Assembly: GCA_913040915.1 (NCBI GenBank)
Contig: CAJWHW010000033.1
Location: 1-18,494, forward strand
DNA length: 18,494 nt
Reading direction: 5' to 3'
From: an uncultured Fidelibacterota bacterium
GTDB lineage: Bacteria > Fidelibacterota > Marinisomatia > Marinisomatales > UBA1611
How positions within the stretch are numbered: position 1 is the stretch's first letter; each line of letters starts with the position of its first letter. Made by a program: the position numbers and the translations under genes. The notes under the pieces were generated by a model. The model was not told where the DNA came from and ran no database searches. It worked only from the letters and a program-made list of their open reading frames with translations. This document shows positions 1 through 18,494 of the stretch, one piece after another.

Positions 1-1266
1 ATGCATTTGATTAGCATCATAATTTGTTATACTATTTTGATGTCGTTCCTTTTGGGACAAGGTGCTATGAATGCATTTGGTCTTGGCCATTTTTACCATA
101 ATCAAGGAATTGTAAGTGCTGCAAACGGGGTTAATGATCTAGTTCCGGCCTTCCAGGATAAAATTTCATTATCCAATCCTTCAACATGGCAAAATTTAAA
201 ATACACTCATTTGTCTTTATCCTACAGTGGCGATAAAAATTCGTTCTCGAATCCATCCCTAATTAATGAATATTCAGGACTCTCCAATGCATATTGGATA
301 GTTCCTATCAAAACGAAATGGTCATTTGGTTTATCTATTAGACCATACGCAGATCAACGTATTTCAATTAACCAGTCAAGTGATAATACATTTATTGCTT
401 TTGGGGACACACTCAATCTGGTGCATTCTATTAAGCGTTCCGGTGGTATAATGTCATTTAAAGTTGGAACATCTTTTTTAGCATGGGAAAAGTTAAGTTT
501 AGGAATATCTTTAGATCTACTATTTGGATCTTCTAGACAGAGTGAGTTATTATTTTTTGATGGAAGTGCAATTATCCAATCTTCAAGAACTTTATATACA
601 GGAACCTTGAACAATTTTTATATAGCTTCTCAATTTGATAATAATAATTTTTATATGAGTTTCATGTATCCAACTAATTCATTGGATGGGCTCTATACTG
701 AAAGACATTTATTTGATGACTCAAACGGCAATGGATACCATGATTATGGTATCCCTGCTGATTTCCCATTTCCTGACAGTGTTACTGCTGAAAATGAAGA
801 AAGAATTTTCAATATTCATAAACCAACTCAGTTGTCTTTTGGTTATCAAACTAAATTAGAAAAACTAGCAACATTTTCAATCGAAGCGAGCAGTTTTATT
901 GATAGAGGCGACCCCACGCAAATCACTTTACCTGTAAATGATTGGATTGATGAATCAAATCAAATAAAATTATCGGTTACTCGATTTCCCAATGATTTAT
1001 CTTTGGACTTAATAGATAAGTTTTCATTCCGTATTGGGATAGTTGGGAAATCGCATAATTTAGCAGGCTCTGGGATGAATGTTGCAGAGTTTGGCGGTGC
1101 ATTGGGGATTGGTTTTAAATTCAAATTGACCGGTAACCAGATTGATCTAAACTATTACCATGGAAAGCGGGATTATTCAGAAACCTACGATACTGAAAAT
1201 ATACAACAAATTCAAATAGGTGTCAGTTTAGCTGACCTTTGGTTTGTAAAAAGGAGACAAAAGTAA
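1..1266 (+). CDS. Outer-membrane beta-barrel protein, FadL/OmpP1-like (FCB-type)
   Basis: Hydrophobic N-terminal signal, then 'NAFGLG' and 'SNPSTW' (hatch NPA-like motif), 'WSFGLSIRPY', 'SGGIMSFKVGTSF', 'LSLGISLDLLFG', amphipathic beta-strands and a C-terminal 'SLADLWFVKRR' of the kind seen in Bacteroidota FadL-like barrels. The start lies at the window edge, so it cannot be verified. Confidence 0.7.
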   Translation: MHLISIIICYTILMSFLLGQGAMNAFGLGHFYHNQGIVSAANGVNDLVPAFQDKISLSNPSTWQNLKYTHLSLSYSGDKNSFSNPSLINEYSGLSNAYWIVPIKTKWSFGLSIRPYADQRISINQSSDNTFIAFGDTLNLVHSIKRSGGIMSFKVGTSFLAWEKLSLGISLDLLFGSSRQSELLFFDGSAIIQSSRTLYTGTLNNFYIASQFDNNNFYMSFMYPTNSLDGLYTERHLFDDSNGNGYHDYGIPADFPFPDSVTAENEERIFNIHKPTQLSFGYQTKLEKLATFSIEASSFIDRGDPTQITLPVNDWIDESNQIKLSVTRFPNDLSLDLIDKFSFRIGIVGKSHNLAGSGMNVAEFGGALGIGFKFKLTGNQIDLNYYHGKRDYSETYDTENIQQIQIGVSLADLWFVKRRQK

Positions 1267-1268
1267 AA

Positions 1269-2546
1269 ATGACTAAAATCAAGTTTATTACGATATCAAT
1301 AATGGCATTATTCTTGACAATGTGTGTTCCTCCAGAAGGTGGTAGCGGCAGTGATCTAGCCAAAGATAGAGCTAGATTAGATTCACTTAGAGAACTACGC
1401 TGTCCCAGATTAATGAGTAGTGCTGCAGAATATTATCGTAACAGGGACTGGAAACAAACCATACGAATTTATAAAGAAATTACATCCCTAGATTGTGATG
1501 AATGGAATCCAGTTTATGCACCACCAAAAGAAATCTATCAATATTATGCTATTGCATATGAACAATTAGGACGTTTTGACAGCGCAGAATTTGTTCTACT
1601 AGATGGATTGCAAAAATTACCTAAAAGCGTTGACCTGAGAAAAAGATTAGCGTACGCATACAAGCGTCAGGGCCAAAAAGATAAAGAAATTATAGAATAT
1701 GAACGATTAGCAGATATGGTTCCGGAAGATGTATCAGTTATGAATGATTTATCTAAACTATACAAAGATAATTCTCGCTATGATGATCAAATTTATATTT
1801 TGGAAAAGTTATTAAAAATTGATCCAAATAATGAGATCGCCCAGAGTGAACTAGCTATGGCATTTGAAAGCAGCGGTAGAGATCCCCTCGATGTTTATCG
1901 TAAAAGATATGAAGATAATCCAGATAATTTGAGTTACGGATTGGACTATGCTGATCGGCTCGGGAATGTTGATCGTTTTGAAGATGCAATACCTATTTTG
2001 AATACAGTTATCAATCAAGATCCAAGTAGCAAATTAGCTTATCGAAAATTGGCAGAAGCCCATACATCGATTGATAACATGAATGAAGCAGCAAAAGCAT
2101 ATGAAGCGTTATTTAATATCGATCCTAGAGATTCTAGAATAGCAATCAATATATCTGACGTTTACCTTGAAGCAAATGAGTTTGGTAAAGCTATTCGCTG
2201 GGCGGATAAGGCAATTAGCCTTGATGGAGAAACAGGTACCGGATTTGGTCAAAAAGGTAAAGTTTATTACTATGGTTGGGATAATTTCAGGCAAAATCCT
2301 TTCACAATAGATGATAGGATAGTAGCTAAGTTGGCTTATAATTACTTTGTAAAAGCGGAAGCAAAAGGTTATCGTGGTTTTTCAAAACGGGTGTGGATGG
2401 AAGAGAATTCTAAAGATATACTCTATGGTAAAGCTCAATGGTTTATGGCTGAAGCAAAAGTAAAACGAGCTCGAAGTATATCTCCAGTATCAGCAGATTA
2501 TGATTGGGTGACGGAACCATTGAAAGCTGAATCAAATTGGAAATAA
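1269..2546 (+). CDS. Tetratricopeptide-repeat (TPR) protein, probable lipoprotein
   Basis: ATG at 1269 (2 nt after the upstream stop) is preferred over the track's TTG at 1239. Signal [19 protein letters not shown] followed by a G/S linker. Multiple TPR-like helical pairs ([66 protein letters not shown]). Confidence 0.8.
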
Positions 2547-2547
2547 T

Positions 2548-3837
2548 ATGTCCTTCTTATCTCAGATAGATTCTGAATATTTTGAAATCCTAAAAAGGGA
2601 AAAGAGAAGAGAAGAATCCACACTTGAGTTAATAGCATCTGAAAATTTTACTAGCCGTGCAGTTATGGAAATGGCTGGTGAAGTAATGACTAACAAATAT
2701 GCAGAAGGATATCCAGGAAAACGATACTACGGTGGTTGTGATTTTGTTGATGAAGCCGAAAATTTAGCTCGAGAACGGGCTTGTGCATTGTTTAAGGCAG
2801 ATTACGCAAATGTACAACCCCACTCTGGTTCACAGGCAAATATGGCAGTCTTAATGACTTTTTTGAAGCCTGGCGATACCATCATGGGTTTAGACCTAGC
2901 TCATGGTGGACATCTAACTCATGGTAGTCCTGTTAATTTTTCTGGTCAGCTCTATAATTTTATTCCTTACCAAGTTTCCAAGAAAACAGGACGTGTCAAT
3001 TTTGATGCAGTGGCTACCTTGGCACAAAAACATAAACCTAAAATGATAATTTGTGGTGGAAGTGCTTATCCTAGATTTATAGAGTTTCAACAATTTCGAG
3101 AAATTGCAGATTCTGTCAATGCATACTTAATGGCTGACATTGCTCATCCCAGTGGGCTAATTGCAGCAGGGGCTCACCCATCACCATTCCCATATTGTGA
3201 TGTAGTTACCAGTACAACTCATAAAACACTTCGAGGCCCTCGAGGAGGAATTATCTTATTAGGAAAAGATTTTGAAAATCCATGGGGTAGGATTGCACCA
3301 AAGTCTGGTCGAATAAAGATGCTATCTGAATTAATTGATTCCACAGTTATGCCGGGAATACAAGGTGGTCCATTGATGCATATTATTGCAGCAAAAGGTG
3401 TCGCATTTGGAGAAGCTTTAAAACGAGATTTTAAAGATTACGCAAAATCTATTATCGATAATGCAAAACTAATGGCAGAAGAACTTAAATCATTGAATTA
3501 TAACCTTATATCTGGTGGAACAGATACCCATGTCATACTCATTGATTTATCAAACAAAAATATCTCAGGTAAAGCAGCTGAGAATGCGTTAGGCAAAGCA
3601 GGAATTACAGTAAATAAAAATATGGTTCCCTTCGATAAAAAAAGTCCTTTTATAACCAGTGGTATACGCATTGGGACACCTGCGATTACAACTAGAGGAA
3701 TGAAAGAATTAGAAATTAGCCAGATTGTTAAATGGATTGATCTTGTAATCCAAAATCCGGAAGACAATCAACTTTTATCAGATATATTTGCTGATGTAAA
3801 CGCCCTTTGTAGAGATTACCCTGTTTATCCTGATTAA
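2548..3837 (+). CDS. glyA: Serine hydroxymethyltransferase
   Basis: [41 protein letters not shown], the PLP-lysine motif [24 protein letters not shown] and [14 protein letters not shown]. Confidence 0.99.
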
Positions 3838-3853
3838 CTTATAAGAGAATGCT

Positions 3854-4690
3854 GTGAGTAAGAGATTATTATTTTCCTGTCTTTCTCTATTTATATTTTC
3901 CTGTTCTCCAAAAGTAGTTCTATTAGAACATCCAAAAATCGTCTCTATATATTTTGAAAATAAAATAGAATCATTGGAAAAGAATGAAATAAATACCTTA
4001 ACTGGAAAAAGAAAAATTATAAAAGCTAAAGTTGAGTATGCTTTTGGTGTAATTATGGAAGAAAGTGACCGTTTAATAGATGAAGATTATTTTTTAGCGC
4101 TCCATGGATATAAAAAAGCGAATAAACTGTTTACTGAATCCAAATTATTATCTATTTCCATTTTAAATGAATCTTATCCAAATTTTAATGATTGGCTTAA
4201 AAATAAATCGGAAATTCAATTCAAACCCGATGATGTATATGATTTATATTGGCTAGCTGCCGCAATTGGTGGTGCAATTAAATCCAGTAGAGGAAACCCT
4301 TTTGAATTAGTAAATCTACCTACAGTGGGAAAATTAATAAAAACTGCTATTAAATTAGATCCTGATTGGGGACAGGGTGCATTATTTTCGGCAATGATGA
4401 GTTTTACAGTAACGAGGACAGATATAAGTGGGGATGCATTGGTAGATTCTACAAGATATTATTTTGATAGGGCTATTACAATCTCCGATAGTTTGGATGC
4501 AAGTCCATTCATAACTTTTGCAGAATCTATTTATAAACCATTGCAAAATAAGGAAGGATTTCAGATGAACCTGAATTATGTTTTGAGTATGGATGCAGGT
4601 AAAAATTCAAAATTTGAACTTGGAAATTTAATTGCACAAAAACGTGCAAAATGGCTGTTGTCTAAAACAAATGAATACTTTTTAGAATGA
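3854..4690 (+). CDS. tatT: TRAP transporter T-component lipoprotein (TatT, TPAT system)
   Basis: GTG start and lipobox IFSC. Motifs LYWLAAAIGGAI, LDPDWGQGA, YFDRAITIS and C-terminal NLIAQKRAKWLL..EYF match TatT. ATGA overlap with the downstream DctP-type gene. Confidence 0.8.
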   Translation: MSKRLLFSCLSLFIFSCSPKVVLLEHPKIVSIYFENKIESLEKNEINTLTGKRKIIKAKVEYAFGVIMEESDRLIDEDYFLALHGYKKANKLFTESKLLSISILNESYPNFNDWLKNKSEIQFKPDDVYDLYWLAAAIGGAIKSSRGNPFELVNLPTVGKLIKTAIKLDPDWGQGALFSAMMSFTVTRTDISGDALVDSTRYYFDRAITISDSLDASPFITFAESIYKPLQNKEGFQMNLNYVLSMDAGKNSKFELGNLIAQKRAKWLLSKTNEYFLE

Positions 4691-5661
4691 AACGAATAAT
4701 AATAATTTTTCTTTTTCTATCATCTATTGCATTTAGTCGGAAGATTATTGTGAAAATGGCAACTTTAGCACCAGAAGGTACAGATTGGCACGGTATGTTA
4801 ATAGAAATGGGTCAAGAGTGGAAAAAAGTGACCAAGGGTAAAGTGGAGTTACGGATCTATCCAGGAGGTGTCATTGGAGATGAAAGAGATATGGTGCGTA
4901 AGATGAGAATTGGTCAGATCCATGCTGCAGGAATTTCTACTGAAGGATTAACTGAAATTGATTCTGATTTTTCCGCATTTTATGTGCCTCTTGCTTTTCA
5001 AAATGAAGATGATATTAAACGTGTTCTTGAAGATATGTTACCATCTTTAGAGAAAAAAATTGAAGAAAAAGGATTTAAGTTATTATATATAGCTGATTTA
5101 GGTTGGGCATATTGGTTTTCTAATTCAAAGGTCAAAACTCCAAAAGACTTAAAAAATAAAAAAATATTTACGTGGGCAGGTGATTTTAAATGGGCAGAGA
5201 TATATAAAAAAGCAGGATTTAATCCCGTACCCCTAGCATCAACAGATATTTTATCCGGTCTCCAAACTGGACTAATTGATGCCATCTCTACCATGCCTTT
5301 GTATGCTCTAGCTCAGCAATCATTTGGTATTGCAAATCACATGCTAGATTTAAAGTGGGGAGCTTTAATGGCAGGAATCATTATTAATCAGAAAACCTGG
5401 AATCGAATTCCAAAAAAATACCATAATGATCTAATTTCTGCAGCTCAAGCAATTCGTAAAAAACACTTAGAAACTAATCGCACTGCTGAACAACAAGCGC
5501 TTGAAGCTATGAAACAATACGGATTAACCATTCATACGCCTTCAGATGATGAAGTTATTCAGTGGAAGTCAGAGGTAAAAAGAATGGAGCCTCATCTTCG
5601 CGGTAATGTGATTTCTAGTGAAATCTATGATCGTGTAGTGAAATTAACAGAAGATCAATAG
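4687..5661 (+). CDS. dctP: TRAP transporter substrate-binding protein DctP (TatP subtype)
   Basis: Signal peptide followed by KMATLAPEGTDW, IYPGGVIGDERDMVRKMRIGQI, TPKDLKNKKI and LSGLQTGLIDA. Confidence 0.93.
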   Translation: MKRIIIIFLFLSSIAFSRKIIVKMATLAPEGTDWHGMLIEMGQEWKKVTKGKVELRIYPGGVIGDERDMVRKMRIGQIHAAGISTEGLTEIDSDFSAFYVPLAFQNEDDIKRVLEDMLPSLEKKIEEKGFKLLYIADLGWAYWFSNSKVKTPKDLKNKKIFTWAGDFKWAEIYKKAGFNPVPLASTDILSGLQTGLIDAISTMPLYALAQQSFGIANHMLDLKWGALMAGIIINQKTWNRIPKKYHNDLISAAQAIRKKHLETNRTAEQQALEAMKQYGLTIHTPSDDEVIQWKSEVKRMEPHLRGNVISSEIYDRVVKLTEDQ

Positions 5662-5670
5662 TTTCCCACA

Positions 5671-7479
5671 GTGAATAAGATTAAGAACCACCTTATTAGT
5701 TATCTAAAAAGGGGTGAAGATACTTTAGCATTCATAATCTTTGTCACAATGACGCTCCTACCTGCAATTGAGACATTAACTCGAATTTTTAATACAAATA
5801 GTATTCCTGCCTCTCAAGTCTTAGTACAACATTTTACTTTATGGATTGGATTTATTGGTGCAGTATTAGCTACACGGCAAAATAAACTATTGGCCCTAAC
5901 TAAGAGTTCGCTTTTTGATCAGGCAGAAAAAATACATTTTGGAAAATGGATTGCTAAAGTTATTACATTCCTGGTGTTAGTAGCCTTAACCTGGGGCAGT
6001 TGGGAACTTTTAAAAGTTGAATTTCAATACCCAATTGATATAGCACCATATATTCCACGGTGGTTTGCCCAGATAATTATGCCATTGGGTTTTGGGTTAA
6101 TGGCACTTCAGGTTTATTTCAATAGTTATAAAAAAACTGTTCATAGAATCTCGCTAGTACTAATTGGGTTTCTATTTTCAATCAATACATTTACTGATAC
6201 ATTATTTGAAGTTGCTCCTGTTGTATGGATTGGGTCAGTAATTATTTTAACTGCATTGATCTATGGAGCACCTATTTTTGTTGGATTAGGTGGGATGGCT
6301 GTTTTGCTATTTTGGGTAGATTATACACCCATTTCTGCCATTCCAACGGAAGCATATCGAATTGTTGTGTCTCCCACGTTGCCAACAATTCCCTTGTTTA
6401 CATTGGCTGGATATTTATTAGCTGAAAGTAAAGCGTCTACTAGGTTGGTGAAAGTTTTCCATGAATTGTTTGGGTGGATTCCAGGTGGAACGCCTGTGAT
6501 TATAGTTGTTTTGTGTGGTTTTTTTACTGCTTTAACAGGTGGATCAGGTGTGACAATCTTGGCATTGGGAGGTCTATTATTGCCTCTACTTTTGAAAGAG
6601 GGATATAGTCGGATATTTTCATTAGGACTTATCACTGTTTCAGGTTCGTTGGGTCTTTTATTTCCGCCTAGTCTTCCTGCAATTATTTATGGTGTTACGG
6701 CCGGTATTTCAGTAAAAGATGTTTTCATTGCCGGATTAATTCCAGGCCTTTTGTTGGTTTTCATGATGTCTGCTTGGGCATTATATCAAGGGAAGAAAGA
6801 CAAAATTGTACTTAATAAATTTAATGTAAATGAAGCAATCAGTGTTTGTTTGGATACAAAATGGGAATTACTAATACCAATCTTGATTCTGTTTGGTGTA
6901 TTTGGTGGTTTCACTACATTAGTTGAAACGGCAGCACTAACTGTTTTATATGTCTTTTATATAGAATGTTATATTTACAAAGATATTAAGATTCAGGAAT
7001 TACCAAAAATTATAATTGATTGCGCCACTCTAATTGGTGGTGTATTAATTATTCTCGGTGTTGCTATGGGATTAACAAGTTATCTTGTTGATGCGCAAAT
7101 ACCAATTTTAATTCTTTCATGGGCCAAAGAGATGATTGCATCAAAATATGCTTTTCTACTCATGTTAAATATATTTTTACTTATAGTTGGCTGTCTAATG
7201 GATATATTCTCAGCAATCATAGTTATTGTTCCATTGATTGCACCTTTAGGTACATATTTTGGAATTGATCCTGTTCATTTAGCAATTATTTTTATAGCCA
7301 ATTTAGAACTGGGTTTTTTAACTCCTCCAGTTGGCATGAATTTATTTTTAGCTGCATATCGTTTTGATGAAGATATGCCAAAAATCTATCGTGCTACACT
7401 CCCGTTCTTTTTAGTACGGTTATTAGCTGTAGGTTTAATTACATATATACCCGTTTTAACTCTTGGATTGTTAAGTTAA
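5671..7479 (+). CDS. dctM: TRAP transporter fused small/large permease DctQM
   Basis: Very hydrophobic 602 aa protein. The N-terminal DctQ-like segment includes LWIGFIGAVLA and IPRW..QIIMP. DctM motifs: IPLFTLAGYLL, GSLGLLFPPSLPAIIYG, LFIAG-like VFIAGLIPG, GIDPVHLAII, ELGFLTPPVGMNLF. Confidence 0.93.
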   Translation: MNKIKNHLISYLKRGEDTLAFIIFVTMTLLPAIETLTRIFNTNSIPASQVLVQHFTLWIGFIGAVLATRQNKLLALTKSSLFDQAEKIHFGKWIAKVITFLVLVALTWGSWELLKVEFQYPIDIAPYIPRWFAQIIMPLGFGLMALQVYFNSYKKTVHRISLVLIGFLFSINTFTDTLFEVAPVVWIGSVIILTALIYGAPIFVGLGGMAVLLFWVDYTPISAIPTEAYRIVVSPTLPTIPLFTLAGYLLAESKASTRLVKVFHELFGWIPGGTPVIIVVLCGFFTALTGGSGVTILALGGLLLPLLLKEGYSRIFSLGLITVSGSLGLLFPPSLPAIIYGVTAGISVKDVFIAGLIPGLLLVFMMSAWALYQGKKDKIVLNKFNVNEAISVCLDTKWELLIPILILFGVFGGFTTLVETAALTVLYVFYIECYIYKDIKIQELPKIIIDCATLIGGVLIILGVAMGLTSYLVDAQIPILILSWAKEMIASKYAFLLMLNIFLLIVGCLMDIFSAIIVIVPLIAPLGTYFGIDPVHLAIIFIANLELGFLTPPVGMNLFLAAYRFDEDMPKIYRATLPFFLVRLLAVGLITYIPVLTLGLLS

Positions 7480-7585
7480 TAAGGAACATTTTTAGGGCGA
7501 ATTCATTTCTTGTATATGAAAGTTATGAGAAGATATATTTGCCGTCAAATAACTGGAGCTAATCAATACCTTAAACGTTATCAAT

Positions 7586-7628
7586 TTGCTCTTGAAAAGA
7601 GCAGTTTTTATCATTAAATACTTAGGAG
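7586..7628 (+). promoter_or_regulatory. Candidate sigma70-type promoter and Shine-Dalgarno for the porV gene run
   Basis: TTGCTC (7586-7591), 17 bp spacer, TATCAT (7609-7614). AGGAG at 7624-7628 lies 7 nt before ATG 7636. This is the only sizeable intergenic gap in the + strand run. Confidence 0.4.
7587..7609 (+). terminator. Possible intrinsic terminator (or operator palindrome) downstream of dctQM
   Basis: Perfect inverted repeat TGCTCTT-GAA-AAGAGCA (7587-7603) followed by GTTTTT. Confidence 0.35.
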
Positions 7629-7635
7629 ACGTTCA

Positions 7636-8985
7636 ATGAAGCGTTTAGGGATCAGATTGTCCTTACTGGCAATCCTCATTAATCCGATTTTTGCACAAAG
7701 CGAAGCAGGTGCAATATTTTTATTAATTGCACCTGGTGCTCGTGCCGGTGGTATGGGTGAAGCTCAGGTAGCTATCGCAAATGATGCCTACGCCAGTTAC
7801 TGGAATCCTGCGGGGTTAGGGTTTCTTGAAGGTCAAGAGCTGGCTATGATGCATGTAAATTGGTTGCCAGGTCTAGCTGATGATCTATATTATGAATTTT
7901 TTGCTTTTCGTAAAAAATATCCCACATTAGGCACTATTGGTGGACACTTAATTTTTTTAAATCTTGGTGAACAGATAAGAACCAGTGAAACCGGTGATGA
8001 ATTAGGTACATTTACAAGTTACATGTCCGCTTTTTCTCTTTCCTACAGTGCTTTAATTTCTGCCACACAATCTTTTGGTATCAATGCAAAAGTTTCTTAC
8101 CAACACCTAGTTGAAATCGGTGCTGGAAGCGAGAAGGGAAAAGGTACATCAACGGATTTTGGATTTGATATTGGTTATATGCATAAAGAATGGTTTCTTC
8201 CAAAATTAACCATTGGAATAAATCTTTCAAATTTAGGGCCAAAAGTTTCTTTTATTGATCCAGATCAAGCAGATCCTCAACCAACTAACTTAACCTTGGG
8301 GTTGCATTACGCATTAGTTCAGAGTGAGTTCAACAAACTTAGTATTGTTTATGATGTAGATAAACTTCTTGTTTCATCATATCCTGATATGGATTGGGAT
8401 GGTGACGGCTATATTGGTGGTTATGATGAAGATGGTAATGTGAGCCCTGGAAATGATTATAATAAAGATGGTAAACTGGAAATTGCACATACAGATCCGA
8501 TCTATAAGGCTATTTTTACTTCCTGGGTAAATGATTGGCTACTGGGTGGTGATATGGATTATGGACCTGATGGTGCTGGTAATGGAGATAAAATGATTGG
8601 TGGTTATAAATGGGATGATCTAGATGGTGATGGAAAAATTGATTTGAGTGATGATGAGATTATTAAATCTGGTGATAACCCTGGAGATGATGACTGGGGG
8701 GAATATAATGAATACGGGGAGAAGGAGGTTGGGAACTCTAAAAAAAGATCCTTAACCAATGAATTAGATCGTCTTGTTCATAATATTGGGTTTGAGTATT
8801 GGTATGGAAAATATTTTGCTATTCGTTCAGGCTTTTATTATGATAAGATAGGAAAAATAAGTAATCCCACTTTTGGTATTGGTCTTCGTTTTGCAGGGTA
8901 TGGATTCGATTTTGGCTATACCTACGGTGAAACAGGACACCCATTAACTAATACGATGCGATTTTCTCTCAATATGGAATTCTAA
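7636..8985 (+). CDS. porV: PorV/PorQ-family outer-membrane beta-barrel (type IX secretion shuttle-like) with acidic loop insertions
   Basis: Signal peptide, FLLIAPGARAGGMGEA, YWNPAGL, WLPGLADDLYY, NLSNLGPKVSF, PTNLTLG, DVDKLLV, GFEYWY..FAIRSGF, and C-terminal HPLTNTMRFSLNMEF ending in Phe. Confidence 0.88.
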   Translation: MKRLGIRLSLLAILINPIFAQSEAGAIFLLIAPGARAGGMGEAQVAIANDAYASYWNPAGLGFLEGQELAMMHVNWLPGLADDLYYEFFAFRKKYPTLGTIGGHLIFLNLGEQIRTSETGDELGTFTSYMSAFSLSYSALISATQSFGINAKVSYQHLVEIGAGSEKGKGTSTDFGFDIGYMHKEWFLPKLTIGINLSNLGPKVSFIDPDQADPQPTNLTLGLHYALVQSEFNKLSIVYDVDKLLVSSYPDMDWDGDGYIGGYDEDGNVSPGNDYNKDGKLEIAHTDPIYKAIFTSWVNDWLLGGDMDYGPDGAGNGDKMIGGYKWDDLDGDGKIDLSDDEIIKSGDNPGDDDWGEYNEYGEKEVGNSKKRSLTNELDRLVHNIGFEYWYGKYFAIRSGFYYDKIGKISNPTFGIGLRFAGYGFDFGYTYGETGHPLTNTMRFSLNMEF

Positions 8986-8997
8986 AAACCACTATTC

Positions 8998-11793
8998 ATG
9001 GTGGGCAATCTCTTCTTATTTAGATCAATATTCTTGATCTGTTTTATTTCTTTTGCATTTTCGGACATAACCGGGCAAATGCGTATTTGTGCGATTCGGG
9101 TTTCGTTCCAAGGCGATGATGATGAAAGTACTTCAGGTAATGGACAATTTATTTTTTCAACAGATGGAATTGATTGTGGAAATTATACAATTGATCCACC
9201 TCCTCATAATAGATCCTACTTTGAATCTCAATTAAAAGCTGTCGATTCCTATTTTAGTGCTGTATCTTATGGGAAATTTGGTATTGATCTTGAAAATTCT
9301 ACTGTATATCCATATGAAGAGATCAGTAGCTATTCATTACCGAATTCAATGAATTATTATAATCCATATGATCAAGATGATATTCAGGAAATCAGGATTA
9401 CTGAACTGCTTTCAGATGCCGTTCAGATAGCATATGAGATTGACCAAGTTGATTTTTCTTACTATGATCATATAATAATATTCCATGCAGGAATTGGTCA
9501 GGATTTCTCATTACCATTCTTAGACCCAACGCCAGAAGATATTCCATCAACTTTTATCGATAATGATATGATAATTAATAGCTTAGGTACTTCATCAATT
9601 ATTGCAGGAATACACCAAATTAAACAGGGAATCATATTACCAGAAACACAGAACCATCTTCTCTTTGATATTGCTGAATCTATGTTCTCTGATGCATTAG
9701 AGCCTTGTGAATATCAGTATGGTCTAACTGGTACATTTGCACTTATGCTTGGTTTCGCAGCAGGATTCCCACCACTTTGGAATATTGAAACGGGGGAAAG
9801 TGGTGTTGGTATTTTTGGTCTCATGGATCAGGGATCCAATAATGGACTCGGTCTAATCCCTGCACCACCCACAGCTTGGACACGAGTGTATGCTGGATGG
9901 GATATTCCCATAGAAGTTTCCTTTAATACAGAAATAGAATTACCAAGTCGTTCAGAGAATAATTTGGTTAGAATAAATATAAATAAATCTGAATATTTTC
10001 TAATCGAAAACCGAGATCATTCTATTAAACAAGGAATTAGTTTAGATTCGATGCGGTATGTAATATATGAAGAAAGCGGTAAAAATGAATATCCACCACT
10101 CATAAATGTATTGCAGGATTCTTTAGATTTACAGAAAGATGAAAATGGTGTAATTATATCAGTACCAAATTATGATATAGGTCTGCCTGCATCAGGGTTA
10201 TTAATTTGGCATATAGATGAAACTGTTATCAATGCTGGCATCAAGGATTATACTGTTAATTCTAATTTATCCAGGCTTGGAATTGATTTAGAGGAGGCGG
10301 ATGGTGCTCAAGATATTGGATATATCTCTATTCATATTTTTAATAATCCCTCTGTAGGATATTTCGGTGATGTCTGGTTCAAGGGAAATACACAATATGA
10401 ATTAGCAAATACAATTATGGAAGGAATGCATCCAGAATTTGGTCCCTTTACTTATCCTTCCACAAAATCGAATAATGGCTCTTCATCATTTATTAAGGTA
10501 AGCGATATATCTGAATCAGATAGCATTATGACTTTTTCCGTTTCTAATAATTTAATACGAAGCGGTTTCCCAATAAATAATGGAGAAATAATTCAATCAT
10601 TTATTGCTTCTGAATATCCGATGATTTTAGGTATCTCCGATTCATTATGGATTGCACCAATAAACACGCTATCGAATAGAATATACTTCCACGGCCAAAA
10701 ACCATTTTATAAAATATTCACCATAATTGATGAACAGGAGAACCATACTTTTATTAATATCTATGAATCTCCTATTTTATATCCAGATTATTCTGGAGAC
10801 AGCTATATAAAGTATGAAACTCGTTATGATTATCATCATCCAACAAATACAATAACAAGACTTTTTACTCATGAATCATCCTGGGATTCTGGAAGTACAC
10901 CAATTTGGGATGACTCATTAATTTATCTAAATTCATTTGAATGGGATTCTCATTCCAGTAGGGTATTTACATCTTCATTTACCTATGATATTGGTATTGG
11001 AAATTCAGGAATTTCAAGAACAGATTTTGACGGAACAATAATTAACTGGGAAGATATTTCATTCAAGTCAATCTCTGGAGTGGATTTAAATATGGATGCG
11101 AATCCTGATGTACTAGCTCTTGATTCTTCAGGCTATTTATATGCATTCAATTCTGAGTTAATGTTATTATCAGGTTTCCCAATTAATGAGAAGCTGCAAT
11201 CTCCAATTCTTACAAGAGATCTTATTAATGATGGATATCCTGAAATTGTTGCAAAATCAGCTGATTCTTCATCCATATACATTTTTGACCATATGGGCAA
11301 TGCCCAATATAAAATAATATCAAACCGTGACGATGATGTTATTGGTCTTAAATCAATTACACAGAAGAATTCAATTATTACAAAGAGTATTATATATCAA
11401 TTTGGAGAAGAAACAGAAACAAATGGAAATAATTGGTCTTTTCATCATGGTGATTGGGGTAGAAATAGAAAAATAGAATTGGGATATTCTTTTGACTTTG
11501 ATATTCAAAGTCATCATATTCGCTCATATTGTTATCCCAATCCAATTTTCGATAATATAGGTACAATTAGAATAGAAACTGTAGATGCAGAAAATATTGA
11601 GATCAATTTATATGATTTAGCGGGATATTATATAAAGACCTGGAAAAATGAATTTATAAATTCAGGAAATCAAATTTCAGAATGGGTATGGAATGTATAT
11701 GATATAGAGTCCGGTGTATATTTTGCTCATATTGGTGTATATGGGCAAAAGGGCATTGAATCAAATATTATTAAAATTGCTGTAATTCACTAA
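8998..11793 (+). CDS. Secreted M6 (immune inhibitor A-like) metalloprotease homologue with a degenerate active site, FG-GAP-like repeats and a T9SS-type C-terminal domain
   Basis: Signal peptide. M6 framework motifs: YFSAVSYGKF, IIFHAGIGQD, FGLMDQGSNNG, PTAWTRVYAGW, EYFLIENR, SGLLIWHIDE, DLEEADG. FG-GAP-like segments DLNMDANPDV and DLINDGYPEIV. CTD-like end: YCYPNP..INLYDLAG..W..SGVYF..KIAVIH. Confidence 0.8.
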   Translation: MVGNLFLFRSIFLICFISFAFSDITGQMRICAIRVSFQGDDDESTSGNGQFIFSTDGIDCGNYTIDPPPHNRSYFESQLKAVDSYFSAVSYGKFGIDLENSTVYPYEEISSYSLPNSMNYYNPYDQDDIQEIRITELLSDAVQIAYEIDQVDFSYYDHIIIFHAGIGQDFSLPFLDPTPEDIPSTFIDNDMIINSLGTSSIIAGIHQIKQGIILPETQNHLLFDIAESMFSDALEPCEYQYGLTGTFALMLGFAAGFPPLWNIETGESGVGIFGLMDQGSNNGLGLIPAPPTAWTRVYAGWDIPIEVSFNTEIELPSRSENNLVRININKSEYFLIENRDHSIKQGISLDSMRYVIYEESGKNEYPPLINVLQDSLDLQKDENGVIISVPNYDIGLPASGLLIWHIDETVINAGIKDYTVNSNLSRLGIDLEEADGAQDIGYISIHIFNNPSVGYFGDVWFKGNTQYELANTIMEGMHPEFGPFTYPSTKSNNGSSSFIKVSDISESDSIMTFSVSNNLIRSGFPINNGEIIQSFIASEYPMILGISDSLWIAPINTLSNRIYFHGQKPFYKIFTIIDEQENHTFINIYESPILYPDYSGDSYIKYETRYDYHHPTNTITRLFTHESSWDSGSTPIWDDSLIYLNSFEWDSHSSRVFTSSFTYDIGIGNSGISRTDFDGTIINWEDISFKSISGVDLNMDANPDVLALDSSGYLYAFNSELMLLSGFPINEKLQSPILTRDLINDGYPEIVAKSADSSSIYIFDHMGNAQYKIISNRDDDVIGLKSITQKNSIITKSIIYQFGEETETNGNNWSFHHGDWGRNRKIELGYSFDFDIQSHHIRSYCYPNPIFDNIGTIRIETVDAENIEINLYDLAGYYIKTWKNEFINSGNQISEWVWNVYDIESGVYFAHIGVYGQKGIESNIIKIAVIH

Positions 11794-14738
11794 TGACTAG
11801 AATTGTTATATATTCTTTATTTATGTCTTTTGGATTTGCACAAATTGAATATAATCATCCTGAGCTTAATTGGTATACATTCGAAACAGAGAATTTTAAA
11901 ATTCACTTTCATGACGAAACCGAGATGACTGCTCGTGAAGCTGCAACAGTTGCAGAACAGATCTATCCTAAGATTACGGGGTTTTATGAATATGAACCTA
12001 AATCCAAAACACATCTTGTTCTTTTAGATCCAGATGACTATTCAAACGGTGCGGCCTATTATTATGATAATAAAATTTTAATCTGGGCTTCTCCTCTTGA
12101 TTTTGAATTACGAGGTAGTCATCGCTGGCTTCAGAATGTTATTACCCATGAATTCGCCCATATAGTTTCTTTGCAAAAGGCAATGAAGGCAGGTACAAAT
12201 ATTCCAGGAGCATATTTACAGTTCATGAATTATGAAGAAGAAAAACGTCCAGATGTTTTATATGGTTTTCCAAATACCTTAATCAGTTACCCTATACCTG
12301 GTACAATTGTCCCGCCATGGTTAGCAGAAGGGGTGGCACAATACATGTACGATGATGCTGATTGGGATCATTGGGATACCCATAGGGATATGATTTTAAG
12401 GGATAGAACAATTAATGATAAACTGTTATCTTTTACAGAAATGAATACATTTGGTAAAAAAGGTATAGGCAATGAATCCACTTATAATTCCGGTTTTGCA
12501 TTATCAACTTTTATTGCTAATGAATACGGTTCAGAATACTTAAAAATGATTATGGATGAATTAGGAAAACCAGCGCAGTTTTCTGTTAATAACGCTCTAG
12601 ATAATGTTTTAGGTGTGAGCGGTGAAAAACTTTATCAAAATTTCAAATCTACTATTGATTCTCGATATAGGATGTTGGTTGCACCAATTGAGATTAATCC
12701 TGTTTATGGAGAACAAATTCAAACAGAAGGTACTACCAACATACATCCAAAATGGCACCCCATAGAAAATGGATTTGCGTTTCTATCTAATAAGGAAAAT
12801 GATTATTTTGGTCAAACTGACTTATTCTACTACAATATGGAAACCAAGAATGAATCCAAATTAAGATCATCCATATTTTCAGCACCTTCATGGCATCCAA
12901 GTGGAAATATTATCTATTACAGTAAAAAACCAAAATTTCCTAACAAGTATGGTTCAAGATTTTATGATATTTATTCTTATGATATTCATTCAGAAACAGA
13001 AAAACGACTGACCTATGATTCAAGGGGCTTTAACCCTGTTTTTATTGTGAAGGATAGTTCTATCGCTTATTTAGCCACCTATGATGGTGGGCAGAATATC
13101 TATATACTCGATTTAAAAACAAATCAATCAAAGAAGGTAAGTGATTTTAAGAATCGTCCTATTTTGAGCCATTTATCATATGATAATAATTCACATGCAC
13201 TATTTTTTGATATAACATCCCATCATTATAGGAATATCGGTCATTTAGATCTTAATACAGGTGAAGTTATTGTTGATCTTAATCATCCTCATTATGATGA
13301 AAGGAACATGTCAGTATCCAGAAATGGTATTCAAGTATTTTCTATGGATAGAAGCGGTATTTATAACTTGTATTACATTGATCATAATAAAAATGAATTT
13401 GGATATGTAACTAATGTGACCGGTGGTGCATTTATGCCGGATTTTTCTAAGGATGGGAGAATTCTCTATTCACTCTATAAAAATGGGGCATATACTATTT
13501 CACTTTTGGATACAGTGATAAGAGTACCAGAAGATTTTGTAGGCTACTCCCCTAATTATTATAAAAATAATTCAAAATTATCAGCGCCTATTTTGACTTT
13601 AAATCAGACGAGTGCTAGACCATATGTAGACCAGTTTCCAAATATGTTTATTATGCCAAAAATCATGGTGGACTATGGTACATTCAAACCGGGGTTATAT
13701 TTTTATTCAAGTGAAGTAATCAATCGTTTGTCAATCTTTGGCGGTGCTTCACTAAATCAATTAAATGATATTGATCTATTTTTTATTTTTGATTTCAAAC
13801 GATTTTATCCAACCTTATTTTTTGAGACTTACTACCTTACTAGAAACACAACTGATAAATCTAAATATCAAGGAATATATGATATCAATGATGATATTAA
13901 ATTTCGTTTGATTCAATTTCGTACTGGTTTAAAAATTCCATTTTATGGTAGTTTATTTGAAATATCAGGGACTAGACAGTGGTATCGTGCTTTTATTAAT
14001 CAAACTTTACCGAAAGAAAGAATTGAAGCAGGAGCTGCCTATGATTATTTCCGAGGATGGATGTTAAGTACAAACTGGTCACTTAATATGATCAAAAGAA
14101 GATTTGATAAGGGGATAAATCCATCAAAGGGTTTTAAGATATCAATAGAAATGCATTTAGAAAAAAATGATTTCATTGAAGGTCTCAATCTTTCTGATTC
14201 TGGAACACTAACTGAAGAATTCAAAGAAAACAACTTATTACGAATTCAATCTGGAGGCTCTTACTACTACGAACTACCTTGGAAAAAAAGATGGACCATA
14301 TCTTTTACGGGACAAACTGGTTGGATTTCTAAATCTAATACAGATTCCTTTTTTCATTTTTACTTAGGCGGGATGCCTGGATTAAAAGGTTACCCTTTTT
14401 ATTCTATTCAAGGCACAAAAAGTATATTTATTGATGCTACTCTTCGTATTCCATTATTTCTCGAACAACACTTGCCGGTAAAATGGACTATTTGGCAGAA
14501 TAGTACTATTGGATTTATACTCCAAGCGGGAAATGCTTGGGTAGAAGAAAAATTTTCATTAAAAAAATCTGTAGGAATTCAATGGAGGTTGAATGGTTTT
14601 TCATTTTATAATTTCCCAACTGCAATTGAGGTGGAATATCATCAACCACTTGATAAATTCAAACGTGAAATCAATGAAGAACAAATAAACTATGGAGATG
14701 AAGGACGCAGCTATGTTAAAATACTTTTTGATTTTTAG
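11793..14738 (+). CDS. Gluzincin (peptidase MA-like) + TolB/PD40 beta-propeller + Omp85/BamA-like beta-barrel fusion
   Basis: Signal peptide. VITHEFAH (12147-12161 for HEFAH) and PPWLAEGVAQY. PD40-like repeats (HPKWHP, APSWHPSGNIIYY, MPDFSKDGRILYS). The C-terminal barrel has FYLGG..GLKGY (lid-lock-like motif) and ends in the beta-signal-like YVKILFDF. Confidence 0.78.
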   Translation: MTRIVIYSLFMSFGFAQIEYNHPELNWYTFETENFKIHFHDETEMTAREAATVAEQIYPKITGFYEYEPKSKTHLVLLDPDDYSNGAAYYYDNKILIWASPLDFELRGSHRWLQNVITHEFAHIVSLQKAMKAGTNIPGAYLQFMNYEEEKRPDVLYGFPNTLISYPIPGTIVPPWLAEGVAQYMYDDADWDHWDTHRDMILRDRTINDKLLSFTEMNTFGKKGIGNESTYNSGFALSTFIANEYGSEYLKMIMDELGKPAQFSVNNALDNVLGVSGEKLYQNFKSTIDSRYRMLVAPIEINPVYGEQIQTEGTTNIHPKWHPIENGFAFLSNKENDYFGQTDLFYYNMETKNESKLRSSIFSAPSWHPSGNIIYYSKKPKFPNKYGSRFYDIYSYDIHSETEKRLTYDSRGFNPVFIVKDSSIAYLATYDGGQNIYILDLKTNQSKKVSDFKNRPILSHLSYDNNSHALFFDITSHHYRNIGHLDLNTGEVIVDLNHPHYDERNMSVSRNGIQVFSMDRSGIYNLYYIDHNKNEFGYVTNVTGGAFMPDFSKDGRILYSLYKNGAYTISLLDTVIRVPEDFVGYSPNYYKNNSKLSAPILTLNQTSARPYVDQFPNMFIMPKIMVDYGTFKPGLYFYSSEVINRLSIFGGASLNQLNDIDLFFIFDFKRFYPTLFFETYYLTRNTTDKSKYQGIYDINDDIKFRLIQFRTGLKIPFYGSLFEISGTRQWYRAFINQTLPKERIEAGAAYDYFRGWMLSTNWSLNMIKRRFDKGINPSKGFKISIEMHLEKNDFIEGLNLSDSGTLTEEFKENNLLRIQSGGSYYYELPWKKRWTISFTGQTGWISKSNTDSFFHFYLGGMPGLKGYPFYSIQGTKSIFIDATLRIPLFLEQHLPVKWTIWQNSTIGFILQAGNAWVEEKFSLKKSVGIQWRLNGFSFYNFPTAIEVEYHQPLDKFKREINEEQINYGDEGRSYVKILFDF

Positions 14739-15603
14739 TATAATATTTTCTAATTATGTTGTGCGTGCTCAAGACACTTCGTCTGTACTACTAAAAGAGA
14801 CAAAGGAAGTACATTATCCAGGTAAACCGCTGCTTATGTCATTGATTCTACCCGGGGCAGGCCAAATTCATAATAAATCTCCTATGTGGAAGACTGCTAC
14901 TTTTCTGGGTGTGGAAATCGCAAGTATTGTAGCCTGGCATCAATTCACTAAAATGGCTAAGACCTTAAGAAATGAAAATGAAGAATTTGCAGATTTAAAT
15001 TGGAGTTTAAGTACATGGTTTGGATTTATAAATAATGAACCGGGGAAAACGGTACATGACGGACGTTTGTATACAGATATTGATCTTAGGGCAATGAGAG
15101 ATTATAAGGGTACACATCATTTAACATTATTTCTTTCTGGATTGTTGGCAGTAGAATATGGAGAATTTATTTCATCAGATAGCTTACATTTAGTATCTGC
15201 TTATCTTGATTCTGGATTGGTTGATGTTGTAAGAGATAGACATTTTTATGAAAACATTGGGAAATATGATCAATTTCTTGGAGGTTGGTCTGATGCAAAT
15301 ACCGAATGGTATTGGGAAGAGAAAAAGTTAGAAGACAGTACGGAGATTGTTATTAAAACTCCTTTAAAAGATGATTATCTTGATAAACGTTTCGTTACAA
15401 ATCAAATGCTCACTATGGCTAAATATAGTATAACAACCTTATTATTTAATCATGTTCTGAGTGGTTTGGAAGCAGTTTTGACTAGCCAAAAAATGGCTCG
15501 TGATAAACAAAGAAATGAAAATATCAAAACAGATTTAAGCTTGCTATATAATCCATATAACCGATCAGGTGTGGGTGGGATTTCTCTAACAGTCAATTTT
15601 TAG
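14713..15603 (+). CDS. Exported/membrane protein with a DUF5683-like N-terminal motif
   Basis: ATG 14713 is preferred (AAGGA 7 nt upstream, and it gives the signal peptide MLKYFLIFSIIFSNYVVRA). Contains PGKPLLMSLILPGAGQIHN followed by a hydrophobic helix, HFYENIGKYDQFLGGW, NHVLSGLEA, and a C-terminal beta-strand ISLTVNF. Confidence 0.6.
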   Translation: MLKYFLIFSIIFSNYVVRAQDTSSVLLKETKEVHYPGKPLLMSLILPGAGQIHNKSPMWKTATFLGVEIASIVAWHQFTKMAKTLRNENEEFADLNWSLSTWFGFINNEPGKTVHDGRLYTDIDLRAMRDYKGTHHLTLFLSGLLAVEYGEFISSDSLHLVSAYLDSGLVDVVRDRHFYENIGKYDQFLGGWSDANTEWYWEEKKLEDSTEIVIKTPLKDDYLDKRFVTNQMLTMAKYSITTLLFNHVLSGLEAVLTSQKMARDKQRNENIKTDLSLLYNPYNRSGVGGISLTVNF

Positions 15604-15607
15604 AAAA

Positions 15608-16375
15608 ATGAAGAAAATAATTAGTTATACAAGTGTAATATTTCTATTATTTTTCGTTTCCTGTGCAGGATCGAAAGTTGATGATGAAATGTCTTTGCAA
15701 GAAAAATTTAAAAGTGGGTTGGAGAATCTTGAAAAGGGAAAGTATTTACAAGCGCAGATAGATTTTAATTATGTTGTCATACGTGGAACCGGATCAGATT
15801 TAGGTGATGATGCACAGTATTACCTTGCTGAGGCGTACTATCAAAATAAGGAATATTTAGAAGCAGTAGCGGAATATGAGAAATTAACTCGTAGAATGGG
15901 GTTTAGTCCATTTATTGAGGATGCTCGATTTAAAATTTGTGAGGCGTATCGAATTGAATCACCTAAATATTTTCATGATCAGGAGTACACAGAAAAGGCG
16001 CTTGAAAGATACCAAGAGTTTTTAGACGATTTTCCAAATTCCAAGTATATTCCAGATATTTTAACATCGATTGGAATTCTACGGCAGAAAATGGCAACCA
16101 AATTATATGAGACTGGTATCCTGTATATTAAAATGGAAGAATATGATTCTGCAAAGATGATATTTAATCGTGTCATTGATACTTTTTATGATACAGCGGT
16201 TGTGCATCTGGCAAGGCAGGGTAAAGTGAAGGCACTAGCTCAAAACAGACAAATAGATGAGGCATTAGAATTTTTGAATGATCATGAGTCTAAACTGAAA
16301 GAAAATGGATTATACGAAGAAGCAGAGAAAACTATTTTAAATATTCAGAAAAAAATAGCTAAAGAAACAGAATGA
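15608..16375 (+). CDS. bamD: Outer membrane protein assembly factor BamD (lipoprotein)
   Basis: Lipobox FVSC. TPR pattern DDAQYYLAEAYY..EY..A..EYE, then SP..DQEYTEKALERYQEFLDDFPNSKY and KLYETGILYIKMEEYDSA, typical of BamD/YfiO. Confidence 0.9.
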   Translation: MKKIISYTSVIFLLFFVSCAGSKVDDEMSLQEKFKSGLENLEKGKYLQAQIDFNYVVIRGTGSDLGDDAQYYLAEAYYQNKEYLEAVAEYEKLTRRMGFSPFIEDARFKICEAYRIESPKYFHDQEYTEKALERYQEFLDDFPNSKYIPDILTSIGILRQKMATKLYETGILYIKMEEYDSAKMIFNRVIDTFYDTAVVHLARQGKVKALAQNRQIDEALEFLNDHESKLKENGLYEEAEKTILNIQKKIAKETE

Positions 16376-16950
16376 AAACTTGCTTATTTGGTGGAACATT
16401 TGATCCACCTCATATTGGTCATTTATTAATTGCACAAACTGTCTGTGAAGCTGAAAACTTTGACAGAATTATTTTTGTACCTACAAACAAGTCTCCTCAC
16501 AAAAAACAAATTACGCCAGTCGATCATCGTTTAAAAATGCTGAATATCGCTATAGATTGTAATTCTAATTTTGAAATTTCTGATATTGAAATAATTAGAG
16601 GAGGTGTTTCATATACTATTGATACCATTAGAGAAATGAAGGAAAAGATAGGAGCGAAAAAAGAAGACCTTTTTTATTTAATGGGAAGTGACAGTCTAAT
16701 GGGTTTTCATAATTGGAAAGATCCCAGGTTTATACTCGATGAATGCCAAGTGATTGTTGCTATTAGGCCAGGTTTTAGGCCTAGTGATATTCCTTCATGG
16801 ATTATAAATAAGATCCAATTCGCCAATATTCCCAGATTTGAAATATCTTCTAGAAATATTCGACACAGATGGGTGGAAAATAAAACCATCCGTTATATGG
16901 TTACATTGCCAGTATGGGATTATATTGATAAAAATAATTTATATGCTTAA
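16372..16950 (+). CDS. nadD: Nicotinate-nucleotide adenylyltransferase
   Basis: FGGTFDPPHIGH (HxGH), SPHK, SYTIDT, LMGSDS...WK and ISS.NIR. ATGA overlap with bamD. Confidence 0.96.
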   Translation: MKTCLFGGTFDPPHIGHLLIAQTVCEAENFDRIIFVPTNKSPHKKQITPVDHRLKMLNIAIDCNSNFEISDIEIIRGGVSYTIDTIREMKEKIGAKKEDLFYLMGSDSLMGFHNWKDPRFILDECQVIVAIRPGFRPSDIPSWIINKIQFANIPRFEISSRNIRHRWVENKTIRYMVTLPVWDYIDKNNLYA

Positions 16951-17894
16951 GAAGCTAAATCATAATACCAGCGAATAAGATTGATTGCAACAAGGATTGC
17001 TCCTTCAATCCGGTTTATTTTCCAATTTGTTCGGATCATGAATAAACAAAGACCAACCATTAGTACTAAAAGAATAACACTATCGTATATGTCTTGCGCA
17101 ATCATAGAGGGGTTAATCATTCCAGCTAATCCCAATACGCCAAGTAAATTGAATAAATCACTTCCAATTAAATTCCCTACAGCAATCCCGTGACGACCCT
17201 TTAATGCAGCAGTAATGGATGTAGCAAATTCTGGTGCCGAAGTACCTGCTGCTACAATTGTAACTGCAATTACCCAATCAGATACACCCCAGTATCTAGC
17301 TAAAATGGATGCATGTTTTACCATTAAATGTCCGCCTACAACAATGAGAAACAATCCTATAAAAAAGAATACATACGACTTTAAGGTGGCACTGTGGGGG
17401 TGTACTTTTTCCGGTGGGTCTTTTTTGATAAATAAAAATGCAACGTAAAAAATAAGGAGGGTGAATAAGAAAAGTCCTTCAAATTTTGTGTAAGAGTCAT
17501 CTTCTGTCCAGCCGTCGAAACCAAAGAATAATAGAAAAATTAGGGCTGTGGAGATCAATAAGAATAAGCCATCTCTATTAAATAGTTTTTCAGAAGTTGC
17601 AATTGGACGAATAATTGCAGTTCCACCAAGAATGAAACCTAAATTAAAAATATTGGATCCAATTACATTACCGATAGATATATCAGTCTGTTGTGTGAAG
17701 GCTGCACTTATTGTTACTGCAAATTCCGGGGCAGATGTTCCAAATGCGACTACAGTGAGTCCAATAATTAAATCTGAAACTTTAAGTGTATGGGCTATCT
17801 CTGCAGCAGAATCAACGAGCCAGTCTGCACCTTTCCAAAGCATAATAATAGAAATGATAACTAGTACTAAGTCAATAAGTATATTTGTTTCCAT
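16947..17894 (-). CDS. Calcium/sodium antiporter (CaCA family, YrbG-like)
   Basis: Two alpha-repeats, GLTVVAFGTSAPE..GNVIGSNIFN and VTIVAAGTSAPE..GNLIGSDLFN, with about 10 transmembrane helices. Confidence 0.93.
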   Translation of the reverse strand: METNILIDLVLVIISIIMLWKGADWLVDSAAEIAHTLKVSDLIIGLTVVAFGTSAPEFAVTISAAFTQQTDISIGNVIGSNIFNLGFILGGTAIIRPIATSEKLFNRDGLFLLISTALIFLLFFGFDGWTEDDSYTKFEGLFLFTLLIFYVAFLFIKKDPPEKVHPHSATLKSYVFFFIGLFLIVVGGHLMVKHASILARYWGVSDWVIAVTIVAAGTSAPEFATSITAALKGRHGIAVGNLIGSDLFNLLGVLGLAGMINPSMIAQDIYDSVILLVLMVGLCLFMIRTNWKINRIEGAILVAINLIRWYYDLAS

Positions 17895-17963
17895 TTGTGT
17901 TTCTATTGTTATTTAATATGGCCGGAAAATACGAAATATATAATCATAGAATAATCTAATTTC

Positions 17964-17987
17964 CATAGTTAATTAACATAGTTAATT
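17964..17987. repeat. 11-bp direct repeat with a central palindrome in the divergent intergenic region
   Basis: CATAGTTAATT at 17964-17974 and 17977-17987. GTTAATTAAC (17968-17977) is a perfect palindrome. Confidence 0.5.
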
Positions 17988-18068
17988 CTTTTTATCATTT
18001 AATAGAAATTATTCAATACTATGGTAAATTCATTATCTTCTACTTCATAATTACACCATGTTTCATCC

Positions 18069-18494
18069 ATGATTGAATTTCAAAATGTAACCTTTGCACA
18101 TCAGAAAGGACCAGGAGTTAATAATATTAACCTAAAAATAGATGATGGTGAATTCACTTTTTTGATTGGTCCGACTGGTTCAGGGAAAACTACTTTGATG
18201 AAATTAATATACTTTGACCTTCTACCTGATGCTGGACGTGTTATTGTAAATGGATTTTCATCAAAGAGGATGGGAAAAAGAAATATTCCTAAAGCCCGAC
18301 ACTCCATAGGAATGGTATTTCAGGATTATAAGCTCTTAGGAGACAGGAATCTATTTGATAATATTGCACTGCCACTGCATGTGTTGGGATATCCAGGGAG
18401 GGAAATACCAGGCAGGGTTGATGAAGCAATCGAATTAGTAGGTTTAGAAGGTAAAGAGTCCCATCATCCTGATGAACTTTCAGGCGGGGAACAA
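18069..18494 (+). CDS. ftsE: Cell division ATP-binding protein FtsE (5' partial, runs off the window)
   Basis: My translation from ATG 18069: MIEFQNVTFAHQKGPGVNNINLKIDDGEFTFLIGPTGSGKTTLMKLIY...IPKARHSIGMVFQDYKLLGDRNLFDNIALPL...HHPDELSGGEQ. It has Walker A, the Q-loop VFQDYKLL and the signature LSGGEQ, with no stop in the window. Confidence 0.88.
   Translation, partial: MIEFQNVTFAHQKGPGVNNINLKIDDGEFTFLIGPTGSGKTTLMKLIYFDLLPDAGRVIVNGFSSKRMGKRNIPKARHSIGMVFQDYKLLGDRNLFDNIALPLHVLGYPGREIPGRVDEAIELVGLEGKESHHPDELSGGEQ

Follow-up and report, generated by a model that had tools for sequence, protein, structure and literature searches.

[quoted passage not shown] In the attachment complex of Porphyromonas gingivalis, PorU-PorV and PorZ-PorQ, CTD-bearing surface proteins are described as being held on barrels of the PorV/PorQ family (PMC12365241). 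A further protein type is already catalogued as NCBIfam NF052323, ‘T9SS-dependent M6-like inactivated metalloprotease’ (T9SSA_dep_M6i, an equivalog model), a name that gives the inactivation alone and no function, and in the bioRxiv and PMC open subsets we found no paper on this family and no function in print. The gene described here (M6i, protein P0001) lies in a window of 18,494 nucleotides, the whole stretch of DNA that was analyzed. Its kind is thus already known, and what its fixed adjacency to porV points to is an unstudied helper role. The source genome holds one full-length copy, with the following parts:

8998..11793, + strand: M6i gene, 931 aa, encoding a pseudo-metalloprotease that is putatively T9SS-exported
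8998..9066, + strand: probable Sec signal peptide, from the hydrophobic N-terminus MVGNLFLFRSIFLICFISFAFS as judged by eye
9067..10557, + strand: InhA/M6-fold module, residues 24-520
9721..9783, + strand: degenerate zinc-binding motif GLTGTFALMLGFAAGFPPLWN, with His replaced by L249, Glu by M250, His by F253 and Asp by P259
9823..9825, + strand: Met-turn candidate M276 in GLMDQG, the Met being kept in 130/133 relatives
10558..11421, + strand: beta-propeller, residues 521 to ~808, with weak sequence conservation
11533..11748, + strand: type A T9SS C-terminal sorting domain (CTD), residues 846-917

The original prediction held that this protein had lost all four catalytic positions of an M6 protease and kept the fold in a reading frame without breaks, and both parts stand. 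The 931 codons are uninterrupted, and the codons at positions 9721-9783 of the forward strand (ggt cta act ggt aca ttt gca ctt atg ctt ggt ttc gca gca gga ttc cca cca ctt tgg aat) translate to G242-L-T-G-T-F-A-L-M-L-G-F-A-A-G-F-P-P-L-W-N262. When a 68-sequence alignment of the M6i family was compared by hhalign with 20 canonical M6 proteins, including the active paralogue of the same genome with HEFFHVLGAPDLY, the two aligned over 320 columns (probability 99.85, E 1.4e-30), placing L249, M250, F253 and P259 opposite H312, E313, H316 and D322, and M276 opposite the Met of canonical GGWDVM. The zinc site HEXXHXXGXXD, catalytic Glu included, is therefore missing, its aligned columns reading L-M-x-x-F...P. 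Every one of the canonical proteins has H312, E313, H316, G319, P321 and D322, which supports the identity of the Asp that we take to be the third zinc ligand. The catalytic Glu occurs at the aligned column in none of 133 M6i representatives and none of 74 locus genes, and a His at the first motif position is found in 6 of the 133, all within one nested HQxxH..S clade. No alignment placed a true motif elsewhere in the protein. One alternative, HEIxH near residue 206 in nine close orthologues, was rejected because it falls in columns that vary and P0001 has HQIKQ there.

The scaffold around the lost site is present in the translation as predicted: FHAGIGQD (162-169), GLMDQGS (274-280), AWTRVYAGW (293-301), EYFLIENR (332-339), GLLIWHIDE (400-408) and EEADG (432-436). 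Retention of the M6/InhA fold despite the loss of the site is supported by the hhalign register, by a predicted structure whose fold is of high confidence, and by a fold search with that model, which reached M6 chains in the PDB; sequence searches of the PDB, with P0001 alone or with the M6i family profile, matched no M6 chain. Domain models likewise fall short, with TIGR03296 scoring 58 bits against a cut-off of 110.8 (matching model positions 21-119 and 185-270 only) and PF05547 giving no match even at E<=10. We regard it as confirmed that the M6i module is an InhA/M6 fold without the three zinc ligands and the general-base Glu. The next gene, P0002, serves as an internal control for the loss, its own HExxH being intact and conserved. 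M6i also offers a clear-cut natural example of the metzincin fold being preserved for a non-catalytic job.

That M6i still works as a hydrolase through a new site built from H70, H163, E216, D277, E332, E337, E433 and D458 is very improbable. Among 68-120 relatives these polar residues vary little or not at all, and H70, H163 and E216 are unmatched to conserved canonical columns in the hhalign comparison. However, E332, E337 and R339 (EYFLIENR) and GLLIWH align with scaffold motifs equally conserved in active M6 proteins and so are structural, and the HAG motif lies inside the region matched by the M6 domain model. NCBI curators likewise name the family inactivated, and we know of no zincin that functions without the HExxH helix.

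The loss had also been read as repurposing rather than decay, with relaxed selection as the sign of the latter. Pairwise dN/dS is 0.10-0.17 across five informative orthologue pairs (dS 0.30-0.68) and 0.06-0.125 in the former active-site segment (196-300), indicating that selection on M6i is not relaxed and that the gene is being maintained. Mean column conservation is 0.63 in segment 242-262 against a domain average of 0.49, and 0.20 in the propeller. We see practically no chance that M6i is an incipient pseudogene or an annotation artefact. Its one support is a metagenome contig (L097, 99% identical) that carries GAA->TAA at codon 408 among eight differences from the window, too few to give this nearest relative any power for dN/dS. 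Against it stand the unbroken frame, hundreds of full-length orthologues, the dN/dS values and the high-confidence predicted fold, the last two of which rule out this reading for the copy in the window.

In a FastTree phylogeny of 133 relatives and five canonical M6 proteins (local support values, no bootstrap), the M6i family forms a single clade, monophyletic against canonical M6 with local support of 100 and spread over several FCB phyla. P0001 scores 417.4 bits against NF052323 (E 1.2e-124), below the cut-off of 600, matching model positions 40-660 and 785-1043, and falls ~100 residues short of the model's length (931 vs 1043). It has the M6-like fold, the inactivated HExxH...D site and the type A T9SS CTD of that family, sharing its order of dead M6 module, propeller and type A CTD. 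None of the 121 phylum genomes reaches the NF052323 cut-off (best 563 bits), so an automatic naming rule would skip the Marinimicrobia clade. Among 14 more distant relatives tested, five pass at 601-662 bits, and the cut-off-passing P0163, P0171, P0187, P0192 and P0218 fall within the M6i clade, which places P0001 in common descent with NF052323 members above the cut-off as far as the sequences tell. No NF052323 match was found in 14 control genomes, Bacteroides thetaiotaomicron among them. Judged from these sequence comparisons, P0001 is the Marinimicrobia orthologue in an FCB-wide family of putatively type IX-secreted pseudo-proteases. Its CTD passes TIGR04183 (27.2 bits vs cut-off 23) and falls below the cut-off of Pfam Por_Secre_tail (24.3 vs 27); in the predicted structure it is a beta-sandwich (model residues 320-411).

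The genes and signals surrounding M6i are as follows:

7586..7604, + strand: terminator-like hairpin and T-run from a consensus scan, 3' of TRAP transporter genes
7636..8985, + strand: porV-family outer-membrane barrel gene (P0003), 449 aa
11793..14738, + strand: downstream partner gene P0002, 981 aa, with MA-clan peptidase, TolB-like propeller and Omp85-type barrel
14692..15603, + strand: DUF5683-family gene, 303 aa, fourth in the conserved row
15608..16375, + strand: bamD, as context (TIGR03302 109.3 bits, cut-off 81.4)

P0003 is the top of seven PorV-model matches in the genome, scoring 80.1 bits with Pfam PorV, 238.2 bits with NCBIfam PorV_fam (cut-off 90) and 175.5 bits with T9SS_OM_PorV (cut-off 250), and it carries an Asp/Gly-rich insertion of ~130 residues. 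M6i begins 12 nt after porV, and its stop overlaps the start of P0002 (TAATG). The hairpin suggests that porV may open a new transcription unit; this evidence is weak, as the consensus scan saw 5 such sites where 4.6 are expected, and a promoter scan was uninformative (50 sites seen vs 53 expected). We found a porV-like gene immediately 5' of M6i at all 68 loci with room for one, drawn from Marinimicrobia, KSB1, Calditrichia, LCP-89, Ignavibacteria, Balneolaceae and Bacteroidota MAGs, and the row porU-porV-M6i at 10 of 80 loci. Downstream, a P0002-like gene follows at 60/64 loci with room and the DUF5683 gene at 52/57. When P0002 was cut into parts it matched Peptidase_MA_2 (36.9 bits, cut-off 32.4) and Omp85 (27.2 bits, cut-off 24), along with TolB; its motif HEFAH is intact, and HExxH is kept in 66 of 67 orthologues. 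The DUF5683 gene scores 30.6 bits with Pfam DUF5683 (cut-off 26.7). A BamG-like gene lies upstream in the window and, given this gene and bamD, we considered an identity of M6i with ‘BamM’, a subunit of the BAM complex in Bacteroidota. We rejected this identity, since BamM is described in PMC12611786 as a lipoprotein of PPIase fold that has a calcium-bound domain.

M6i occurs in 111 of the 121 phylum genomes (E<=1e-30) and in 74 of the 81 high-quality ones. It is phyletically coupled to the sortase PorU: the occurrence of the two agrees in 118/121 genomes, both being present in 110 and both absent in 8, and the three genomes in which they disagree have a completeness of 65%, 72% and 89%. The eight double losses are confined to two genera and represent only two independent events. 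The double-loss genera retain SprA over the cut-off (4/4 tested) and a PorV-like gene (5/5 tested). In both genomes examined from one of them (loci L119 and L121), the genes run in the same order as in the window, TPR-SHMT-TRAP-porV-bamD-nadD-CaCA-ftsE, except that porV abuts bamD, precisely M6i, P0002 and DUF5683 being absent from between them. P0002-like matches, weak ones, occur in 3 of 5 genomes without M6i. Both double-loss lineages also lack most CTD cargo, with 3-4 CTD-only matches, and M6i could therefore have disappeared simply as one type A cargo among others.

The porV linkage narrows the role from the binding, chaperone or structural subunit of the original prediction to a T9SS-linked one, and we give even chances to M6i being a non-catalytic, PorV-linked accessory of type A cargo processing that is docked at the surface on the PorV barrel. 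The protein would be exported through SprA, would then stay on the cell surface, presumably docked to the PorV barrel, and would assist there in processing type A cargo or attaching it, steps that depend on PorU. Cargo, CTD or anchor may be bound by the propeller and by what was once the substrate cleft, with its Leu/Met/Phe/Pro lining, and M6i would probably act together with the Omp85-anchored HExxH peptidase (P0002) and the DUF5683 protein. Several observations count against this accessory role: gene order at the porV-M6i locus shows co-expression, not binding; the co-loss with PorU amounts to two independent events only; the weak conservation of the propeller is unusual for a part of a machine; and porU in the source genome is unlinked to M6i, on contig C9.

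Instead of an accessory, M6i could be ordinary T9SS cargo, namely a surface binding protein or adhesin whose dead-protease cleft and propeller capture peptides, proteins or particles for a heterotroph, its adjacency to porV reflecting constitutive expression of both. Its type A CTD is normal, its propeller is variable like those of surface binders, active M6 proteins of the same architecture (M6, FG-GAP and CTD) are common Marinimicrobia cargo, and the lineages without M6i dropped most other CTD cargo too. However, a single-copy, near-universal presence and a position fixed beside porV across phyla are rare for cargo genes, and the N-domain keeps 35-70% identity between phyla, unlike environment-facing adhesins. 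We therefore hold the cargo reading to be rather unlikely.

A distinctly unlikely alternative makes M6i the partner of P0002, the dead M6 module presenting or holding substrates for the HExxH enzyme, or regulating it, as a unit that serves the turnover or quality control of outer-membrane proteins rather than T9SS attachment. The two genes are translationally coupled, are neighbors at nearly all loci and were deleted as a single block together with DUF5683; bamD lies 3' and a BamG-like gene upstream, and the HExxH motif is nearly universal in P0002 and has no counterpart in M6i. However, P0002 (MA_2) and M6i (M6) are not paralogues, so the classic pairing of enzyme and pseudoenzyme is inapplicable, and weak P0002-like matches persist without M6i. 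A partnership with P0002 also leaves unexplained the tighter, universal porV linkage and the concordance with PorU. It and the accessory role are not mutually exclusive.

A broader and more tentative proposal, possible at best, is that M6i, P0002 and DUF5683 form an undescribed three-protein type IX module ancestral to the FCB phyla. Docked on PorV, the module would join PorU in processing type A cargo or anchoring it, and the burnt-out M6 cleft would be the adaptor that holds cargo or anchor. A possible loss of the module from the classical Bacteroidota models, P. gingivalis and F. johnsoniae among them, would account for its absence from genetic findings. Being placed beside porV across many FCB phyla and lost with PorU, M6i is a testable candidate for a missing cargo-attachment accessory in the Marinimicrobia, which are abundant in the sea, and in their relatives.

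Among described proteins, ADAM22, an inactive metzincin used as a receptor, offers an analogy only, being eukaryotic and of a different metzincin family. InhA2 of Bacillus anthracis (MEROPS M6; PDB 4yu5, 4yu6) shares 18% identity with M6i. Unlike InhA2, M6i has His, Glu, His and Asp all replaced, scores below M6 domain cut-offs with no PF05547 match, and appears from its sequence to be fused to a beta-propeller and to carry a CTD for T9SS export. The active M6 paralogue of the source genome (G000:C3; P0124 comprises the 925 aa that follow from the first ATG of a 1328-aa open frame) combines, like M6i and in the same cell, an M6 domain with a T9SS CTD. Unlike M6i, it keeps its zinc motif, passes TIGR03296 (140.8 vs 110.8 bits) and does not adjoin porV, and a BLASTP comparison of P0001 with it was not significant (E 0.18). 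PorZ is a non-catalytic protein and, like M6i, combines a propeller with a CTD, outside which the two have no sequence homology. The PorZ N-terminal propeller model (PF21544, PorZ_N_b_propeller) has no match in P0001 and was not found in the source genome (85% complete); across the phylum it matches weakly in 17/121 genomes, five marginally above the cut-off. PorZ-like ORFs occur alongside M6i in 7 of 10 non-Marinimicrobia genomes, so M6i as a replacement for PorZ is disfavored, with no vacant role evident, and M6i would add to PorZ. Among PDB chains, the CTD of the M6i family is nearest to those of PorU and PorZ, the top sequence matches of the family profile (6za2, 29.7 bits; 5m11, 22 bits). 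Like PorU and PorZ, M6i is a CTD-bearing protein associated with a PorV-family barrel, a relation known here from the genes, which lie side by side at 68/68 loci.

The M6/InhA-like gene of the window, here called M6i, lies on contig C33 of a 1.86-Mb MAG that is 85% complete and whose nearest named relatives are Candidatus Marinimicrobia. It was predicted to be an unbroken frame of 931 codons, and 8998..11793 (+) is indeed an ORF without interruption; 9721-9783 translates as G242-LTGTFALMLGFAAGFPPLW-N262, residue for residue as claimed, and every flanking motif listed in the original prediction was found in the translation. The features of the product are:

Hydrophobic N-terminus: putative signal peptide, judged by eye
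Residues 24-520: InhA-fold module
Residues 846-917: type A T9SS C-terminal sorting domain (CTD)

With a family profile, the best PDB chain matches of the CTD were the CTDs of PorU and PorZ. Because Pfam recognized only the T9SS tail (at E<=10 the extra match was a weak FG-GAP_3, and PF05547 was not matched) and the M6 domain model TIGR03296 matched at model positions 21-119 and 185-270 while skipping the motif, an independent test of the motif register was needed. We aligned 20 canonical M6 proteins, in which H312, E313, H316, G319, P321 and D322 are invariant, and 68 relatives of the M6i product (P0001). Comparison of the two alignments by hhalign (probability 99.85, E 1.4e-30, 320 columns) paired L249, M250, F253 and P259 of M6i with the canonical His, Glu, His and Asp, so that all four catalytic positions are replaced as proposed, and paired M276 with the conserved Met after the canonical motif. 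The AlphaFold2 model of residues 24-520 (pLDDT 93.3, pTM 0.93) places the motif on a helix, and Foldseek ranks four chains of B. anthracis InhA2 first among PDB structures (E 1.1e-9 to 4.1e-8), in agreement with the claim that the M6 fold was kept. The position of the M6 motif, with its catalytic residues replaced, is thus confirmed by three methods. An active M6 paralogue with HEFFHVLGAPDLY is encoded in the same genome (C3:70813-74682, an open frame of 1328 aa with a T9SS CTD), and in its relatives from the phylum M6 is joined to FG-GAP repeats and a CTD, which is the M6i architecture in live form.

Relatives of M6i are numerous: 2421 representatives match at E<=1e-3, and 597 of them still do at E<=1e-30. 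Among 133 family members aligned with MAFFT, none has Glu at position 250 (M in 58, L in 41, N in 20 and Q in 10), and the scaffold residues G245, G252, G256, P258 and L260 are retained; 74 full-length genes from the fetched loci have the same pattern, again without Glu at 250 and with the scaffold kept. Relics of the motif vary by lineage, with HQxxH..S in one nested clade (6/133) and Asp alone or the second His alone in others, which is compatible with an ancestral HExxHxxGxxD that would have lost its Glu once before the site eroded. One subclade (P0187, P0195, P0248, P0250, P0256 and also P0228) reads HQFGHxLGLPS, keeping both His while Gln replaces Glu and Ser replaces Asp, and may still bind metal without catalysis.

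Five orthologue pairs (dS 0.30-0.68) were informative for Nei-Gojobori dN/dS, four further, nearly identical pairs having too few changes. All five indicate purifying selection, at 0.10-0.17 over the whole gene and 0.06-0.125 for residues 196-300. Conservation of the 242-262 segment is 0.63 vs a domain mean of 0.49, and that of the propeller (residues 521 to about 808) is much lower at 0.20. Pseudogenisation of the window's copy is excluded, and the interpretation that M6i was repurposed rather than left to decay is supported by register, fold and dN/dS. A metagenome contig carrying a 99% identical gene (L097:3001-5796, 8 differences) has TAA in place of GAA at codon 408, which reflects a sequencing error or else a strain whose copy is truncated.

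The genes porV (7636-8985), M6i, P0002 (11793-14738), a DUF5683 gene, bamD and nadD follow one another with tiny gaps or overlaps, and a terminator-like hairpin lies 5' of porV, the best PorV match in the genome. We surveyed 80 loci on contigs from one genome per species, counting only those with room for the gene in question. A porV-like gene stands immediately upstream of M6i in 68/68 loci, a P0002-like gene downstream in 60/64 (of the four loci without one, at least L057 is explained by an M6i match that ends early), and the DUF5683 gene is present in 52 of 57. porU lies 5' of porV in 10 of the 80 loci; that of the window's genome is unlinked, on contig C9 (563.5 bits). In P0002 (981 aa) an MA-clan peptidase bearing HEFAH is fused to a TolB-like propeller and an Omp85-type barrel; automatic names for its family read 'TolB'. 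Its HExxH is retained in 66/67 orthologues, a useful internal contrast to M6i. M6i may act together with this adjacent, Omp85-anchored peptidase; a rival explanation of its role makes M6i the partner of P0002 alone.

Several outer-membrane biogenesis genes are gathered in this one stretch: bordering the cassette, at window 1-2546 and 15608-16375, are a TPR gene, bamD and a BamG-like gene that scores 94.7 bits against a cut-off of 250. A TRAP transporter operon at 3854-7479, which encodes a TAtT-type accessory protein and a DctQ-DctM permease fusion, keeps its synteny with porV in most loci of marine Marinimicrobia. The porV product itself carries an Asp/Gly-rich insertion of about 130 residues (about 249-379; window 8380-8770) with DxDxDG-like repeats (DGDGYIGGYDEDGN, DLDGDGKIDLSDDE), which may be a surface loop that binds calcium. 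In other phyla the PorV-like genes (348-383 aa) are, judged by length, too short to contain it.

Of 121 genomes sampled from the phylum, 111 have M6i and 112 have PorU; both are present in 110 and absent in eight, leaving three discordant genomes of 65%, 72% and 89% completeness. The eight double-negative genomes comprise two genera, in which SprA exceeded its cut-off in 4/4 tested, a PorV-like gene was present in 5/5 tested, and CTD-only matches numbered just 3-4. Two genomes of the first genus were examined (G071 and G024, streamlined at ~1 Mb and of the same order). Gene order at their locus matches that of the window all the way from the TPR gene to ftsE, except that M6i, P0002 and the DUF5683 gene are missing exactly between bamD and a shortened porV of 311 aa. 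PorU is absent elsewhere in these genomes too, SprA and the short PorV remain, and the PorV insertion is missing (a tblastn gap). The second genus (G019 and G025, ~4.3 Mb) has neither PorU nor M6i, few type A CTDs, and 22-23 PorV-model matches (matched stretches, several per gene), with SprA present in G019, where it was tested; its T9SS may run on another cargo class. Since the three genes were lost with PorU while SprA and PorV remain, the block is tied to PorU and the type A branch rather than to the translocon, on two loss events only, in which most cargo was lost too. The loss of cargo speaks for another rival, that M6i is an ordinary T9SS cargo or adhesin. The likeliest role, to which we give roughly even odds, is that of a predicted accessory of PorU-dependent cargo processing, non-catalytic and associated with PorV.

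The PorZ family PF21544 was not found in the window's genome (an 85% complete MAG) and gave matches in 17 of the 121 phylum genomes, all of them weak. PorZ-like ORFs (573-783 aa) coexist with M6i in 7/10 non-Marinimicrobia genomes that have it, so a simple substitution of M6i for PorZ is disfavoured. The closest known counterpart is NCBIfam NF052323, 'T9SS-dependent M6-like inactivated metalloprotease', on which we found no paper in the bioRxiv and PMC open subsets. M6i matches it at E 1.2e-124 with 417 bits vs a cut-off of 600, which none of the 121 sampled phylum genomes reached (best 563) and which 5/14 more distant relatives passed, all five falling in the same clade as M6i. M6i is a sub-threshold member of this curated family, and its kind is therefore not new.
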